A DNA stretch of 64,000 nucleotides from assembly GCA_041687695.1 (NCBI GenBank), contig JAWLBL010000004.1, positions 279,319 to 343,318 on the forward strand. Reading direction: 5' to 3'. Below, piece by piece: positions 1 to 64,000 of the stretch. Made by a program: the position numbers and the translations under genes. Under the pieces are notes generated by a model. That model worked only from the letters and a program-made list of their open reading frames with translations. It had not been told where the DNA came from and did not search any database. The stretch's first letter is position 1. Every line of letters begins with the position of its first letter. This stretch comes from Myxococcota bacterium (lineage in GTDB: Bacteria; Myxococcota_A; UBA9042; PHBI01; JAWLBL01).

Positions 1-323
1 TGCTGTCGGCCTACCGCGGCGGCCCCGACGACTTCGCCGAGGCGCAACGCTGCTGGATCCAGGTCGCCGACGTCGTCCAGCGCCCGGCCTTCGATCCCGA
101 TCGAGCGATGCGAGCCCGCGCCTGCCTGGCCGACGCCCCACGGCTCGAGCCCGAGGCCAACCAGGCGGCCGAGCAAGCCGCGCGAGCGCTGGGCCAGGGC
201 ATCGAGGCCTGGGAGCGGGGCGACTCCGCGCCGGTCGCGCGCTCGCTGGACGCGGCGGCCGAGGCCTTCAAGCAGTACGACCGTTGGCGCGACGAGGCCG
301 CGCCGCGCTACGCCCATCGATGA
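1..323 (+). CDS. Hypothetical protein, 3' part (truncated by window edge)
   Basis: Frame is open from the window edge to TGA at 321-323, which overlaps the TatD ATG (ATGA coupling). Confidence 0.55.
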   Translation, partial: LSAYRGGPDDFAEAQRCWIQVADVVQRPAFDPDRAMRARACLADAPRLEPEANQAAEQAARALGQGIEAWERGDSAPVARSLDAAAEAFKQYDRWRDEAAPRYAHR

Positions 324-1111
324 CCCCGCTGGTCGACAGCCACTGCCACCTCGACAGCGACCGGCTCGACCTGCCGCCCGACGAGGCGGTGGCCCGGGCC
401 CGCGCGGCCGGCGTGGCCGACATCGTGATGGCGGGCGTCGACCCCGGCTGCTGGGACACCCAGGTCGCGCTCGCCGGGCGCCACGAACGCGTCTGGCCGG
501 TCTACGGCGTCCACCCCGTGCTGGCGGCGCAGATGAGCGAGGCCGAGCAGGACGACGCGCTGGCCCGCCTCGAGCAGCTGGCCGCCAGGCACCGACCCGT
601 GGCCATCGGCGAGACGGGGCTCGACGCCTTCGAGGCCGACAAGGGCACGCTGGCGCGCCAGGAGCGGAGCCTGCGCGCCCACGCCGAGCTGGCGGACCGG
701 CTTGGCCTGCCCCTGGTGCTCCATCTGCTGCGCACCCACGACGCCGCCCTGCGGGTCTTGAAGGACCTGCGCCTGCCCGCTGCAGGCGGGTTGGTCCACA
801 GCTTCTCCGGTTCGGCCGAGCTGGTCCGCGAGTACCTGAAGCTGGGCCTGCACGTCGCCTTCTGCGGCACGGTCAGCTACCCGCAGTCGCGCCGCGTCAA
901 GGCGGCGGCGGCCGAGGTCCCGCCCGACCGGCTGCTCGTCGAGACCGACTCGCCCGACCAGACCCCGCACCCGCACCGCGGCCGCCCCAACCGCCCCGAG
1001 CTGCTGCCCGCGGTGCTGGCCGGCCTGGCCGAGGCCCGCGACGAGCCGACCGACGCCCTGGCTCTCCTGACCACCGCCAACGCGCGTCGCCTGTTCGGGC
1101 TGCCGGCCTGA
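320..1111 (+). CDS. tatD: TatD family hydrolase/DNase
   Basis: DSHCH, AIGETGLD, LPLVLH, HSFSG and LLVETDSP motifs. Confidence 0.92.
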   Translation: MTPLVDSHCHLDSDRLDLPPDEAVARARAAGVADIVMAGVDPGCWDTQVALAGRHERVWPVYGVHPVLAAQMSEAEQDDALARLEQLAARHRPVAIGETGLDAFEADKGTLARQERSLRAHAELADRLGLPLVLHLLRTHDAALRVLKDLRLPAAGGLVHSFSGSAELVREYLKLGLHVAFCGTVSYPQSRRVKAAAAEVPPDRLLVETDSPDQTPHPHRGRPNRPELLPAVLAGLAEARDEPTDALALLTTANARRLFGLPA

Positions 1112-2587
1112 CTAGTCGCCGGCCTCGTCCTCTTCGGTCGCGGCCTCGTCGGCGCCCGGCGCCGCGGCCTTGCCGGTGGTCTTCTTGGCCTCGAACCAGG
1201 CCGAGATGACCTCGCGCGCCGGCACGGGCGCCTTGGTGTGCCACACGTCGCCGTTGACGATGAGGCAGGCGACGGCCACCTCGGGGTCCTCGGCCGGGGC
1301 GAAGGCGACGAACCAGCTGTAGTGCCGCGCGGGCCCCGCGTCGCGCGCGGTCAGGGTGCCGGTCTTGCCGGCGACCTCGAGGCCGGCGACCAGCGGCTTG
1401 CCCCGCTTGTTGAAGTACTTGGACGCGGTCCCGGTCGCCGTGGTCGCGACCATCATCGGGACGACCTCGCGCGCGACCTCGGGCGAGACGACCTGGGCCA
1501 GCGCGTCCCAGCGCGCCTCGTACAGGAGCTGGTCGCCGCGCTGGGCGCGCGCGACGAGGCGCGGGGCCATCATCTTGCCGCCGTTCGCGATGGTGGCGGC
1601 GATGAGCGCCCCGTGCAGCGGGCTCAGGGTCGTGCCGACGAAGCCGGCCGCGGACTGCGCGAAGCCCAGCCGGCTGCCGGTCGGGATCTTGGCGGCGCTC
1701 ACGCCGACGCCCCACAGGAAGGGCAGGCGCTTGTTGAACAGGAACCGCTCCGCCATCTCCTGTAGCTGCCCCGGCTGCAGCAGGCGGTCGGCCCAGCGCG
1801 CGAAGGCGACGTTGTTGCTCGACCCGAGCGCCTCGGCGAGCGTCTCGCACTGCGTGTCGCGCTCGGCCTTGTCCTCGAGGTTGTACAGGGTCAGGCGGCG
1901 GTGCCCGCCGTGGGTGCAGATGCGGCTCTGGTGCGACAGCTTGCCCATCTCGACCAGCGCTGCCGCCGAGACGATCTTGAAGATGCTGGCGGCGGGCCCC
2001 TCGGACTGCAGCGAAAGGTGACGCAGGTCCGGGCGGTGCTCGGCGTGCTCGGCCATCGCCAGGATCTCGCCGGTCTGCGGTCGGATGGCGACCACGGCCC
2101 CGTAGTCCACCCGGAAGCGCTCGAGCGATCGCTTGGCCACGCGCTGCAGCAGCGGGTCGAGGGTCAGCTCGAGGCGCGTGCCGTCCTCGAGCACCTGCAC
2201 GAGCCGGTCGCCCTCGACCGCGGCCAGCGCCGGGTCGACCTGGCCGGCTGGCAGGGCCCAGTGGGCCGTCTGCGCGCTGGGGGGCGCGGCCGGCTGGGCG
2301 GCCTCGGGCGCGCGCACCGCCTCGCTCAAGGCCTTGGGGGCGCGCGCCACGGGCTCGAGCGGCCGGACGACCGGCACCACCGGGGCCAGGTCCGGCGGCG
2401 CCGCAGGGTCGGCCGCCAAGGGTCCGGACGGCGGCAGGGCCTCCGCAGGGGCGCTGGGGGCGCCGACGTCGCGCGCCGCCTCGGGGCCGGCGGACCTCGC
2501 CATCGTCACGGCCACGAAGATCGTGCCGGCCAAAAGACCCAGCCCGGCGCCGACCCGGATGCGCCTCGCCAAGGGTCGCATGGTCAT
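1112..2587 (-). CDS. Penicillin-binding protein (transpeptidase domain) with N-terminal TM anchor and Pro/Ala-rich linker
   Basis: SxxK (ASIFK), SxN (SNN) and KTGT motifs. Start placed at MTMRPL, before the hydrophobic segment. Confidence 0.88.
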   Translation of the reverse strand: MTMRPLARRIRVGAGLGLLAGTIFVAVTMARSAGPEAARDVGAPSAPAEALPPSGPLAADPAAPPDLAPVVPVVRPLEPVARAPKALSEAVRAPEAAQPAAPPSAQTAHWALPAGQVDPALAAVEGDRLVQVLEDGTRLELTLDPLLQRVAKRSLERFRVDYGAVVAIRPQTGEILAMAEHAEHRPDLRHLSLQSEGPAASIFKIVSAAALVEMGKLSHQSRICTHGGHRRLTLYNLEDKAERDTQCETLAEALGSSNNVAFARWADRLLQPGQLQEMAERFLFNKRLPFLWGVGVSAAKIPTGSRLGFAQSAAGFVGTTLSPLHGALIAATIANGGKMMAPRLVARAQRGDQLLYEARWDALAQVVSPEVAREVVPMMVATTATGTASKYFNKRGKPLVAGLEVAGKTGTLTARDAGPARHYSWFVAFAPAEDPEVAVACLIVNGDVWHTKAPVPAREVISAWFEAKKTTGKAAAPGADEAATEEDEAGD

Positions 2588-2774
2588 GCTCCGAGGTATC
2601 TCAGAGGGGATCGTGTGTGTCCAACAATCCGTTCGCCGGCCCCGGGATTCCCGGTCGCGCCCCGCCGCCGCCGGTCCCAGATCCCCGGTGCGTAAGGTCT
2701 TTCGCACGTTGACCCCCCGCACGGCGGGTGGCATTTTCCGGCGCCTGACCCTGAAGCTGCTGCCGTAGGTGTGG

Positions 2775-4640
2775 ATGCCCGCGACCCCCATGGGAATGCC
2801 CGAGGCGACGCTGCTCGAGCTGTTCCGGCGCCGAGTGGCCGAGACGCCCTCCGGCGAGGCGTCGCGCCACACGTACGGCCGCAAGGTCGTCACGACCACC
2901 TGGTCCGACTGGGACCGGCGCTCGCGGACGTTGGCCGCCGGCCTGCTGCGCCTGGGGGTCGAGCTGGGCGACCGCGTCGCGCTGCTGTCGCGCACCCGGG
3001 TCGAGTGGACGTGGCTCGACATGGCCATCCTGATGGCCGGCGGGGTCACCGTCCCGCTCTTCCCCAGCGAGACCGGCGCCACGTGCGCCTTCGTGCTGGC
3101 CGACTGCGAGGCGCGGTTCGCCATCGTCGAGAACCCGGCGCAGGTGCGGAAGCTCCTGGCCCTGCGCGAGCAGCTCCCGCGCCTCGAGCGCGTGGTGGTG
3201 CTCGATCAGGAGTGCGAGCTGCCCCAGCAGCCGCAGGCTCCGGACGCCGTGCTGCGGCTCGCCGACGTCGCCGACGAGGCCTCGGCCGGCTGGCTCGTGC
3301 CCATCGAGGAGCTCTGGGACGGCGGCGAGCGCGATCTCGGCGCCCTGACCGGCGAGCTGGCGACCCGCGCCGCCCTGGTCGGCCCCGACACGCTGGCGAC
3401 CCTGGCCTACACCCCCGGGACCGAGCGCGAGCCCAAGGGGGTCATGCTGACCCACGGCAACTACTTCGCCGCCAGCGACGCCCTGGCCCAGGCGCTCAGC
3501 GTCGGCCCCGAGGACCGCCAGCTCCTGTACCTGCCGCTGGCCCACGTCTTCGCCCGCATCACGGTGGTCGTGGCGATGCAGGTCGGCCTGTCGACGGCCT
3601 ACGCGCGCAGCTACGGGACCTTGCTGGACGACGCGCGCCTGCACCAGCCGACCTTCCTGTGCACCATCCCGCGCCTGCTCGAGAAGGTGCAGGGCGAGAT
3701 GGAGGCCGACGAGCGCATGGGCGGCGGCCTGCAGCGCCTGGTGTCGACCTGGGCCCGCGGGGTCGGCGCGACCGCCAGTCAGAACGGCGACGGCGGGGGG
3801 CTGCTGCGGGATCTGCAGCTGAAGGTCGCCGACAAGCTGGTCTTCAGCCGCCTGCGCGAGCGGTTCGGCGGCGCGCTGCGCTTCGTCATCAGCGGCGCCG
3901 CGCCCCTGCCGCACGAGACCGGCCGCTTCTTCGCCGCCCACGGGCTGCCGGCGCTCGAGGGCTACGGGATGACCGAGACCTGCGCGGCGACCAGCATCGC
4001 TCGCCTGGAGCGCCACCGGGTCGGCACCGTCGGCCCGCCGCTGCCCGGGGTCGAGGTGCGCCTCACCGAGGACGGCGAGCTGCTGGTGCGCGGTCCGAAC
4101 GTGTCGCCCGGCTACTGGGAGCGCCCCGACGAGACCGCGGCCGCCATCGACGCCGACGGCTGGTTCCACACGGGCGACCTGTGCCGCCTCGAGGACGACG
4201 AGATCGTCGTCATGGACCGCAAGAGCGACATCATCCTCCTCGCGACCGGCCGCGCCATCGCGCCCCAGCCCATCGCCGAGGCCCTGCGCGCCCACGATCT
4301 GGTCAGCCAGGTGCTCATCCACGGCGAGGGCCGCAGCTTCCTGAGCGCCCTCATCACCCTGGACAAGGACGCCCTGCTGCGCTTCGCCGACGAGGCCAGC
4401 CTGGACCCCGACTACGAGGGCCTGACGCGCCACCCGGCCGTGTTCGCCGCCGTCGAGCGCCTGGTCGAGCGGGTCAACGCCCAGCTGGCCCCGCACGAGA
4501 ACATCCGCAAGTTCGCCATCCTGTCGACCGAGCCGTCGACCGAGACGGGCGACCTGACCCCGACCCAGCGCCTGCGCCGCCGCGTCGCCACCGAGCGCCA
4601 CCGCGCGCTGCTCGACTCCTTCTACTCGGAGCAATACTGA
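2775..4640 (+). CDS. Long-chain fatty acid-CoA ligase (AMP-dependent synthetase, FadD15-like)
   Basis: PKGVMLTHGN, YLPLAHV, GYGMTET, GWFHTGD and DLTPT motifs. Start uncertain (2769/2775/2790). Confidence 0.88.
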   Translation: MPATPMGMPEATLLELFRRRVAETPSGEASRHTYGRKVVTTTWSDWDRRSRTLAAGLLRLGVELGDRVALLSRTRVEWTWLDMAILMAGGVTVPLFPSETGATCAFVLADCEARFAIVENPAQVRKLLALREQLPRLERVVVLDQECELPQQPQAPDAVLRLADVADEASAGWLVPIEELWDGGERDLGALTGELATRAALVGPDTLATLAYTPGTEREPKGVMLTHGNYFAASDALAQALSVGPEDRQLLYLPLAHVFARITVVVAMQVGLSTAYARSYGTLLDDARLHQPTFLCTIPRLLEKVQGEMEADERMGGGLQRLVSTWARGVGATASQNGDGGGLLRDLQLKVADKLVFSRLRERFGGALRFVISGAAPLPHETGRFFAAHGLPALEGYGMTETCAATSIARLERHRVGTVGPPLPGVEVRLTEDGELLVRGPNVSPGYWERPDETAAAIDADGWFHTGDLCRLEDDEIVVMDRKSDIILLATGRAIAPQPIAEALRAHDLVSQVLIHGEGRSFLSALITLDKDALLRFADEASLDPDYEGLTRHPAVFAAVERLVERVNAQLAPHENIRKFAILSTEPSTETGDLTPTQRLRRRVATERHRALLDSFYSEQY

Positions 4641-4642
4641 GG

Positions 4643-5356
4643 ATGCCCACCCCGCCCAAGGCCCTCGTCATCATCCCGACCTACAACGAGCGGGAGAACC
4701 TGCCCAAGCTGGTCGAGGCCATCTTCGCGGTCGAGCCGGAGCTCCACCTGCTGGTCGTCGACGACAACTCGCCCGACGGCACGGGCGAGCTGGCCGACGA
4801 CATCGCGCGCCGCGACGGCCGCGTGCACGTCATGCACCGCGCCGGCAAGCTGGGCCTGGGCACCGCCTACATCGCCGGCTTCAAGTGGGCGCTGGCCCGC
4901 GACTATCCGCTCGTCTTCGAGATGGACGCCGACTTCAGCCACCAGCCCAAGTACCTGCCCGACTTCCTGAAGGCGGCCGAGGACGCCGATCTCGTCCTGG
5001 GCACGCGCTACATCAAGGGCGGCGGCGTCGAGGACTGGGGCCCGCTGCGCCAGCTCATCAGCCGCGGCGGCAACCTGTACGCCCGCGCCATCCTGTCGAT
5101 GCCCTTCCACGACCTCACCGGCGGCTTCAAGTGCTTCCGCCGCCGGGTGCTCGAGGCCATCGACCTCGACTCGGTTCGGTCGGTCGGCTACGCCTTTCAG
5201 ATCGAGCTGACCTACCGGACCTGGAAGCAGGGCTTCCGCATCGTCGAGGTCCCGATCGTCTTCCCGGACCGCACCGCCGGCAAGTCGAAGATGTCCAAGA
5301 ACATCGTCCGCGAGGCGATGATCAACGTGGTCAAGCTACGGCTCGGTCGTCGCTGA
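4643..5356 (+). CDS. Polyprenol monophosphomannose synthase (GT2, Ppm1/DPM1-like)
   Basis: IIPTYNE, VDDNSPDGT, MDADFSH, DLTGGFK and GYAFQIE motifs. Confidence 0.92.
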   Translation: MPTPPKALVIIPTYNERENLPKLVEAIFAVEPELHLLVVDDNSPDGTGELADDIARRDGRVHVMHRAGKLGLGTAYIAGFKWALARDYPLVFEMDADFSHQPKYLPDFLKAAEDADLVLGTRYIKGGGVEDWGPLRQLISRGGNLYARAILSMPFHDLTGGFKCFRRRVLEAIDLDSVRSVGYAFQIELTYRTWKQGFRIVEVPIVFPDRTAGKSKMSKNIVREAMINVVKLRLGRR

Positions 5357-5378
5357 GGAAAGGCGCGACGCCGCCAGG

Positions 5379-6734
5379 CTACGGCTCGGTCGTCGCCGAT
5401 GGCGCGTCGGCGGCCCGCTCGGACAGGTAGGCACGCCAGGGCTCGGCCTGCTGCCCGAAGGTGCGCCCGGTCAGGGAGGCCAGGGCCAGCGACGCCTCGG
5501 CCGTGGCCTTGCCGGCCTCGAGCAGCCCGACCAGCGGCTCGAGGGCGCGCGGGTCCTTGCGCAGGGCGAGGCTGCGGGGGATGAGCCCCAGGACCGTGGC
5601 GTCGGCTTCGGCGGCGAGGCGGCCGACCAGCGCGTCGACGGCGGCGGCCTCGTCGATCTGCCCCAGGCGCGCGACGGCCGCGCGGCGGACCGACGGGTCG
5701 GGATCGGCGAGGAAGGGGGCGACCAGGGCGGCGCGCTGGCCGGCCGGCGCCGCGACCCCCAGCAGGTTGGCGGCCGAAAGGCGCAGGGCGGGCGCCGGAT
5801 CGCGGCCGGCGGCCTGCAGCAGCGGCAAGGCGCTGGCCGGCTCGTCGGCCACGCGGGCGTCGAGGGCCGAGCGGCGGACGTCGACGCGGGCGTGGGTCAG
5901 CGCCGTGTCCCACAGGGCGGCGCGCGCCTCGGCGGGGGCCAGGGGGACGGCGCGGGCGCCGGCCTGGGCGAGGCGCGGATCGGCGGCGCCGAGGGCGGCC
6001 GCGACGGTGGCGCCCGGCAGCGGCGCCTTGGCCAGCCGGGCGGCGAGCAGCGCGCTCGCGGCGGTCACCGGGTGGTCGCTGGCGGCGAGCCGGGCCAGCT
6101 CTGGGGCGAGCTCGGGCGTGGCCACACGGCCCAGGGCGAGCGCGGCCTCGACGGCGACCTCCTCGTCGGGATCCTCGAGCTTGGGCAGGAGGACCCGGCC
6201 CGCCTCGGCGGGATCGAGGCGCGAGAGGGCCTCGATGGCGCGCGCGCGGACCGTGGGATCGGCGTCGTCGACGCGGCGCGCGACCTCGGGGGCGTACTCC
6301 TTGGCGCCCACCGCGACCAGGGCCTCGAGGGCCTGCTGGCGGATCGCCGGGATCGAGTGCTCGAGCACCTGAACGATGGGCTCGATGCCGTTGGGGCGCT
6401 TGGTCTGGGTGAACCAGGACAGCGCGGCCTGCAGCTCGTCCAGGTTCTTGCTTCGAAGCAGGGCGAGCATCGCCGGCTCGGCCAGCTCACCGGCGCCGAC
6501 CAGCTGCCCCAGGGCCCAGCTGCGCTGCCTCGGCAGCTGCATCACCAGGGCCTCGACCCGCGGGTCCAGCTCGGGCAGCTCGACGCCGCCGGGGCTCTTG
6601 ACCACGCGCCGCGCCTCGGGCGCGGGCGGCGGATCGGGGAATGCCCTTGACTCGGCGGCGGGTTTCGGCTTGCTACAGCCGGCGGCCACGGCCAACGTGG
6701 TGAGGATGAGAGCGGTAACCCGCAACGGGCGCAT
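5379..6734 (-). CDS. HEAT-repeat lipoprotein
   Basis: Lipobox AVAAGC; repeated L.D.D..VR..A..AL units; GGAGG RBS upstream of MRPLRV. Confidence 0.8.
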   Translation of the reverse strand: MRPLRVTALILTTLAVAAGCSKPKPAAESRAFPDPPPAPEARRVVKSPGGVELPELDPRVEALVMQLPRQRSWALGQLVGAGELAEPAMLALLRSKNLDELQAALSWFTQTKRPNGIEPIVQVLEHSIPAIRQQALEALVAVGAKEYAPEVARRVDDADPTVRARAIEALSRLDPAEAGRVLLPKLEDPDEEVAVEAALALGRVATPELAPELARLAASDHPVTAASALLAARLAKAPLPGATVAAALGAADPRLAQAGARAVPLAPAEARAALWDTALTHARVDVRRSALDARVADEPASALPLLQAAGRDPAPALRLSAANLLGVAAPAGQRAALVAPFLADPDPSVRRAAVARLGQIDEAAAVDALVGRLAAEADATVLGLIPRSLALRKDPRALEPLVGLLEAGKATAEASLALASLTGRTFGQQAEPWRAYLSERAADAPSATTEP

Positions 6735-6837
6735 CGGGGCCTCCATCGCCTTTCCCAGAACGTGCGGCATCCTACGCAACGACGGCGCGGGGGCAACCCT
6801 CGCGCCGCCCCGCGTCGACGACGCCTGACGAGGGTCT

Positions 6838-7695
6838 ATGAACCAGCAAACCGACCGGGTCATTCGCGCGATCACCGACGACGGCGCGTTTCGTGTCATC
6901 GCCCTGCGCGGGACCGACACCGTCCGCGGCGTCCTGGCCGCCCAGAAGGCCACCGGCGAGCACGCCGCGCTGCTCGGCGAGCTGCTGCTCGCGGCGGTGA
7001 TGGTGCGCGAGACGATGGCGCCGGGGCTGCGGGTGCAGGTCATGCTCAAGGGCGCCGAGCGCGGCAGCCTGGTCGCCGACTCGCACCCGGACGGGATGAC
7101 GCGGGGCCTGGCGCAGCTGCCCGAGGGGCACCGCGTCGCGCTGACCGAGGGGGCGCTGCTGCAGGTCGTGCGGACCATGCCGCGGGCCGAGCTGCACCAG
7201 AGCATCGTCGAGGCCAGCGGGGACAAGGGCATCTCGGGCGCGCTGATGCGCTACATGCAGGAGTCCGAGCAGGTCGTGTCGATGCTGCGCGTCGCCTGCG
7301 TCTTCGGCGACGACGGCGCGCTGGTCTCGGCCGGTGGCTTCATCGTGCAGCTGCTGCCCGAGGTGAGCGAGGGGCCGCTGATGCTGATGACCGAGCGCCT
7401 GAACGACTTCGACAGCATCGACCGGCTGCTGGTCGAGCACGATGCGGACCCGGCGGTGCTGCTGGGCGAGGTGCTGTACCGGTATCCGCACCAGCTGCTG
7501 ATGGAGCGGCCCATCCACGCGGGCTGCAACTGCAGCAGCGTGCGCGTCATCGGGGCGCTGGCCACCCTCGGCCACGCCGAGCTGACCGACATGGTGGCCG
7601 AGGGCAAGACCCTGGACATCGAGTGCGACTACTGCGGCCGCAGCTACCAGGTGGGGACCGAGCAGCTGCGCACGCTGACCGAGCCGCCGAGCTGA
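6838..7695 (+). CDS. hslO: Hsp33 redox-regulated chaperone
   Basis: YMQESEQ, AGGFIVQLLP and the C-terminal CxC...CxxC zinc motif (CNC...CDYC). Confidence 0.92.
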   Translation: MNQQTDRVIRAITDDGAFRVIALRGTDTVRGVLAAQKATGEHAALLGELLLAAVMVRETMAPGLRVQVMLKGAERGSLVADSHPDGMTRGLAQLPEGHRVALTEGALLQVVRTMPRAELHQSIVEASGDKGISGALMRYMQESEQVVSMLRVACVFGDDGALVSAGGFIVQLLPEVSEGPLMLMTERLNDFDSIDRLLVEHDADPAVLLGEVLYRYPHQLLMERPIHAGCNCSSVRVIGALATLGHAELTDMVAEGKTLDIECDYCGRSYQVGTEQLRTLTEPPS

Positions 7696-7811
7696 GTCGG
7701 GGCGGCCGGGGGCCGCGGCGCGGGGGTGGTGGGGAGGTGGGTGTTGCGCCTGACCCGCGTAGGGCTTAGGCTCGGCGCTCGTCTCCCCTTGCCGTAGCTC
7801 GTCCCCTGGAG

Positions 7812-9188
7812 GTGCCGGTGCGCTCGCTCACCGGGCTGCTCGCCGCCACGATGGTCCTCCTGGCCGGTCCGCCGAGCGTCCGCGCGGCCCACTTCCGGGT
7901 CGAGTCGGAGACCATCGGCGACGCCTACCAGCTCGTCACGAGCGACGACGAGCTGGTCAACCGGCGGCGGCTGCACCAGTACCTGGGCTTCGGCGCCTAC
8001 GACCTGACCGGCGACGGGTCGAACGCGCTGTCGGTGGTCACGCTGATGCGCTTCGACGCGGATCTCGGGCTGACCGACGAGGACGTCGCGCGGGTCGACG
8101 TCTTCCGCGAGCACCAGCTGTCCATCCAGACCGCCTACGTGCGCGGGCAGGGGCTGTTCGGGCGCCTGGACTTCAAGCTCGGGCGCTTCCTGCACTCCGA
8201 TCCCATCGACTACCTGATGATGGACGGGCTGGTCGCGACCGTGCGGCTGCCGTGGCGGCTGGGGCTCGAGCTGCTGGCCGGCTACGAGGCCGACAACCAC
8301 GTCGGCGATCTCACCGCCTCGCAGTTCGAGCTGGACGGCGTGCGCTACGTCGAGGGCGTCCACCCGGACGGCCCGTCGACCGCGCTGGGCGCCGCGCTGC
8401 TGTTCGACGCGCCCTGGGACACCCGGGCCCGCATCGGGTACCGGCGGCTGTTCTCGGGCGAGGACGACGAGGTCGACCAGGAGAAGATCGGAGCCGCGCT
8501 CTACCAGCACCTGGGCCCGGTGCACCTGTACGGGACGGGCTCCTTCGATCTGTACAACCGGCTGGTCGACCGCGTGCACGCCGGCGCCCGCTGGCAGGTG
8601 ACCGACGCCTGGGATCTCGAGGGGCAGTACGTCCGGCTGCGACCCACCTTCGACGCCGACAGCATCTTCAACGTCTTCTCGATCCAGCCGCTCAACGACG
8701 TCAACGGGCGCGTGCGCTGGCACCTGTCCGACGGCCACCGCGTCTACGCCGGCGGCATGGTGCGCCTGTTCTCGGTCGAGGAGGGACGCGAGGTGGTCGA
8801 CGAGACGGTCAGCGCGACCGGGCTGATGGCCGGGTGGTACCGCAGCTGGGGGGCGCTGGGGCGGCTGGGCGCGGACGTCAGCCACGAGGGCGGCTACGGC
8901 GGGCAGCGGACCCTGTTCGACGTCGGCGGCCTGTGGGGCGTCGACCCCAACGTCTTCGAGGTCGACGGCCGCCTGACGGCGGTGCGCTTCGAGGACGCGC
9001 TGCAGGACCAGCTCGAGGCGTGGAGCTTCGGCTACCAGCTGGGCGGGCGCTTCCTGGTGGACCGGCGGGCGGCGCTGTCGCTGATGGTCGAGCACAACTT
9101 CAACCGCATCCACGTCAGCCAGCTGCGGGTCTTCGCGGTGGCCGACGTCGACGTGTGGTTCTCGCCCGAATCGGAGCGCGTGCAGTGA
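7812..9188 (+). CDS. Putative outer-membrane beta-barrel protein, partner of the multiheme cytochrome
   Basis: Signal peptide; alternating amphipathic strands rich in G/Y/F/W; stop overlaps the cytochrome start (GTGA). Confidence 0.65.
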   Translation: MPVRSLTGLLAATMVLLAGPPSVRAAHFRVESETIGDAYQLVTSDDELVNRRRLHQYLGFGAYDLTGDGSNALSVVTLMRFDADLGLTDEDVARVDVFREHQLSIQTAYVRGQGLFGRLDFKLGRFLHSDPIDYLMMDGLVATVRLPWRLGLELLAGYEADNHVGDLTASQFELDGVRYVEGVHPDGPSTALGAALLFDAPWDTRARIGYRRLFSGEDDEVDQEKIGAALYQHLGPVHLYGTGSFDLYNRLVDRVHAGARWQVTDAWDLEGQYVRLRPTFDADSIFNVFSIQPLNDVNGRVRWHLSDGHRVYAGGMVRLFSVEEGREVVDETVSATGLMAGWYRSWGALGRLGADVSHEGGYGGQRTLFDVGGLWGVDPNVFEVDGRLTAVRFEDALQDQLEAWSFGYQLGGRFLVDRRAALSLMVEHNFNRIHVSQLRVFAVADVDVWFSPESERVQ

Positions 9189-10546
9189 GGCGGACGGGCG
9201 GAGCAGGGAAGGCGGCGCTGCTGGCGGCGGCGGTGGTGGCGTGCGCGGCGGCGGCGACGGCGGTGCAGGCCGAGTCGCTGGAGAACCGGGCGCTGATGGA
9301 CCACGCGCCGCAGGCCGGTGACCACCCGCCGCGGGGGGCGACGGCGCCGGTGTGGGGCTCGCCCGACGATCCGATGACCAGCGCCGGGCAGCGGGCGCGC
9401 GAGCGGGCGAAGCTGGGGCGGCGGCACCTGCCCAGCCCCGTCGTCTTCCCGGACCAGCAGCTCCCGCTTCGCTTCAGCCACCGCATCCACACCGAGCTGC
9501 TCGAGTGCGTGGACTGCCACGGCGGCGTGCGCAGCAGCCTCCGCGCCTCGGACGTGAACCTGCCGCCGATGGCGACCTGCACCGACTGCCACGATCTCGA
9601 GGAGGGGCTGACGGCCGAAGGCGGCGACCCGCCGTCGCGCTGCTCGACCTGCCACGTCGGCTACCAGGCCGAGTTTCTGCCGGGCGCGGACGTGAACGAC
9701 TGGACCCAGGTCAAGGTGCATCCGCCCGAGGTGGTCATCCCGACCCCGAACCTGAAGTTCAACCACAAGCTGCACCTCGACCGCGGCATGGACTGCGCGA
9801 CCTGCCACGGCGATCTGACCCAGGTCGAGCTGGCGACGCGCGACAACGCCCTGCCGCTGATGAAGACCTGCCTGACCTGCCACGACGGGCAGCAGGCCTC
9901 GGCCGAGTGTCGGACCTGCCACCTGACCGAGCCCACCGGCCGGCTCGAGACCCGATTCGCCGCCGGGCGCCTGGTCCCTGGCGGCTGGTACTACCACGAC
10001 GCCCACGACGACTCGTGGCTGCAGGACCACCGCGCGGCGGCGCAGCTCAACGAGGGCTACTGCGCCAACTGTCACGCCCCCAAGGAGTGCGTCGATTGCC
10101 ACAACGGCGTGACCAAGCCGCTGAAGATCCACCCGAACGACTGGATCCTGCAGCACCCCGTCGCGGCGCGGAAGAACGCGCCCGACTGCGCCAGCTGCCA
10201 CCGCAGCCAGACCTTCTGCGTGGACTGCCACCAGCTCACCAAGGTGGCGGGCGACCCGCAGGACCGCGCCAACGTGCCGCAGCGGCTGCGCTTCCACCCC
10301 GAGGGCTGGGTCGCCGCGAACGTCGGACCCGACCACCACCGCTTCGAGGCGCAGCGCAACATCCAGTCGTGCACCTCGTGCCACACCGAGCGCACCTGCG
10401 TCGCCTGCCACTCGGGCGAGTTCGGCGCCAACCCGCACCCCATCGGCTTCGCCGGCTCGCTGCGCTGCCGCGAGATGGCGCGCAAGAACGACCGGGCCTG
10501 CGTCAAGTGTCACCAGCTGGGCAGCCCGCGGCTCGAGTGTCGCTGA
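9185..10546 (+). CDS. Multiheme cytochrome c (13 CxxCH), cytochrome c3-like
   Basis: Signal peptide after GTG at 9185; 13 CxxCH motifs counted; FSH/FNH distal-His motifs. Confidence 0.9.
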   Translation: MRRTGGAGKAALLAAAVVACAAAATAVQAESLENRALMDHAPQAGDHPPRGATAPVWGSPDDPMTSAGQRARERAKLGRRHLPSPVVFPDQQLPLRFSHRIHTELLECVDCHGGVRSSLRASDVNLPPMATCTDCHDLEEGLTAEGGDPPSRCSTCHVGYQAEFLPGADVNDWTQVKVHPPEVVIPTPNLKFNHKLHLDRGMDCATCHGDLTQVELATRDNALPLMKTCLTCHDGQQASAECRTCHLTEPTGRLETRFAAGRLVPGGWYYHDAHDDSWLQDHRAAAQLNEGYCANCHAPKECVDCHNGVTKPLKIHPNDWILQHPVAARKNAPDCASCHRSQTFCVDCHQLTKVAGDPQDRANVPQRLRFHPEGWVAANVGPDHHRFEAQRNIQSCTSCHTERTCVACHSGEFGANPHPIGFAGSLRCREMARKNDRACVKCHQLGSPRLECR

Positions 10547-10683
10547 CCCGCGTCCGAGGTCGTGACCGGTCGACGCCGCGAGCGGCGTGATCCAGCGAGC
10601 CCTCGCGAGCGAGGGCACTCCAGGCCGCCGGGACAGCTACACAGCGAAGCGTAGCGACCGAGGGGACGGGACGAACGAGCCGA

Positions 10684-11020
10684 CAAGGTTTGTCGGTCTC
10701 GGCTCGCACGACGCCGAAGCGACGAGGTTCGTCGGTTTTCGGCTGGTACCAGCGCGAAAGCCCGAAGTTCGTCGGTTTTCGGCTGGCAGGAGCGCGAAAG
10801 CCACGAAGTTCGTCGGTTTTCGGCTGGCAGGAGCGCGAAAGCCACGAAGTTCGTCGGTTTTCGGCTGGCAGGAGCGCGAAAGCCACGAAGTTCGTCGGTT
10901 TTCGGCTGTCAGGAGCGTGAAAGCCACGAGGTTCGTCGGTTTTCAACTGGTAGGAGCGCGAAAGCCACGAAGTTCGTCGGTTCTCGGCTGGTGCGAGCCG
11001 GAAAGCGACGAGGTTGGTCG
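10684..11020. repeat. Intergenic tandem array of approx. 8 x 41-bp imperfect palindromic units
   Basis: Consensus GAAGTTCGTCGGTTTTCGGCTGGCAGGAGCGCGAAAGCCAC. Unit starts at 10724, 10764, 10805, 10846, 10887, 10928 and 10969, plus degenerate flanking copies. Confidence 0.92.
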
Positions 11021-11116
11021 TGGACGCCAAAGATCGAAGCCCGAGCATGAAGGCTTCATGCTCGGGCTCGATGGATGGCTCGACCGAGAGGGCTCGGCCC
11101 GGGGGCCGCTCGCGGC

Positions 11117-13171
11117 TCAGGCCTCGGCGGCCTGGGTGTCCTCGGAGGCGGTCTCCTCGCCGACGCCCATCGACTCGAGCACCAGCTCGGCGATGTCCTT
11201 GGTCTTGACCGACTCGATCTGCAGCTCGTTGACGCCGTCCTTGAGCATCATGTTGCAGAACGGGCAGGCGACCGCGATGGTGTCGGCCTGGGTCTCCATG
11301 GCCTGCTGCACGCGCGTCTGGTTGATGCGCTTGCCGCGGTGCTCCTCCATCCACACCCGCGCGCCGCCGGCGCCGCAGCACATGCCCGTCTGGCGCGTGC
11401 GGGCCATCTCCTTCAGCTCGATGCCGGGGATGGCGGTGATGGCGCGGCGGGGCTCGTCGTACACGTCGTTGTAGCGGCTGATGTAGCACGAGTCGTGGTA
11501 CGTGATGCGCTTGGACGTGCCCGGGGCCTGGCGCGGCTTGATCTTGCCCTCGGCCACCAGCCGGTCGATGAGCTGGCTGTGGTGGACGATCTCGAAGTGT
11601 CCGCCGAACTGCGGGTACTCGTTCTTGATGGTGTTGAAGCAGTGCGGGCAGTGGGTGACGAGCTTCTTCTTGCTCAGCTCGCGGCCGTTCATGACCTCGA
11701 TGTTGGCCTGCGCCATCGTCTGGAACAGGTACTCGTTGCCGCCGCGGCGCGCCGGGTCACCCGTGCAGCCCTCTTCCTCGCCGAGGATGGCGAACGAGAT
11801 GCCCGCCTCGCGCAGGATGCGCACCAGGGCGCGGCTGACCTTCTTCTGGCGGTCGTCGTAGGCGCCGGCGCAGCCGACCCAGAAGATGTACTCGGCGTCC
11901 GGGTTCTCGTCGACGGTCGGCACGTCCAGGCCCTCGGCCCACTTGACGCGGTCGCCCATCGGCAGCCCCCACGGGTTGCCCTTGTTCTCGAGGTTGCGCA
12001 GCGTGCCGCCGAACTCCTTGGGGAAGTTCGACTCCATCAGCACCAGGTGGCGGCGCATGTCGACGATCTTGTCGACGTGCTCGATCATCACCGGGCAGGC
12101 CTCGGAGCAGGCCCGGCAGGTGGTGCAGTCCCAGATGGCCTCGTATCCGACCGCGTCGACCAGCGTCTCGCCGTGGTAGTCGCCGCCCTCGGTCTGCTTG
12201 CCCTCGGCCACGATGTCGCCCTCGCGCCGATACAGGTGGTTGCGCGCGTTGACGATGAGCATCTTCGGGTTGAGCGGCTTGCCCGTGATGGTGGTCGGGC
12301 AGTTGACCTGGCAGCGGCCGCACTCGGTGCAGCTGTAGAAGTCCAGGTACTGCCGCCAGGTGAACTGGGTGACGTCGCCGACGCCGAAGCTCTCCTGGTT
12401 CTCGATGTCCGGGATGGGCAGCAGGGCGCCGCGCTCCTTCACCTCGCCGAAGAAGGTGTTCGGGATCGAGGTGATGACGTGGAAGTGCTTGGAGCCCGGC
12501 AGGATGTTCAGGAAGGTCAGGACGATGAAGATGTGCGCCCAGTAGAAGATCTCGCGCCCGGCGGCGAGCGCCCCGGTGCTCCAGCCGTCGAAGAGGTTCG
12601 ACAGCCCCGCCCCGATGGGCGCCCAGCCCATCTCGGCGATGACGTGGGCGTTGGCGGCCGGCGCGGTCTTGGCGTGCGAGAAGAGGAAGGCGTCGTACAG
12701 GAAGTCCGAGACCATCAGGCCGCCGATGAGGCCCAGCACGGCCAGGCCCTCGGCGCTGAAGGTCAGGCGGGCGGGGCGGGTGACGACGCGGCGCCAGAAG
12801 GCGTAGGCGATCGCCGCCAGGACCACGGCCTCGGTGATGTCCTTGATGAGCGAGTAGGGGTTGTGGATGAAGGGCAGCTCGAAGTGCGGATCGAACGCCA
12901 GGACGACGAGGAACGCCGTCCGCAGCTGCAGGACCAGAAAGCCCCAGAAGATGAAGGCGTGCATGAAGCCGGCGACCGGCTCCTTGAACATCTTCTTCTG
13001 GCCGATGGCCACCAGGATGACGTTCGACAGCCGCTTGGGGATGTTGCGGAAGAGGTCCGGCCGGTGGTTGGCGATGGTCAGCAGGCGGACCTTGCCGAAC
13101 ATGGTCCAGCCGAAGTAGCCGAGCGCCACGGCGAGCGCGGCGATCATGGGGATCCAGCGGACTTCTTGCAT
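11117..13171 (-). CDS. Membrane-bound Fe-S oxidoreductase (FadF/HdrD-like: TM region, 2x4Fe-4S, CCG domains)
   Basis: CTECGRCQVNCP, CTTCRACSEACP, WVGC, CPHC, YHDSC, CCGAGG and ACPFC motifs. Confidence 0.9.
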   Translation of the reverse strand: MQEVRWIPMIAALAVALGYFGWTMFGKVRLLTIANHRPDLFRNIPKRLSNVILVAIGQKKMFKEPVAGFMHAFIFWGFLVLQLRTAFLVVLAFDPHFELPFIHNPYSLIKDITEAVVLAAIAYAFWRRVVTRPARLTFSAEGLAVLGLIGGLMVSDFLYDAFLFSHAKTAPAANAHVIAEMGWAPIGAGLSNLFDGWSTGALAAGREIFYWAHIFIVLTFLNILPGSKHFHVITSIPNTFFGEVKERGALLPIPDIENQESFGVGDVTQFTWRQYLDFYSCTECGRCQVNCPTTITGKPLNPKMLIVNARNHLYRREGDIVAEGKQTEGGDYHGETLVDAVGYEAIWDCTTCRACSEACPVMIEHVDKIVDMRRHLVLMESNFPKEFGGTLRNLENKGNPWGLPMGDRVKWAEGLDVPTVDENPDAEYIFWVGCAGAYDDRQKKVSRALVRILREAGISFAILGEEEGCTGDPARRGGNEYLFQTMAQANIEVMNGRELSKKKLVTHCPHCFNTIKNEYPQFGGHFEIVHHSQLIDRLVAEGKIKPRQAPGTSKRITYHDSCYISRYNDVYDEPRRAITAIPGIELKEMARTRQTGMCCGAGGARVWMEEHRGKRINQTRVQQAMETQADTIAVACPFCNMMLKDGVNELQIESVKTKDIAELVLESMGVGEETASEDTQAAEA

Positions 13172-13851
13172 CAGGTCACCTTGACGAAGCGGAACTGGAA
13201 GATCGGCAGGCCCACCTCGGCGCACTTCTTCTCGCGGTGCGAGCGGGGCAGGGCGCCGAGGATCTCGTCCTCGTAGGAGCGGCCGGCGAGGGTGAAGCCC
13301 CCGGCCTCGTGGAGCTCTTCCTCGATGACGTCGGCGTAGGCGGGCACGTCCGTCTTGGCGACGAGCAGGCCCCCGGGCGCGAGGGTGCGGTGCAGCTCGG
13401 CGATGAAGTCCGGTCGGAAGATGCGGCGCTTGTGGTGCTTCTTCTTCCACCAGGGATCGGGGAAGAGGATGTACCAGGCGTCCACCGAGCCGTCGGCGAA
13501 GGCCGGCATGAAGGCGCGGACGTCGCCCTCGACGACCCGCAGGTTCGCGAGCCCCTCGCGCTGCGCGCGGCGATCGGCGTCGGCGCACCAGCGGCGGCGG
13601 ATCTCGAAGCCGAGCACGAAGGCGTCGGGGCGCTGCGCCGCCAGATCGCACAGGTGGTGGGGCCGACCGAAGCCGACCTCGACGTGCAGCGGGCGCTGCT
13701 GGACGAACGCCGCGAAGCGGGCGTCGTCGTCCTCGCGACGGCCGGGCGCCAGCACGTGCGGGCCGGCGAGCGGCGGGACCTTCGCGTGCTCGAGGCGCTT
13801 GTCGAGGCTGCCGCCGATGAGACCGACGGCGCTGTCTTCCTTGGCGCTCAC
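13171..13851 (-). CDS. trmB: tRNA (guanine-N7)-methyltransferase
   Basis: EVGFG, GFEIR, FPDPWWKKKHHKRR and KTD motifs. Start uncertain (13851 or 13887). Confidence 0.88.
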   Translation of the reverse strand: MSAKEDSAVGLIGGSLDKRLEHAKVPPLAGPHVLAPGRREDDDARFAAFVQQRPLHVEVGFGRPHHLCDLAAQRPDAFVLGFEIRRRWCADADRRAQREGLANLRVVEGDVRAFMPAFADGSVDAWYILFPDPWWKKKHHKRRIFRPDFIAELHRTLAPGGLLVAKTDVPAYADVIEEELHEAGGFTLAGRSYEDEILGALPRSHREKKCAEVGLPIFQFRFVKVT

Positions 13852-13883
13852 CGGGCACTGGTTAGCCGTGAGGGCGTCGGGTG

Positions 13884-15389
13884 TCAAGGAGACTGACGCG
13901 GCGCGTCAACCCCCGAGGACCGCTGGGGTTCCCGAGAGCCGTCGCCATGGGGGCCGCGGCCTCGGCAGGCGGGCGGCGGCGCGCCCCCGATGACCGCGCC
14001 GTCGTCGCTCCACAGGGTCACCGGCGCCAGCGTCCCCAGCACCTCGGCCAGCCGCGGATGCCCGACGCCGGTCACGACCAGGCCCCGCCGCCAGCCGGGG
14101 GCGTCCAGCGCCTGGGCCACGTCGTCCCGGCTGGGGGTCGCCGCGGGCGGCGCTCCGTAGAGCAGCCGGGTCCCGGCCGTGACCAGCGCGCGCACCGGGT
14201 CCTCGCGCTCGGCGGCGCGCGCGCCCCACCACGACAGGCGGCCCTCGTCCAGCGCCGCGCCGGCCTCGCCCGCGCCGGGGTGGTCCAGCCACTCGACGAC
14301 CTTCAGCAGATCCAGCAGCGCCGGCCGGGCCTCGTCGGCCACGCCCATGAGCAGCACCGACACCCCGCCCTCGGGCCCCGGCCCCAGGTCGACCAGCTCG
14401 GGCCGCGCCTGCCGCGCGCGCTCGGGGCCGACCAGCCGCTCGATGGGGCCCGCCGGGCTCCCGCCCGCCCAGGCCAGCGCCGCCTCGAGCGCCGCGCGCC
14501 CCGGCGCCCCGGGCCCGGGCGCGGCCACCGTGACCAGGGTCAGCAGCCGCGCGCCCGGCTCGGGCGCCACCACCACGTGCGCCGTGCGCCGCGTCGGAGG
14601 GCAGACCCGCTGGCCCTTCGGCGCCGGCGCCTCGTCGCGCCACTCGGTGAGGGCCTCGGGCAGCCGATCCGCCAGGCCGGCGGGCCCCCCCCGGAGCACC
14701 AGGACGCCCCGGTCTGCGCGCACCACCCGCCGGTGGTGACGCACGATCTCCTCCCGGTGCAGGCCGCCCAGGGTGCGCGGGTCGGGGGCGAGCCCCAGCG
14801 GGCGCGCCAGCCCCAACGCGACCCCGAGCGCCACCGCCAGCGCCCGCCGCACCTCGCTCCGGCCGTCGGCTTCGAGGGCCTCGCGGGTCATCTCGAGCTG
14901 CGCGTCTAGGCGGGTCGCCGGGAAGGTCGGCCGGCGGGCGACGTCGGCCAGCAAGGTCACGAGGCGATCGGCGTCCCCGGCTGCGCCCACCACGCCCCAG
15001 CCGACCACCCCGCCGCTGGCGATGGGCTCGAGCAGGGCCCCGGCGGCCAGGGCCCGCTCGGGCGGGGGGCGGTCCCGGTCGGGATCGCCGGCGGTGCCGA
15101 GCAGGGCCGCGTCGGCGACGATGGCGGTCAGCCCGGGGTGGGCGGCCGGGTCGTCGAGCGGGCCGGCGGCGAAGAGCAGCGCCGCCGAGAACGCCGAGTC
15201 GGACGCGGGCGCGGGCAGCATGACGACGTGCAGGCCGCCGGGGGTCCGGATCCGCTCGGGTTCGTCGAGCGGGCCGACGGCGGGCGGGGCGGGGGAGGGC
15301 GGCGCGGCCGGGCGGCCCGAGGCGGCGCAGGCGAGGCCGATGGAGCACAGCAGCAGCGGCCATGCGCGCCGGAGGTCAGCGATCGTCAT
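13884..15389 (-). CDS. M16 (insulinase) family-like lipoprotein, lacking the catalytic motif
   Basis: Lipobox IGLAC; GLHVV...AG..DDP..HPGL segment typical of M16 N-domains; no HxxEH. Confidence 0.6.
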   Translation of the reverse strand: MTIADLRRAWPLLLCSIGLACAASGRPAAPPSPAPPAVGPLDEPERIRTPGGLHVVMLPAPASDSAFSAALLFAAGPLDDPAAHPGLTAIVADAALLGTAGDPDRDRPPPERALAAGALLEPIASGGVVGWGVVGAAGDADRLVTLLADVARRPTFPATRLDAQLEMTREALEADGRSEVRRALAVALGVALGLARPLGLAPDPRTLGGLHREEIVRHHRRVVRADRGVLVLRGGPAGLADRLPEALTEWRDEAPAPKGQRVCPPTRRTAHVVVAPEPGARLLTLVTVAAPGPGAPGRAALEAALAWAGGSPAGPIERLVGPERARQARPELVDLGPGPEGGVSVLLMGVADEARPALLDLLKVVEWLDHPGAGEAGAALDEGRLSWWGARAAEREDPVRALVTAGTRLLYGAPPAATPSRDDVAQALDAPGWRRGLVVTGVGHPRLAEVLGTLAPVTLWSDDGAVIGGAPPPACRGRGPHGDGSREPQRSSGVDAPRQSP

Positions 15390-17232
15390 CGGGCGCCGCC
15401 GGGCCGAAGGTGGGGGCGCAGCGCGCGTCGATGGCCGCGAGGCGGGCGGCCGCGTCGACGTCTTCGCGGGCGAGGCCGAGCAGGGGCCGATAGACGGACT
15501 CGTCCAGATCGAAGCGGCGGAAGATGCGGGCCACATCTCGCGCGCGGCGCTGCGGGTCGGCCTGCTGCCCGGGGCCGCAGGCGAGCGCCTCGTGCAGGGC
15601 GACGACGGTGTCGAGGCTGGCCAGGCTGCGCAGCTTGGCGACCTCGAGGCAGCGCTCGTCGGCCTCGCGGCCGAGGCGGCGCATCAGATCCGCGCGGCGG
15701 CTGATGGCGCGGCTGATGACCACGTAGTCGCGGGCCGACAGGCCGTACTTGCGCTGCAGGTGCGGGATCAGCTCGAGGCTCTGGCCGGGCGGCGGGCAGC
15801 GGATGTCGACCATGATGCGCACGTAACGGGCGAGCTGCTCGTCGTCGAGGGCGACGCGGTCCTCGGGCGCGGGCGTCTCGGGCGGCAGGTCGAGCGCGAC
15901 GCGGCGGTCGCTGCGCAGGGCGTCGGACAGCGTCGCGCGGACCGACTCGGCGTCCACGGTCGACAGGCGGCGGGTCATGGCCGCGAGCCAGGCCTCGGGC
16001 GCGGCGCCGTCGTCGAGGCGGCCGCTGCGGGCGAGCGTCCCGACCAGCCGGGCCCGATCGGGGCCCCGGGCCCACGCCAGCGCGAGCTTGCGCGCCGCCA
16101 CTCGGGCCGCGCCGGACACGACGGCGTCGTCGACCCGCGCTCGGGTCAGCCGCTCGACCTCGGCGACGAGGAGGCGCCGCAGGTCCGCCGGGTCGCTGCC
16201 GCGCAGGACGACCGCGATCGCCAGCGCCGGAGCGCCGTCGAGCGTCACCTCGGCGAAGACCTCGCGGGCCAGGGCGTGGCCGCGCACCAGCTGCTCGACC
16301 AGCAGGCCGCCGGGATGGTCGAGCAGCGCCTCGAGGGTCAGCAGGGCCGCGTCCTGGGCGCGCCGCTGGTCGGGGCCGGGGGAGGGCGGCAGGGCGAGCG
16401 GCCAGGCGGCGAGGACGAAGTGGCGGCCGTCGTCCCGGTTGAGCGGGGGGCGGGGCCAGGGGGCGGGGGTCGGCGGGGCGGCCGAGACGGCGGGCGACGA
16501 CCGGCGCGGGGCGACCTGGGCGAGGGCGTCGAGGGCGAGCGCGCGGGCGCGGGCGGCGAGCGCGGTGGGGGCGACGACGACCAGGCGCCAGCGGGCGTGG
16601 CGGCGGGCCCAGGCGACGGCGTCGGCGAAGGCGGGCGCGTCGAGGCGGCCGGCCCGCACGCGGCTGGCGAAGGGCGACCACCCGCCCGGGTAGCCGAGGG
16701 CGGCGCGGCGCGCGGCGTCGAGCGCGTCGCCGTCGAGGGTGACGGCCCCCTGGCGGGCGGCGTCGGCGCCGTCCCACAGGCCGGCCCGGGCGGCGGCCAG
16801 GGTGGTCGGGGCCGGCGCGGCGTCGGCGAGGCGCTCGGCGGCGGCCCACAGGGCGGTCTCGAGGGCGACGGCGGGCCCTGAGACGGTGACGGCGAGCGCG
16901 TCGGGGCTCAGATCGGCGGACAGGCGCAGTCCGGCGGCGCGTTCGGCCAGGCGCGGCGAGGGCGCAGACGGGTGGCGGGCCGGCGCGTGCACCAGCGTGG
17001 CCAGGAGCGCGGCCGTCGCGCCTCGCTGCCCGGGCGGCTCGTCGCGGGGGCCGAGGTCGACCTCGAGCCGGACGGTGACGGTGCGCGCGTCGGCCATCGC
17101 CGAGACGAACAGCTCGGCCGCCGGGCCGACGGCGTCGCGCGTCGTGGTCGGGGCGGTCTGGGCGGACGCGCGGGTCGTCGACGCCGCGAGCAGCGCCACG
17201 AGCGCGACCCCTGCGAGGGCGGCGCGGTACAT
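15376..17232 (-). CDS. M16 (insulinase) family-like exported protein, lacking the catalytic motif, with a C-terminal extension
   Basis: Signal peptide; G.RDEPPGQRG motif with HxxEH replaced; L...LV...LA C-domain motif. Confidence 0.55.
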   Translation of the reverse strand: MYRAALAGVALVALLAASTTRASAQTAPTTTRDAVGPAAELFVSAMADARTVTVRLEVDLGPRDEPPGQRGATAALLATLVHAPARHPSAPSPRLAERAAGLRLSADLSPDALAVTVSGPAVALETALWAAAERLADAAPAPTTLAAARAGLWDGADAARQGAVTLDGDALDAARRAALGYPGGWSPFASRVRAGRLDAPAFADAVAWARRHARWRLVVVAPTALAARARALALDALAQVAPRRSSPAVSAAPPTPAPWPRPPLNRDDGRHFVLAAWPLALPPSPGPDQRRAQDAALLTLEALLDHPGGLLVEQLVRGHALAREVFAEVTLDGAPALAIAVVLRGSDPADLRRLLVAEVERLTRARVDDAVVSGAARVAARKLALAWARGPDRARLVGTLARSGRLDDGAAPEAWLAAMTRRLSTVDAESVRATLSDALRSDRRVALDLPPETPAPEDRVALDDEQLARYVRIMVDIRCPPPGQSLELIPHLQRKYGLSARDYVVISRAISRRADLMRRLGREADERCLEVAKLRSLASLDTVVALHEALACGPGQQADPQRRARDVARIFRRFDLDESVYRPLLGLAREDVDAAARLAAIDARCAPTFGPAAPDDDR

Positions 17233-17316
17233 CGGCCGAACCGTCGCCCGTGCCGCCTGCGCAGTCAATGGCGGCGCGGCCCGCGCGGGCTCGCCGGGGC
17301 ATGTTGGGATTTGTCC

Positions 17317-17345
17317 TTGCCTGCCTTGCGGCGCGGCACTACAGT
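17317..17345 (+). promoter_or_regulatory. Putative sigma70 promoter of the rimP-nusA-infB operon
   Basis: TTGCCT-17 bp-TACAGT. Confidence 0.45.
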
Positions 17346-17495
17346 GGAGCCGCTCGGAAGCTGGAACACGAGGTCGGCTACCGGGGAACGCGGTCCGCGT
17401 CTCCCAGGCCTCGCTGCTCCCGCACCCGGATCGCCAGCGATGGCGGCCCCCGGGGCAACGGCTGCCGCGCATCACTTCGGATCGGAGCGATCGTG

Positions 17496-17525
17496 AAGTG
17501 GGCTACCCGGCCCGCTTTTTTTTTT
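17496..17525 (+). promoter_or_regulatory. rimP-leader hairpin (terminator-like attenuator)
   Basis: AGTGGGC-loop-GCCCGCT followed by T10 directly before the rimP ATG; resembles the conserved GGGC/GCCC rimP leader. Confidence 0.7.
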
Positions 17526-18053
17526 ATGTCTGAGCACCTCGCAGAGACCATCCAGCGCATCCAGGCCGTCATCGAGCCCGTCCTCGAGCGCGAAGGGTTC
17601 GAGCTGGTCGAGCTAGAGTACAAGCGCGGCTCCAAGCGCTTCTTGCTGCGCGTCACCATCGACCGGCTGGGGCGGACCAGCTTCGCGCCGCCCGCGCGCG
17701 ACGCGGCCGACGGCGAGGGGCCCGGGGCCGGGGGCGTCACCATCGTCGACTGCGTGCGCGTCACCAAGCTCCTGTCGCCGGTGCTCGACGTCGAGGACGT
17801 CGTCCCCGGCGCCTACACCTTCGAAGTGTCGTCCCCGGGGGTGAACCGCCCCCTCAAGACGGCCGCGCACTTCCGCATGGCCCTGGGCCAGAAGGTGCGC
17901 GTGAAGACGCGGGTGCCCGTCGCGGGTCAGTCGTTCTTCATCGCCAAGCTCGTCGACGCCGACGACGAGCGCCTCGTGCTCGAGGGCAAGTCGGGCCCCA
18001 TCGAGGTCCCCTACCGCCACGTGTCCAAAGCGAACCTGGAATACGAGTTCTAG
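17526..18053 (+). CDS. rimP: Ribosome maturation factor RimP
   Basis: GFELVELEY, LRVTID, GVTIVDC and YTFEVSSPGVNRPL motifs. Confidence 0.93.
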   Translation: MSEHLAETIQRIQAVIEPVLEREGFELVELEYKRGSKRFLLRVTIDRLGRTSFAPPARDAADGEGPGAGGVTIVDCVRVTKLLSPVLDVEDVVPGAYTFEVSSPGVNRPLKTAAHFRMALGQKVRVKTRVPVAGQSFFIAKLVDADDERLVLEGKSGPIEVPYRHVSKANLEYEF

Positions 18054-18131
18054 GTCGCGCATTGCAGGCAGCCTCGCGGCGCGGCTTTCGCATCGCCGAA
18101 CGGCGCCCATGCGTGAGAAATCGAGGAAGAG

Positions 18132-19533
<1,402 letters not shown>

Positions 19534-19556
<23 letters not shown>

Positions 19557-20136
19557 AGACAAGCGCGCCGTGCCGATGCGCGCCTGCGCGGCGTGTCGGC
19601 AGCGACGACCTGCGGCGGAGCTGGTGCGCTTCGTCGCCGTGGGGTCGTCCGTCCAGCCCGACCTGAGGCGAATCGCCCCAGGTCGGGGCGTCAACCTGTG
19701 CCCGACCCGCGCCTGCCTCGAGCGCGCCCTGCGTCGCTCGGTGTTCGGGCGCGCCTTCGGTCGTGAGCTACAGCTTGACCCTGACGACCTGGTCGCTACC
19801 TTGCGCTCCACGCTGATGGACGCGCTGCTCGCGCTCCTCGCGGACGCCCGCCGGTCCGGCGACGTCGTGGACGTCGCCCCGAACGCCGTGGTGCCGCCGG
19901 AGCTGAAGGCGCTTCGCGACCGCAGCCTCGAATCCCCGGGCGCCTCGGGCGCCCCAGAAGTCCCCTCCGTGGCCGTCCTGTCGGCGCGGCACCGAGCCCG
20001 CGTGGCGTGGCTGGCCGAGGGGATCGCACAGTTTACATTCCCAGGGTCGGGTGATATGAACCGCCGCCACTCTTCAGGGGTGCGGGGACCCGGGCGGTCG
20101 GAGCGACAAAGCTCCCAGCGCAGTGAGAAGGCATGA
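19534..20136 (+). CDS. ylxR: YlxR/RnpM (DUF448) family protein with C-terminal extension
   Basis: [14 protein letters not shown] and PGRG..LC...CL motifs; lies between nusA and infB. Confidence 0.75.
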
Positions 20137-23100
20137 GCAAGGTACGCGTTTACGAACTGGCCAAGCAATTAGGCCTCGACCATATGGTGGTCACGCAGCG
20201 ATGCCGTGAGTTGGGCATCAGCGCTGATGGCCACCTCGCGCAGTTGACCTCGGACGAGGTCGACCGGGTGAAGTCGGCCTTCAAGATGCGCCCGGCCGGT
20301 GAAGTCACCGAGAAGCGCGTCAAGTCGACCGTCATCCGCCGTCGCCGGCGTGACGACGAGCCCGCCGAGGCGCCCGAGGCCGCCGCCGCGCCGACCCCCG
20401 AGCCCAGCGCGACGGGCCCGGTCCGTCGCCGCCGCGCCGAGGGGCCGGCCGAGGCGCCAGCGCCCGAGCGCCGTGTTGCGTCGCAGCAGCCCGCCGCCCA
20501 GCCGCCGCAGGCTGCCGCGCCGACGCCGGGCCCTGCCGCGCCGCAGGGTGAGGAGCGCCCCCGCCGCGTGGCGCGCGCCGCCGAGGCCGCCGAGGCTCGC
20601 GAGGAGCGGGTCGTCGAGCGGGCCCCGGAGCCCGAGCCCGTGAAGGCTCCCGAGCCGGCTGCCCCGCCGGCCGAGCCGACGCCCGAGCCGGCGCGACCGG
20701 TCGCCGAGGCGCCGGCGCCCGAGCCCGTCAAGGCCCCCGAGCCCGAGCCCGTGGCAGCGCGCGAGGAGGCCCCCGCGGCCGCCCCCGAGCGCCCGGCGGA
20801 GGTCGCCGAGGCCGGGCCGGCCGCGGCCGAGCCCGCCGCCGGAGCCGCCGAAGGCGCCGCCGGCGAGGAGGCGGGCATCCGGACGGACACGCAGTACGCG
20901 CAGGAGGAGGCGGTCAACGCCCCCGGCAAGCGCGAGCCCGAGCAGCCTCAGCAGCTGGCGCGCGTCGTGCGAAAGCTCGACGACGCCCTGGCCCAGAGCC
21001 TGGTCGCCGAGGCCCAGCGCCGCGCCGAGCGCGCGGCGAGCGGGCGCGGTGGTCCGCGTGGCCCTGGCGGTCCGGGCGGCCCCGGTGGCCGGACCAGCGT
21101 CCCCGGTGGGCGCACCAGCGTCCCGGGCGGCCGCACGTCGGTCCCGGGCGGTCGCTCCGGCGGCCCGGGCAGCCGGCCCGAGCGGTACCCCGGCCCGCCG
21201 GGTCCGATGCAGGCCCAGCAGCCGGCGGCCCAGCCGGGCTTCCCGCCGCCTCCGGGCACGGGCGTCCCGGATCGTGAGGACGATCGCAAGCGCAAAAAGC
21301 GCGGCAGCCGCGTCGCCTACGACCGCAACAAGGACCGTGGGTTCGACGATCAGATGCGCATCCGCGGCAAGCGCGGGGGCAAGGGTCGCAAGCTCAAGGG
21401 CGGCACGACCGAGCTGACGACGCCCAAGGCGTCCAAGCGCGTCATCAAGATGGAGGACACCATCACCGTGGGCGAGCTGGCCTCGCAGCTGTCGGTGAAG
21501 GCCTCCGACCTCATCAAGGTCCTGATGCGCATGGGCGAGATGGTGACCGTCAACCACGTGCTGGACGTGGACACGGTGACCCTCGTCGCGGGCGAGTTCG
21601 ACTTCACGGTCGAGAACGTCTCGTTCGACATCGAGGACTACATCCCGCAGACCGCCGAGACCGAAGAGGCCGTCCAGCGCGACGCCGTCATCACGGTCAT
21701 GGGTCACGTCGACCACGGCAAGACGTCGCTGCTCGACTACATCCGCAAGGCGCGTGTGGCGGCCGGCGAGGCCGGTGGCATCACGCAGCACATCGGCGCC
21801 TACAAGGTGCCGGTGAAGGTCGCGGGCGAGAAGAAGTCCGTGGTCTTCCTCGACACCCCGGGCCACGCGGCCTTCACGGCGATGCGTGCGCGCGGCGCCC
21901 AGGTGACGGACATCGTCATCCTGGTGGTGGCGGCGGACGACGGCGTCATGCCGCAGACCATCGAGGCCATCAACCACTCCAAGGCGGCGGGCGTGCCCAT
22001 CGTCGTGGCGTGCAACAAGATGGACAAGCCCGAGGCGAACCCTGACCGGGTCAAGCGCGAGCTGTCCGAGCACGGGCTGGTGGTGGAGGACTGGGGCGGC
22101 GACGTCCAGATGATCCCGGTGTCGGCCAAGACCGGCGCGGGCATCAGTGACCTGCTCGAGGCGGTGGCCCTGCAGGCCGACGTGCTCGACATGAAGGCGG
22201 TCGTCAACCGGCCGGCCAAGGGCGTCGTCATCGAGGCCGAGCTGAGCCGCGGCCGCGGCCCGGTCGCCACGGTCCTGGTCCAGGAGGGCACCCTCAAGAA
22301 GGGCGACATCGTCGTCGCGGGTAAGGCCACCGGCCGCGTCCGCGCGATGATCGACGACCGCGGGCGCCAGGTGAACGAGGCCGGCCCCGCGACCCCGGTC
22401 GAGGTCCTGGGCCTCAACGAGGTCCCGCCGCCGTCCGAGACCTTCTTCGCGGTCAAGGACGAGCGCGACGCCCGCTCCATCGTGGGCCACCTCGAGGACA
22501 AGGATCGCGAAAAGCGCCTGGCCGAGGAGCGCAAGAAGCTCACCCTCGACGACCTGTTCGCGCAGGTTCAGGCGGGTGAGGTCAAGACGCTGGCCCTCAT
22601 CATCAAGTCGGACGTCCAGGGCTCCCTCGAGGCGCTGCGGCATGCCTTCGGCAAGCTCAAGCACCCCGAGCTCGAGGTGCGCATCATCCACAGCGCGGTG
22701 GGTGCCATCAGCGAGTCGGACGTGGATCTCGCCAGCGCGTCGAACGCCATCATCATCGGCTTCAACGTGCGCCCCGAGAAGAACGCCAAGGCGCTCGCCG
22801 AGCAGGAAGGCGTCGACATCAAGCTCTACTCGGTCATCTACAACGCCGTGGACGACGTCAAGGCGGCCATGGAGGGCCTGCTGTCGCCGAACATCGAGGA
22901 GCGCTTCCTCGGCAAGGCGGCGGTGCGCGAGGTCTTCTCGGTGCCCAAGTTCGGCAACATCGCCGGCTGCGCGGTGCTGCAGGGCAAGATCGTCCGCAAC
23001 CAGAAGGCGCGCCTCGTCCGCGACGGCCGCGTCGTCTACCAGGGCAAGGTGGACTCGCTCCGGCGGTTCAAGGACTCGGTCAACGAGGTCGATCGCGGCC

Positions 23101-23210
23101 ACGAGTGCGGCATCCACCTCGAGAACTACAACGACGTGAAGCCGGGCGACGAGATCGAGTGCTACGAGCTGGTGGCGATCGCGCAGAAGCTCAAGCTCGA
23201 GCCCGAGTGA
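20133..23210 (+). CDS. infB: Translation initiation factor IF-2
   Basis: [10 protein letters not shown]-terminus; [28 protein letters not shown] and NKMD motifs. Confidence 0.98.
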
Positions 23211-23223
23211 CCGGCGCACCATC

Positions 23224-23658
23224 GTGAGCAGTCGCCGACCCTACAAGCGGACCGATCGTCTCGGCCGTCAGTTGAAGGAGGTCCTCGCCGTCGCGCTGCA
23301 GCGCGAGACGCGCGAGGACGCCCTCCACGACGTGGTCGTGACCGAGGTCGAGGTCACGCGGGATCTGTCGCTGGCGCGCGTGTTCTTCTACACGCCGCGC
23401 GGCGCGGACCTGAAGGACGTGACGACCGCGCTCGAGCGGGCGTCCGGGTTCCTCCGGCGCCGCCTGGGCGAGGAGATCCGGATGCGTCAGGTGCCGGAGC
23501 TGCGCTTCGTGCTCGACCAGTCCATCGATCGGGCCGAGCGCATCGAGGGCATCCTGGCGGGGCTGCGCGCCGATCACGACGATCCGCACGCCGAGCAGGT
23601 CGAAGAGGACGTCGAGGACCGCGAGGTCGACGACGGCGAGGGCGAGCCCCGCCCGTGA
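23224..23658 (+). CDS. rbfA: Ribosome-binding factor A
   Basis: VTEVEVTRDLSLARVF and ASGFLR...MRQVPELRF motifs. Confidence 0.94.
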   Translation: MSSRRPYKRTDRLGRQLKEVLAVALQRETREDALHDVVVTEVEVTRDLSLARVFFYTPRGADLKDVTTALERASGFLRRRLGEEIRMRQVPELRFVLDQSIDRAERIEGILAGLRADHDDPHAEQVEEDVEDREVDDGEGEPRP

Positions 23659-24530
23659 GCGCCCCCCTCGCGGGGTCGCACGGCGTCGTCGTCATCGACA
23701 AGCCCGTGGGGCCCACCTCCTTCACCGTGATGAGGCGCGTGCAGCGGGCGCTCGGCGTTCGCCGCGCCGGGCACGCCGGGACGTTGGATCCGGCGGCGTC
23801 GGGCGTGCTCGTCGTGCTGCTGGGCGAGGCGACCAAGCTCAGCGCGTGGGTGATGGACCACGACAAGGCGTATCGCGCCGTGGTGGCGTTGGGGACGGCG
23901 ACGGACACCTGCGACGCGCAGGGCCAGGTCGTCGCGTCGGGGCCCGTGCCGGCGGAGGCCACGCGGCCCGAGGTGATCCGGGAGGCCCTCGCGGGGCTCA
24001 CCGGTGCGACGATGCAGCGTCCGCCGGCCTTTGCGGCCATCAAGCAGGGGGGCCGCACGCTGATGAGCCGCGCGCGGGCCGGCGAGGAGGTCGCGCTGAT
24101 CCCGCGGCCCGTCGTGTGCCATGGGATCGAGCTGGTCGACGTCGCCGAGTCCCAGATCACGCTCGATGTCCACTGCGGCAAGGGCTACTACGTCCGATCG
24201 CTCGCGCGGGACCTGGGCGAGGCGCTCGGCGTCCCGGCGCACCTGGCCGCGCTGCGGCGGACGCGGGTCGGGGCCTTCGGGCTGGAAGGCGCCGTGGGGC
24301 CCGACGAGGTCACGCCGGCGCACGTTCGCCCGCTCATCGAGGCCGTCCCCGATGTCCCCCACCTGAGCCTGACCGAGGACGAGGCGACCGACATCGGCTT
24401 CGGCCGCCCCGTCCCCGCCCGGCACCCCGGATCCCGGGCCCTGCTGCTGTCGCCCGCGGGCCTGCCGCTGGCGATGGCGGTGCGCGAGGGCGAGGTCTGG
24501 AAGGTCGCCCGCGGCTTCCGGTTCGACTGA
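23655..24530 (+). CDS. truB: tRNA pseudouridine(55) synthase
   Basis: IDKPVGPTS, GHAGTLDP, CGKGYYVRSL and LRRTRVG motifs. Confidence 0.95.
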   Translation: MSAPLAGSHGVVVIDKPVGPTSFTVMRRVQRALGVRRAGHAGTLDPAASGVLVVLLGEATKLSAWVMDHDKAYRAVVALGTATDTCDAQGQVVASGPVPAEATRPEVIREALAGLTGATMQRPPAFAAIKQGGRTLMSRARAGEEVALIPRPVVCHGIELVDVAESQITLDVHCGKGYYVRSLARDLGEALGVPAHLAALRRTRVGAFGLEGAVGPDEVTPAHVRPLIEAVPDVPHLSLTEDEATDIGFGRPVPARHPGSRALLLSPAGLPLAMAVREGEVWKVARGFRFD

Positions 24531-24576
24531 TCCCCGGAGCAAGTCGCTCCACGCGACCCGCGTCGTGATTCGCGGG

Positions 24577-24605
24577 TTGACTTCGCCCCGGGCGGCGTAT
24601 AGCTT
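24577..24605 (+). promoter_or_regulatory. Putative sigma70 promoter of rpsO-pnp
   Basis: TTGACT-17 bp-TAGCTT; AGGAG RBS at approx. 24635. Confidence 0.5.
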
Positions 24606-24647
24606 CCCGCCCGGCAAAAACTGAGAAGAGAACTAGGAGAGACGCCC

Positions 24648-24917
24648 ATGGCGCTCCTGCCCGAGACCAAGACCGAGCTCATCGACCGCTTCAAGCGCTC
24701 CGACACCGACACGGGTTCGCCCGAGGTGCAGATCGCGCTGCTGACCGAGCGGATCAACCAGCTGACGGCTCACTTCCAGAGCCACAAGAAGGACCACCAC
24801 TCGCGTCGTGGCCTTCTGAAGCTGGTCGGTCAGCGCCGGCGGCTGCTGAACTACGTCCGTGCCCAGGACGTCGAGCGCTACCGCACGCTCATCGGCGCGC
24901 TGGGTATCCGCAAGTAG
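24648..24917 (+). CDS. rpsO: 30S ribosomal protein S15
   Basis: [13 protein letters not shown] and [20 protein letters not shown] motifs. Confidence 0.99.
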
Positions 24918-25120
24918 TCCGCGCAGCGGTTCGAGACATGCGTCAGCCCGGTGTCGCCGGGCGACGTGTGTCTTGCGCTTGATTCCCTCGTCAAGGGGGC
25001 GGGCTTCGCGGCCGACCGGACGCACTTGTGCGTCTTGGTGGAACAGCTTCGTTCGCGCGCTCCTCGAGGGCTCGGGTCTGGCGCCCTGGCGTCGACCAAT
25101 CACCCAATGAGGAAAGCCTG

Positions 25121-27232
25121 ATGGCCCTGTTCCCCAATATCGTCCGCGAGACCGTCGAGTTCGGCGGCCGCCCCCTGACACTCGAGACCGGCCGCCTGGC
25201 CAAGCAGGCCGGCGGCAGCGTTTTGGTCACGCACGGTGAGACCGTCGTCCTCGTGACGGCGACGTCGTCGTACGCGCCCCGCCCGGGCCTCGACTTCTTC
25301 CCGCTGGTCTGCGACGTCATCGAGAAGACCTACGCGGCCGGCAAGCTGCCCGGCGGCTTCTTCAAGCGCGAAGGTCGCCCCTCGGAAGAGTCGACGCTGG
25401 CCAGCCGCCTGGTGGACCGTTCGCTGCGCCCGCTCTTCCCGGAAGGGTTCAAGAACGAGGTCCAGATCGTCGCCACCGTGATGAGCGTCGACGGCGAGAA
25501 CGACCCCAACGTCGCGGCGCTCATCGGCGCCTCGGCCGCGCTGACCATCAGCGACATCCCGTGGAACGGCCCGATCGCCGGCGCGATCGTCGGCCGCCTC
25601 GACGGGCGCTGGGTCGCGATGCCGCCCGTGTCGCGCCTCGAGGAGAGCGACGTCGAGCTGCTCGTGGCCGCCCGCCCCGACGGCATCGTCATGGTCGAGG
25701 GCGGCGCCAAGGAGCTGAGCGAGGACGAGGTCATCGAGGCCCTCCGCTTCGGCCACGAGGCCATGAAGCCGGTCTTCGAGGCCATCGAGACCCTGCGTCA
25801 GAAGGCGGGCAAGGAAAAGCGCCCCTGGACGCCGGCCGCCAAGGACGAGGACTTCCTCGGCCGCGCCCGCGAGATCGCGCGGCCGATGGTGGCCGAGGCG
25901 GCCTTCATCCAGGACAAGGGTGTGCGCTACCAGACGATGGGCGCCATCCCGGCCAAGGTCGCCGAGCAGCTCGGTGACGGCGCGTCCGAGCGCATGGGCG
26001 AGATCAAGTCGGTCGTCGGCGACCTGAAGTACGATCTGGTCCGCGAGCGCATCCTGGCCGACAAGAAGCGCATCGACGGCCGTGGGCTCGCGGACATCCG
26101 CGAGATCGCGTGCGAGATCGGGCCGCTGCCGCGCACCCACGGCTCGGCGCTGTTCACGCGAGGCGAGACGCAGGTCCTCGTCAGCGTGACCTTCGGCACC
26201 AAGAAGGACGAGCAGCGCGTCGACGCGCTGAGCGGCGAGTACTTCCAGCGCTTCCTGCTGCACTACAACTTCCCGCCGTTCTCGGTGGGTGAGGTGCGCA
26301 TGCTGCGTGGCCCGAGCCGCCGCGACATCGGCCACGGCAACCTCGCCCGCCGCGGCGTGCTGCCGATCGTGCCCGGGGCTGACGAGTTCCCCTACACGAT
26401 CCGCATCGTCTCCGAGGTGCTCGAGTCGAACGGCTCGTCCTCCATGGCGACCGTCTGCGGCGCCTCGCTGGCGATGATGCAGGCGGGCGTGCCGGTGAAG
26501 AAGGCCGTCGCGGGCATCGCGATGGGCCTCATCTCGGACGGCCAGCGGGTCGCGGTGCTCAGCGACATCCTGGGCGACGAGGACCACCTCGGCGACATGG
26601 ACTTCAAGGTCGTCGGCACCGGCGACGGCATCACCGCGCTGCAGATGGACATCAAGATCGAGTCGCTCAGCTGGGACGTGCTGCGCCAGGCGCTGCAGCA
26701 GGCCCGCGACGGCCGCGTCCACATCCTGGGCGAGATGAACAAGGCGATCACGGAGCCGGCCGACGACCTGTCGGCGCACGCTCCGCGCATCTTCACCGTG
26801 CTCATCAACCCCGAGAAGATCCGCGACCTCATCGGCCCGGGCGGCAAGAACATCCGCAGCATCATCGCGGACACCGGCGTCGAGATCGACGTGTCCGACG
26901 ACGGGCGCGTGGACGTGGCGGCGGTCGACGGCGAGTCGGCGGCGCGCGCCATCGAGCTCATCAAGGGCTGCACCGAGGAGCCCGAGGTCGGGCGCATCTA
27001 CCTGGGCAAGGTGGCCAAGGTCGTCGACTTCGGCGCCTTCGTGACCATCATGCCGGGCACCGATGGCCTGTGTCACATCTCCGAGCTCGCCGAGGGGCGC
27101 GTCCGCGCCGTCGAGGACGTGCTCAAGGAGGGCGACGAGGTGCTGGTGAAGGTCATGGGCATCGACCGCCAGGGCAAGATCAAGCTCTCGCGGCGCGCGG
27201 CCCTCGAGGAGACGGGCGACGCCGAGGCCTGA
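25121..27232 (+). CDS. pnp: Polyribonucleotide nucleotidyltransferase (PNPase)
   Basis: [32 protein letters not shown] and DHLGDMDFK motifs; KH and S1 domains. Confidence 0.98.
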
Positions 27233-27254
27233 TTTGGCGCCTCGGGAGTCACCT

Positions 27255-27695
27255 GTGATTCAGGTCCGGCGTCTCCGCCCCGAGCGGGACGCCGACCTGC
27301 CGCTGCCCCGGTACATGACCGCCGGGGCGGCGGGGCTCGACGTCGTCGCGGCGGTCGAGCAGGACCTGACGCTCGCGCCGATGGCCCGCGCCCTCGTCCC
27401 GACGGGGCTCGCGGTGGCCATCCCGCCGGGCTGGGAGGTCCAGGTGAGGCCCCGCAGCGGCCTCGCGTTGAAGCATGGCGTCTCGCAGGTCAACGCGCCC
27501 GGGACCATCGACTCCGACTATCGGGGTGAGGTCGGGATCCTGCTCATCAACCTGGGCAGCGAGCCCTTCGTGGTCCGGCGCGGCGACCGCATCGCGCAGC
27601 TGGTCGTGGCGCCGGCGGTGCACGCCCGCCTGGTCGAGGTCGACGCCCTGGACGACACGCGACGCGGCGGCGGCGGCTTCGGGCACACCGGGTAG
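27255..27695 (+). CDS. dut: dUTP diphosphatase
   Basis: [30 protein letters not shown] and [10 protein letters not shown] motifs. Start 27234 or 27255. Confidence 0.96.
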
Positions 27696-27994
27696 CGGCC
27701 CGCGCGCGGACGGGCCGGCGGACGGTGTGGCGCCGGTGCTCGGGAATGTTGCGACGCACCGAACGCTTGCATCGGCTCATGGGTGGCCACGGGGGAAGTG
27801 ACGCCGCGCGCGACGTGTTCCTGACCTTGGACACCCGAGCCTGCGGCCGTGGTCCGTCAAACACCAGCTGGTGCCCAGGCTCTCGCTCAGTGCATGCGCA
27901 GGGGGGCCGGTTGTTGTGCGGCCCCCGAACTGCGGACTATCCTCACGAAAAGCGCCATCCCGCTCGGATGGCGAGGAACCGACAGGACACCACG

Positions 27995-29953
27995 ATGGCC
28001 CATCGCTCCTCCAGGAATTCGCTCTCTTACGGCCGCGCGCGCTCGGCTTCGTCGTTGGCGAGGTTGCTGGCGGTGCTGCTGACCGCGACGCTGGCCTCCG
28101 GGCTGGGCGCTTGCCAGGGCTCCGCGCAAGCGCAGAACGAGCGCGAGCACAACCTCGCCAGCCGCAGCGGCGGGGTCCCCCTCGAGGGCTCGGCCAACCG
28201 CGTCGGCGTGCCGACGACCGGCGTGGTGCAGGCCTTCGGCGCGGCGGCCAGCGCGGCGCAGGCGGGCGACGACGAGGAGCCCAAGGACTACTGGGCGGCC
28301 ATCTCGTTCGATCGCAGCAACTTCGACGAGGTCCGCAAGTTCGTGAAGGACCGCTACATCGAGGCGCGCATCGACGAGACGCTGGCCTGGGCCGAGGCCG
28401 CCGCGTTCGCGGTGGCGTCCGACGAGGACCGGACGCTCTTGCTGCTGCCCGAGTCGTTCTATCTCGCCCGCAAGGACCACCCCGACGAGAAGGGCAAGCT
28501 GCAGGGCAAGGTCGTCAAGATCTCGCCCGAAGACCGCTTCGTCCTGCTCGAGGAGGTCGACAAGGAGGGCGAGGAGGAGAGCAACAAGCGCCTGAGCGAC
28601 GACGAGATCCGCGAGCTGCGTGACAAGCAGAAGGAGCGCCGCCGCCAGCTCGACGAGGCCTGGCGCGCCGCCCGCTTCGGGCCCAAGGACTTCGAGCGCC
28701 TCATGGACTGGACCTCGCGCGAGCTGGGCAAGGGCAAGGACTCGAAGTGGTCGATGAAGCGCGCCTGGGTCGCGGCCGCGCAGGGCTACCTCTACTCGCT
28801 CGACCCGCACTCGTCGCTCATCCCGAAGTCGGCCTGGGACGACTCGACCAAGGAAGTGCAGGACTCTTCCTTCGAGGGCATCGGCGCCATCCTGACCCGC
28901 CGCCCCGACAGCGAGTACACCATCGTCGAGAGCCCCATCGAGGGCCAGCCGGCCGTGGCCGCGGGCCTGCGCGCCGGTGACATGATCCTCAAGGTCGACG
29001 GCAAGGACATCAAGGGCGAGATCCTGTCCAAGGTGGTCTCCCGCATCCGCGGCAAGGGCGGCACGGTCGTCACCCTGACGGTCCAGCGCGAGGGTGAGCC
29101 CGAGCCGATGGACATCGCCATCAAGCGCGGCCGCATCGAGGTCAAGAACGTCAAGTACGACCTCGTGCCCAACCACGAGGACATCGGCTACATCAAGCTG
29201 ACGGGCTTCGTCCCGCACAGCGAGACCGACATCGTGCGGGCCTACGAGGAGCTGAAGAAGAAGACCAAGGGCAAGCGCCTCAAGGGCCTCATCCTCGATC
29301 TCCGCAACAACTCGGGCGGCCTGCTCAAGGAAGGCATCAACATCGCCGACCGCTTCGTCCACAACGGCGTCATCGTCTCCGTCAAGAGCCGCGCCGGCAC
29401 GGGCGAGGAGGAGACCTATCGCGCCAAGCCCGAGGGCACCTGGGACGTGCCGCTGGTGGTGCTGGTCAACGACGGCTCGGCCTCGGCCTCGGAGATCGTC
29501 GCGTCGGCCATCCAGGAGAACGGCCGCGGCCTCGTCCTCGGCGACCGCACCTTCGGCAAGGCCAGCGTCCAGACGCTCTTCACGCCGCTGCTGCGCGACG
29601 ACTACTACATCAAGCTGACCGTCGCGCGGTACTACAGCCCGCTCGGGCGCACGCTGCAGGTCGTGGGCGTCAACCCGGACCTCGTCGTCCCGCCCGATGT
29701 CGACGGCAAGATGCCGCTGGGCTTCCGCGAGGAGAACCTCTCGCACCACCTGCCGCCGCTCAACCCCGATCTGCCCACGCCGAACGACGCCATCGTGAAG
29801 GCGGTCGAGGCGTGCGCGCAGCAGCAGGGCAGGGCGCGCAAGCTGCACGCGGCCGATCCCAACCCGGCCATCAAGTTCGACTTCCAGAAGATGTACGCGG
29901 CCGATCTGCTGCAGTGCATGCCCGCGGACGGCTACGGCACGGCCCAGCGCTGA
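27995..29953 (+). CDS. S41 family carboxy-terminal processing protease (PDZ), probable lipoprotein
   Basis: LDPHS, FEGIG, LDLRNNSGG, SASASEIV and TFGKASVQ motifs; lipobox LGAC. Confidence 0.92.
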   Translation: MAHRSSRNSLSYGRARSASSLARLLAVLLTATLASGLGACQGSAQAQNEREHNLASRSGGVPLEGSANRVGVPTTGVVQAFGAAASAAQAGDDEEPKDYWAAISFDRSNFDEVRKFVKDRYIEARIDETLAWAEAAAFAVASDEDRTLLLLPESFYLARKDHPDEKGKLQGKVVKISPEDRFVLLEEVDKEGEEESNKRLSDDEIRELRDKQKERRRQLDEAWRAARFGPKDFERLMDWTSRELGKGKDSKWSMKRAWVAAAQGYLYSLDPHSSLIPKSAWDDSTKEVQDSSFEGIGAILTRRPDSEYTIVESPIEGQPAVAAGLRAGDMILKVDGKDIKGEILSKVVSRIRGKGGTVVTLTVQREGEPEPMDIAIKRGRIEVKNVKYDLVPNHEDIGYIKLTGFVPHSETDIVRAYEELKKKTKGKRLKGLILDLRNNSGGLLKEGINIADRFVHNGVIVSVKSRAGTGEEETYRAKPEGTWDVPLVVLVNDGSASASEIVASAIQENGRGLVLGDRTFGKASVQTLFTPLLRDDYYIKLTVARYYSPLGRTLQVVGVNPDLVVPPDVDGKMPLGFREENLSHHLPPLNPDLPTPNDAIVKAVEACAQQQGRARKLHAADPNPAIKFDFQKMYAADLLQCMPADGYGTAQR

Positions 29954-29987
29954 ACCGCGGGCCGAGTGGCCCAACGCTATGACTTCG

Positions 29988-30019
29988 AGGCGCCGTCTCC
30001 CTACGCGGAGGCGGCGCCT
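29988..30019 (+). terminator. Stem-loop downstream of the S41 protease gene (possible terminator)
   Basis: AGGCGCCGTCTCC / GGAGGCGGCGCCT inverted repeat with a weak T tail. Confidence 0.5.
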
Positions 30020-30044
30020 TCGTTGCTTGTGCGGGTTGACGGCC

Positions 30045-30250
30045 GATGTCAGGCGCCGCGTGGACGAGAGGCGTCTGGGGCCGGGGGGACGGGTGACGTC
30101 TGGGGCCGAGTGGACGGGTGACATCTGGGGCCGCGTCGACGGGTGACGTCTGGGTCCGCACGGTCGGTGACGTCTGGGGCCGCACAGTCGGGTGTGACGG
30201 CGGGGGCCGCGTGGACGGTTGAAGTCTGGGGCCGCGTGGACGGGTGACGG
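30045..30250. repeat. Intergenic tandem array of approx. 8 x 25-bp units
   Basis: Consensus GACGTCTGGGGCCGCGTGGACGGGT, with degenerate copies. Confidence 0.88.
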
Positions 30251-30306
30251 GTCGACGTGGTAGAGGTCCGGGCAGCTCTTCCCACCGGTTGCCTGGAGAC
30301 GAACGC

Positions 30307-31044
30307 ATGTCAGAGCCCACCCTCACGGACGTCGTCGAGCGCCTCGAGCGGCTCGAGCGCGCCATCGAAGCGCTCACCCAGGCGGTCCAGGGGGCGTCGC
30401 CAGCGAAGGTCGAGACGGTCCAGACGCCTGCGAAGCCGGCGGTAGTCGCGGAGTCGCCGGCCGCGGTGGTCCCGGCCGGCAAGCCTGCGGCGGCCGTGGC
30501 GCCGGCGTCGTCCCTCGCAGCCGCAGGGGGCGGGGCGGCGGTGACGGAGCGGCCTGCGGCGGCCACCCGGACGGCGGCTGCGGCCTCGAAGGCCCCGTCG
30601 GCCGAGGCCGCGCCCGGCGTGGTGCCTGGCGGCGGCGACGTGGAGGGCGGCGAAGCGGCGGCCACCGTGGCCCTGCCGGGGCCCGACGCCTCCGTCGAGG
30701 ACATGCTGACCCTGGTCTTCCAGCTGGCGATGACGGGCACCGAGGAGGAGGCCTGGCCGTCTCTGGCGGCTCTGACGCACCCCAAGGCCCTGGCGGGGCC
30801 GCGCACGCTCGATCACCTCAAGGCCTTCAACTGGCGCAAGCTGCGCCGCGGCGTGGGGCGCTACCTGTCGGGCGCGGACCCGCGCAGCTTCACCATCGAG
30901 CGGATGGAGCCGGCCGAGGTCGGCCCCGACGTGGAGAACGTGAAGATCTTCCTGTGGCAGGACGGGGCGAGCCCGGCGCCCATCACCTTCCGGCGGGACG
31001 AGCGGGCCGGCGGCGCCTGGCGCATCGGTCAGATCTCGCTCTGA
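30307..31044 (+). CDS. Hypothetical protein (N-terminal coiled coil, Ala/Pro linker, globular C-terminal domain)
   Basis: GGAG RBS, coding-like third-position bias, non-repetitive C-terminal domain. Confidence 0.7.
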   Translation: MSEPTLTDVVERLERLERAIEALTQAVQGASPAKVETVQTPAKPAVVAESPAAVVPAGKPAAAVAPASSLAAAGGGAAVTERPAAATRTAAAASKAPSAEAAPGVVPGGGDVEGGEAAATVALPGPDASVEDMLTLVFQLAMTGTEEEAWPSLAALTHPKALAGPRTLDHLKAFNWRKLRRGVGRYLSGADPRSFTIERMEPAEVGPDVENVKIFLWQDGASPAPITFRRDERAGGAWRIGQISL

Positions 31045-31048
31045 CGTG

Positions 31049-31077
31049 TTGACAGTGGGCCGCGAGGCCTGTACACA
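31049..31077 (+). promoter_or_regulatory. Putative sigma70 promoter of tRNA-Cys
   Basis: TTGACA-17 bp-TACACA. Confidence 0.6.
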
Positions 31078-31106
31078 GGCGTTCGCTTCGCGCGGCGGTG
31101 GGCTTC

Positions 31107-31180
31107 GGCGCCATGGCCAAGTGGTAAGGCAGAGGACTGCAAATCCTTTATCCCCGGTTCAAATCCGGGTGGCGCCTCCA
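31107..31180 (+). tRNA. tRNA-Cys (GCA)
   Basis: GGCGCCA acceptor stem paired with TGGCGCC; anticodon loop CTGCAAA; GGTTCAAATCC T-arm; encoded CCA. Confidence 0.98.
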
Positions 31181-31291
31181 GACACCCGCCTCCGAGGCGC
31201 GATGCGACGATGACGATGGGGCCGGCTTCTTCCCGAGGCTGGCCCCTCGCGTTTCGAATCCGGGGCGGCGCGCCCCGAGAGGGAGCGTGGC

Positions 31292-31714
31292 ATGGAGACC
31301 GGCCTGGCCATCTTCGTCGACCGAGGGACCCGTCAAGCGCTGCACCACGCGACGAGCCTGGCGATGACGGCGCTCGCCGCGGGCGAGCGGGTGGTGGTGG
31401 CCCTGTTCCACGAGGGGCTCGCCGGCTGGGCGCGCGCCTTCGACGGGGGGGCCGACGACTTCGGCGCCGGGCCCGACGCCGAGCGCCTGCGCCTGGGATT
31501 TGCGCGGCTGAACGTGCCGCCGCTGCCCCGCTACCTGGACGACCTGCGCGCGGTGGGGGCCGCGCGCATCGAGGTGGTGGCGTGCGGCGCGGCGGTCGAG
31601 CTGCTGGGGCTGGACGTGGACGCCCTGATCGAGTCGGGCGCCGTGGACGACGTGGTCGGCCTGCCCACCCTGTGGCGGCGCGTGCGGGGCTGGCGGATCG
31701 TCACGGCCGGCTGA
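31292..31714 (+). CDS. DsrE/DsrF/DrsH-like protein
   Basis: A.A.GERV..LF.EGL and VVACGAAVELLGL...VDDVVGL pattern with the conserved Cys. Confidence 0.7.
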   Translation: METGLAIFVDRGTRQALHHATSLAMTALAAGERVVVALFHEGLAGWARAFDGGADDFGAGPDAERLRLGFARLNVPPLPRYLDDLRAVGAARIEVVACGAAVELLGLDVDALIESGAVDDVVGLPTLWRRVRGWRIVTAG

Positions 31715-31721
31715 GCCGAGG

Positions 31722-32045
31722 TCAGTAGCGCGGGACCGCGGGGTCGATCGCGAGCGACCACGCGTCCAGGCCGCCGGCGAGCGACCGGACGCGGGGGAAG
31801 CCCTGGTGCCGCAGGAACAGCGTGGCCTGCAGGCTGCGCACGCCATGGTGGCACACGACGACCAGCTCGGCCTCGGGGTCCAGCTCGCCAAAGCGCGCGC
31901 GCAGCTCGTGCAGAGGGACGAGGACGCTGCCCTCGAGGCGAGCGATGTCCCACTCCTGTGGCGTGCGGACGTCGACCAGGGTGGGGGCGTCGCCCGCGGC
32001 GAGCCGGGCGGCGAGGTCCTTGGCGGCGATCTCGAGGTCGTTCAT
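31722..32045 (-). CDS. Single-domain rhodanese (sulfurtransferase)
   Basis: LVDVRTPQEW, active-site CHHGVRS and LAGGLDAWS..IDP.VPRY motifs. Confidence 0.92.
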   Translation of the reverse strand: MNDLEIAAKDLAARLAAGDAPTLVDVRTPQEWDIARLEGSVLVPLHELRARFGELDPEAELVVVCHHGVRSLQATLFLRHQGFPRVRSLAGGLDAWSLAIDPAVPRY

Positions 32046-32164
32046 GGGGGGCTCGTGGCGGGGAGGTGAGCGAGGACGGCCCACGGGCGGCTGGACGGCC
32101 CTGGCGCGCCTGGGCATGCTGCGCCCGACTGTAGTCGAAGTCCGCCGCCGAGGGAGCCCTGGTC

Positions 32165-33493
32165 ATGCCCGCCAAGACGTTCACGCCCAGCATCGAGCTG
32201 CGCGACCCCATCCACGGCCCCATCGCCGTCTCGCCCGCCGAGCTGGCCGTCATCGACGCCCCCGCCTTCCAGCGCCTGCGCGGGGTCAAGCAGCTGGGGT
32301 TCGCCGAGTACGTCTTCCCCGGCGCGGTCCACAACCGCTACCTGCACAGCATCGGCGCCATGCACCTGGCGGGGCGGGCCTTCGACGCGCTGCGGCCCTC
32401 GCTGGACCTCGACGAGGCGAGCGCGGCCCGGCTGCGACAGACGGTGCGCCTGGGCGCGCTGCTGCACGACATCGGGCACGCGCCGCTGAGCCATGCGGCC
32501 GAGGCGCTGATGCCGCTCGGCGAGGACCTTGCACTGGCCGCCTATGGCGTGGGCCCGGGGCGGGCGTCGCACGAGGCGATGTCGCTGAAGATCATCGTGG
32601 ACAGCCCGCTGACGCCGGTCATCGACGCGACCTTCGCCGATCTCGGCGCGACGGCCCGCGACGTGGCCGCGGTGCTGGGCTGCGCGGCCGCGCTGGACCC
32701 GGGGCGCTTCACCGTCAACGGCGTCGACTGGCGGCCCTGCTTGAAGGCCCTGCTGTCGGGCGAGCTGGACGTGGACCGGATGGACTACCTGCTGCGCGAC
32801 AGCTACTTCACGGGTGCGCGCTACGGTCAGTACGACCTCGAGTGGCTGATGTCGAGCCTGTCGGCCGTGGTGGTCGAGGGCGAGGGGCCGGAGGCGAGCG
32901 CCACCGCCAGGGCGCACCTGGCCATCGACGGGCGCGCCCTGCCGACCTTCGAGCACTTCCTGCTGGCCCGCTACCACATGTTCCGGCTGGTCTACTTCCA
33001 CCCCAAGAGCGACATCTACGACGCGATGTTGGATCGGTGGCTGTCGAGCGAGGGGCCCGAGGCGCGCTTCCCCGCCGATCCCGAGCGGTTCGTGGGCTGC
33101 GACGACGCGTGGCTGATGGCGCGCCTGAACGCCTCGGGCGACCCCTGGGCCCGGCGGGTGCGCGACAAGCGCCCCTACCGCCTGGTCGTCGAGCTGGACT
33201 CGGGCGAGGCCTCCGAGCGGCGGGCCGAGCTGGACGGGCGCCTGTCGGAGGCCGGCATCGCGCCGCTGTGGCTGGGGTCGCAGGCCGTGCTCAGCCGCTA
33301 CGCCCAGGCCCCCGCGCACAAGCGCACCAACCCGCTGTACGTGCGGTCGGGCCGCGGCCAGGCGCCCGGCAGGGTCCTGCGCATCGAGGACGCGACCGAC
33401 CTGTTCGGCCGCTTCGAGAAGACCCGCCGCATCGAGCGCCTCTACGTCGCGCCCGAGCACGCCAGGGCGGCGCGGGCGTTGGTCGGCGCGTGA
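32165..33493 (+). CDS. HD-domain phosphohydrolase (SAMHD1/YdhJ-like dNTP triphosphohydrolase family)
   Basis: RDPIHG, FQRLR.VKQLG, HNRYLHSIG, LLHDIGH and LDVDRMDYLLRDS motifs. Confidence 0.9.
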   Translation: MPAKTFTPSIELRDPIHGPIAVSPAELAVIDAPAFQRLRGVKQLGFAEYVFPGAVHNRYLHSIGAMHLAGRAFDALRPSLDLDEASAARLRQTVRLGALLHDIGHAPLSHAAEALMPLGEDLALAAYGVGPGRASHEAMSLKIIVDSPLTPVIDATFADLGATARDVAAVLGCAAALDPGRFTVNGVDWRPCLKALLSGELDVDRMDYLLRDSYFTGARYGQYDLEWLMSSLSAVVVEGEGPEASATARAHLAIDGRALPTFEHFLLARYHMFRLVYFHPKSDIYDAMLDRWLSSEGPEARFPADPERFVGCDDAWLMARLNASGDPWARRVRDKRPYRLVVELDSGEASERRAELDGRLSEAGIAPLWLGSQAVLSRYAQAPAHKRTNPLYVRSGRGQAPGRVLRIEDATDLFGRFEKTRRIERLYVAPEHARAARALVGA

Positions 33494-33539
33494 AGGGCGC
33501 GCCCCGCCCGCCGAGGTGGCGAGCGGGGCCGGGAGCGAG

Positions 33540-34112
<573 letters not shown>

Positions 34113-34250
34113 GAGCGTCTCCTGGAGGCGAGAAGGCGAACCACGAAATCGGGCGCCCGGGCGCATAGCACGCCCGGCCCGAAGGTGGCAAACGGTATGC
34201 GCCCGGCGACGGGGGTCAACGCGGGCGCGTGGGGCGGCGAACAGGCGGGA

Positions 34251-36281
34251 TCAGGGGGCGATTCCCACCAGGTTGGCGCCGATGCCGCCGACCTTGATGC
34301 CGATGGAGGCGGCGTCGGCCTCGCCGTCGCCGTCGGTGTCGATGTCGTTGACGACCAGGATGTCCAGCAGGCCCAGCACCGCGTCCTTGGAGATGGGCAG
34401 GGCGTCGTCGGGCAGCGCCTCGACGGCGGCGACCAGCTCGGTCTTGGGGACGGCGCCGCCGATGATGCCCGTGACGCCGGTGATGAGCCCGTCGGTCAGG
34501 GTCACCTGGCCCTCGAACCGCACGTTGTACAGCGTGATCTCGAGGTTGCTGCCCTGGAAGGGCAGGCTGAAGGGGAACAGGGTGCCGGGGCCGCCGGCGG
34601 AGATCTGGTCGCCGGTGAGCGTCGCGGGCAGCTCGACCAGCGGCGCGCAGGTCACGTTGTCGACCATGCCCGCGTCGACCAGGTAGTCGCACGTGGTCGT
34701 CTGGAAGTCGCAGTCCGCGGACTCGGGCGCGAGGTCGGCCTGGTAGACCGCCATGGTGAAGGGGCCCTGCTGCAGATCCTTGGCCTCGATGACCAGCATG
34801 ACGCTGCCCTCGGCCACCGCCTCGGCCAGCGGCTCGTTGGCCAGCGAGGCCAGCACGCCCAGGGCGTTGTGGACGCCGCCCGAGCACTGGTCCACGGGGG
34901 CGCAGGTCTCGGGGTCCTGGTCGAGGTCGAGCGCCTCGCCCGGCTGACCGGACTCGCCGAGCTGCACCTGGTTGAGCTTGGCGGCCGTCGGGGCGAAGTC
35001 CGGCTCGCAGACGCAGCCCGAGGTGTCGCCCAGGCACTGCCCGGCCACGCAGGTGTCGCCGGTCGTGCACTCGAAGCCGTCGTCGCAGGCCACCTCGCTG
35101 ACCGGCTGGTGCTGGCAGCCCTGGACCGGGTGGCAGGAGTCGGCCGTGCACGGGTTGCCGTCGTCGCAGGACACGGGCGCGCCCTGGCAGGCGCCCTGGC
35201 CACACACGTCGTCCGAGGTGCAGGCGTCGCCGTCGTCGCAGGGGTCGGTGTTGTCGACGTAGTCGCAGTCGCCCGTCAGCGCGTCGCACAGGTCGGTCGT
35301 GCAGGGGTTGCCGTCCTCGCAAACCGAGGACAGGCCGATGCAGCACGGGTTCTGCGTCGGCAGGTGCACGCAGCCGACGTCGACGTCGCACAGGTCGATG
35401 GAGCAGGCGTTGTCGTCGTCGCAGGGGTTGGGCGGCCCAGCCACGCAGGCCCCCTCGGCGCAGGTGTCGTCGACCGTGCAGGGGTCGCCGTCCTCGCAGG
35501 TGGCGCCGTCGTCGTCGGTGTGGACGCACCCGAGCGCCGGGTCGCAGGTGTCGGTCGTGCAGGGGTTGCCGTCGTCGCAGTCGGCGGCGGGCCCGGCGCA
35601 GACGCCCGCCAGGCAGGTGTCGCCGGTCGTGCAGACGTCGCCGTCGTCACAGGCGAGCTCGCCCTCGACCGGCGGGAAGACGCACCCGACGTCGGGGTGG
35701 CAGCTGTCCTGGGTGCAGACGTTGTCGTCCTGGCAGGTCACGGCCTCGCCGACGCAGGCGCCGGCGGTGCAGACGGTGGCCTCGGTGCAGGCGTCGCCGT
35801 CGTCGCAGGCCGCGCCCTCGGCCAGGGCGGTCCACGCGTAGGGGGCGGCGGCGGGGTCGCAGACCTCGCACGGGGCGCCCGGGCGGGTGGCGCCAGCGGG
35901 CCGGCACACGTGGTTGACGAGGCAGGTCTCGGGGGCCAGCGTCCAGACGCAGAAGCCGCCCTCGCCGCAGGTGTCGACGGTGCAGGCGAGGCCGTCGGCG
36001 CAGTCGTCGTCCGAGGCGCACGAGGTAGGCGGAGCGACGTCGGCCACGGCGTCGTCCTGGACGTCGGGGCCGGGGTCCGGCGCGTCGCCGTCGTCTACGT
36101 CTGGGCTGACGTCGACGTGGGTGTCTGCCTTGGCGTCGGGGGTCACGTCCGGCGTGGCGTCGGCCTGGGGATCGCCGGCGGGGTCGTCGCCGCAGCCGGC
36201 AGGCAAGAGGGCCCCAAGCCCCAGCAGGGCCGAGGCGGCGAGGCGCGACGCGAGGGCGGGTCGGAGCTGTTCGATGCGCAT
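34251..36281 (-). CDS. Cysteine-rich repeat lipoprotein (approx. 11 CDDGxxCTxD repeats) with unknown C-terminal domain
   Basis: Lipobox LPAGC, acidic Asp/Pro linker, repeated CDDGNPCT units. Confidence 0.85.
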   Translation of the reverse strand: MRIEQLRPALASRLAASALLGLGALLPAGCGDDPAGDPQADATPDVTPDAKADTHVDVSPDVDDGDAPDPGPDVQDDAVADVAPPTSCASDDDCADGLACTVDTCGEGGFCVWTLAPETCLVNHVCRPAGATRPGAPCEVCDPAAAPYAWTALAEGAACDDGDACTEATVCTAGACVGEAVTCQDDNVCTQDSCHPDVGCVFPPVEGELACDDGDVCTTGDTCLAGVCAGPAADCDDGNPCTTDTCDPALGCVHTDDDGATCEDGDPCTVDDTCAEGACVAGPPNPCDDDNACSIDLCDVDVGCVHLPTQNPCCIGLSSVCEDGNPCTTDLCDALTGDCDYVDNTDPCDDGDACTSDDVCGQGACQGAPVSCDDGNPCTADSCHPVQGCQHQPVSEVACDDGFECTTGDTCVAGQCLGDTSGCVCEPDFAPTAAKLNQVQLGESGQPGEALDLDQDPETCAPVDQCSGGVHNALGVLASLANEPLAEAVAEGSVMLVIEAKDLQQGPFTMAVYQADLAPESADCDFQTTTCDYLVDAGMVDNVTCAPLVELPATLTGDQISAGGPGTLFPFSLPFQGSNLEITLYNVRFEGQVTLTDGLITGVTGIIGGAVPKTELVAAVEALPDDALPISKDAVLGLLDILVVNDIDTDGDGEADAASIGIKVGGIGANLVGIAP

Positions 36282-36289
36282 GGGAGACC

Positions 36290-39200
36290 CTACTTGAGGC
36301 TGCCGCTGACGATGGTGTTGCCGCCGTCGCGGGTGACCGACTGCGGGTTGATGGCGATGACGGTGCCGGGCGGGACGCCCTGGACCGAGCCGCTGAGGTC
36401 GATCTCGGGCAGCGGGATGCCGCCCAGGGTGTCGCCGCCCAGGGCGCCCAGCAGGCCAGGGACGAGGTACTCCTGGATGAGCCCGTCGAGCACGGCCTCG
36501 GAGCCGACCAGCTTGTCTTCCAGCACGTTCACCTCGGTCGCGAGCGACTGGATCTCGCTGATGCCGATGCCGAGCTGGTCGTCCGCCGCGGACAGCTCGA
36601 GCCCGGCGCGGAGCGACGCGTAGACGACCAGGGTCATCGGCGTCCCGAAGAGCTTCAGGGTCGCGTCGATGCGCAGATCGCCGATCTGCGCGATGAGGCT
36701 CTGGCCGTCGTAGCAGTCGCTGGCGGTCGGCTGGACCATGCCGCTGACGTGCATGACGAGGTCGGTCACGCCGAAGCCGGCGAGGTCGACGCTGCCGAGC
36801 ATGCTGGCCGGCACGTCGAACTCGAGCAGACCGCCGAGCCAGGCCGCGTAGAGGATCTGATTGAGGAGGTCGTCCGAGACGCCGAGCTCGATGGGGCTGG
36901 CCTTGGGCAGGACCAGCTGCTGGCCGCCGCCGCCGCAGCCGTTGCGGCGGGCGCTGCCGAGGTTGTCATAGGGGACCGCCTTGGTCGCGTAGGCCCCGGC
37001 GCGTTGGATGAGCGACCCGCCGGCGGCCGTGAAGGGGACCGAGGCGAAGTCGGTGACGAGATCGATCGTCACCGAGCCCGTGCCGTCGAGGCGCGGGATG
37101 TCGAAGCTGGTGTTGAAGGCGAGGGCGCCGAGGGCGTCCTGGAGCATCGGGGCGAGGACGCCGGAGAGCTGGTCGTTCAGCGTGTCCTCGAGATCCGCGA
37201 CGAGGGAGTCCTTGATGAAGGCCTCGACGATGGACAGCAGGAGGTTCGTCCAGCCGTTGTCCGCCCACACGTCGAGGCCGCTGATGGTCGAGGACTGGTT
37301 GGCGACGTTCACGACGAGGGCGCCGTCGGCGCCGACCGAGAGCTGCACGTCGGCGGTCACGGTGAGCGAGTCGATGGACAGGCCGCCGGTCGTGTCACCG
37401 CCGGCGAGCCAGCAACCCGTCCAGCCGCAGGAGATGCCGCTGCAGACGCAGTCGAGCCAGAGGTCGCCGGTGACGTCGTGGATGACGGCCGTGACGCCGA
37501 AGCCGCCCGTCTTGGGGTTCAGCGTGACCGTCGTGGCGCCCTTGGCGAGGCTCTTGATGTAGATGTGGTAGCCGGCCTGGACGGCGATCGCGGTGTTCGG
37601 GTCGATGAAGCTGTTGATGTCGAAGCTGCCCAGGACCAGCTCGAAGATGGTGGCGAAGTCGTTCGGCGGCAGGCTGTGGTCGCCGTCGTCGAGCACCTGC
37701 TTGGACAGCCAGATGCCCAGGCCGGGGTTGGCCATGCCGCTCTTGGGCGTCTCCTTGACGGGCTTGTCGTAGCCGGTCGCCCAGACGAAGGACTGGACGC
37801 GCTTGCGGAGCGTCCCGAAGCTGTCGCTGGCCTCGAACTCCAGGATGTTGCCGCCGACCGTCGGCACGACCTCGTGGCTGAAGCTGCCGTCCGAGGCGAC
37901 GGTGACGGCCTCGCCGTTCAAGGTGAGCGCCTGGATGGGGCCGGCCCCGCTGGTGACGGTGCCCGTGACGGTCACCGTGGCGCCGCCCGCGCCCTGCAGG
38001 GTCGCGGCGCGGGGCGGGTGGGTCACGACGATGTCCGGGCGGCAGGCGTTCGAGACGACGAGCGTGTTCTTGCACCCGTCGACCGGGTGGCAGCTGTCGG
38101 CCGTGCACGCGTTGCCGTCGTCGCAGGACACGGCCTGGCCCTTGCACTGACCGGCGTCGCAGGTGTCGCCGGTGGTGCAGACCGTCCCGTCGTCGCAGGG
38201 GCCGGCGGCCGGCTCGTGCGTGCAGCCGTCGACCGGGTCGCAGCCGTCGGCCGTGCACGCGTTGCCGTCGTCGCAGGCGAGCGGGGTCGCGCCGGGCTGG
38301 CAGGCGCCGTCCTTGCAGACGTCGCCGATGGTGCAGACGCTGCCGTCGTCGCAGGCCAGCGTGTTCGGCGCGTGGAACGGCCCGATGGCCGGATCGCAGT
38401 AGTCGTCCGTGCAGGGGTTGCCGTCGTCGGGCGACACCGGCAGGCCGACGCAAGCGCCGCCCGTGCAGGTGTCCGTGTGCGTGCACAGGCTGCCGTCGTC
38501 GCACGGGTCGCTGTTGAACGGGTAGACGCAGCCGACCGCCGGGTCGCAGGCCTCGTCGGTGCAGGGGTTGTCGTCCGTGCACAGGTCGTCGATGGGCTTG
38601 TGCACGCACCCGGTGGCGGGCTGGCAGGCGTCGATGGTGCAGAAGTTGTCGTCGTCGCAGTCGAGCGGGGCACCCCCGGCGCACTGCCCGGCCGCGTCGC
38701 AGGCGTCGCCGGTGGTGCAGGCGTTGCCGTCGTCGCAGGTGGCGCCCGGCGTCGGGGTCGACACGCAGCCCTCGCCGGGGACGCAGGTGTCGGTGGTGCA
38801 GGGGTTGCCGTCGTCGCAGTCCGGCGCGCCGCTGCCAGCGCCACACGCCCCGGCCGCGCACTGGTCGCCCACGGTGCAGGGGTCGCCGTCGTCGCAGGGG
38901 GCCCTGTTCGCGGTGAAGCTGCACTCGGCCGTCTCGGCGTCGCAGTGGTCGTCGGTGCAGGGGTCACCGTCGCTGCAGACCTTGGGGGCGCCGACGCAGA
39001 GGCCGTCGAGGCAGGCGTCGTCGGAGGTGCACGCGTCGCCGTCGTCGCAGGTGGCCGCGTCGTCGGGCGTCCAGGCGAAGCGGTCCACCAGGACCAAGCA
39101 GATCTCGCAGGGGTTGTCGGGGTTGCTCACCTCGTTGCCCCAGCAGACCCCGTCGAGGTCGCACTCGTCCTCGGCGCAGGGCAGGGCGGCGTCCTCGTCC

Positions 39201-39415
39201 TCCCAGGCGTCGTCCGCGTCGTCGGCGTCGTCTTCGGGGATCTTGGTGTCCTCGGAGGTGGACACCTCCGGCTGCGGGATCTCGAGCGTCGCGTCGGCCC
39301 CGACGGACGTGTCGATGGCCCCCGGCGTCCCCTCGTCGCCGCAGCCGGCGCCCACGAGCGCCAGCGCGAGGCCCAGTCGCGCTGCAACGCCAGCCAAAGT
39401 TGCCCTGGTCTTCAT
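36290..39415 (-). CDS. Cysteine-rich repeat lipoprotein (approx. 13 repeats) with Ig-like domain and putative BPI/LBP-like C-terminus
   Basis: Lipobox VGAGC; CDDGxxCT repeats; VTVTGTV...DGSFS Ig-like segment; ANPGL and LGVSDDLLNQ segments. Confidence 0.85.
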   Translation of the reverse strand: MKTRATLAGVAARLGLALALVGAGCGDEGTPGAIDTSVGADATLEIPQPEVSTSEDTKIPEDDADDADDAWEDEDAALPCAEDECDLDGVCWGNEVSNPDNPCEICLVLVDRFAWTPDDAATCDDGDACTSDDACLDGLCVGAPKVCSDGDPCTDDHCDAETAECSFTANRAPCDDGDPCTVGDQCAAGACGAGSGAPDCDDGNPCTTDTCVPGEGCVSTPTPGATCDDGNACTTGDACDAAGQCAGGAPLDCDDDNFCTIDACQPATGCVHKPIDDLCTDDNPCTDEACDPAVGCVYPFNSDPCDDGSLCTHTDTCTGGACVGLPVSPDDGNPCTDDYCDPAIGPFHAPNTLACDDGSVCTIGDVCKDGACQPGATPLACDDGNACTADGCDPVDGCTHEPAAGPCDDGTVCTTGDTCDAGQCKGQAVSCDDGNACTADSCHPVDGCKNTLVVSNACRPDIVVTHPPRAATLQGAGGATVTVTGTVTSGAGPIQALTLNGEAVTVASDGSFSHEVVPTVGGNILEFEASDSFGTLRKRVQSFVWATGYDKPVKETPKSGMANPGLGIWLSKQVLDDGDHSLPPNDFATIFELVLGSFDINSFIDPNTAIAVQAGYHIYIKSLAKGATTVTLNPKTGGFGVTAVIHDVTGDLWLDCVCSGISCGWTGCWLAGGDTTGGLSIDSLTVTADVQLSVGADGALVVNVANQSSTISGLDVWADNGWTNLLLSIVEAFIKDSLVADLEDTLNDQLSGVLAPMLQDALGALAFNTSFDIPRLDGTGSVTIDLVTDFASVPFTAAGGSLIQRAGAYATKAVPYDNLGSARRNGCGGGGQQLVLPKASPIELGVSDDLLNQILYAAWLGGLLEFDVPASMLGSVDLAGFGVTDLVMHVSGMVQPTASDCYDGQSLIAQIGDLRIDATLKLFGTPMTLVVYASLRAGLELSAADDQLGIGISEIQSLATEVNVLEDKLVGSEAVLDGLIQEYLVPGLLGALGGDTLGGIPLPEIDLSGSVQGVPPGTVIAINPQSVTRDGGNTIVSGSLK

Positions 39416-39550
39416 CGGCACCCTCCGAGGTGTTCGTCGCCTCGTCGTCCAGCGCCGCCCCAACCGCGCTCGGACGCGAGCGCCCGGCAGCGTACCGCAT
39501 CCCGGCGGTCGAATCACCAGCCGCCGTGACGATCTCGCCCCGCGCCATCA

Positions 39551-39579
39551 TTGACCGCGTCCCGCCCCGTGGTCACAAT
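39551..39579 (+). promoter_or_regulatory. Putative sigma70 promoter
   Basis: TTGACC-17 bp-CACAAT upstream of the hotdog-fold gene. Confidence 0.45.
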
Positions 39580-39613
39580 CCGCCACCCTCCGACGCACCC
39601 CACGAGGTCGCCG

Positions 39614-40105
39614 ATGCTCAAGAGCCTCAAGCTGCCGAACCTGCTCAAGACGAGCCAGCTCGTCCCCACCTGGAACGCCCTGCGCGACAAGCCCTTCGGC
39701 AAGCAGGTCTTCTCGCGCGTCGTGTCGATGGCCGCGCCCTACACGGCCACCATCGGGGCGCAGATCGAGGAGCTCGCGCCCGGGCGGGCGCGGGTGGCGC
39801 TGCCCGATCGCCCCTGGGTACGCAACCATCTGCGATCGATCCATGCGGTGGCGCTGGCGAACCTGGGCGAGATGGCGACCGGGCTGGCGACGGTGTCGGC
39901 GCTGCCCGAAGGCGGCCGGGGCATCGTGACCGAGCTGGCGATGGAGTACGTCAAGAAGGCGCGCGGCACCATCACGGCCGAGGCGGACGTCGAGGTGCCG
40001 ACCGGCCCCGGGCGCCACGAGCTGGTGGTGGTGGCGAACCTGCGCGACGCGGGCGGCGACGTGGTGGCCCGGGCGCGGGCGCGCTGGGTCCTGGACAACG
40101 GCTGA
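39614..40105 (+). CDS. Hotdog-fold thioesterase (PaaI/DUF4442-like)
   Basis: APYTATIG, RNHLRSIHAVAL and EYVKKARG motifs. Confidence 0.85.
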   Translation: MLKSLKLPNLLKTSQLVPTWNALRDKPFGKQVFSRVVSMAAPYTATIGAQIEELAPGRARVALPDRPWVRNHLRSIHAVALANLGEMATGLATVSALPEGGRGIVTELAMEYVKKARGTITAEADVEVPTGPGRHELVVVANLRDAGGDVVARARARWVLDNG

Positions 40106-40115
40106 GGGGCCCATA

Positions 40116-42332
<2,217 letters not shown>

Positions 42333-42333
42333 G

Positions 42334-44298
42334 GTGGGCGGCGTCGCCCTGGCGATCTGGGCCGTTGCGGCGGCGCTGCAGGCCGAGGGCGGCGACGGCA
42401 CCGTCATCCTGGACGAGCGGCCCGCCGGGGCGGCGACGGCGCCGGCCGTCGTGGTGCCGCGCGAGGCGCTGGTGGCGCCCGGGGCGACCGTGCGTGACGT
42501 GCTCAACCGTCAGCCCGGGGTGGGCGCGACCAGCCTGGGCGGGCTGGGGGCGCTGACCCAGGTGAGCATCCGAGGGACGAGCGCCGACCAGGTGCGGGTC
42601 TTCGTCGACGGCGTGCCGCTCGAGCTGGCCGACGGCAGCCCGGTGGATCTGTCGGAGCTGCCGCTGTGGGGCGCGGCGCGGCTGGACATCTGGCGCACGC
42701 ACGCGCCGCTCGCGCGGGGCGGCGGCCTGGGCGGGGCCATCGAGCTGCGGACGCTGGCGCCCGCGGGCGGGCTGGCCGAGGTCTCGGCGGGCTACGGGGC
42801 CTTCGGGACGGGGCAGCTGCGGGCGTTCGTGGGACACGGCGCGCCACGCGGGCCCGGGGTGGCGCTGGCCGTCGAGCTGCAGACCAGCGACGGCGACTTC
42901 GGGTGGTGGAGCGACGAGGGGACGCTCTTCGACCCCAGCGACGACACGCGGCGGGTGCGCCACAACAACGCGCTGCGACGCCTGACGACGCTCGCGAGCG
43001 TCCGCGCGCCGCTGGGCGGGCGGTGCCTCGGCGGCCTGCTCGAGGCCTTCGCCCTCGGGGCCCGGGGGCTGCCGGGCCCGGCCAGCACGCCGGCGCTGCG
43101 GGCCAGCGTGGGACGCCTCACCAGCCTCACGGCGGCGCGCCTGGACTGCCGCCGCGCGGGGGCGTGGTCGCTCGAGGCGGTGGCGGCCCTGCGGCTCGGA
43201 CGGACGACCAGCTTCGACCCGGACGCCGAGCTGTACCTGACGCCCAGCGAGGCGCGCCGCGACGCCGTGTCGCCGTCCGTCTCCGTCACCGCCGGGTGGC
43301 GCCTGTCCCCGGTCGCGCGCCTCGGCGCCCACGTCGAGGGCTCGCACGACCACTTCGCGCTGTCCGACCCGCTGGCCCCCGCGTCCGCGGCGACCCTGGA
43401 CCGCACCCGCGGCGCCGTGGCGGTCGAGGCGGGGCTAAGCTGGCCCGCGCTGGCGCTCGAGCTGGTGCCGCGGCTGCGGGTCGACGCCTTTGGCGATGCC
43501 GGCGGCGAGGCGGCGGTCGAGCCGACCTGGCAGGCGGCCCTGGCGTGGCGCGGCCTCGAGGCGGTCGGCGTGCGGGCCCAGGCGGCCGTCGGGCGGGCCG
43601 TGCGCCTGCCGAACCTGTACGAGCTGTACGGCGACGGGGCGCTGGTCCTCCCCAGCCCGGCGCTGCGGGCCGAGCGCGGCCTGACGGCGACCGCGACCCT
43701 GGGCTGGGCGCCCGGGTTCCTGCCGACCGGCTGGCTGGCGGACGTCGAGCTGTCGGCCTTCACGTCCGAGGTCGCCGACCTCATCCAGTTCCGGCGCAAC
43801 ACGCTGCAGACGGCGGTCGCCGAGAACGTCGCCAACGCCCGGTTGGCCGGCTTCGAGGTCGCCGCGCGCGCGGACCTGCTGGGGCACCTGCGCCTGGGGC
43901 TGGTCCACTCCACCTTGGCGACCGAGACCCTCAGCGCCGAGGCCGCCCGCGACGGTCAGCCGCTGCCGCTTCGCCCCACCGCGCGCAACGCCCTTCACCT
44001 CGAGGGCTACCTCGCGGCGGACGACGGCGGCGAGCTGCGGGCCTTCGCCGACCTCGATCACGTCGGCTCCAACACCTTCGACCCGGCGGGGCTCGTGCGT
44101 GCGCCGGCCCGCGCGACCGCCTCGGCGGGGCTGGGCTGGCGGCTGGCCCTGTCTGGAATCATCAGCGATCTCGCCGAGCTCGACGTGGGCCTGGCCGTGC
44201 GCAACCTGACCGACGCGCCGCTGGTCGACGTCGTCGGCTACCCGCTTCCGGGGCGCGGATGGACCCTGCAGCTGTCCTGGCGCGAGCAGGGCCTCTGA
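42334..44298 (+). CDS. TonB-dependent outer-membrane receptor
   Basis: Plug motifs SIRG...QVRVFVDGVP and GG.IEL; R.PNLYELY; C-terminal NLTD...PGR. Confidence 0.85.
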   Translation: MGGVALAIWAVAAALQAEGGDGTVILDERPAGAATAPAVVVPREALVAPGATVRDVLNRQPGVGATSLGGLGALTQVSIRGTSADQVRVFVDGVPLELADGSPVDLSELPLWGAARLDIWRTHAPLARGGGLGGAIELRTLAPAGGLAEVSAGYGAFGTGQLRAFVGHGAPRGPGVALAVELQTSDGDFGWWSDEGTLFDPSDDTRRVRHNNALRRLTTLASVRAPLGGRCLGGLLEAFALGARGLPGPASTPALRASVGRLTSLTAARLDCRRAGAWSLEAVAALRLGRTTSFDPDAELYLTPSEARRDAVSPSVSVTAGWRLSPVARLGAHVEGSHDHFALSDPLAPASAATLDRTRGAVAVEAGLSWPALALELVPRLRVDAFGDAGGEAAVEPTWQAALAWRGLEAVGVRAQAAVGRAVRLPNLYELYGDGALVLPSPALRAERGLTATATLGWAPGFLPTGWLADVELSAFTSEVADLIQFRRNTLQTAVAENVANARLAGFEVAARADLLGHLRLGLVHSTLATETLSAEAARDGQPLPLRPTARNALHLEGYLAADDGGELRAFADLDHVGSNTFDPAGLVRAPARATASAGLGWRLALSGIISDLAELDVGLAVRNLTDAPLVDVVGYPLPGRGWTLQLSWREQGL

Positions 44299-44373
44299 CC
44301 CGGCCCGCGACCCGCCAACGCCGCGCCGCGTCGACGCCCGCGCGCGGCGCCGCACCGGCCAGCGACGCCCGCC

Positions 44374-44401
44374 TTGCCGCGCGCCTCAACGCTGCTATGC
44401 T
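44374..44401 (+). promoter_or_regulatory. Putative promoter with extended -10, nearly leaderless
   Basis: TTGCCG-16 bp-TATGCT with a TG extension, 9 nt before the ATG at 44411; no SD visible. Confidence 0.4.
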
Positions 44402-44410
44402 GCGCCTCCC

Positions 44411-46006
44411 ATGACGCGCCTGTCGCAATCGGAGCTGCTCGAAGGCCTCGCCCACATCGTCGGCGACGCCCACCTGTCCACGCGGCAGCCGGATCGGATC
44501 GCCTACAGCGCCGACTTCTGGCCACGCTCGCAAATCTGGAAGCTGGGCGGCGACGTCCAGCGTTACCCGCCGGACTGCATCGTCTGGCCGGACGGCGAGG
44601 AGCAGGTCGCCGCCGTCCTGCGCTTCTGCAACGCCCACCGCATCCCGGTCATCCCCTACGGCGCCGGCTCGGGCGTGTGCGGGGGGACGGTGCCCCTGCA
44701 CGGCGGCGTCATCGTCGACGTCAAGCGCATGAACCGGCTGCTCGCCGTCGACGCGAGCTCGATGCTGGTGAGGGCGCAGGCGGGCATCAACGGGCAGCTG
44801 TTCGAGGATCGCCTCAACGCGCGCGGCGTCACGCTGGGGCACTTCCCGTCCAGCATCATGTGCTCGACGCTGGGCGGGTGGCTCGCCTGCCGGTCGGCCG
44901 GGCAGTTCTCCTCGCGCTACGGCAAGATCGAGGACATGGTGACCAGCCTCCGCGTCGTCTTCCCGGACGGGACGGCGCTCGACACGGCGGACCGCGCGCC
45001 GGGCGGGCCGGACTGGACGCAGCTGGTGGTCGGCTCCGAGGGGACGCTCGGGCTCATCACGGAGGCCGAGCTCAAGGTGAACCCGCTGCCCGAGGCGCGC
45101 AGCCTGCGCGGGTGGCGCTTTCGGCAGCTGACCGACGGCTTCCAGGCCATGCGCATGCTGATGCAGGCGGGCCTCAAGCCGATGGTGCTGCGCCTGTACG
45201 ACCCCTTCGACACGCTGATGGCCCTCGGCAAGGACGCCGGCGGCGCCGAAGAGGTCACCAGCGCCGACGAGCTGCGGGCCGCGCTGGCCCCGGCCGAGGC
45301 CTCGCACCCGGTCGAGGGCGGCCGCCTGACGCCGTTCGTCAAGCGCCTCAAGCGCGGCGCCATGGCAGCCGGCCTGTCCGTCCCGGGGCTCCTCAACCGG
45401 GTCGTCCACTCGGTCCCGGCCTCGTGCCTGTTGATCGTCGGCTTCGAGGGTCCGCGCGAGGCGGTCCGCGACGACATGTGGCGCGCCGGACGCCTGCTCA
45501 GCGAGGCGGGCGGCACCGACGCGGGCGCGGCCATCGGCAACGCCTGGCTCGAGCACCGCTACCGGGTCAGCTTCAAGGCCGCGAAGATCTACGAGGCTGG
45601 CGCCTTCGTCGACACGATGGAGGTCGCGACGACCTGGGACCGGCTCGAGGGCCTGTACAAGGGCGTCGTGCGCGCGATGAGCCCGCATGCGCTCATCATG
45701 GCGCACTTCTCCCACGCCTACCGCGAGGGGGCGAGCATCTACTTCACCTTCGCCGCCTACCGCCGCGACGCGCGGCGGGCCGAGCAGAGCTACGATCGGG
45801 CCTGGCAGGCCGGCCTCGACGCGGTGCACGCGGCGGGGGCGACGGCGAGCCACCATCACGGCGTGGGCCTGCTCAAGAAGTACGCGATGCCGGCCGAGCA
45901 CGGCGAGATGCTGCGGGTGTGGCGCGCGATGAAGGGCGCGCTCGACCCGGCGAACATCATGAACCCCGGCAAGCTCTTCCCCGAGGCGACCGGGGGCCTG
46001 CCATGA
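44411..46006 (+). CDS. FAD-linked oxidase, alkyl-dihydroxyacetonephosphate synthase (AGPS)-like
   Basis: PYGAGSGVCGG, GHFPSS..CSTLGGW, GSEGTLG, H.Y..GASIYF, SHHHGVG and DP.NIMNPGKL motifs. Confidence 0.85.
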   Translation: MTRLSQSELLEGLAHIVGDAHLSTRQPDRIAYSADFWPRSQIWKLGGDVQRYPPDCIVWPDGEEQVAAVLRFCNAHRIPVIPYGAGSGVCGGTVPLHGGVIVDVKRMNRLLAVDASSMLVRAQAGINGQLFEDRLNARGVTLGHFPSSIMCSTLGGWLACRSAGQFSSRYGKIEDMVTSLRVVFPDGTALDTADRAPGGPDWTQLVVGSEGTLGLITEAELKVNPLPEARSLRGWRFRQLTDGFQAMRMLMQAGLKPMVLRLYDPFDTLMALGKDAGGAEEVTSADELRAALAPAEASHPVEGGRLTPFVKRLKRGAMAAGLSVPGLLNRVVHSVPASCLLIVGFEGPREAVRDDMWRAGRLLSEAGGTDAGAAIGNAWLEHRYRVSFKAAKIYEAGAFVDTMEVATTWDRLEGLYKGVVRAMSPHALIMAHFSHAYREGASIYFTFAAYRRDARRAEQSYDRAWQAGLDAVHAAGATASHHHGVGLLKKYAMPAEHGEMLRVWRAMKGALDPANIMNPGKLFPEATGGLP

Positions 46007-47211
46007 CGACGTCCATCGTGAGGCCCGTGGGATATCTGGACGAGCTGCGGCGCATCGTGCCGACCGAGCAGATCGAGCCGCACGCCACGGCCGAAGGGGC
46101 CCGCGGCGGGTCGTGGGCGGTCGAGCCGGCCACCCAGGACGAGCTGGTCGACGTGCTGAAGTGGGCCAACGAGCGCCACGCGGCGGTCTACACGCGCCAC
46201 CCGCGCCCGGGCGACGCCGAGCGCTGCGGCGCGCGGCCGCGCATCTACCTGCGCGGGCGGCGCATGCAGCGGGTCGGCGACGTCGACATCGTCTCGGGGA
46301 CGGTGACGGTGCAGTCGGGGATCGCGATGAAGGATCTCCACGACATGCTGGCCGAGCGCGGCTTCACGACCGGCTTCCCGACGCGCCCGTGGCGGCAGGA
46401 GTCGCTGGGCGCGGTGCTGGCCGCGGCGCTGGACTCGCACTGGGGTCCCCGCTACGGCGCCATGGAGGAGCAGGTCGTCTCGCTGGGCGTCGTGTTCCCG
46501 GACGGGACCTCGGCCCGCAGCCGCACGGCCCCGCGCAAGGCGGTCGGCCCCGACTTCGACCGGCTGTTCCTGGGCTCGCGCGGACGCTTCGGCATCGTCT
46601 ATCAGGCGACGTTGCGCATCTACCCGTCCGCGCAGCGAGAGGTCCTCAGCTACGGCGCCCCGGATCTCGCCACCGCGCTCGAGGCCGTGCGCACGAGCCT
46701 CGAGGCCGGCTTCGAGCCGCGCGCCATCGAGATCATGACCCCGGCGCCCGACCGCTCGTGGGGCCGCAAGCGCGTCGGGCTGACCGACGAGCTCCCCATC
46801 CTGGTCCTGGTCGAGCCGTGGGGCGCCGAGGGCGGTCGCCCCATCGCCATGGTGGACCAGTACTTCTCGAGCCAGCTGACGCGGCTCGAGCCGCCGGTCG
46901 GCTGGGACGTCCACGAGGGGCTCCTGCCGCCGCCGCGGGCGTGGACGGCGCCGGTGGTCGGCGTGCGTTGGAGCGAGCTGATGGCGCTCGCGCGCGAGCT
47001 GGGCCACGACGTCCCGCCCGGCGTCTGGCTCGTGCGGCTGAGCCGCCACGGCGGGTTTTTGAGCCTGGCGTCCGGGATCCAGGGAAGCCCGGCCGATCGC
47101 GTTCGGTTTCTCATCAACCAGCACCTCCCGACGGCGAACGGTCCGTGGCACGTCATCCTCAAGACGCTCAAGGACCAGCTCGACCCACGGGGCATCCTGA
47201 ACCCCGACTGA
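46003..47211 (+). CDS. FAD-binding oxidoreductase subunit (GlcE-like, divergent)
   Basis: RKAVGPD...LFLGSRGRFG and LK.QLDP.GILNP motifs; ATGA coupling to the upstream gene. Confidence 0.75.
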   Translation: MTTSIVRPVGYLDELRRIVPTEQIEPHATAEGARGGSWAVEPATQDELVDVLKWANERHAAVYTRHPRPGDAERCGARPRIYLRGRRMQRVGDVDIVSGTVTVQSGIAMKDLHDMLAERGFTTGFPTRPWRQESLGAVLAAALDSHWGPRYGAMEEQVVSLGVVFPDGTSARSRTAPRKAVGPDFDRLFLGSRGRFGIVYQATLRIYPSAQREVLSYGAPDLATALEAVRTSLEAGFEPRAIEIMTPAPDRSWGRKRVGLTDELPILVLVEPWGAEGGRPIAMVDQYFSSQLTRLEPPVGWDVHEGLLPPPRAWTAPVVGVRWSELMALARELGHDVPPGVWLVRLSRHGGFLSLASGIQGSPADRVRFLINQHLPTANGPWHVILKTLKDQLDPRGILNPD

Positions 47212-47251
47212 CTGTCCGTCGCCGGACGGCTGGCGAGTCGATGACGCACCC

Positions 47252-48349
47252 ATGACGACGACCCCGACCTACGACAAGGCGCTGACGCTCTGCACCTTCT
47301 GCCCGAGCCTGTGCCTGCACACCTGCCCGGTGTCGAACGCCGAGGCCCGCGACAGCGTCTCGCCCTGGGGCAAGATGAGCCTGGCGCGCCACGTCGAGCA
47401 GGGGCTGGTCAAGCTCGACGACGAGGTCGCCGCCCTGCTGTACAAGTGCCTGGGATGTCAGGCCTGCCAGCAGTTCTGCGCCCACGACAACCCGGTCGGC
47501 CCGACCCTGTTCGAGGCCCGCGCGCGCGCCGTCGCCCGCGGCGTCACGCCCTTCCCGCTCGAGCGGTTCGTCCACGCCGACTGGTCGGCCGACGAGGGGC
47601 CGATCGCGCAGGCCCGCGACGCCGAGCGCTTCGAGACCGCGCCCGCCTTCCTGCTGCTGCCCGGCCACCAGACCCTGCGCGGCGCCCCCGACACGCTCGC
47701 GGACACGCTCGCGCTGACCGAGCGTCTGGGCGCCGAGGAGCTGTGCGTCGGCGAGGCCAGCCGCCTCGACGTGGGCTACGACCTGTGGGCGGCCGGGTTC
47801 CACAAGGAGTTCGCCGCCGTCGCGCGGCGCGTGCAGCAGGCCCTGGCGGCGTCGCGTCAGGTGGTCGTCCTCAGCGCCGAGGCCCTGTTCCTGCTTCGGC
47901 ACATCTATCCGCAGTTCGGCGCGCCCATCGCCGCCGATCTCGTGCACGTCAGCGAGTACCTGCTGTCGCTCATGTCCGGCGCCGTCGTCGAGCGGGTCCG
48001 CGGGCGCGTCGCCTACCACGACAGCTGCCACCTGGCGCGGCAGCTCAACCTCGTCGCGCCTCCCCGCGAGCTGCTGCGCCGCGTCCTCGAGGACGCCCCC
48101 GTCGAGCTCGCCGCCAACGGCGCGAACACGGTCTGCTGCGGCGGGACCGGCTGCCTGCCCATCACCAGCCCGGCGACCTCGCGCGAGGCCGCCGTCGCCG
48201 TCATCGAGCTGGCCCTCGAGCGCGGCGCCGAGCGCCTCGTGACCTTCTCGACCGAGTGCGTGGCCCAGCTGCGCGACGCGGCCGGCGACCGGCTCGAGGT
48301 CACCCACGGCGTCACCTTGTGCAATCAAGCCATCCGAGGTGAGGGATGA
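47252..48349 (+). CDS. Fe-S binding oxidoreductase subunit (GlcF/GlpC-like, CCG domain)
   Basis: CTFCPSLCLHTCP, CLGCQACQQFC, YHDSCHL and CCGG motifs. Confidence 0.85.
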   Translation: MTTTPTYDKALTLCTFCPSLCLHTCPVSNAEARDSVSPWGKMSLARHVEQGLVKLDDEVAALLYKCLGCQACQQFCAHDNPVGPTLFEARARAVARGVTPFPLERFVHADWSADEGPIAQARDAERFETAPAFLLLPGHQTLRGAPDTLADTLALTERLGAEELCVGEASRLDVGYDLWAAGFHKEFAAVARRVQQALAASRQVVVLSAEALFLLRHIYPQFGAPIAADLVHVSEYLLSLMSGAVVERVRGRVAYHDSCHLARQLNLVAPPRELLRRVLEDAPVELAANGANTVCCGGTGCLPITSPATSREAAVAVIELALERGAERLVTFSTECVAQLRDAAGDRLEVTHGVTLCNQAIRGEG

Positions 48350-49323
48350 CGACCGCCCCGACCCGCCGCGTCGCCCCGGCCGCGACCCTGGTCATCGTCA
48401 ACGAGCGCGCCGGCGGCGGCGCCATGAGCGACCGCTTCCGCCGCATCGAGCACGCCCTGTTCGACCGCATCGGCGACTACGAGATCGCCTTCACCGACCG
48501 GCACGGCCACGCGACCGAGCTGACGCGCAAGGCCCTCGAGGCCGGCGCCGACCGCGTCCTGGTCGCCGGCGGGGACGGGACGGTGAACGAAGCCGTGAAC
48601 GGCTTCTTCGGCGCCGACGGGCGGCCGGTCCGCCCCGAGGCCTGCCTGGGCCTGCTGGCCGGCGGCACCGGTGGGGATCTGCGCAAGACCCTGCGCATCC
48701 GCGACATGGACGAGGCGCTCGCCGCGGTCGAGGAGGGCTACACCCAGACCGTGGACGTCGGCCGCGTCACCTTCCGCGCCAGCGCCGACGGCCGCGAGGT
48801 CTCCCGCTACTTCCTCAACATCGCCAGCTTCGGCGTCAGCGGGCTGGTCGTCCGCCAGATCTCCGCCCTGCGGGGGCTGCCGGGCGCGCTGGCCTACGGC
48901 GCCGCCACCGCGCTGTCGCTGTGGTCGTGGAAGAACCCGCGGGTCAAGCTGACCGTCGACGACACCTTCGAGGCCGAGCTCCCGGTCACGACCGTCGCGG
49001 TCTGCAACGGCCGCTTCTTCGGCGGCGGCATGAAGTTCGCCCCCGACGCGCAGATGGACGACGGCGAGTTCGAGGTGGTCGCGCTGGCCGACTTCACGCG
49101 GCTCGAGCTGCTGGCGATGGCCCGCACCGTCTACGACGGCGGCCATGTCTTCGACCCCAAGGTCATCGTCCGCAAGGGCCGCGTCGTCACGGCGACCCCC
49201 ATCCGCGCGGGCGGGCACGACCCGGCGGTCCTGCTCGACATCGACGGAGAGGCCCTGGGGCAGCTGCCCGCGCGCTTCGAGATCGTGCCGTCGGCGCTGC
49301 GCCTCATCGTGCCGCGCGCGTGA
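48346..49323 (+). CDS. Diacylglycerol/lipid kinase family protein (DagK/YegS)
   Basis: GGDGTVNE, GTGGD, NGRFFGGG, DDG and DIDGE motifs. Confidence 0.92.
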   Translation: MTTAPTRRVAPAATLVIVNERAGGGAMSDRFRRIEHALFDRIGDYEIAFTDRHGHATELTRKALEAGADRVLVAGGDGTVNEAVNGFFGADGRPVRPEACLGLLAGGTGGDLRKTLRIRDMDEALAAVEEGYTQTVDVGRVTFRASADGREVSRYFLNIASFGVSGLVVRQISALRGLPGALAYGAATALSLWSWKNPRVKLTVDDTFEAELPVTTVAVCNGRFFGGGMKFAPDAQMDDGEFEVVALADFTRLELLAMARTVYDGGHVFDPKVIVRKGRVVTATPIRAGGHDPAVLLDIDGEALGQLPARFEIVPSALRLIVPRA

Positions 49324-51983
49324 AGGCCGAGTCCGTCAAGAAGGGCGCGGCCGCCCCGCGCAAGAAGAGGTCCGAGTCCGCGCCGCCGGAGCCCCCGGGC
49401 AAGGCCGCGCCGGGGCGCGGCGTGGTCGCGCGGCTGTGGTGGTGCCTGCTGGCCGGCGTGCTGGTCTTCACGTCCTTCCCGTTCCGCACCGTGCCCGACT
49501 CGAACCTGTGGCCGCTGGTCTGGGTGGGGCTCGTGCCGCTCCTGTGGGCCATCGAGGGCGTCAAGCCCCGCACCGCCTTCTGGTTGGGCTGGGCGATGGG
49601 CACCGTCACCAACGTCGGCGGCTTCTACTGGATCGCCGGCCTGCTGATGGAGTTCGGGCACCTGCCGGCCTGGGCGGCCTGGCCGATCTGCGTGCTGAAC
49701 GCCGCCTACCAGGGCCTGCAGTTCGCCCTGTTCGCGTGGCTGCTGACGCGGCTCAAGCCCGGGCACGGCGACCCGCCCAGCGTCCTGCGCGTCGCGGCCG
49801 TGTTCACCGCGGTCGAGCTGGTCTTCCCGATGATCTTCCCGTGGTACCTGGGCAACAGCCAGTACCGCTTCCTGCCGGCCATCCAGATCGCCGAGCTGAC
49901 CGGCGCGCCGGGCGTGACCTTCGTCGTCGTGCTGGCCAACGCGGCCCTGTACCGCGTCCTGCTGACGGCGCGGGGGCTGGCGCGACCGGCGTGGCGGCAG
50001 GTCGGCGTCGCGGGGGGGCTGGTGGCGGCGACGCTGGTCTACGGCGTCGTGCGGGTCGGGCAGGTGGACGCCCAGGCGGCCGAGGCCGACAAGCTCAAGC
50101 TGGGGCTGGTCGAGGCCAACATCGGCATCTGGGAGAAGGAAGCCCGCGGCCTGAGCGCCCGCGACCAGGCCCTGACCATCCACGGCAACCTGCTGCGGCA
50201 CCAGCGGATGACACGCGCGCTGGCCGAGCAGGGGGTCGACCTGGTCCTGTGGCCCGAGTCCAGCTACTTCCCGCTGGGCGACGTCTTCGTCAAGCGGACC
50301 ACCGGGTTCGCCGCCGGCGTGACCGATCGGGGGCAGCTGGTCGCCTGGCGCGAGCTGGACGCGGACGGGGCCGAGGGGATGCAGTGGACCCTCGAGCGCA
50401 CGCCGCCGGGCGAGGGCGCGCTGAACGCGGTGGCCGCCGCCCGCGAGGACGCCGTCGTCGCGGTAGGGCAGGGTGGGCGCGCCCTGTTCGGCGACGGCAG
50501 CCGCTTCGCGCAGGTGCCGACGTCGACGACGGCCGACCTGTACGGGGTCGTGGCGGTGCCCGACCAGGGCTGGCAGCCCTTCGAGGACCGCGGCGCGGTG
50601 CGGATCTGGGCGGTCGGTGAGGGGGGCGCGCTGCTGACCGGCACGCCCGCCGGGCTCGAGCGCGTCTCGACCGGCGTGACGACCCCGCTGCGTGCGCTGG
50701 CGATGGTCGACGCGCAGACGGGCATCGCGGTCGGAGACGGCGGCGTGGTGGTGGCGATGGCGCCGGGCGCGGCGGCCCCGATGGAGGGCGCGCTGGGCGT
50801 CGACCTGTTCGCGGCCTGGGCCGGCAGCGAGGGCAAGCGCGTGTGGGCGGCGGGAGGCGAGGGCGCGGTCTTTCGGCTCGAGGCGCGCGAGTGGCAGCGC
50901 GAGGACACCGGCGTGACGTCGACCCTCCGCGCGTTCGCCGGGCCGGCCTTCGGCGCGGCGGGGCCCACGTGGGTGGTCGGCGACGGCGGCGCGGTGCTGC
51001 GCCGGGCGGCCGACGGGACGTGGACGCGAGAGGTCCCGCCGACGGCGGCCGATCTGGTGTCGGCGACGCTCGACGCGCGCGGCACGCTGCTGGTCGGCGC
51101 CCGCGACGGCAGCCTGTGGCGGCGCACGGGCCCGGGCGCCTGGCAGCGCCTCGAGACCCCGGGCCTCGGCGCGGTGCGCGGCCTGGCCCCGCTGCCCTTC
51201 GTGCGCACCAGCCCCATGCCCAAGGACGTCCGCTACGTCTACCAGAGCGACCTGGCCATCCCCGACGACGCCGCCTACCGCGCCGAGCCTTGGGTCGACC
51301 TCGAGCGCCCGCTCGCCGACCGCACCGCCGTCCAGCGCGACGCCCGCGTGCCCATCCTCTTCGGCGGCCTCGGCCGGGGCGACGGCAAGGTCTACAACAC
51401 GGCCTTCATGCTCGACGCGCGCGGCCGCGTCGTCGGCGCCTACGACAAGGTCTACCTGCTGGTCTTCGGCGAGTACATCCCGCTCAGCGACACCTTCCCC
51501 TTCCTGCACGACTGGATCCCCGAGGCGGGCGACTTCAGCGCGGGCAACAGCGCCACCGTCTTGCAGTGGGGCGACCACCGCCTCGGCGTGATGATCTGCT
51601 ACGAGGACATCCTGCCCGAGTTCAACCGGCGCCTCGCCGACAAGCGGCCGAACGTGCTGCTCAACATCACCAACGACGCCTGGTTCGGCCGCACCAGCGA
51701 GCCGCACCTGCACCTGGCGCTGTCGACCTTCCGCGCCGTCGAGAGCCGCCTGTCGCTCGTGCGCTCGACCAACACGGGCGTCTCGGCCGTCGTCGACCCG
51801 ACCGGCCGCATCGCCGCCCAGACCAGCATCGACGACCCCGAGACGCTGGTGCACGACGTGCCGCTGATGCCCGGCGGGACGCCCTTCACGCGGGTCGGCG
51901 ACGCCTTCGGCTACGCCATGCTCGTCTGGGTCGGGCTGGTCGCCCTCGCGCGCGTCCGCCGCCAGGGCCGCGCCCACCGCTGA
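49320..51983 (+). CDS. lnt: Apolipoprotein N-acyltransferase with large inserted repeat domain
   Basis: TM region; WPES (Glu), YDKVYL..FGEYIP (Lys), ICYED (Cys), NITNDAWFG and STNTGVSAVVDP motifs. Confidence 0.9.
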   Translation: MKAESVKKGAAAPRKKRSESAPPEPPGKAAPGRGVVARLWWCLLAGVLVFTSFPFRTVPDSNLWPLVWVGLVPLLWAIEGVKPRTAFWLGWAMGTVTNVGGFYWIAGLLMEFGHLPAWAAWPICVLNAAYQGLQFALFAWLLTRLKPGHGDPPSVLRVAAVFTAVELVFPMIFPWYLGNSQYRFLPAIQIAELTGAPGVTFVVVLANAALYRVLLTARGLARPAWRQVGVAGGLVAATLVYGVVRVGQVDAQAAEADKLKLGLVEANIGIWEKEARGLSARDQALTIHGNLLRHQRMTRALAEQGVDLVLWPESSYFPLGDVFVKRTTGFAAGVTDRGQLVAWRELDADGAEGMQWTLERTPPGEGALNAVAAAREDAVVAVGQGGRALFGDGSRFAQVPTSTTADLYGVVAVPDQGWQPFEDRGAVRIWAVGEGGALLTGTPAGLERVSTGVTTPLRALAMVDAQTGIAVGDGGVVVAMAPGAAAPMEGALGVDLFAAWAGSEGKRVWAAGGEGAVFRLEAREWQREDTGVTSTLRAFAGPAFGAAGPTWVVGDGGAVLRRAADGTWTREVPPTAADLVSATLDARGTLLVGARDGSLWRRTGPGAWQRLETPGLGAVRGLAPLPFVRTSPMPKDVRYVYQSDLAIPDDAAYRAEPWVDLERPLADRTAVQRDARVPILFGGLGRGDGKVYNTAFMLDARGRVVGAYDKVYLLVFGEYIPLSDTFPFLHDWIPEAGDFSAGNSATVLQWGDHRLGVMICYEDILPEFNRRLADKRPNVLLNITNDAWFGRTSEPHLHLALSTFRAVESRLSLVRSTNTGVSAVVDPTGRIAAQTSIDDPETLVHDVPLMPGGTPFTRVGDAFGYAMLVWVGLVALARVRRQGRAHR

Positions 51984-52055
51984 ACGATTCGCTCCTTGGC
52001 GCGGGCGCCGGCTGTGGCATGCTGCACGCCCCTCCCGGTCCCACGAGGAAGCGCG

Positions 52056-52694
52056 ATGACCCTGACCCTGGTCCCCGAGGCCATCGAAGCGTACGCGGTC
52101 CAGCACACCAGCGCGCTGCCCGAGCTCTACGAGCGCCTCCGCCGCGAGACCCTCGAGCGCACCGAGTGGCCGCAGATGCAGGTCGGGCCCATGGAGGGGC
52201 GGCTGCTCAAGCTGCTGGCGCGCCTCACCGGGGCGCGGCTGGCCGTCGAGATCGGGACCTTCACCGGCTACTCGGCCCTCTGCATCGCCGAGGGGCTGCC
52301 CGAGGGCGGGCGCCTCATCACCTGCGACGTCGACCCCGAGACCAGCGCCATCGCCCAGCGCTACTTCGACGAGGCCCCGTGGGGCCACAAGATCGAGCTG
52401 CGCCTCGGCCGCGCCCTCGACACGCTCGAGCACGTCGAGGGGCCCGTCGATCTGGCCTTCATCGACGCCGACAAGGTCAGCTACGTGGACTACTGGGAGG
52501 CGCTCGTGCCGCTGGTGCGCTCGGGCGGCCTCATCGTGGTCGACAACGTCCTGTGGAGCGGCAAGGTGCTGGATCCGCAGGACGACAGCACGCGCGCCAT
52601 CGCCCGCTTCAACGAGCACGCGCGCGCCGACGATCGCGTCGAGCTGGTCATGTTGACGGTGCGCGACGGGATGACGCTCGCGCTGCGCAAGTAA
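52056..52694 (+). CDS. SAM-dependent O-methyltransferase (CCoAOMT/MdmC family)
   Basis: EIGTFTGYSAL, FIDADK, DNVLWSG and RDG motifs. Confidence 0.92.
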   Translation: MTLTLVPEAIEAYAVQHTSALPELYERLRRETLERTEWPQMQVGPMEGRLLKLLARLTGARLAVEIGTFTGYSALCIAEGLPEGGRLITCDVDPETSAIAQRYFDEAPWGHKIELRLGRALDTLEHVEGPVDLAFIDADKVSYVDYWEALVPLVRSGGLIVVDNVLWSGKVLDPQDDSTRAIARFNEHARADDRVELVMLTVRDGMTLALRK

Positions 52695-52710
52695 CCGCAA
52701 GGAGAATTCC

Positions 52711-53079
<369 letters not shown>

Positions 53080-53170
53080 GGGCGCTGGCCCACGGGGAAC
53101 TGACCGCCCGTTCAAATTCACACGGGGACCGGTTGCGCGGCCGGGCGACGCTGGCTACCGTGCCCGCGTG

Positions 53171-54871
53171 ATGCACATACGCCGCCTCGCCGTCGCCGTC
53201 CCGCTCGTCCTGGCCTCCGCGCTGGCCCACGCGCCCGCAGCACATGCCGAGGCCGGCCTCGAGCCCCGAACCTTCAAGACGCCCTCCGAGGCCGAAGCCC
53301 GCGAGGCCGGATGGACGTCCGGCCTCGTCGTGGATCTCTCGCCCGAGTACCGGACGCGCGTCATCCACGTCGACCCGCTCGAGCTCAGCGGCGTCCTGGC
53401 GCGCGACGTGTCGTGGGCCGAGCAGCGCCTGCGCCTCGATCTGGCCATCTCCAAGCCGGGCGTCGCCAGCGTCTTCGTGCAGGCCGACATCCTCGACGGC
53501 GTCCTCTACGGCGACAACGGCGACTTCGGCCGCGAGCCGAACGTCACCTCGGGCCTGGGCATCGCCTCCAAGCAGCCGAACCTCGCGGGCTGGCGCGTCG
53601 GCCTCGTCGACACGCGCTATCCGCTGGACATCGACAGCTACGGGCCGGTCCTGGTGCCCGTCGCGCCGCTCGAGATCAACTTCGCCTACGGCGAGGTGAT
53701 GCTGCCCTTCGGCGTCCTTCGCGTCGGCCGCCAGCCCATCACCGACGTCGCGACCATCACGCTCAACGACGGCCGCTCCGGCCGCAACCGCTGGGGCGCC
53801 AGCACCTGGCACGAGTCGGCCGACCGCATCCTGTTCGGCACCAAGATCAGCGAGGCCTGGCACCTCGCCCGCAAGGGCCGCGAGCACGTCGTCGACAAGA
53901 GCGTCGACGACGGCGTCTTCATGGGCGTCATCTACGACTTCCTGGTCAACGACCGCGTCCACGTCGCCTCCGACGACCTCCGTCAGGTCGCCGGGCAGCT
54001 CGAGTGGAAGGAGCGCGAGGCCAGCTGGTTCGGCCTCGACTGGAAGAACGTCTACCTGTCGGGCGCGCTCAGCTACCGCTGGGACGACCGCTACCAGACC
54101 GGCATCTACGGCGTGCCCTTCCGCGGCGGGTTCGACGTGGGCCCGATGCGCTTTCGCGGCGACCTGACCTTCATCCTGGGCGAGAGCCAGGAGCTGTCGG
54201 CCGGTTTCGGCAAGCTGACCGGCAAGGATCCCGTCGACCAGGAGTTCGACGCCATGGGCGCCCGCGCCGTCGTCGACTACGACGTGGGCGACTTCACGCT
54301 CTCGGCCGAGTGGGCCTACGCCACGGGCGACGACGACCCGCGCCCCTCGACGCCGATGAAGATCTTCTCGTTCGCGCGCGACTCCAACCTGGGCCTGCTG
54401 CTCTTCGAGCACGTCCTGGCCTTCCAGTCCGCCCGCAGCGCGGCCGTCGGCATCGAGAACCTGAAGCAGCTCGAGGCCGAGAGCTTCCCGCTGACCGAGA
54501 TCGCCACCGAGGGCCGCGTCACCAACGTCAACGCCATCTTCCCCCAGGTCTTCTACAGCCCCATCCCCTCGCTGCGCTTGAAGGCCGGCGCCCTCTTCGC
54601 CTTCTCGCAGACCCTCACGGTCGACCCCATCCAGACGACCCTCGCCTGGGACGGGCAGGACATCGCCGACGACCGCCTGAACTACCACGGCGGCAAGCCC
54701 GGCAACTACTGGGGCACCGAGCTGGATCTAGGCGTCGAGTGGAACTTCCGCGACATGTTCTACGCGGCCGTCGAGGGGGCCTATCTCTTGCCGGGCTCGG
54801 GCCTGCGCGACGAGAACGGCGACGCCGTGCCCTCGTGGATGATCGAGTCCCGCTTCACCTTCCGCCTGTGA
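53171..54871 (+). CDS. Putative outer-membrane beta-barrel protein
   Basis: Signal peptide; YGEV..PFG.LRVGRQP, YATGDD and GTELDL segments; terminal FTFRL strand. Confidence 0.7.
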   Translation: MHIRRLAVAVPLVLASALAHAPAAHAEAGLEPRTFKTPSEAEAREAGWTSGLVVDLSPEYRTRVIHVDPLELSGVLARDVSWAEQRLRLDLAISKPGVASVFVQADILDGVLYGDNGDFGREPNVTSGLGIASKQPNLAGWRVGLVDTRYPLDIDSYGPVLVPVAPLEINFAYGEVMLPFGVLRVGRQPITDVATITLNDGRSGRNRWGASTWHESADRILFGTKISEAWHLARKGREHVVDKSVDDGVFMGVIYDFLVNDRVHVASDDLRQVAGQLEWKEREASWFGLDWKNVYLSGALSYRWDDRYQTGIYGVPFRGGFDVGPMRFRGDLTFILGESQELSAGFGKLTGKDPVDQEFDAMGARAVVDYDVGDFTLSAEWAYATGDDDPRPSTPMKIFSFARDSNLGLLLFEHVLAFQSARSAAVGIENLKQLEAESFPLTEIATEGRVTNVNAIFPQVFYSPIPSLRLKAGALFAFSQTLTVDPIQTTLAWDGQDIADDRLNYHGGKPGNYWGTELDLGVEWNFRDMFYAAVEGAYLLPGSGLRDENGDAVPSWMIESRFTFRL

Positions 54872-54879
54872 GGTCCGCA

Positions 54880-55959
54880 ATGGTCCGGCGCTCCCTCGCC
54901 CTGCTGCTCGCCCTCGCCGCCGCGCCTGCCTGCGAGACCTACGATCCTCCGCCCGAGACGTCGCTGGTCATCCCCTCGGGCGGCCAGTGGTTCCCGTCCA
55001 CCCCGCTGACCCTGCGCTTCACCGAGCCGGTCGACCCCGCGACCCTCACCGTCAGCGTGTGGCCGACCACGGCGCTCGACGCCGAGAACTTCCTCGTCGA
55101 CGACGCCCAGCCCCTGCTCGCCGACTGCAACGTCGCGGCCGCGCCCTGCGGCGAGACCACCTTCTCCCTGTCCGACGACGGCCTCACCGCCCAGCTCTCT
55201 CTGGACCCGCTGGTCACGGGCTGGATCGGCAAGCCCCTGTTCGTCCAGGTCCACGAGGATCTCGCCGACCTCGCAGGCCGCCCCCGCCGCGTCTTCGACC
55301 GCTTCCCGTTCCAGGTCTCGCCCGAGCCGAGCACCAACGAGCCGGTCGAGGTGAACCTCGAGACCGGCGTGGTCGCGATGGTGGCCGACCTCACCAGCGT
55401 CCTGTCGGGCATCTACCTGCGCATCATCCTCGACATCGGCATCGATCCCGAGACCGGCGAGATGTGGATGATCGGCACGGTCGCCAAGCTCAACGGCGAC
55501 CACCCGCCCAACACCACCGACCCGCTCCACCTCGACCCGCGCCTCGACGGCGAGGGCTGGGCCGTCTTCTTCAGCGGCCAGGTCACCAAGGTCTCCGACG
55601 AAGAGTACTTCATCGCGACCGACACGGCCGATCTCCACGTCAAGGTGCTCGGCCTCATCGACGTGCAGCTCAAGGATCTCCGCCTCGAGGGCCTCATCAA
55701 GCCCGGGCAGGGCCCCGACGGCCGCGACCTCATCAGCGGCACCCTGACCTCCAGCAAGGTCCTGATGGGGGACCCCGCGGACCCGACGGATCTGGACGCC
55801 GCCGCCGCCGGCTGGACCGCCACCGGCCTGCGCGCCTCCGAGATCGTCGACGGCCTGCCGCGCCTGTGCGACGCCGCCCCCTGCACCCAGCTCGCCGCGG
55901 ACACCGGCTTCGACTGCCAGCTGCCCAGCCCCTGGACCCCCGGACCCGATTGCCAGTGA
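54880..55959 (+). CDS. Lipoprotein with bacterial Ig-like domain
   Basis: Lipobox-like APAC; LTLRFTEPVDPATL and DLADLAG (Big_5-like) segments. Confidence 0.7.
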   Translation: MVRRSLALLLALAAAPACETYDPPPETSLVIPSGGQWFPSTPLTLRFTEPVDPATLTVSVWPTTALDAENFLVDDAQPLLADCNVAAAPCGETTFSLSDDGLTAQLSLDPLVTGWIGKPLFVQVHEDLADLAGRPRRVFDRFPFQVSPEPSTNEPVEVNLETGVVAMVADLTSVLSGIYLRIILDIGIDPETGEMWMIGTVAKLNGDHPPNTTDPLHLDPRLDGEGWAVFFSGQVTKVSDEEYFIATDTADLHVKVLGLIDVQLKDLRLEGLIKPGQGPDGRDLISGTLTSSKVLMGDPADPTDLDAAAAGWTATGLRASEIVDGLPRLCDAAPCTQLAADTGFDCQLPSPWTPGPDCQ

Positions 55960-56873
55960 AGTCACCCCGCCGCGACGCCCGCCCCCACCTCGTCAAGCCC
56001 GCCGAGGGCGCCGAACGCCGCCAGGTCCGCGTCCCGCCCGAGCTGTCGGGCGAGCGCATCGACCGCGCCATCGCCGCCCTCGTCCCCGACGTCTCCCGCA
56101 CCCTCGCGCGTCGCATCCTCGGCATGGGCGGCGTCTATCTCGGCCACCAGCGCTGCCGCGTCGCCGGCAAGAACGTCCTGGCGGGCGACTGGATCACCGT
56201 CACCTGGGATCCCGAGGTCTCCGCCCCCCAGGACTTCCCGCTCGAGGTCCTGTACGAGGACGCGCGCGTGGTGGCCGTCGTCAAGCCCGCCCACCAGCTG
56301 GTCCAGGGCACCGAGCTGGGCGACGTCGGCACCCTCGCCCACGCCCTGGCCAAGCGCTTCGGCCCCGACACCAAGCTGATGCACCGCCTGGACGCGCCGG
56401 CCAGCGGCCTGCTCCTGGCCGTCAAAGACCCCGACGCCTCGGCCGCGCTGACGCCGCAGTTCCGGCGCCACACCATCGGCCGCGAGTACCTGGCCGTGAC
56501 CCAGGGCGTGCCGCGCGAGGGCACCTGCGAGACGCCGCTGGCCAAGGACGGGCGCCTCATGCGTCCGGCCGGCCCCGGCGAGGCCGGCCTGCCGGCCCGG
56601 ACCGACGTGGCCGTGGTCCAGACCGAGGGCGGCCGCGCCCTGGTGCGCGCGACGCTGCACACCGGGCGCACCCACCAGATCCGCGTGCACCTGATGAGCT
56701 TGGGCGCGCCGCTGGTCGGCGACCCGACCTACGGCGGCCCGACCGCGCCGCGCATGTGCCTGCACGCGACGCGGCTCGTGTTCCAGCACCCCGACGACGG
56801 CCGCGAGGTCGAGCTGGTCTGCCCGCCGGGAGACGACTTCTGGGCCGCGGGCCGGGTCAGGCCCATCGCCTGA
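55956..56873 (+). CDS. RluA/RluD family pseudouridine synthase with S4 domain
   Basis: VKPA, HRLD, TGRTHQIRVH, GDPTYG and LHA motifs. Confidence 0.93.
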   Translation: MKSPRRDARPHLVKPAEGAERRQVRVPPELSGERIDRAIAALVPDVSRTLARRILGMGGVYLGHQRCRVAGKNVLAGDWITVTWDPEVSAPQDFPLEVLYEDARVVAVVKPAHQLVQGTELGDVGTLAHALAKRFGPDTKLMHRLDAPASGLLLAVKDPDASAALTPQFRRHTIGREYLAVTQGVPREGTCETPLAKDGRLMRPAGPGEAGLPARTDVAVVQTEGGRALVRATLHTGRTHQIRVHLMSLGAPLVGDPTYGGPTAPRMCLHATRLVFQHPDDGREVELVCPPGDDFWAAGRVRPIA

Positions 56874-56894
56874 CCGCGGCCGCGCTCGCCCCCG

Positions 56895-57455
56895 TCAGTC
56901 GAGCCCGCGGTGGCCCTGTCCGGCGTCGGGCCACAGATCGCGCACCTCCGGCACGTCCTCCTCCAGGCCCTTGAGCTGGCGCGGGTCCAGGGCCAGCGCC
57001 AGCGCGCGGAACACCGCCCTGACGTGGTTCTCGGCCTCGGTCCGGCTGAGGTCGCCGCCCTCGCGCATCTTCACGCGATCGACGAAGCACTCCTTGGTCG
57101 GCTCGAAGGCCGCCGTCGCCTCCTGCTCCTCGTGGCCGGTCATCGCCCGGGCCACCTCGTGCTGCTCGCGCGGGCGGCCGCGGTCGAGGTCGCGCCGCAG
57201 CTGGACCACGTTCGGCGCCCCGCGTCGCTCCCGGGCGCTGGCCATCTTCTCGGACGTCCCGGGCCCGCCCACGCCCGCCGCCGGCCCCTCCAGGAACTGC
57301 CCGATCTCGAGCGGCAGCCCCGAGGCCACGGTCTCGACCCGCCCGCCGAACTCACCCAGCGTCTCGAGGGTCGCCCGCACGGCGCGCTCGGCGCCCTCGA
57401 CCGTGTCGATGTGCCCGTGCATGCGCACGTCGCTCACGAAGTCGCGATAGTTCAT
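56895..57455 (-). CDS. DUF2267-like protein with internal insertion
   Basis: M.Y..F...V, AERAVRATLETLGE, LP.EI, F..RV..REG and A..HVRAVF.AL segments; AGGA RBS. Confidence 0.65.
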   Translation of the reverse strand: MNYRDFVSDVRMHGHIDTVEGAERAVRATLETLGEFGGRVETVASGLPLEIGQFLEGPAAGVGGPGTSEKMASARERRGAPNVVQLRRDLDRGRPREQHEVARAMTGHEEQEATAAFEPTKECFVDRVKMREGGDLSRTEAENHVRAVFRALALALDPRQLKGLEEDVPEVRDLWPDAGQGHRGLD

Positions 57456-57504
57456 CTCTCGGTCCTCCTCACAGTGGGTCGCGCCACGCTCGCGCCCGGT
57501 GCCC

Positions 57505-58257
57505 TCAGGATCGATGCACCACGGGCCGCGCGAGGCCCGCGAGGCGGCTCACGCCGTACAGCACGCGCCCGAACACCCGGCGCGCGTCGTCCCGCGCGCG
57601 CTCGCCGGCCCGCCCCAGCACGCGGCTGGTCTCGACGAAGCCGTGCAGGAAGGGCGCGGCCCGCCGGCGGATCTCACCCAGGTCGACCTGGTGCTCGCCC
57701 GCGCGGTCGCGCTCGAGCAGCTCGGTCACGGCGGCCTCGAGCCGCTCCTCCTCGCCGGCCCAGACCGACCGCAGGGCGACGTGCCCGGACCGATCGATGA
57801 GGTAGGCGGCGTTGTAGGCCTCGCCGTAGGCGCCGTGGACGGTCCCGACCAGCTCGTCGACGCACACGGTCCACGAGATGTGCTCTCGCTCGGCCCAGTC
57901 CCGCGCGTGCTCCGTCTTCTGCGCGTGCGTCTCGTGGTGCGGGTAGGTCTCGCCCGGGTGCGCCTCGCGCACGTAGACGGACACAAACTCGATCTCGCCT
58001 CCGAACTGTCGGTACAGTCGTCGCATGGCGCCGCGCGAGGCGGCCGTCATCGGACAGGTGAGCGAGACGAACTCGACGAGGACGGGCCGCGTGCCCGTAT
58101 GCTCCGCCAGGTGAAACCACGCGCCGGAGACGGTCTTGAGTCGGAAGTCGAGCGCGGGCGCGCCAGGCCGCGGGCCGCCCTGGAACTGCAACGCCTCTCT
58201 GACCTGCTTGCGCTCGAACGAGTCGAAGTTGTAGTCGTCCGCTCTCTCGTTGTGCAT
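57505..58257 (-). CDS. Thioredoxin-fold protein, iodothyronine deiodinase-like
   Basis: PG..A.DF.L, RPVLVEFVSLTCP, FVSVYVREAHPGE and YG..N.AYLID motifs; GGAGG RBS. Confidence 0.78.
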   Translation of the reverse strand: MHNERADDYNFDSFERKQVREALQFQGGPRPGAPALDFRLKTVSGAWFHLAEHTGTRPVLVEFVSLTCPMTAASRGAMRRLYRQFGGEIEFVSVYVREAHPGETYPHHETHAQKTEHARDWAEREHISWTVCVDELVGTVHGAYGEAYNAAYLIDRSGHVALRSVWAGEEERLEAAVTELLERDRAGEHQVDLGEIRRRAAPFLHGFVETSRVLGRAGERARDDARRVFGRVLYGVSRLAGLARPVVHRS

Positions 58258-58458
58258 CGTCGGACCTCCAAACTCCTGGCACACTTCTGGCGCAGCGCCT
58301 GAGATTGCCTGACACTGCTGGAGCACCGCCGGCGCGCGTTCGGCGCCCGGTGGTCTGATGCGTCGTTCGGCTCGACCCCAACCATGCGCACGCTCGGGTC
58401 GCGCGTCACGTCGGCGCGCCGCTCCCGTCCCATTCCCCAGCCGAAAGGCGACTCGCCG

Positions 58459-59076
58459 ATGAGCGACGATCCCCGCCGTTTCGCTGCGGCCACCGACCGC
58501 AACCGAGAGCCCATCCTGGCCGTGCTCGAGCGCGTGCTGCCCGAGCAGGGCTTCATCCTCGAGGTCGCCAGCGGTACCGGCCAGCACGCCGCCTACTTCG
58601 CCAGCCGGCTGTACGATCAGACGTGGCAGCCGAGCGACCCCGACCCCGAGCTGCGCGACAGCATCGACGCCTGGCGCGACGACGCGGGCATCGACAACCT
58701 CCTGCCGGCCATCGATCTCGACGTGACCTGGCCCGAGTGGCCGGTGACCCGCGCCGACGCCATCGTCGCCATCAACATGCTGCACATCGCGCCGTGGGAG
58801 GTCTGCCACGGCCTGATGCGCGGCGCCGCCCGCCTGCTCGCGCCCGGGGCCCCGCTCGTCCTGTACGGCCCCTTCAAGGTCGCGGGACACCACACGTCGC
58901 CGGGCAACGCCGAGTTCGACCGCGAGCTGCGCGACCGCAACCGCGCCTTCGGCATCCGCGACCTCGACGAGGTCCGGCAGGTCGCGCAGGCGAGCGGGCT
59001 GCGCCTCGACGAGACGATCGCCATGCCCGCCAACAACCTGACGCTCGTGTTCCGCAGAGAGGGCGAGCCCGCGTAA
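58459..59076 (+). CDS. DUF938 family SAM-dependent methyltransferase
   Basis: RNREPIL, LEVASGTGQHA, WQPSD, YGPF, FD..LR and MPANN motifs. Confidence 0.92.
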   Translation: MSDDPRRFAAATDRNREPILAVLERVLPEQGFILEVASGTGQHAAYFASRLYDQTWQPSDPDPELRDSIDAWRDDAGIDNLLPAIDLDVTWPEWPVTRADAIVAINMLHIAPWEVCHGLMRGAARLLAPGAPLVLYGPFKVAGHHTSPGNAEFDRELRDRNRAFGIRDLDEVRQVAQASGLRLDETIAMPANNLTLVFRREGEPA

Positions 59077-59098
59077 CCCCGCGGCCCGGAGCCCCCCG

Positions 59099-59986
59099 AT
59101 GCCCCAACCCACGCGCACCGCGCTGGCCGCGCTGGCGCTGGTCCATGCCGCCTGCGCCAGCTTCCCCGAGCGCGTCACCGACGAGCAGGCCCCCCTCGTG
59201 TGGGACCCGGCCTACCGCTCCGTCGACGAGGGCGAGCTGGTCGTCACCGGCGCCGCCACGGCCGCCGCCGGCATCGCCGCCCTGTTCCGCTCACGCAGCG
59301 CCCACTGGCGCGGCGGCGTGCTCTTCGACGACTGGGTCCGCGCCCAGGCGCGCACCGACGACCCCGCGACCCACGGCGGCACCGTGTTCACGGCCGACCT
59401 GCTCGCCGGCGTAGTCAGCGCCTATCCGCTGGTGGTCGACTCGCTGATCGTCGCCTGGTGGAAGGAGGACAGCCCCGAGGTCGCCTGGAACACCGCCGTC
59501 ATCACGGCCCAGTCGATGGCCCTGGCCGGCGCCGTCGCCGTCGGGCTGCAAGCGCTGACCCGCCGCGAGCAGCCCTGGGTGCGCCAGTGCCGCGCCGGCT
59601 TCGAGCCACCTGGGACCGACTGCGAGGACCCGCCGCTCGCCGACGCCTTCATCGGCTTCCAGGGGACCGTCGCGTTCGCCGCGGCCGGCGCGCTGTGCGC
59701 CCACCACGAGGCGACGCCCCTGTACGGCGGCGGCTCGCCCGATCGCTTCGTCTGCCTGGCCGCGCTGCTCGGCGCGACCCTCGCCAGCGGCCTCGAGCTC
59801 ATCCCGGACCGCAAATACGCGACCGACTTCCTGGCCGAGGCGGCCGTCGGCCTGGGGCTCGGCTACCTGCTCCCCTACCTGCTCTACTACGACACCCCGG
59901 CCGCCGCGGCGCAGCCGCCCACGGGCATGCTGGTGCCCCTGCCGATGGGCGACGGCGGCGGCGTGGGCTGGGTCCAGACTTTTTGA
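59099..59986 (+). CDS. PAP2-like membrane protein with degenerate catalytic motifs
   Basis: TM layout, R.RP-like RREQP followed by a Cys loop, LCAHH, and YATD..A; catalytic residues altered. Confidence 0.55.
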   Translation: MPQPTRTALAALALVHAACASFPERVTDEQAPLVWDPAYRSVDEGELVVTGAATAAAGIAALFRSRSAHWRGGVLFDDWVRAQARTDDPATHGGTVFTADLLAGVVSAYPLVVDSLIVAWWKEDSPEVAWNTAVITAQSMALAGAVAVGLQALTRREQPWVRQCRAGFEPPGTDCEDPPLADAFIGFQGTVAFAAAGALCAHHEATPLYGGGSPDRFVCLAALLGATLASGLELIPDRKYATDFLAEAAVGLGLGYLLPYLLYYDTPAAAAQPPTGMLVPLPMGDGGGVGWVQTF

Positions 59987-60063
59987 GCGGCGCCCCCGAA
60001 TGCGACCGCGCTTGCGGTCGTCTGCTGCCTTGCGCTAGTGGGTAGCGCACACGGAGGTGGCGA

Positions 60064-60966
60064 ATGCGGGTGATGGCGCTTTCGGTGTTGGCGCTGGTGC
60101 TTGGGACGGGCTGCAGCGACGGCTTCGGCGGGCTGCTCATCTCGAACGCGCGCGAGGTGCAGATCGGCGAGGGCGTCGACCAGCAGATCGAGGCCGAGTA
60201 CCCGATCGTCGACGCCGCGGACCCGGTCGCGCAGTGGGCGGTGCAGTTCATCTCGCCCCTGGTGCAGGGCTCCCGGCCCTTCCGCGACCCCGACCTCATC
60301 GGCGGCTACAAGATCGAGATCATCGCCGACGACGAGCTGGTCAACGCCTTCGCGGCGCCGGGCGGCTTCACCTACATCACGACGGGCCTGCTGCTCGCCG
60401 CCGACACCTGCGCCGAGATCGCTGGCGTCATGGGCCACGAGCTGGCCCACGTGACCGAGCGCCACGGCGTCAAGGACATCGAGGCGGCCTTCGCGGCCGA
60501 GCAGCTCGCCTCCTTCTTCCTCGACGAGGGCCTCGCCCGCGACGGCGCCGTCGCCATCTGGGCGCTCCTCCAGAACACCACCTTCAGCCAGGACGACGAG
60601 AGCGAGAGCGACCTCGTCGGCCTCCAGATCGCCTTCAACGCCGGCTACAACCCCCACGGCCTCGCGGACTTCTTCGCCAAGCTCGCGGCCCTCGAGGCCG
60701 CCTCGGGCACCTTCCTGCCCGAGTTCCTCTCCTCGCACCCCTCCAGCCAGTCCCGCGTCACCGACGTCCGCGCCGAGATCCAGCGCCGCTACGGCGACCA
60801 GGTGGTCCAGGACCAGTCACAGTCCTACGACTGCCTCGGCACGGGCCTCACCCTCGAGCAGGTCAAGGCCCACATCCAGGGCGGCAACATGGTCATCCGC
60901 CCCGGCACGGGCACGGGCGTGGTGCCGGGCGAGACGCCCGAAGGGGAGCAGCCGCGGGAGGGGTGA
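60064..60966 (+). CDS. M48 family metallopeptidase lipoprotein (BepA/LoiP-like)
   Basis: Lipobox LGTGC; NAFAAPGG, HELAH, E.ESD..G and SSHP motifs. Confidence 0.92.
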   Translation: MRVMALSVLALVLGTGCSDGFGGLLISNAREVQIGEGVDQQIEAEYPIVDAADPVAQWAVQFISPLVQGSRPFRDPDLIGGYKIEIIADDELVNAFAAPGGFTYITTGLLLAADTCAEIAGVMGHELAHVTERHGVKDIEAAFAAEQLASFFLDEGLARDGAVAIWALLQNTTFSQDDESESDLVGLQIAFNAGYNPHGLADFFAKLAALEAASGTFLPEFLSSHPSSQSRVTDVRAEIQRRYGDQVVQDQSQSYDCLGTGLTLEQVKAHIQGGNMVIRPGTGTGVVPGETPEGEQPREG

Positions 60967-61116
60967 GAGGGGTTGGGGAGAGGGGCTGGGGAGAGGGGAG
61001 AGGGTAGACCCGACCCGGCGTCGCCGACGCACCGCGAGAGGCGTGAGCCCCGCCGGACCGGGTCTGGAGCGTCAAGGGCTGGGGAGAGGGGCGAGGGTAG
61101 GAGCTGGGGAGAGGGC
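60962..61116 (+). repeat. Purine/G-rich tract with 4 copies of TGGGGAGAGGG
   Basis: Copies near 60974, 60987, 61080 and 61105, around a GC stem-loop (approx. 61006-61065). Confidence 0.7.
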
Positions 61117-61120
61117 AGGC

Positions 61121-61311
61121 GCGGTAGCCTCCGCTTCGGCCGGCCTCAAGGGCTTTGTCCCCCTTGGCCGGCCTGGTCGGCCGGCCAATTCCTCGCGGAC
61201 GACAAAGCCCTTGACCCCGGCCTACGCTGCGGCTGGGTGGCCAATATCGGCCCGGAAGGGGGCCTTCCGGGCCGCTTCGCGTCCCGGCGCGGGAGTGGGC
61301 GGCGGGTGCTG
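61121..61311 (+). ncRNA. Candidate structured RNA/ssDNA element, left copy
   Basis: Several stems, three of which covary relative to the right copy. Confidence 0.5.
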
Positions 61312-61399
61312 GGGGAGGCGGCGGGTCGGGGGGCCCGTGAGCCAGTCGCAGGTAGTCGCGAAGTCTGGCCACAGGACGGGATTTAAACGCTTGTGTAAT

Positions 61400-61638
61400 T
61401 AGTCGTCCCGGGCCGAAAGCGCGCAGGTCGCCGTTCCGGGGCGGAAGCAGGCAGGTCGTCGTCCCGGGGCGGAAGCAGGCAGGTCGTCGTCCCGGGGCGG
61501 AAGCAGGCAGGTCGTCGTCCCGGGGCGGAAGCGCGCAGGTCGTCGTCCCGGGGCGGAAGCGCGCGGATCGTTGTCCTGGGGCGAAAGCCGGTCGTCGTCC
61601 CGGGGCGGAAGCGGGCAGGTCGTCGTCCCCGGGCGGAC
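61400..61638 (+). repeat. Left tandem array, approx. 9 units (mostly 28 bp) of core GGTCGTCGTCCCGGGGCGGA
   Basis: Unit starts at 61426, 61454, 61482, 61510, 61538, 61566, 61590 and 61618, plus a partial unit at approx. 61400. Confidence 0.93.
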
Positions 61639-61857
61639 GTCGGGGCGAAAATCGACATCCGGTCTCGACGAGGATGCAAATAGTTGTTGACGGATTTCGG
61701 GGAGACGTTTTGGGCGATCCAGGGTCGGCTGGAGGGAGGGCCTGGGAGGCCCCTGCCAGGCTCTACAGCGCGCTGATCAGGGGTGAGGGTCGTCGGAAGT
61801 CGTCCGAGAGGCCTGAACGGCCGTCCTGGGGGTACTCAGAGGGGATGAGAACCCCCG

Positions 61858-61887
61858 TGCTATGCTGCAGGCCTCGATTGGGAGGGG
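61858..61887 (+). promoter_or_regulatory. Putative extended -10 promoter and RBS of the HNH gene
   Basis: TGCTATGCT (61858-61866); GGAGG at 61881, before the ATG at 61894. Confidence 0.4.
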
Positions 61888-61893
61888 TGCGGC

Positions 61894-63048
61894 ATGAGCA
61901 AGGGCTTGGAGTTGCTGGGGAAGTTGTCCGACGAGGGGCTGCTGGGGCGGGTCGGTGAGCTGGTCGATCTGGAGCGACGGACGACGGCCAACCTGGTCGT
62001 CCATCTGGCCGAGGTCGAGGCCAGGGAGCTTCACCTTCGCGACGGCAGCCCGTCGCTGTTCGAGTGGTGCCGGACGCGGTGGGGCTTTGGTGAGGACAAG
62101 GCCTACAACTACGTGAAGGCCGTCGGGTGGGTGCGGCGGTGGCCGCAGATGGGCGCCATGTTGGCCGATGGGCGGATCAGTTTGAGCGGGATGCGGGTCA
62201 TCGGGCCGCATCTGGGCGACGGGAACGTCGACGAGCGGCTGGCCGAGGCCGCCGGCAAGAGCAAGCGGGAGCTGGGCGAGCTGGTGGCCAGGTGGTCGCC
62301 GCGGCCGGATGTGCCGGCGCGGGTGTTCCGGTTGGCGCCGTCCCGGGGCGGAGCGCGTTCCGAGGCGCCGAAGCGGACCGCGTCGCCACAGGCCGAGACC
62401 GAGCTGACCCTGGAGCGCCCGAAGCCGCAGCATCGGGTCGAGCCGTTGTCGGAGGCGCGGTATCGCGTGCAGGTGACGGTCGGTGCGGGGGTGGCGGCGA
62501 AGCTCGAGGAGGCGATGGCGCTGGCGGGCCATCAGGTCGCGTCCGGGGACTATGAGACCTTGTTGGAGATGGCCCTGGACGTCTTCCTGGCCGCGAAGAA
62601 GAAGCAGCGCTTCGGAGTCGGGGCCAAGCGGCGAGTGAAGAAGGTCGTAGTGAAGGCGCCCGAGCCGGCCGAGAGCGTGGCCATGGCGGACCAGTTGGTC
62701 GAGGCCGCGGCGAGCGAGCCGGAGGCGGAGGTGACGGAACGCAGCCGGGCCATCCCGGCCGAGGTCAAGCGGGCCGTGGTCGAGCGGGACGGCCTGCGGT
62801 GCACCTACGAGGGCCCGGGAGGGCGGTGCACCGAGACGCGCCGGCTGGAGCTACATCACGAGGAGGCCTTCGCCAGGGGCGGCGCTCACTCGGTCGACAA
62901 CCTCCGGGTCGTCTGCCAGGCCCACAACCTGCTCGTCGCCCGCCAGGAGCTTGGGGCCCGGTTCGTCGCACGCAAAGTAGCCGAGCGGCGGGCGGGGGCC
63001 GTTCCGCCCCGGGACGAAAGCCCGCTCGGGCAAGCAGCTCGTGGGTGA
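61894..63048 (+). CDS. HNH endonuclease with DUF222-like N-terminal region
   Basis: N-terminal LSD..LL...ER..TA.L..HLAEVE.R.L...G..SLF.WC; C-terminal R.IPA.VKR.V.ERDG.RC...RC...LELHH...GG.....NL...C..HN. Confidence 0.88.
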   Translation: MSKGLELLGKLSDEGLLGRVGELVDLERRTTANLVVHLAEVEARELHLRDGSPSLFEWCRTRWGFGEDKAYNYVKAVGWVRRWPQMGAMLADGRISLSGMRVIGPHLGDGNVDERLAEAAGKSKRELGELVARWSPRPDVPARVFRLAPSRGGARSEAPKRTASPQAETELTLERPKPQHRVEPLSEARYRVQVTVGAGVAAKLEEAMALAGHQVASGDYETLLEMALDVFLAAKKKQRFGVGAKRRVKKVVVKAPEPAESVAMADQLVEAAASEPEAEVTERSRAIPAEVKRAVVERDGLRCTYEGPGGRCTETRRLELHHEEAFARGGAHSVDNLRVVCQAHNLLVARQELGARFVARKVAERRAGAVPPRDESPLGQAARG

Positions 63049-63050
63049 CC

Positions 63051-63463
63051 TCCGCCCCGGGACGACGACCTGCGCGCTTCCGCCCCGGGACGACGACCTG
63101 CGCGCTTCCGTCCCGGGACGACGACCTGCGCGCATCCGCCCCGGGACGACGACCTGCGCGCTTCCGCCCCGGGACGACGACCGGCTTCCGCCCCGGGACG
63201 ACGACCGGCGCGCTTCCGCCTCGGGACGACGACCGGCCTCCGCCCCGGGACGACGACCGGCTTTCGCCCGGGACGACGAACTGGGCTTCCGCCCCGGGAC
63301 GACGACCCGCTTCCGCCCCGGGACGACGACCTGCGCGCTTCCGCCCCGGGACGACGACCTGCGCGCTTCCGCCCCGGGACGACGACCTGGGCTCTCCGCC
63401 CCGGGACGACGACCTGGGCTCTCCGCCCCGGGACGACGACCTGGGCTCTCCGCCCCGGGGCGA
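63051..63463 (-). repeat. Right tandem array, approx. 15.5 units of the same 20-bp core, inverted
   Basis: TCCGCCCCGGGACGACGACC plus 4-8 bp linkers (TGCGCGCT, GGCT, TGGGCTC). Confidence 0.95.
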
Positions 63464-63549
63464 TTAATTGTTCGATCGTTAAATTACCTCCTGCTGCCAG
63501 CCTACGCGACCACGCCCGGCGGCTGGGATGCCCGACCACCCGCCCGCCT

Positions 63550-63739
63550 CAGCACCCGCCGCCCAGTGCCCGCGCCGGGACGCGAAGCGGCCCGGACGCC
63601 CCCGTCCGGGCCGATATCGGCCGCCCAGCCGCAGCGAAGGCCGGGGTCAAGGGCTTTCTCGTCCGCGAGGAATTGGCCGACCGCCAGGTCGGCCAAGGGG
63701 GAGAAAGCCCTTGAGGCCGGCCGAAGCGGAGGCTACCGC
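63550..63739 (-). ncRNA. Candidate structured RNA/ssDNA element, right copy
   Basis: Reverse complement of 61121-61311 with compensatory substitutions. Confidence 0.5.
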
Positions 63740-63752
63740 ATGGCACCTTCTT

Positions 63753-63860
63753 CACCCCCATCCCCACCCCCATCCCCACCCCCATCCCCACCCCCATCCC
63801 CACCCCCATCCCCACCCCCATCCCCACCCCCATCCCCATCCCCACCCCCGTCCCCACCCA
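63753..63860 (-). repeat. 12-bp G-rich minisatellite (GGGATGGGGGTG)n
   Basis: Seven perfect CACCCCCATCCC units at 63753-63836, then degenerate copies; the C-rich tract continues to the window end. Confidence 0.92.
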
Positions 63861-64000
63861 GCCCCCACCCCCCGTCCCCAACCGAGCCAAGCTCTCGGCC
63901 TCCCCCATCCCCACCCACCCCCCACACCCCAGCTCCCAACGAGCCACGCTCTCGGCCGACCCACCTCCCACCCCCACCCCCACCACCCACACCCCCGCTC

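Follow-up and report, generated by a model that had tools for sequence, protein, structure and literature searches.

The 64,000-nucleotide window analysed here belongs to an 8-Mb Myxococcota genome (G000) and contains a single HNH nuclease gene enclosed by two mirrored, composite ends. This arrangement raises the question of whether gene and ends form one mobile unit and, if so, by which means such a unit could spread. DUF222-HNH genes, the type to which the initial annotation had related this gene, are among the commonest unexplained multicopy genes of high-GC bacteria. To our knowledge, no cis-acting sites, ends or mechanism have been described for them.

The 384-aa HNH gene (ORF 61894-63048) was indeed found between two colinear inverted arms, in a unit covering positions 61121-63739 of the window. 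The left arm (61121-61430) aligns colinearly with the reverse complement of 63435-63739. Reading inward from GCGGTAGCC, the alignment consists of ~195 nt of near-identical sequence, ~75 nt of looser similarity, a common AT-rich motif (ATTTAAACG...AATTA) and the arrays; at GCGGTAGCC the similarity ends sharply, both on the left and on the right. The arms are about 87-93% identical. In the repeat search, the outer modules (hereafter END) appeared as inverted arms of 56 nt (96%) and 111 nt (85%), and the arrays gave inverted matches of up to 135 nt at 92%. An assembly artefact was rejected: the arms differ in sequence, and the design is seen again on many contigs and in a second genome (G011). 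The features of the locus are as follows.

60957..61118, plus strand: G-rich minisatellite flank, blocks 60957-61007 and 61076-61118, units such as GAGAGGGGCTGGG; outside the conserved element
61121..61295, plus strand: left END, a long bulged hairpin with a three-way junction, plus a short hairpin; outer terminus GCGGTAGCC
61296..61382, plus strand: left spacer, looser and G-rich, from END to the AT-rich motif; lower-identity alignment to the right arm
61383..61403, plus strand: left AT-rich motif (GATTTAAACGCTTGTGTAATTAG), immediately preceding the left array
61402..61650, plus strand: left array, 8.6 units of 28 bp, core GTCGTCCCGGGGCGGAAGC, an oriented 'XY' quasi-palindrome
61651..61893, plus strand: conserved leader, 243 bp; ribosome-binding site GGGAGG, 8 nt upstream of the start codon
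61894..63048, plus strand: HNH nuclease gene, 384 aa, ATG start
63049..63463, minus strand: right array, 15.5 units, core as in the left array, inverted; unit 1 begins 7 nt past the stop codon
63464..63490, minus strand: right AT-rich motif, from sequence and arm alignment
63491..63564, minus strand: right spacer, looser, from arm alignment
63565..63739, minus strand: right END, inverted copy of the left END
63753..64000, minus strand: C-rich minisatellite flank, G-rich when read on the minus strand, built of unit CACCCCCATCCC and reaching the end of the contig

The array period and the unit counts were obtained with Tandem Repeats Finder, which placed the arrays at 61402-61637 and 63051-63463, and an extra copy of the right-array core overlaps the last codons of the gene (63002-63020). 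AT-rich motifs comparable to those of the window were present in other copies and in G011. Because the window stops at the end of the contig, the right flank is incomplete.

The HNH gene is the only gene-sized conserved ORF of the element. In agreement with the initial annotation, the ORFs and Pfam revealed no DDE, HUH or serine/tyrosine transposase, recombinase or cas gene inside it. A sigma-70 scan of the leader gave no promoter-like site. The absence of a visible target-site duplication was likewise corroborated at the junctions of the window copy (flanks ...GGGCAGGC / element / ATGGCACC...). No direct repeat was found at the junctions of two gene-less units on contigs C27 and C7 either, though G-rich minisatellites could mask short duplications at any of these junctions. 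The gene had also been described as richer in T-ending codons than its neighbours, which is marginally right: such codons make up 6.0% of the gene and 1.0-3.5% of five genes nearby. The gene departs further from the rest of the genome in G3 and C3, with G3 56% and C3 34% in the gene and C3 55% and G3 40% genome-wide.

The genome carries 22 paralogous HNH loci with 57-87% identity. END, array and the 243-bp leader (21 blastn matches) precede nearly all of them, and the order END-array-leader-gene is constant among the mapped loci. The ends are dispersed repeats, yet closely bound to HNH genes. At least five copies are two-ended, namely the window copy, C6:74790-77988, C11:165323-167987, C22:25759-27749 and C33:12448-14955. 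About ten copies of one protein subfamily (A, see below) are one-ended and consist of END, array, leader and gene, followed by one palindrome and then by unrelated DNA; the right arm is thus dispensable for persistence. Two gene-less END-array-END' units were located at C27:85544-86547 and C7:201564-202473, and solo and clustered ENDs occur at C3:293015-295046 and on C26 and C47. The gene-less units were considered as clean deletions of leader and gene, an explanation that was not retained: only the ENDs and the array motifs are common with the filled copies, and the relation is unreadable.

All copies are chromosomal and intergenic, in unrelated insertion regions, and the DNA beyond END is unique to each copy except for low-complexity sequence. 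A tblastn search of 72,556 plasmid records gave no match at E up to 1e-10. In at least eight copies the right array begins 4-60 nt past the stop codon, which shows that gene and array are inherited as one unit. The distances between ENDs and those between genes are correlated (Mantel r 0.60, a value reached in 1 of 5000 permutations), END variants follow the HNH clades, and END is more conserved than the gene. The idea that the two ENDs of an element are sister sequences was rejected, as for most of them the nearest relative is not the END on the opposite side.

The copies are old, the smallest dS being 0.23, and none is near-identical to another; young copies could be hidden as collapsed repeats at contig ends. 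A median dN/dS of 0.31 over 91 pairs of copies revealed purifying selection. One synteny test, at the C22 copy, was carried out in the search for an empty-site allele, and none was found. In 20 relatives its left neighbour had no match at E up to 1e-20 and its right neighbour was matched in 8, so that adjacency is not judgeable for want of a left orthologue. The genome of the window is the only member of its family among the genomes compared.

END is a hairpin module of ~175 nt with a three-way junction spanning alignment columns 5-117, and its folding z-scores range from -3.4 to -7.2. Over 28 copies, the 53 pairs of the fold were 98.4% paired, compared with 27-51% in slid controls. Six pairs were altered on both sides versus 2.8 in shuffles, and none of 500 shuffles reached six; the fold is maintained via compensatory changes. 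END is not a known RNA, as no Rfam family matched at E up to 1 besides two chance miRNA rows. By blastn it was absent from 40 relatives, bar one 46-nt match at chance level. A 28-nt END pattern gave 0 matches in public genome and metagenome contigs, a set from which records of its own or a very near genome were possibly excluded.

The array cores are palindromes or quasi-palindromes centred on CCCGGG, and the type of core varies together with the protein subfamily. In subfamily A, GTCCCGGGGCGG was found upstream in 15/15 copies, and in 14/14 copies the upstream CCCGGG closest to the gene is located at -256 to -306. In subfamily B, the perfect palindrome GTCCCGGGAC was present in 7/7 copies. 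Perfect CCCGGG-centred palindromes are concentrated in the elements, with 75 in 64 kb of element DNA versus 58 in the remaining 7.9 Mb. The site bound by Noc is a 14-bp palindrome centred on CCCGGG (PMC7383237).

The encoded protein was divided into four regions.

Residues 1-136: N-domain, distant DUF222, predicted ParB/Noc-like fold
Residues ~137-185: disordered linker
Residues ~190-241: ribbon-helix-helix-like (RHH) domain
Residues ~275-370: HNH domain

In Pfam the window protein gave weak matches only (HNH, RHH_5 and colicin-DNase-type). Its HNH domain scored E 0.0028 and 18.2 bits, below the cut-off of 21.4, while Pfam HNH matches 20 of 26 family members. Across 26 relatives and 14 paralogues, no change occurs at the Zn/catalytic residues C303, C312, H322, C341, H344 and N345. 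Structural matches of this domain were McrA, GVE2 and IscB (Z 7-7.8), and its nearest named relatives are the HNH domains of IscB and Cas9. The NCBIfam model guided_IscB was matched with E 2.8e-7, in its HNH part only (profile 177-242), at 30 bits against a cut-off of 175.

The DUF222 assignment of the initial annotation held only as a remote homology. With DUF222 (PF02720), 12 of 23 N-domains of the family gave a match at E up to 1 (best E 1e-7), and so did 2 of 26 members taken at full length at E up to 0.01, but the N-domain of the window itself (residues 26-136, profile 10-120) stays below the Pfam cut-off, with E 0.044 and 13.5 bits versus 24.4. The closest structures to the N-domain were the DNA-binding domains of ParB, KorB, Spo0J and Noc. 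In structural comparison by VIA-align 2, it resembled 6s6h (Z 7.2, rmsd 2.9 over 95 residues), KorB (Z 7.2 and 6.4) and Spo0J (Z 6.2), and the middle domain resembled RHH proteins at Z 4.3-5.3; for helical folds, Z values below 8 are possibly due to chance. With a model of the N-domain only (pLDDT 94), the top eight Foldseek rows were ParB/Noc, but with E about 1 and TM 0.47-0.55. On these middling structural scores, with no sequence match, the N-domain reads as ParB/Noc-like and the middle domain as RHH. The N-terminal CTPase (ParB/Srx) domain of ParB is absent: there was no Pfam ParBc match, and the structural match starts at residue 26 and is confined to the DNA-binding part of ParB chains.

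Homologues were sought in other genomes. Family members occur in 8 of 151 sampled genomes of the phylum and in 7 of 41 relatives (the window's own genome counted in both), and the distribution is patchy and multicopy; nine homologous HNH genes were found in G011, nine matches in G068 and 11 in G151. Eight of the nine genes of G011 are enclosed by an inverted pair of ~220-nt hairpin repeats, unrelated to END, which show compensatory changes. These repeats are accompanied by CCCCGGGG palindromes, and ACAGTCCCCGGGGACTGT palindromes lie outside. All 17 full-length arms of G011 stand beside the nine HNH genes, and there are no solo arms. Of nine other genomes sampled, only two, G011 and G068 (89 bp), were found to have long inverted repeats at homologues; the other homologue loci showed at most 17-20-bp palindromes. 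G011 is a recurrence of the enclosed design in another lineage and an independent replicate. Together with the five two-ended copies described above, it bears out the expectation that homologous HNH genes repeatedly carry inverted ends.

We consider it somewhat better than an even chance that the locus belongs to a multicopy selfish family, as one of its intact copies with both ends; the nuclease would bind the arrays around its gene and cut at or near the structured ends, and host repair would spread the unit. In such a cycle the HNH protein would bind, probably as dimers, the CCCGGG-centred (quasi-)palindromes in the arrays on either side of its own gene, and many nuclease copies would be loaded per arm. 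The ~175-nt END modules are the conserved outer boundaries, retained as structures, and at or near them the nuclease would cut or nick. The recombination or repair systems of the host would next copy the unit or insert it again, much as in homing or by cutting and repair, and no target-site duplication would arise. The gene-less END-array-END' copies would be non-autonomous, with protein from other copies acting on them in trans. The anatomy, the copy number, the linkage of ends, arrays and gene, the conserved structure of END, the co-variation of sites with protein subfamily, the purifying selection and the recurrence in another lineage are observed, whereas DNA binding by the N-domain or the RHH domain, the cleavage position and the whole course of movement are inferred. 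The proposal of the initial annotation, a mobile or self-propagating element that uses the HNH protein and its ends, is supported to this extent, and the outcomes it had named against itself were absent, but neither an empty site nor near-identical copies were found. The age of the copies, the purifying selection and the higher conservation of END than of the gene would also fit a function kept by the host. The one-ended copies, the left and right ENDs that are mostly not sisters and the scarcity of long inverted repeats at homologues in other genomes likewise count against the selfish reading.

The locus could instead combine two unrelated neighbours: an autoregulated HNH gene family with operator repeats, and an independent END of REP/REPIN type moved by a Y1 (RAYT-like) transposase. 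The RHH domain or a helix-turn-helix would then be the gene's own repressor, the family would perhaps be a defence or toxin-like nuclease spread by duplication, and END would tend to land beside the gene. REPs have a GTAG head followed by a hairpin, and END begins with GGTAGCC and continues into a long hairpin. The existence of solo and clustered ENDs, the many copies that retain the upstream arm only and the old copies under purifying selection fit this explanation as well, and the genome holds Y1_Tnp matches. However, none of these 11 matches, 10 of them over the cut-off, lies within 15 kb of a mapped END on the same contig. The co-divergence of END with the gene, its variants tracking the HNH clades, and the right array inherited together with the gene speak against independent neighbours, and both ENDs and the arrays stay together even in the gene-less units. 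In addition, G011 repeats the enclosed design with hairpin repeats of unrelated sequence, and the anti-phage defence models of PADLOC gave no match for the HNH protein. Taking both sides into account, we regard two separate neighbours as unlikely.

Two further explanations assign another role to the ends. END might be a structured RNA partner of the HNH protein, which would then be a minimal, RuvC-less relative of IscB, with an omega-RNA-like molecule transcribed inward and a guide perhaps derived from the flank. This would agree with the kinship of the HNH domain to those of IscB and Cas9 and with a branched, covarying module that precedes the gene on its sense strand. It would also agree with the non-Watson-Crick pairs, as G-U pairs outnumber A-C pairs 26 to 6 on the inward-reading strand; this bias is possibly mutational, the END copies are not independent, and both strands of END fold equally well as DNA. 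The lack of a RuvC domain, the guided_IscB match confined to the HNH part, the two predicted domains of double-strand-DNA-binding type with their obvious DNA sites, and the failure to find an Rfam match, a promoter-like site or END itself in 40 relatives make an RNA partner quite improbable. The arms could also be viral-like inverted terminal repeats of an excised linear or hairpin-ended replicon, copied by rolling-hairpin or terminal priming, with the HNH protein as site-specific nickase and the arrays as binding repeats. A branched terminal hairpin does adjoin tandem repeats of binding type and the gene of a nuclease. In 5/5 two-ended copies the GC skew is mirrored, with a sign switch at the 3' end of the gene, and the outermost 27-45 nt of END are partially duplicated at five ends. 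Yet genes for a polymerase, a primase or an HUH Rep are all missing from the element, every copy is chromosomal and intergenic, and the plasmid records gave no match; a replicon of this kind is given hardly any credence.

A selfish family driven by its own nuclease would share features with several described systems. The closest is REP13E12 of mycobacteria. Like the present element, it consists of dispersed multicopy units, together spanning about 1.3-2.6 kb in size, each with a single protein that begins with a helical domain of DUF222 type and ends with an HNH domain. We rate the element family as a variant of these DUF222-HNH (REP13E12-type) repeats, although the window protein is below the Pfam cut-offs for both domains. 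Such repeats are classed among 'other repetitive elements' in one paper (PMC10589994). Composite inverted hairpin ends, palindrome arrays and gene-less derivatives of REP13E12 were not found described in the literature outside subscription journals. REP/REPIN-RAYT systems resemble the element in their hairpins with GTAG-type heads, their many copies, the doublets forming long hairpins, the gene between inverted copies and the lack of target-site duplication, but here the enclosed gene encodes an HNH nuclease and not a Y1 transposase, no END is near a Y1_Tnp match, and END is about 175 nt long and accompanied by 28-bp arrays. In IscB/OMEGA (HEARO) loci the HNH domain comes from the same clade, the gene is preceded by a structured element of ~175-200 nt, and the loci are multicopy in the manner of IS; the present element differs in having no RuvC, bridge helix, IS200/605 TnpA context or Rfam match, and carries predicted ParB-like and RHH domains instead.

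The ParB/Noc/KorB and RHH centromere-binding proteins are similar in predicted fold and in their palindromic sites in tandem arrays, those of Noc being centred on CCCGGG. In contrast to them, the window protein has neither a ParB CTPase domain nor a ParA partner and includes a nuclease domain in the same chain, and about 22 chromosomal copies have its arrays inverted on the two sides of the gene that encodes it. Free-standing HNH homing endonucleases are likewise single selfish nuclease genes, possibly copied after a break without target-site duplication, but homing genes are not known to have structured terminal repeats or binding arrays of their own and have one conserved target, whereas the sites here are intergenic and unrelated. 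Unlike classical insertion sequences and transposons, the element shows no internal transposase and no target-site duplication.

The DUF222-HNH family is large; a search at E up to 1e-3 gave 15,633 clusters by their representatives. Should movement be driven by the nuclease without a transposase, this would be a new class among prokaryotic mobile DNA, and the protein would offer a compact, sequence-programmable DNA-binding nuclease scaffold. G000 and, independently, G011 display the full cis apparatus of hairpin ends, co-varying site arrays and gene-less derivatives, which makes the multicopy question experimentally approachable. The architecture had no prior description in the literature search, which covered journals outside subscription. 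It is possible, though we find it rather doubtful, that the elements are the first anatomically resolved case of a class of transposase-less bacterial mobile elements, which would supply the large DUF222-HNH (REP13E12-type) superfamily with a mechanism, and in which a ParB-like/RHH-HNH protein acts on its own palindrome arrays between branched hairpin ends, with non-autonomous derivatives, and in which the minisatellites are scars of break and repair.

The G-rich tracts that make up these minisatellites could have been ordinary features of gene 3' ends, mirrored between convergent genes; this found no support, as tracts 3' of same-strand genes were not the commonest class when genes were called by a rough method based on GC3, which covered 65% of the genome. 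Genome-wide, tracts with 62% G or more lie within 150 bp of 18 of 43 END termini, and the G strand reads inward in 18/18.

The HNH gene that the initial annotation had placed between composite inverted ends was found in the last 3 kb of the window, and the left arm (61121 inward) aligned colinearly with the reverse complement of the right arm (63739 inward). Reading inward from GCGGTAGCC, each arm consists of about 195 nt of near-identical sequence, about 75 nt of looser similarity, a common AT-rich motif and a tandem array. In both arms the similarity breaks off precisely at GCGGTAGCC and, as had been noted, no target-site duplication was seen at either of these boundaries. Since the window stops at the end of contig C4, the right flank of this copy is incomplete. 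A repeat search of the window detected inverted arms in the ENDs, the hairpin modules of about 175 nt that form the outer boundaries (56 nt at 96%, 111 nt at 85%), and in the arrays (up to 135 nt at 92%).

Parts of the window copy (61121-63739) and its edges
60957-61118, minisatellite just outside the left END, whose G-rich strand reads towards the element
61402-61637, left array, 8.6 copies with a 28-bp period (Tandem Repeats Finder)
61894-63048 (+), HNH gene, ATG start, 384 aa
63051-63463, right array in the opposite orientation, 15.5 copies with a 28-bp period (Tandem Repeats Finder)
63753-64000, minisatellite just outside the right END, whose G-rich strand reads towards the element

The array core also occurs twice inside the HNH ORF, at 62336-62352 (disordered linker, PSRGGA codons) and at 63002-63020 (last codons). 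Three same-strand ORFs of 230, 295 and 300 aa (58384-60966) terminate right at the left G-rich tract.

The genome of the window (7.97 Mb, 63 contigs, 99.3% complete) was found to contain 22 loci with HNH paralogues of 57-87% identity. A blastn map of the element pieces gave a constant order of END, array, 243-bp leader and gene. Several further copies, beyond the two-ended set, are interrupted by contig ends, and six ENDs lie at contig ends. About ten copies of subfamily A, one of two clades of these HNH proteins, are one-ended, with a single palindrome after the gene followed by unrelated DNA. The gene-less units have only the ENDs and the array motifs in common with the filled copies. The elements checked were intergenic according to a crude gene caller.

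Elements in the genome of the window (contig:coordinates)
Window copy, two-ended
C6:74790-77988, two-ended copy
C11:165323-167987, two-ended copy
C22:25759-27749, two-ended copy
C33:12448-14955, two-ended copy
C27:85544-86547 and C7:201564-202473, gene-less units of about 0.9-1.0 kb (END, arrays, inverted END)
C3:293015-295046, C26 and C47, solo or clustered ENDs

An alignment of 28 END copies yielded a 53-pair consensus, a long bulged hairpin with a three-way junction plus a short hairpin, in which 98.4% of the cells pair; when the partners were slid by 1-3 columns as a control, pairing was 27-51%. Changes in both partners were present in six pairs (25 cells); the shuffles gave 2.8 such pairs, and none of 500 reached the observed value, a count that is not a probability because the copies are related. 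As DNA both strands fold well (z -6.0 and -7.2), and so does the RNA. The non-Watson-Crick pairs on the inward-reading strand of 39 copies were 26 G-U and 6 A-C, an excess of G-U that could be attributed to selection on one strand or to mutational bias. Conservation is higher in the END than in the gene: distances to the window copy were at most 0.17 for upstream ENDs and reached 0.35 for genes. The distance matrices of END and gene were correlated (17 copies, Mantel r 0.60, reached by 1 of 5000 permutations), and therefore the two travel together. Within a single element, the left END and the right END are in most cases not each other's nearest relatives. No END was found by blastn in 40 relatives, and a 28-nt END pattern gave zero matches in two public contig collections.

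G-rich minisatellites adjoin the outer END edge genome-wide, with a unit that differs from copy to copy. A tract of at least 62% G was present within 150 bp at 18 of 43 END termini, the G strand reading inward in all 18; such tracts total 395 in 8 Mb, and arithmetic on these counts gives a chance expectation below 1 of 43 termini. At five ends the outermost 27-45 nt of the END, plus filler, are partially tandem-duplicated directly outside a full END (C2:186863-186951, C9:2194-2260, C13:387-450, C33:12341-12448 and C3:293017-293117). These edge features may be scars left by repair or slippage where the boundary often breaks or stalls.

The array core is a CCCGGG-centred motif. Subfamily A comprises 15 copies whose proteins are 73-100% identical to that of the window; the oriented unit GTCCCGGGGCGG was found upstream in every one of them, with its inverse downstream in five. 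The perfect palindrome GTCCCGGGAC flanks both sides in all seven copies of subfamily B (57-62% identity), and CCGCCCCGGGGCGG is also used by one divergent copy (C8) and by the gene-less units. Arrays hold from about 2 to 32 units with periods of 21-33 bp. Of the perfect palindromes centred on CCCGGG whose arms are 4 nt or longer, 75 fall within the 64 kb of element DNA and 58 within the other 7.9 Mb. The spacing is fixed: among 14 subfamily-A copies, all have their last upstream CCCGGG 256-306 nt from the ATG, and 12 have a CCCGGG between -50 and +16 relative to the stop codon. PMC7383237 describes a crystallised Noc site, GGATATTTCCCGGGAAATATCC, with a 14-bp core and a CCCGGG-centred palindrome, a precedent for the recognition of such a palindrome by the ParB family.

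In the window protein Pfam reported nothing beyond a sub-threshold HNH, PADLOC returned nothing, and the NCBIfam match was confined to the HNH part of IscB (30 bits versus a cut-off of 175). The protein family comprises 15,633 representative clusters at E ≤1e-3 and 1,589 at E ≤1e-30, the commonest phyla of the nearest clusters being Myxococcota, Acidobacteriota and Bdellovibrionota in an atlas look-up. Three conserved blocks separated by variable linkers were seen in an alignment of 26 members. The AlphaFold model (pLDDT 79.7 overall, above 95 in the N-domain) predicts a helical N-domain (1-136), a strand-helix-helix region (about 190-241) and an HNH domain. Among PDB structures, the N-domain matched the DNA-binding domains of ParB, KorB, Spo0J, Noc and SopB (Z 7.2, 7.2, 6.4, 6.2 and 4.3), the middle region the RHH proteins MazE6, pCXC100 ParB, TraM, NikR and ParD2 (Z 5.3-4.3), and the C-domain McrA, GVE2 HNH, IscB and Gme nicking HNH (Z 7.8-6.4). 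Folded alone (pLDDT 94.1), the N-domain gave ParB/Noc in the top eight Foldseek rows, but with E about 1. Because these structure scores are middling, the fold assignments are taken as probable. PF02720 (DUF222) matched 12 of 23 family N-domains (best E 1e-7; window N-domain 0.044), and on these profile matches the N-domain is probably a distant DUF222.

Fourteen subfamily-A ORFs are intact, with invariant zinc and catalytic residues and a median dN/dS of 0.31 (range 0.17-0.49; dS 0.23-0.67; 91 pairs). Their length varies from 380 to 431 aa owing to in-frame tandem repeats in the linker; repeats of 21 and 30 bp were noted before the HNH domain, about 290-500 nt before the stop (C46:29236-30477, C6:75342-76619). 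In the HNH genes, codons ending in G (56%) outnumber those ending in C (34%), which is not so in the genome as a whole, and their coding strand is unusually G-rich.

Homologues were matched in 7 of 41 relatives at E ≤1e-10 and, in a stricter first look (E ≤1e-20), in 8 of the 151 genomes sampled from the phylum, both counts including the genome of the window; the distribution is patchy and multicopy. In G011, a genome of the same order and a different family (20 contigs), nine HNH genes of about 40% identity were detected, together with 17 full-length arms of about 220 nt, every one beside HNH genes; an inverted arm pair encloses eight of the nine genes. These arms are unrelated to END in sequence, yet they too are rich in hairpins and show compensatory changes. 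Beyond them come an AT-rich motif and, on each side, one to three copies of ACAGTCCCCGGGGACTGT; the G011 ends are without the edge features described for END. Two other genomes, G068 and G090, carry palindromes with an identical CCCCGGGG centre and differing arms at -267, -279 and -289 and at +18, +36 and +42 relative to the gene; in G068 the similarity between copies starts about 280-296 nt before the gene. No such perfect palindrome or long inverted repeat was present in the homologous loci L082-L086, L061, L062, L064, L065 and L070, so the design is recurrent and not universal.

The most likely reading is a selfish element family in which a single nuclease gene is combined with cis-acting parts of its own. 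It is based on the linkage, the co-divergence, the gene-less derivatives, a distribution that is patchy and multicopy, and the recurrence of the design in G011 as an independent replicate. The anatomy and the comparative patterns were observed directly; the most economical mechanism that we infer has three steps. Dimers would bind the palindromes through the ParB-like and/or RHH domains and coat both arms, the HNH domain would nick or cut at or near the structured ends, and host repair would then copy or re-insert the unit without a target-site duplication. A simple active transposon is disfavoured, as neither an empty site nor young copies were found, one-ended copies persist and selection keeps old copies intact. 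Among known kinds, the DUF222-HNH repeat family (REP13E12) of mycobacteria comes nearest; text searches of the literature outside subscription journals found passing mentions of it only, and no description of hairpin ends, palindrome arrays or gene-less derivatives. It is conceivable, although doubtful, that the family represents a new class of mobile elements lacking a transposase.

One rival combines an autoregulated chromosomal nuclease family with a REP-like END that is independent of it and is mobilised by Y1 transposases. This was considered unlikely: the genome has eleven Y1_Tnp (IS200/RAYT-type) matches, on C59, C40, C61, C26, C48, C54, C22, C47, C15 and C53, of which ten exceed the Pfam cut-off, but none is near any END, and the divergence of END parallels that of the HNH gene. 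The HNH clade, the END position and the G-U bias are suggestive of an RNA partner, similar to omega-RNA, for an IscB relative that lacks RuvC. This is quite improbable, given an element without RuvC, Rfam match or promoter-like site and a protein with predicted DNA-binding domains and evident DNA sites. The likeness in form to viral ITRs is striking: the terminal hairpin is branched and adjoins tandem sites and a nuclease gene, and the GC skew is mirrored in all five two-ended copies. The ends of a hairpin-primed replicon are nevertheless the least probable of these readings, neither a replication gene nor a free form being known.

Sequence outward of END is unique, save for low-complexity DNA and one 54-bp tandem repeat (GGGATCGCCGGCTTCCAGCCGGC...) common to three copies (C1:167384-167878, C12:104100-104440 and C3 near 116800). 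Downstream of the HNH copy at C4:117937, two adjoining tandem arrays of 42-bp units (4.3 and 4.8 copies; C4:117000-117860) hold AT-rich palindromes such as GATTCTTCATTGAAGAATC. The copy at C6:93095 keeps its right array, AT-rich motif and spacer (C6:94520-94770), and from the inner boundary of END an 8-bp repeat (CGCCTGTC, 4.1 copies) stands in its place.

Follow-up and report, generated by a model that had tools for sequence, protein, structure and literature searches.

The window analysed here is a stretch of 64,000 nucleotides from a Myxococcota bacterium, and positions 61121-63739, close to its right-hand end, form a single unit in which two arms of ~620 bp lie inverted to each other. Read inward, each arm has the same order: a 190-nt module, a spacer whose sole AT-rich box lies at its end, and an array of 28-bp units. 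The DNA between the arms holds one convincing open reading frame (ORF), 61894-63048, which encodes an HNH nuclease of 384 amino acids (aa). The features are as follows.

60957-61120 (+): G-rich flank outside the left module, made of short tandem repeats with unit GAGAGGGGCTGGG and relatives
61121-61311 (+): left terminal module, with a conserved core from GTAGCC (61125) to about CGCGTCCCG (61287)
61126-61234 (+): long imperfect palindrome, from the alignment fold, pair counts and the ssDNA fold
61126-61129/61231-61234, 61131/61229, 61133-61134/61226-61227 and 61138-61143/61217-61222 (+): outer stem
61146-61159 with 61201-61214 (+): stem 1, which encloses stem 2
61164-61173 with 61179-61188 (+): stem 2, nested in stem 1
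61185-61200 (+): junction sequence CCAATTCCTCGCGGAC, of which 61189-61200 is unpaired
61248-61274 (+): stem 3, a 12-bp hairpin with a GGG loop (columns 159-183: C-G n=21, A-U n=16)
61312-61401 (+): lineage-specific spacer, ending in an AT-rich box at ~61381-61401, GATTTAAACGCTTGTGTAATTA
61402-61650 (+): left array, 8.6 units of 28 bp with core GTCGTCCCGGGGCGGAAG
61651-61893 (+): conserved gene-upstream region, with TTGACG at 61687-61692, a TGCTATGCT box and GGGAGG before the ATG
61894-63048 (+): HNH nuclease gene, 384 aa
63047-63465 (-): right array of 15.5 units (28 bp each), in the opposite orientation to the left array
63463-63549 (-): right AT-rich box and spacer
63550-63739 (-): right terminal module, which repeats the left module in inverted orientation (93% identity over 192 columns)
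63740-64000 (-): right-hand tandem repeats, C-rich on the + strand with unit CACCCCCATCCC, and G-rich when read inward

The left G-rich flank overlaps the final codons of an M48 peptidase ORF (60064-60966), and the contig ends within the right-hand repeats (63740-64000). The AT-rich box at the end of the spacer is found again in other copies of the element. Immediately beyond the right module, an ATG at 63740 starts a proline-rich reading frame, MAPSSPPSPPPS..., which stays open across the C-rich repeats as far as the end of the contig; this frame probably arises from the repeats alone and is no gene.

A preliminary description of this DNA had proposed that three compensatory base-pair changes between the terminal copies mark a secondary structure under selection. 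The positions and bases that it named are correct throughout, and the three exchanges are real. Over 300-nt stretches, 61100-61400 (+) and the reverse complement of 63460-63760 match at 90% mean column identity, and within alignment columns 3-193, which cover roughly the initial 175 nt of the module, nine substitutions and two single-base indels separate the copies. Six of the nine substitutions fall in stems 1-3, where they amount to exactly three Watson-Crick-to-Watson-Crick swaps (from left to right copy, G61157-C61203 to C-G, G61171-C61181 to A-T and A61257-T61265 to C-G), and the other three lie at unpaired positions; one indel sits in a loop and the other at a loop-closing pair. Combinatorially, the chance that six random substitutions on the 72 stem positions would all pair up and restore complementarity is ~1.7e-6. 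Folded as single-stranded DNA (ssDNA), the + strand reaches -69.9 kcal/mol (z -6.3) and the - strand -70.1 kcal/mol (z -7.4), with 0 of 200 shuffles folding as well in either case. Two further pairing options overlap stem 3: the palindrome GGCCRATATCGGCC (within 61238-61252/61266-61290), which is perfect in the right copy, and CCGGGCCGC-loop-GCGTCCCGG, which is preferred by RNAalifold and has only invariant pairs, and is hence uninformative.

The same genome (7.97 Mb in 63 contigs) carries 43 copies of the module at 78-100% identity. Covariation, the check that the preliminary description had put forward for a larger alignment, was assessed on the 37 full-length copies, four others being cut by contig ends and two, on contig C27, being divergent. 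With the outer stem and stems 1-3 as the structure tested, 95.9% of 1797 cells pair, and double changes occur at 15 of 49 pairs, in 53 cells; 0 of 500 shuffles reach any of the five measures used. The copies are related, so that cells are not independent events, but control structures in which the partners were slid by 1-3 columns preserve this relatedness and still fall far short, with double changes at 2-5 pairs and in 2-8 cells. Several pairs show three or four pair types; columns 22-103, for example, hold C-G in 29 copies, U-A in 4 and G-C in 3. Stems 1, 2 and 3 contribute 6, 3 and 3 double-change pairs, counts matched by 0 of 500 shuffles, and the compensatory upkeep claimed for each of them is thus supported.

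The same cannot be said of a fourth stem (61216-61237), which had been proposed to hold a conserved G-T pair. It can be drawn in both copies of the window, but the family alignment gives it no backing, with 0 double changes and a break at columns 103-117 in 8 of the 37 copies. Positions 61217-61222 covary instead with 61138-61143 in the outer stem, which extends stem 1, and column 103 covaries there with column 22 (seven double changes). Because its bases covary in the outer stem, the G-T pair of the fourth stem is no evidence of strand. We also considered UNCG-type mini-hairpins at 61133-61140 and 61226-61233, in which the second loop base takes all four letters, and dropped them since their bases pair in the covarying outer stem. 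A GGGGGCGCAGCCCCC mini-hairpin is added beside stem 3, or replaces it, at C2:134152, C8:248582, C9:2196, C1:455179, C22:27751 and C26:96143.

The conserved part of the module extends beyond its paired bases. The 12 unpaired nucleotides of the junction (61189-61200) are invariant in 37/37 copies and missing from the divergent module on C27, while the hairpin loops vary; judged by this pattern of conservation, the junction is a candidate recognition or cleavage site. The order of side hairpin and junction is likewise identical in all 37 copies, so that no flip and flop orientations are seen.

The suggested association with the HNH gene is borne out across the genome. Of the 43 module copies, 26 lie within 1.8 kb of an HNH gene, and a repeat array follows in 40 of the 40 that could be tested, the contig end leaving no inward DNA in the other three. 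Each of these 40 has at least two CCCGGG-core sites in the 900 nt inward of it, and the module always lies outside the 28-bp array of CCCGGGG-core sites, which ranges from 2 to 31 units among copies. The site palindromes are nearly confined to these elements, with CCGCCCCGGGGCGG falling inside them in 32 of 33 cases. The HNH gene is present in 22 copies at 54-87% amino-acid identity to that of the window; a module lies 0.5-1.4 kb upstream of every one whose upstream side is assembled, and a second, inverted module lies downstream in 7 of the 22.

Eight copies (C1:145879, C1:454305, C2:110011, C2:186074, C3:115917, C4:119160, C12:106423 and C46:30477) stop right after the gene and lack the right arm, most of them at a single perfect palindrome CCGCCCCGGGGCGG at the stop. 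In a FastTree phylogeny they form one clade nested among two-ended copies, which implies a single loss of the right arm in a lineage that nevertheless went on to occupy eight loci; the element can thus do without a second module. Such a clade sits poorly with a classical two-ended transposon and fits a role oriented towards the gene, that of an RNA included. Conversely, inverted module pairs with sites between them and no gene occur at C7:201562-202478 (917 bp) and on C27 (~1 kb), and fit element ends that are used in trans. These derivatives are small, non-coding and bounded by inverted repeats, as MITEs are, whereas the window's element, with its 384-aa protein, does not belong to that category. 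Clusters of modules with short arrays, head to tail or inverted and with no HNH gene nearby, were observed at C3:293115-295048 (four modules) and C47:29729-30312 (two).

This linkage speaks against the module being an independent REP/REPIN-like repeat that is moved by a Y1 (RAYT/IS200-type) transposase of the host and merely serves HNH elements as a landing place. The genome does contain ten Y1_Tnp matches over the cut-off, and a solo palindrome stands at the empty site of a related element in genome G370 (see below), but no solitary module was found, the 40 testable copies all being followed by the element's sites in fixed order; no Y1 gene lies beside any module, and the module measures 170-190 nt against the 20-40 nt of a REP. 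We find this explanation hardly credible.

The sequence outside the modules has features of its own. Read inward, the outer 100 nt of 42 module flanks have a mean G content of 0.51 against 0.23 for C, and G minus C is at least 0.25 in 22 of the 42. The unit of the flanking tandem repeats differs at every copy, even between the two ends of one element. No target-site duplication was found at the flanks of five two-ended copies (the window, C6, C11, C22 and C33), where the G-rich flanks blur the outer end. Tandem duplications of 32-66 nt cross the outer boundary of the module in at least three copies (C2:186865, C9:2196 and C13:226171), and boundary-spanning duplications also occur at C13:389 and C33:12446; they leave partial copies of the module's first 28-45 nt in the flank, which suggests recurrent breakage or slippage at this point.

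Conservation falls off sharply from the module to its surroundings. Over 136 pairs of 17 elements, mean identity is 0.873 for the module, 0.747 for the gene and 0.510 for the adjoining 80-nt spacer, and the module is more similar than the gene in 125 of the 136 pairs. The HNH genes are themselves under purifying selection (median dN/dS 0.39 and median dS 0.62 across 153 pairs of 18 intact genes). Within this multi-copy element, which has the HNH nuclease as its only gene, the module, presumably a part that acts in cis, thus lies furthest out and is the best conserved. Two deep clades of the protein have different array sites, with CCGCCCC/GGGACGAC hybrids in one and GTCGTCCC/GGGACGAC palindromes in the other. 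All lineages also share a conserved stretch of 270 nt ahead of the start codon (21 copies aligned), which is G-rich on the sense strand and contains the boxes AAATAGTTGTTGACGG, GCGCTGATCAGGG, GGCCTGAACGGCCGTCCAGGGG and TGCTATGCT; no consensus structure emerged for it from the 21 copies, the energies being weak at -16 on both strands.

Module identity and gene identity are only weakly correlated (r 0.30), which could stem from gene conversion and not from selection. Indeed, quasi-palindrome correction by template switching is an established mutational route, and palindromes kept up by mutation, through hairpin-templated repair and gene conversion among the 43 copies with no involvement of the HNH protein, would agree with this weak tie and with stems that are nearly pure Watson-Crick and show few intermediates (G.T or A.C in 35 of 1797 cells). 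Templated correction, however, leaves the 12-nt junction, invariant in 37/37 copies, and the other conserved unpaired blocks unexplained, and conversion would need an abrupt limit at the border of the module, given the 0.51 identity of the adjoining 80 nt. Furthermore, every lineage keeps the module, the gene-less derivatives included. We consider purely mutational upkeep very unlikely.

The AlphaFold model of the HNH protein (mean pLDDT 83.4, pTM 0.71) predicts a helical N-terminal domain at residues 26-139, a β-hairpin followed by two helices at 181-240 and the HNH domain at about 285-355. Although a Foldseek search against the PDB gave nothing at E 0.001 or better, structural alignment with VIA-align places residues 26-139 closest to the DNA-binding domains of KorB, ParB and Spo0J (Z 7.1, 7.0, 6.4 and 6.2 over 91-98 residues). 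The predicted fold is suggestive of a KorB/ParB-like domain, with the qualification that a Z of ~7 is within reach of unrelated helical domains. In the same way, the HNH domain aligns with the HNH endonuclease of phage GVE2 (Z 7.7), McrA (Z 7.5) and the HNH domain of IscB (Z 6.8). Its match to the Pfam HNH family PF01844 (E 0.0028) is below the gathering score, and the zinc and catalytic Cys, His and Asn positions are invariant in 32 homologues. Identity with IscB was considered and rejected, the score against NF040563 being 30 bits against a cut-off of 175, over residues 285-355 alone, with RuvC absent. Pfam DUF222 gave no row in the protein at E up to 10. The HNH family is the sole family match of the ORFs that lie between the arms, and none of these ORFs matches an HUH/Rep tyrosine initiator.

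A covariance model of the main hairpin had 34 matches in the genome studied here and none in the 106 further genomes sampled from the class, and a family-level DNA search for the module reached its own genome alone. The exact matches to CCAATTCCTCGCGGAC listed from genome and metagenome contigs were chance ones, and blastn placed the module in none of 235 loci compared, which is no measure of its absence elsewhere. The protein family is patchily distributed: using a profile of 32 homologues, 34 of 401 sampled genomes of the phylum have a match at E 1e-25 or better, a number that is a floor because a stricter filter was applied. Long flanking inverted repeats were seen at only one of the other genomes among 29 loci examined, G011, which belongs to the same order.

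In another genus, the repeated unit is small. In genome G212 it consists of a palindrome ACTGCCCCCGGGGGCAGT, TTGACA, a leader, the gene and a palindrome again, and one locus (L126, C3:2413047-2419078) holds a 1.45-kb unit. The flanks of this locus lie 64 bp apart in the congeneric genome G370 (C31:387536-387600), with a solo palindrome AACTCTCCCCGGTGAGAGTT between them. This is an insertion/deletion polymorphism bounded by palindromes, so that the protein family is mobile in that genus, and the solo palindrome may be a target or a deletion scar.

The elements of G011 end in a different module, of 245 nt, present in 17 copies that make up both arms of eight elements and one arm of a ninth (loci L070-L086, for example L070:1495-1752); the two-ended elements are ~1.9 kb long, and the module is closed by an invariant stem of 15 bp. 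It covaries at 22 of 79 pairs, a level that 0 of 500 shuffles reach, and it is strongly strand-specific: the energies are -146 and -99 kcal/mol for the two strands, G.U outnumbers A.C by 122 to 6 cells, and all 17 of the 17 copies fold more stably on the inward strand. Rfam has no match for it. This module may be a structured RNA or a strand-specific ssDNA element, and could resemble the strand-specific single-strand origins that rolling-circle plasmids possess.

The window's module behaves differently. The preliminary description had read the G-T pair of the fourth stem as pointing to the inward-reading strand, but over all stems of the 37 copies there are 17 G.T cells against 18 A.C cells, the latter being G.T on the opposite strand, and neither strand is preferred. 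The consensus folds at -64 kcal/mol on the inward strand and at -78 on the outward strand, where the gain comes from one invariant 3-bp helix, and, of the 37 copies folded singly, 15 are more stable on the inward strand. Equal folding of both strands is what a cruciform, or a hairpin on either strand, predicts. Thus, of the earlier proposal of a structured non-coding RNA (ncRNA) or ssDNA hairpin, the structure is upheld by covariation, and on the nature of the molecule the evidence leans to DNA over RNA.

Should the module nevertheless encode a structured ncRNA, be it a scaffold, guide carrier, antisense or regulatory RNA that works with the HNH protein or controls it, then the covariation with variable loops and invariant unpaired stretches would be accounted for, as would the position of the module, which is always upstream of the gene and is kept in the clade without a right arm. 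The HNH domain is of the IscB/Cas9 type (Z 6.8 to IscB HNH), the variable sequence just outside the conserved module occupies what we take to be the position of IscB guides, and the G011 relative has a strand-specific, G.U-rich structure with 22 of 79 pairs covarying. On the other hand, wobble pairs and energies are free of strand bias, and the ancestral form carries the module inverted at both ends. The module lies ~570 nt upstream of the conserved TTGACG promoter-like box, and outside it, and a scan of the region for sigma-70-like promoters gave none. The protein has neither RuvC nor an evident RNA-binding domain, its N-terminal domain resembling DNA binders. Rfam is also without a match: at E up to 1, positions 60500-64000 gave no HEARO and only two chance microRNA rows (E 0.43 and 0.55), and four related loci gave only chance microRNA and CRISPR-repeat rows. 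We regard an RNA as unlikely. The narrower analogy to HEARO/omegaRNA drawn in the preliminary description is not supported, given the empty Rfam result, the 30 bits of the protein against the IscB cut-off of 175 from its HNH region alone, and its KorB/ParB-like N-terminal domain.

We lean, tentatively, towards a structure that acts as DNA: quite possibly, if still short of probably, the module is a cruciform or hairpin DNA site used in cis and organised as nic and bind are in a rolling-circle origin. Several observations fit this reading, namely the equal foldability of both strands, the nearly pure Watson-Crick stems, the invariant unpaired stretch, the array of tandem, protein-sized sites that always accompanies it at ~90 bp, and a sole gene whose nuclease is predicted to bind DNA. 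The module would take the form of an extruded cruciform or, after duplex opening, of a hairpin on one strand or the other. The nuclease, loaded on the adjoining array of 28-bp sites through its KorB/ParB-like domain, would recognise or nick the extruded module, and so start the copying or moving of the element; in this origin-like layout, with nic ~90 bp from bind, an HNH enzyme would take the place of the HUH Rep. By analogy, a conserved nic and a co-diverging bind would match the origin logic set out in the excerpted account of PMC1851628. Binding of the arrays by the HNH protein and a cut within the module are what we infer from this arrangement. Counting against the DNA reading is the strand-specific module of G011, which looks RNA-like or like a strand-specific ssDNA.

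Structured hairpin ends of mobile DNA are already known, and what is not in Rfam is the sequence family of this module, its branched fold, the iteron-like arrays and the HNH-only partner. A literature search over titles and the openings of abstracts found no description of an element that encodes an HNH protein and has hairpins at its ends. The known roles of HNH nucleases are those of homing enzymes or of components of RNA-guided effectors, and, to our knowledge, every prokaryotic transposition chemistry that has been well studied relies on an enzyme of the DDE/RNase H-like, HUH, serine, tyrosine or Cas1 kind. A bolder and rather doubtful proposition is that the element represents an undescribed class of bacterial mobile DNA with a KorB/ParB-like HNH nuclease as its sole enzyme. 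Its minimal form would be the gene between CCCCGGGG-core palindromes, as in G212, and in the genome studied here each end would have grown into a cruciform nic module with an iteron-like array. Copying would rely on nick-primed strand displacement, with no HUH, DDE, serine or tyrosine recombinase involved, and the G-rich minisatellites and junction duplications would be scars of nicking.

What we have at hand is a multi-copy family, with ~22 gene copies in one genome, in which an HNH nuclease is the only protein and the structured ends change less quickly than the gene. Action of the nuclease on the module would amount to a new mode of DNA movement or copying, and the enzyme would be a new structure- or site-specific nickase with a modular DNA-binding domain; should the module be an RNA, it would be one that is associated with HNH yet has no relation to omega RNA. 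On either reading, the invariant 12-nt junction and the 28-bp sites are directly testable substrates.

Several known systems share parts of this layout. Like HEARO and the omega RNA of IscB, the module is a structured non-coding segment upstream of an IscB/Cas9-type HNH gene in a mobile element; unlike them, it stands at both ends, is not strand-specific, and comes with neither an Rfam match nor RuvC. With the ends of IS200/IS605 and with REP/REPIN-RAYT it has in common hairpins that would act as DNA in cis, covarying stems, conserved unpaired bases, the lack of a target-site duplication and gene-less derivatives, which in those systems are mobilised in trans. IS200/IS605 and REP/REPIN depend on a Y1 HUH transposase and one defined strand, with hairpins of 20-40 nt and ends that are not inverted, whereas the module shows no strand bias, spans 170-190 nt, has a branched fold and is paired with an HNH enzyme.

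In the inverted terminal repeat (ITR) of the parvovirus AAV, a long palindrome encloses a smaller one, and a site-specific nuclease is encoded between the inverted copies. The window's element likewise has a palindrome within a palindrome and a nuclease gene between inverted copies; it differs in having no flip and flop (37/37 copies the same), in being integrated and bacterial, in lacking Rep and in carrying the extra arrays.

The DUF222-HNH proteins of Actinobacteria offer another parallel, with multi-copy chromosomal repeats and a helical N-terminal domain joined to a C-terminal HNH. In the available portion of PMC10589994, REP13E12 of Mycobacterium tuberculosis, a DUF222-HNH repeat, is counted among repetitive or mobile sequences, and that portion of its description includes no hairpin module or arrays. 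The window's protein differs from this group in having no Pfam DUF222 match, the sole link being a weak atlas lead (23% of one cluster, at rank 30).

The closest likeness in layout is to rolling-circle origins. In the excerpted account of pMV158 (PMC1851628), the direct-repeat bind locus lies 84 bp from the hairpin, and the hairpin part is common to relatives whose repeats differ; according to the same excerpt, the repeat-bound initiator helps to extrude the hairpin, nicks its unpaired loop and can cut related nic loci. The window's element differs from such origins in its enzyme, which is an HNH and not an HUH/Rep tyrosine enzyme, and in being chromosomal, multi-copy, often with the whole unit present twice in inverted orientation, and furnished with far longer arrays (2-31 units). 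As in the double-strand origin of pMV158 and pT181 (nic with the IR-I hairpin, and the bind repeats), it presents an inverted repeat that is predicted to fold and could be extruded, together with a conserved unpaired sequence; and, as in pMV158, direct repeats tens of bases away (~90 bp) would load the initiator, with the hairpin shared among lineages and the repeats diverging.
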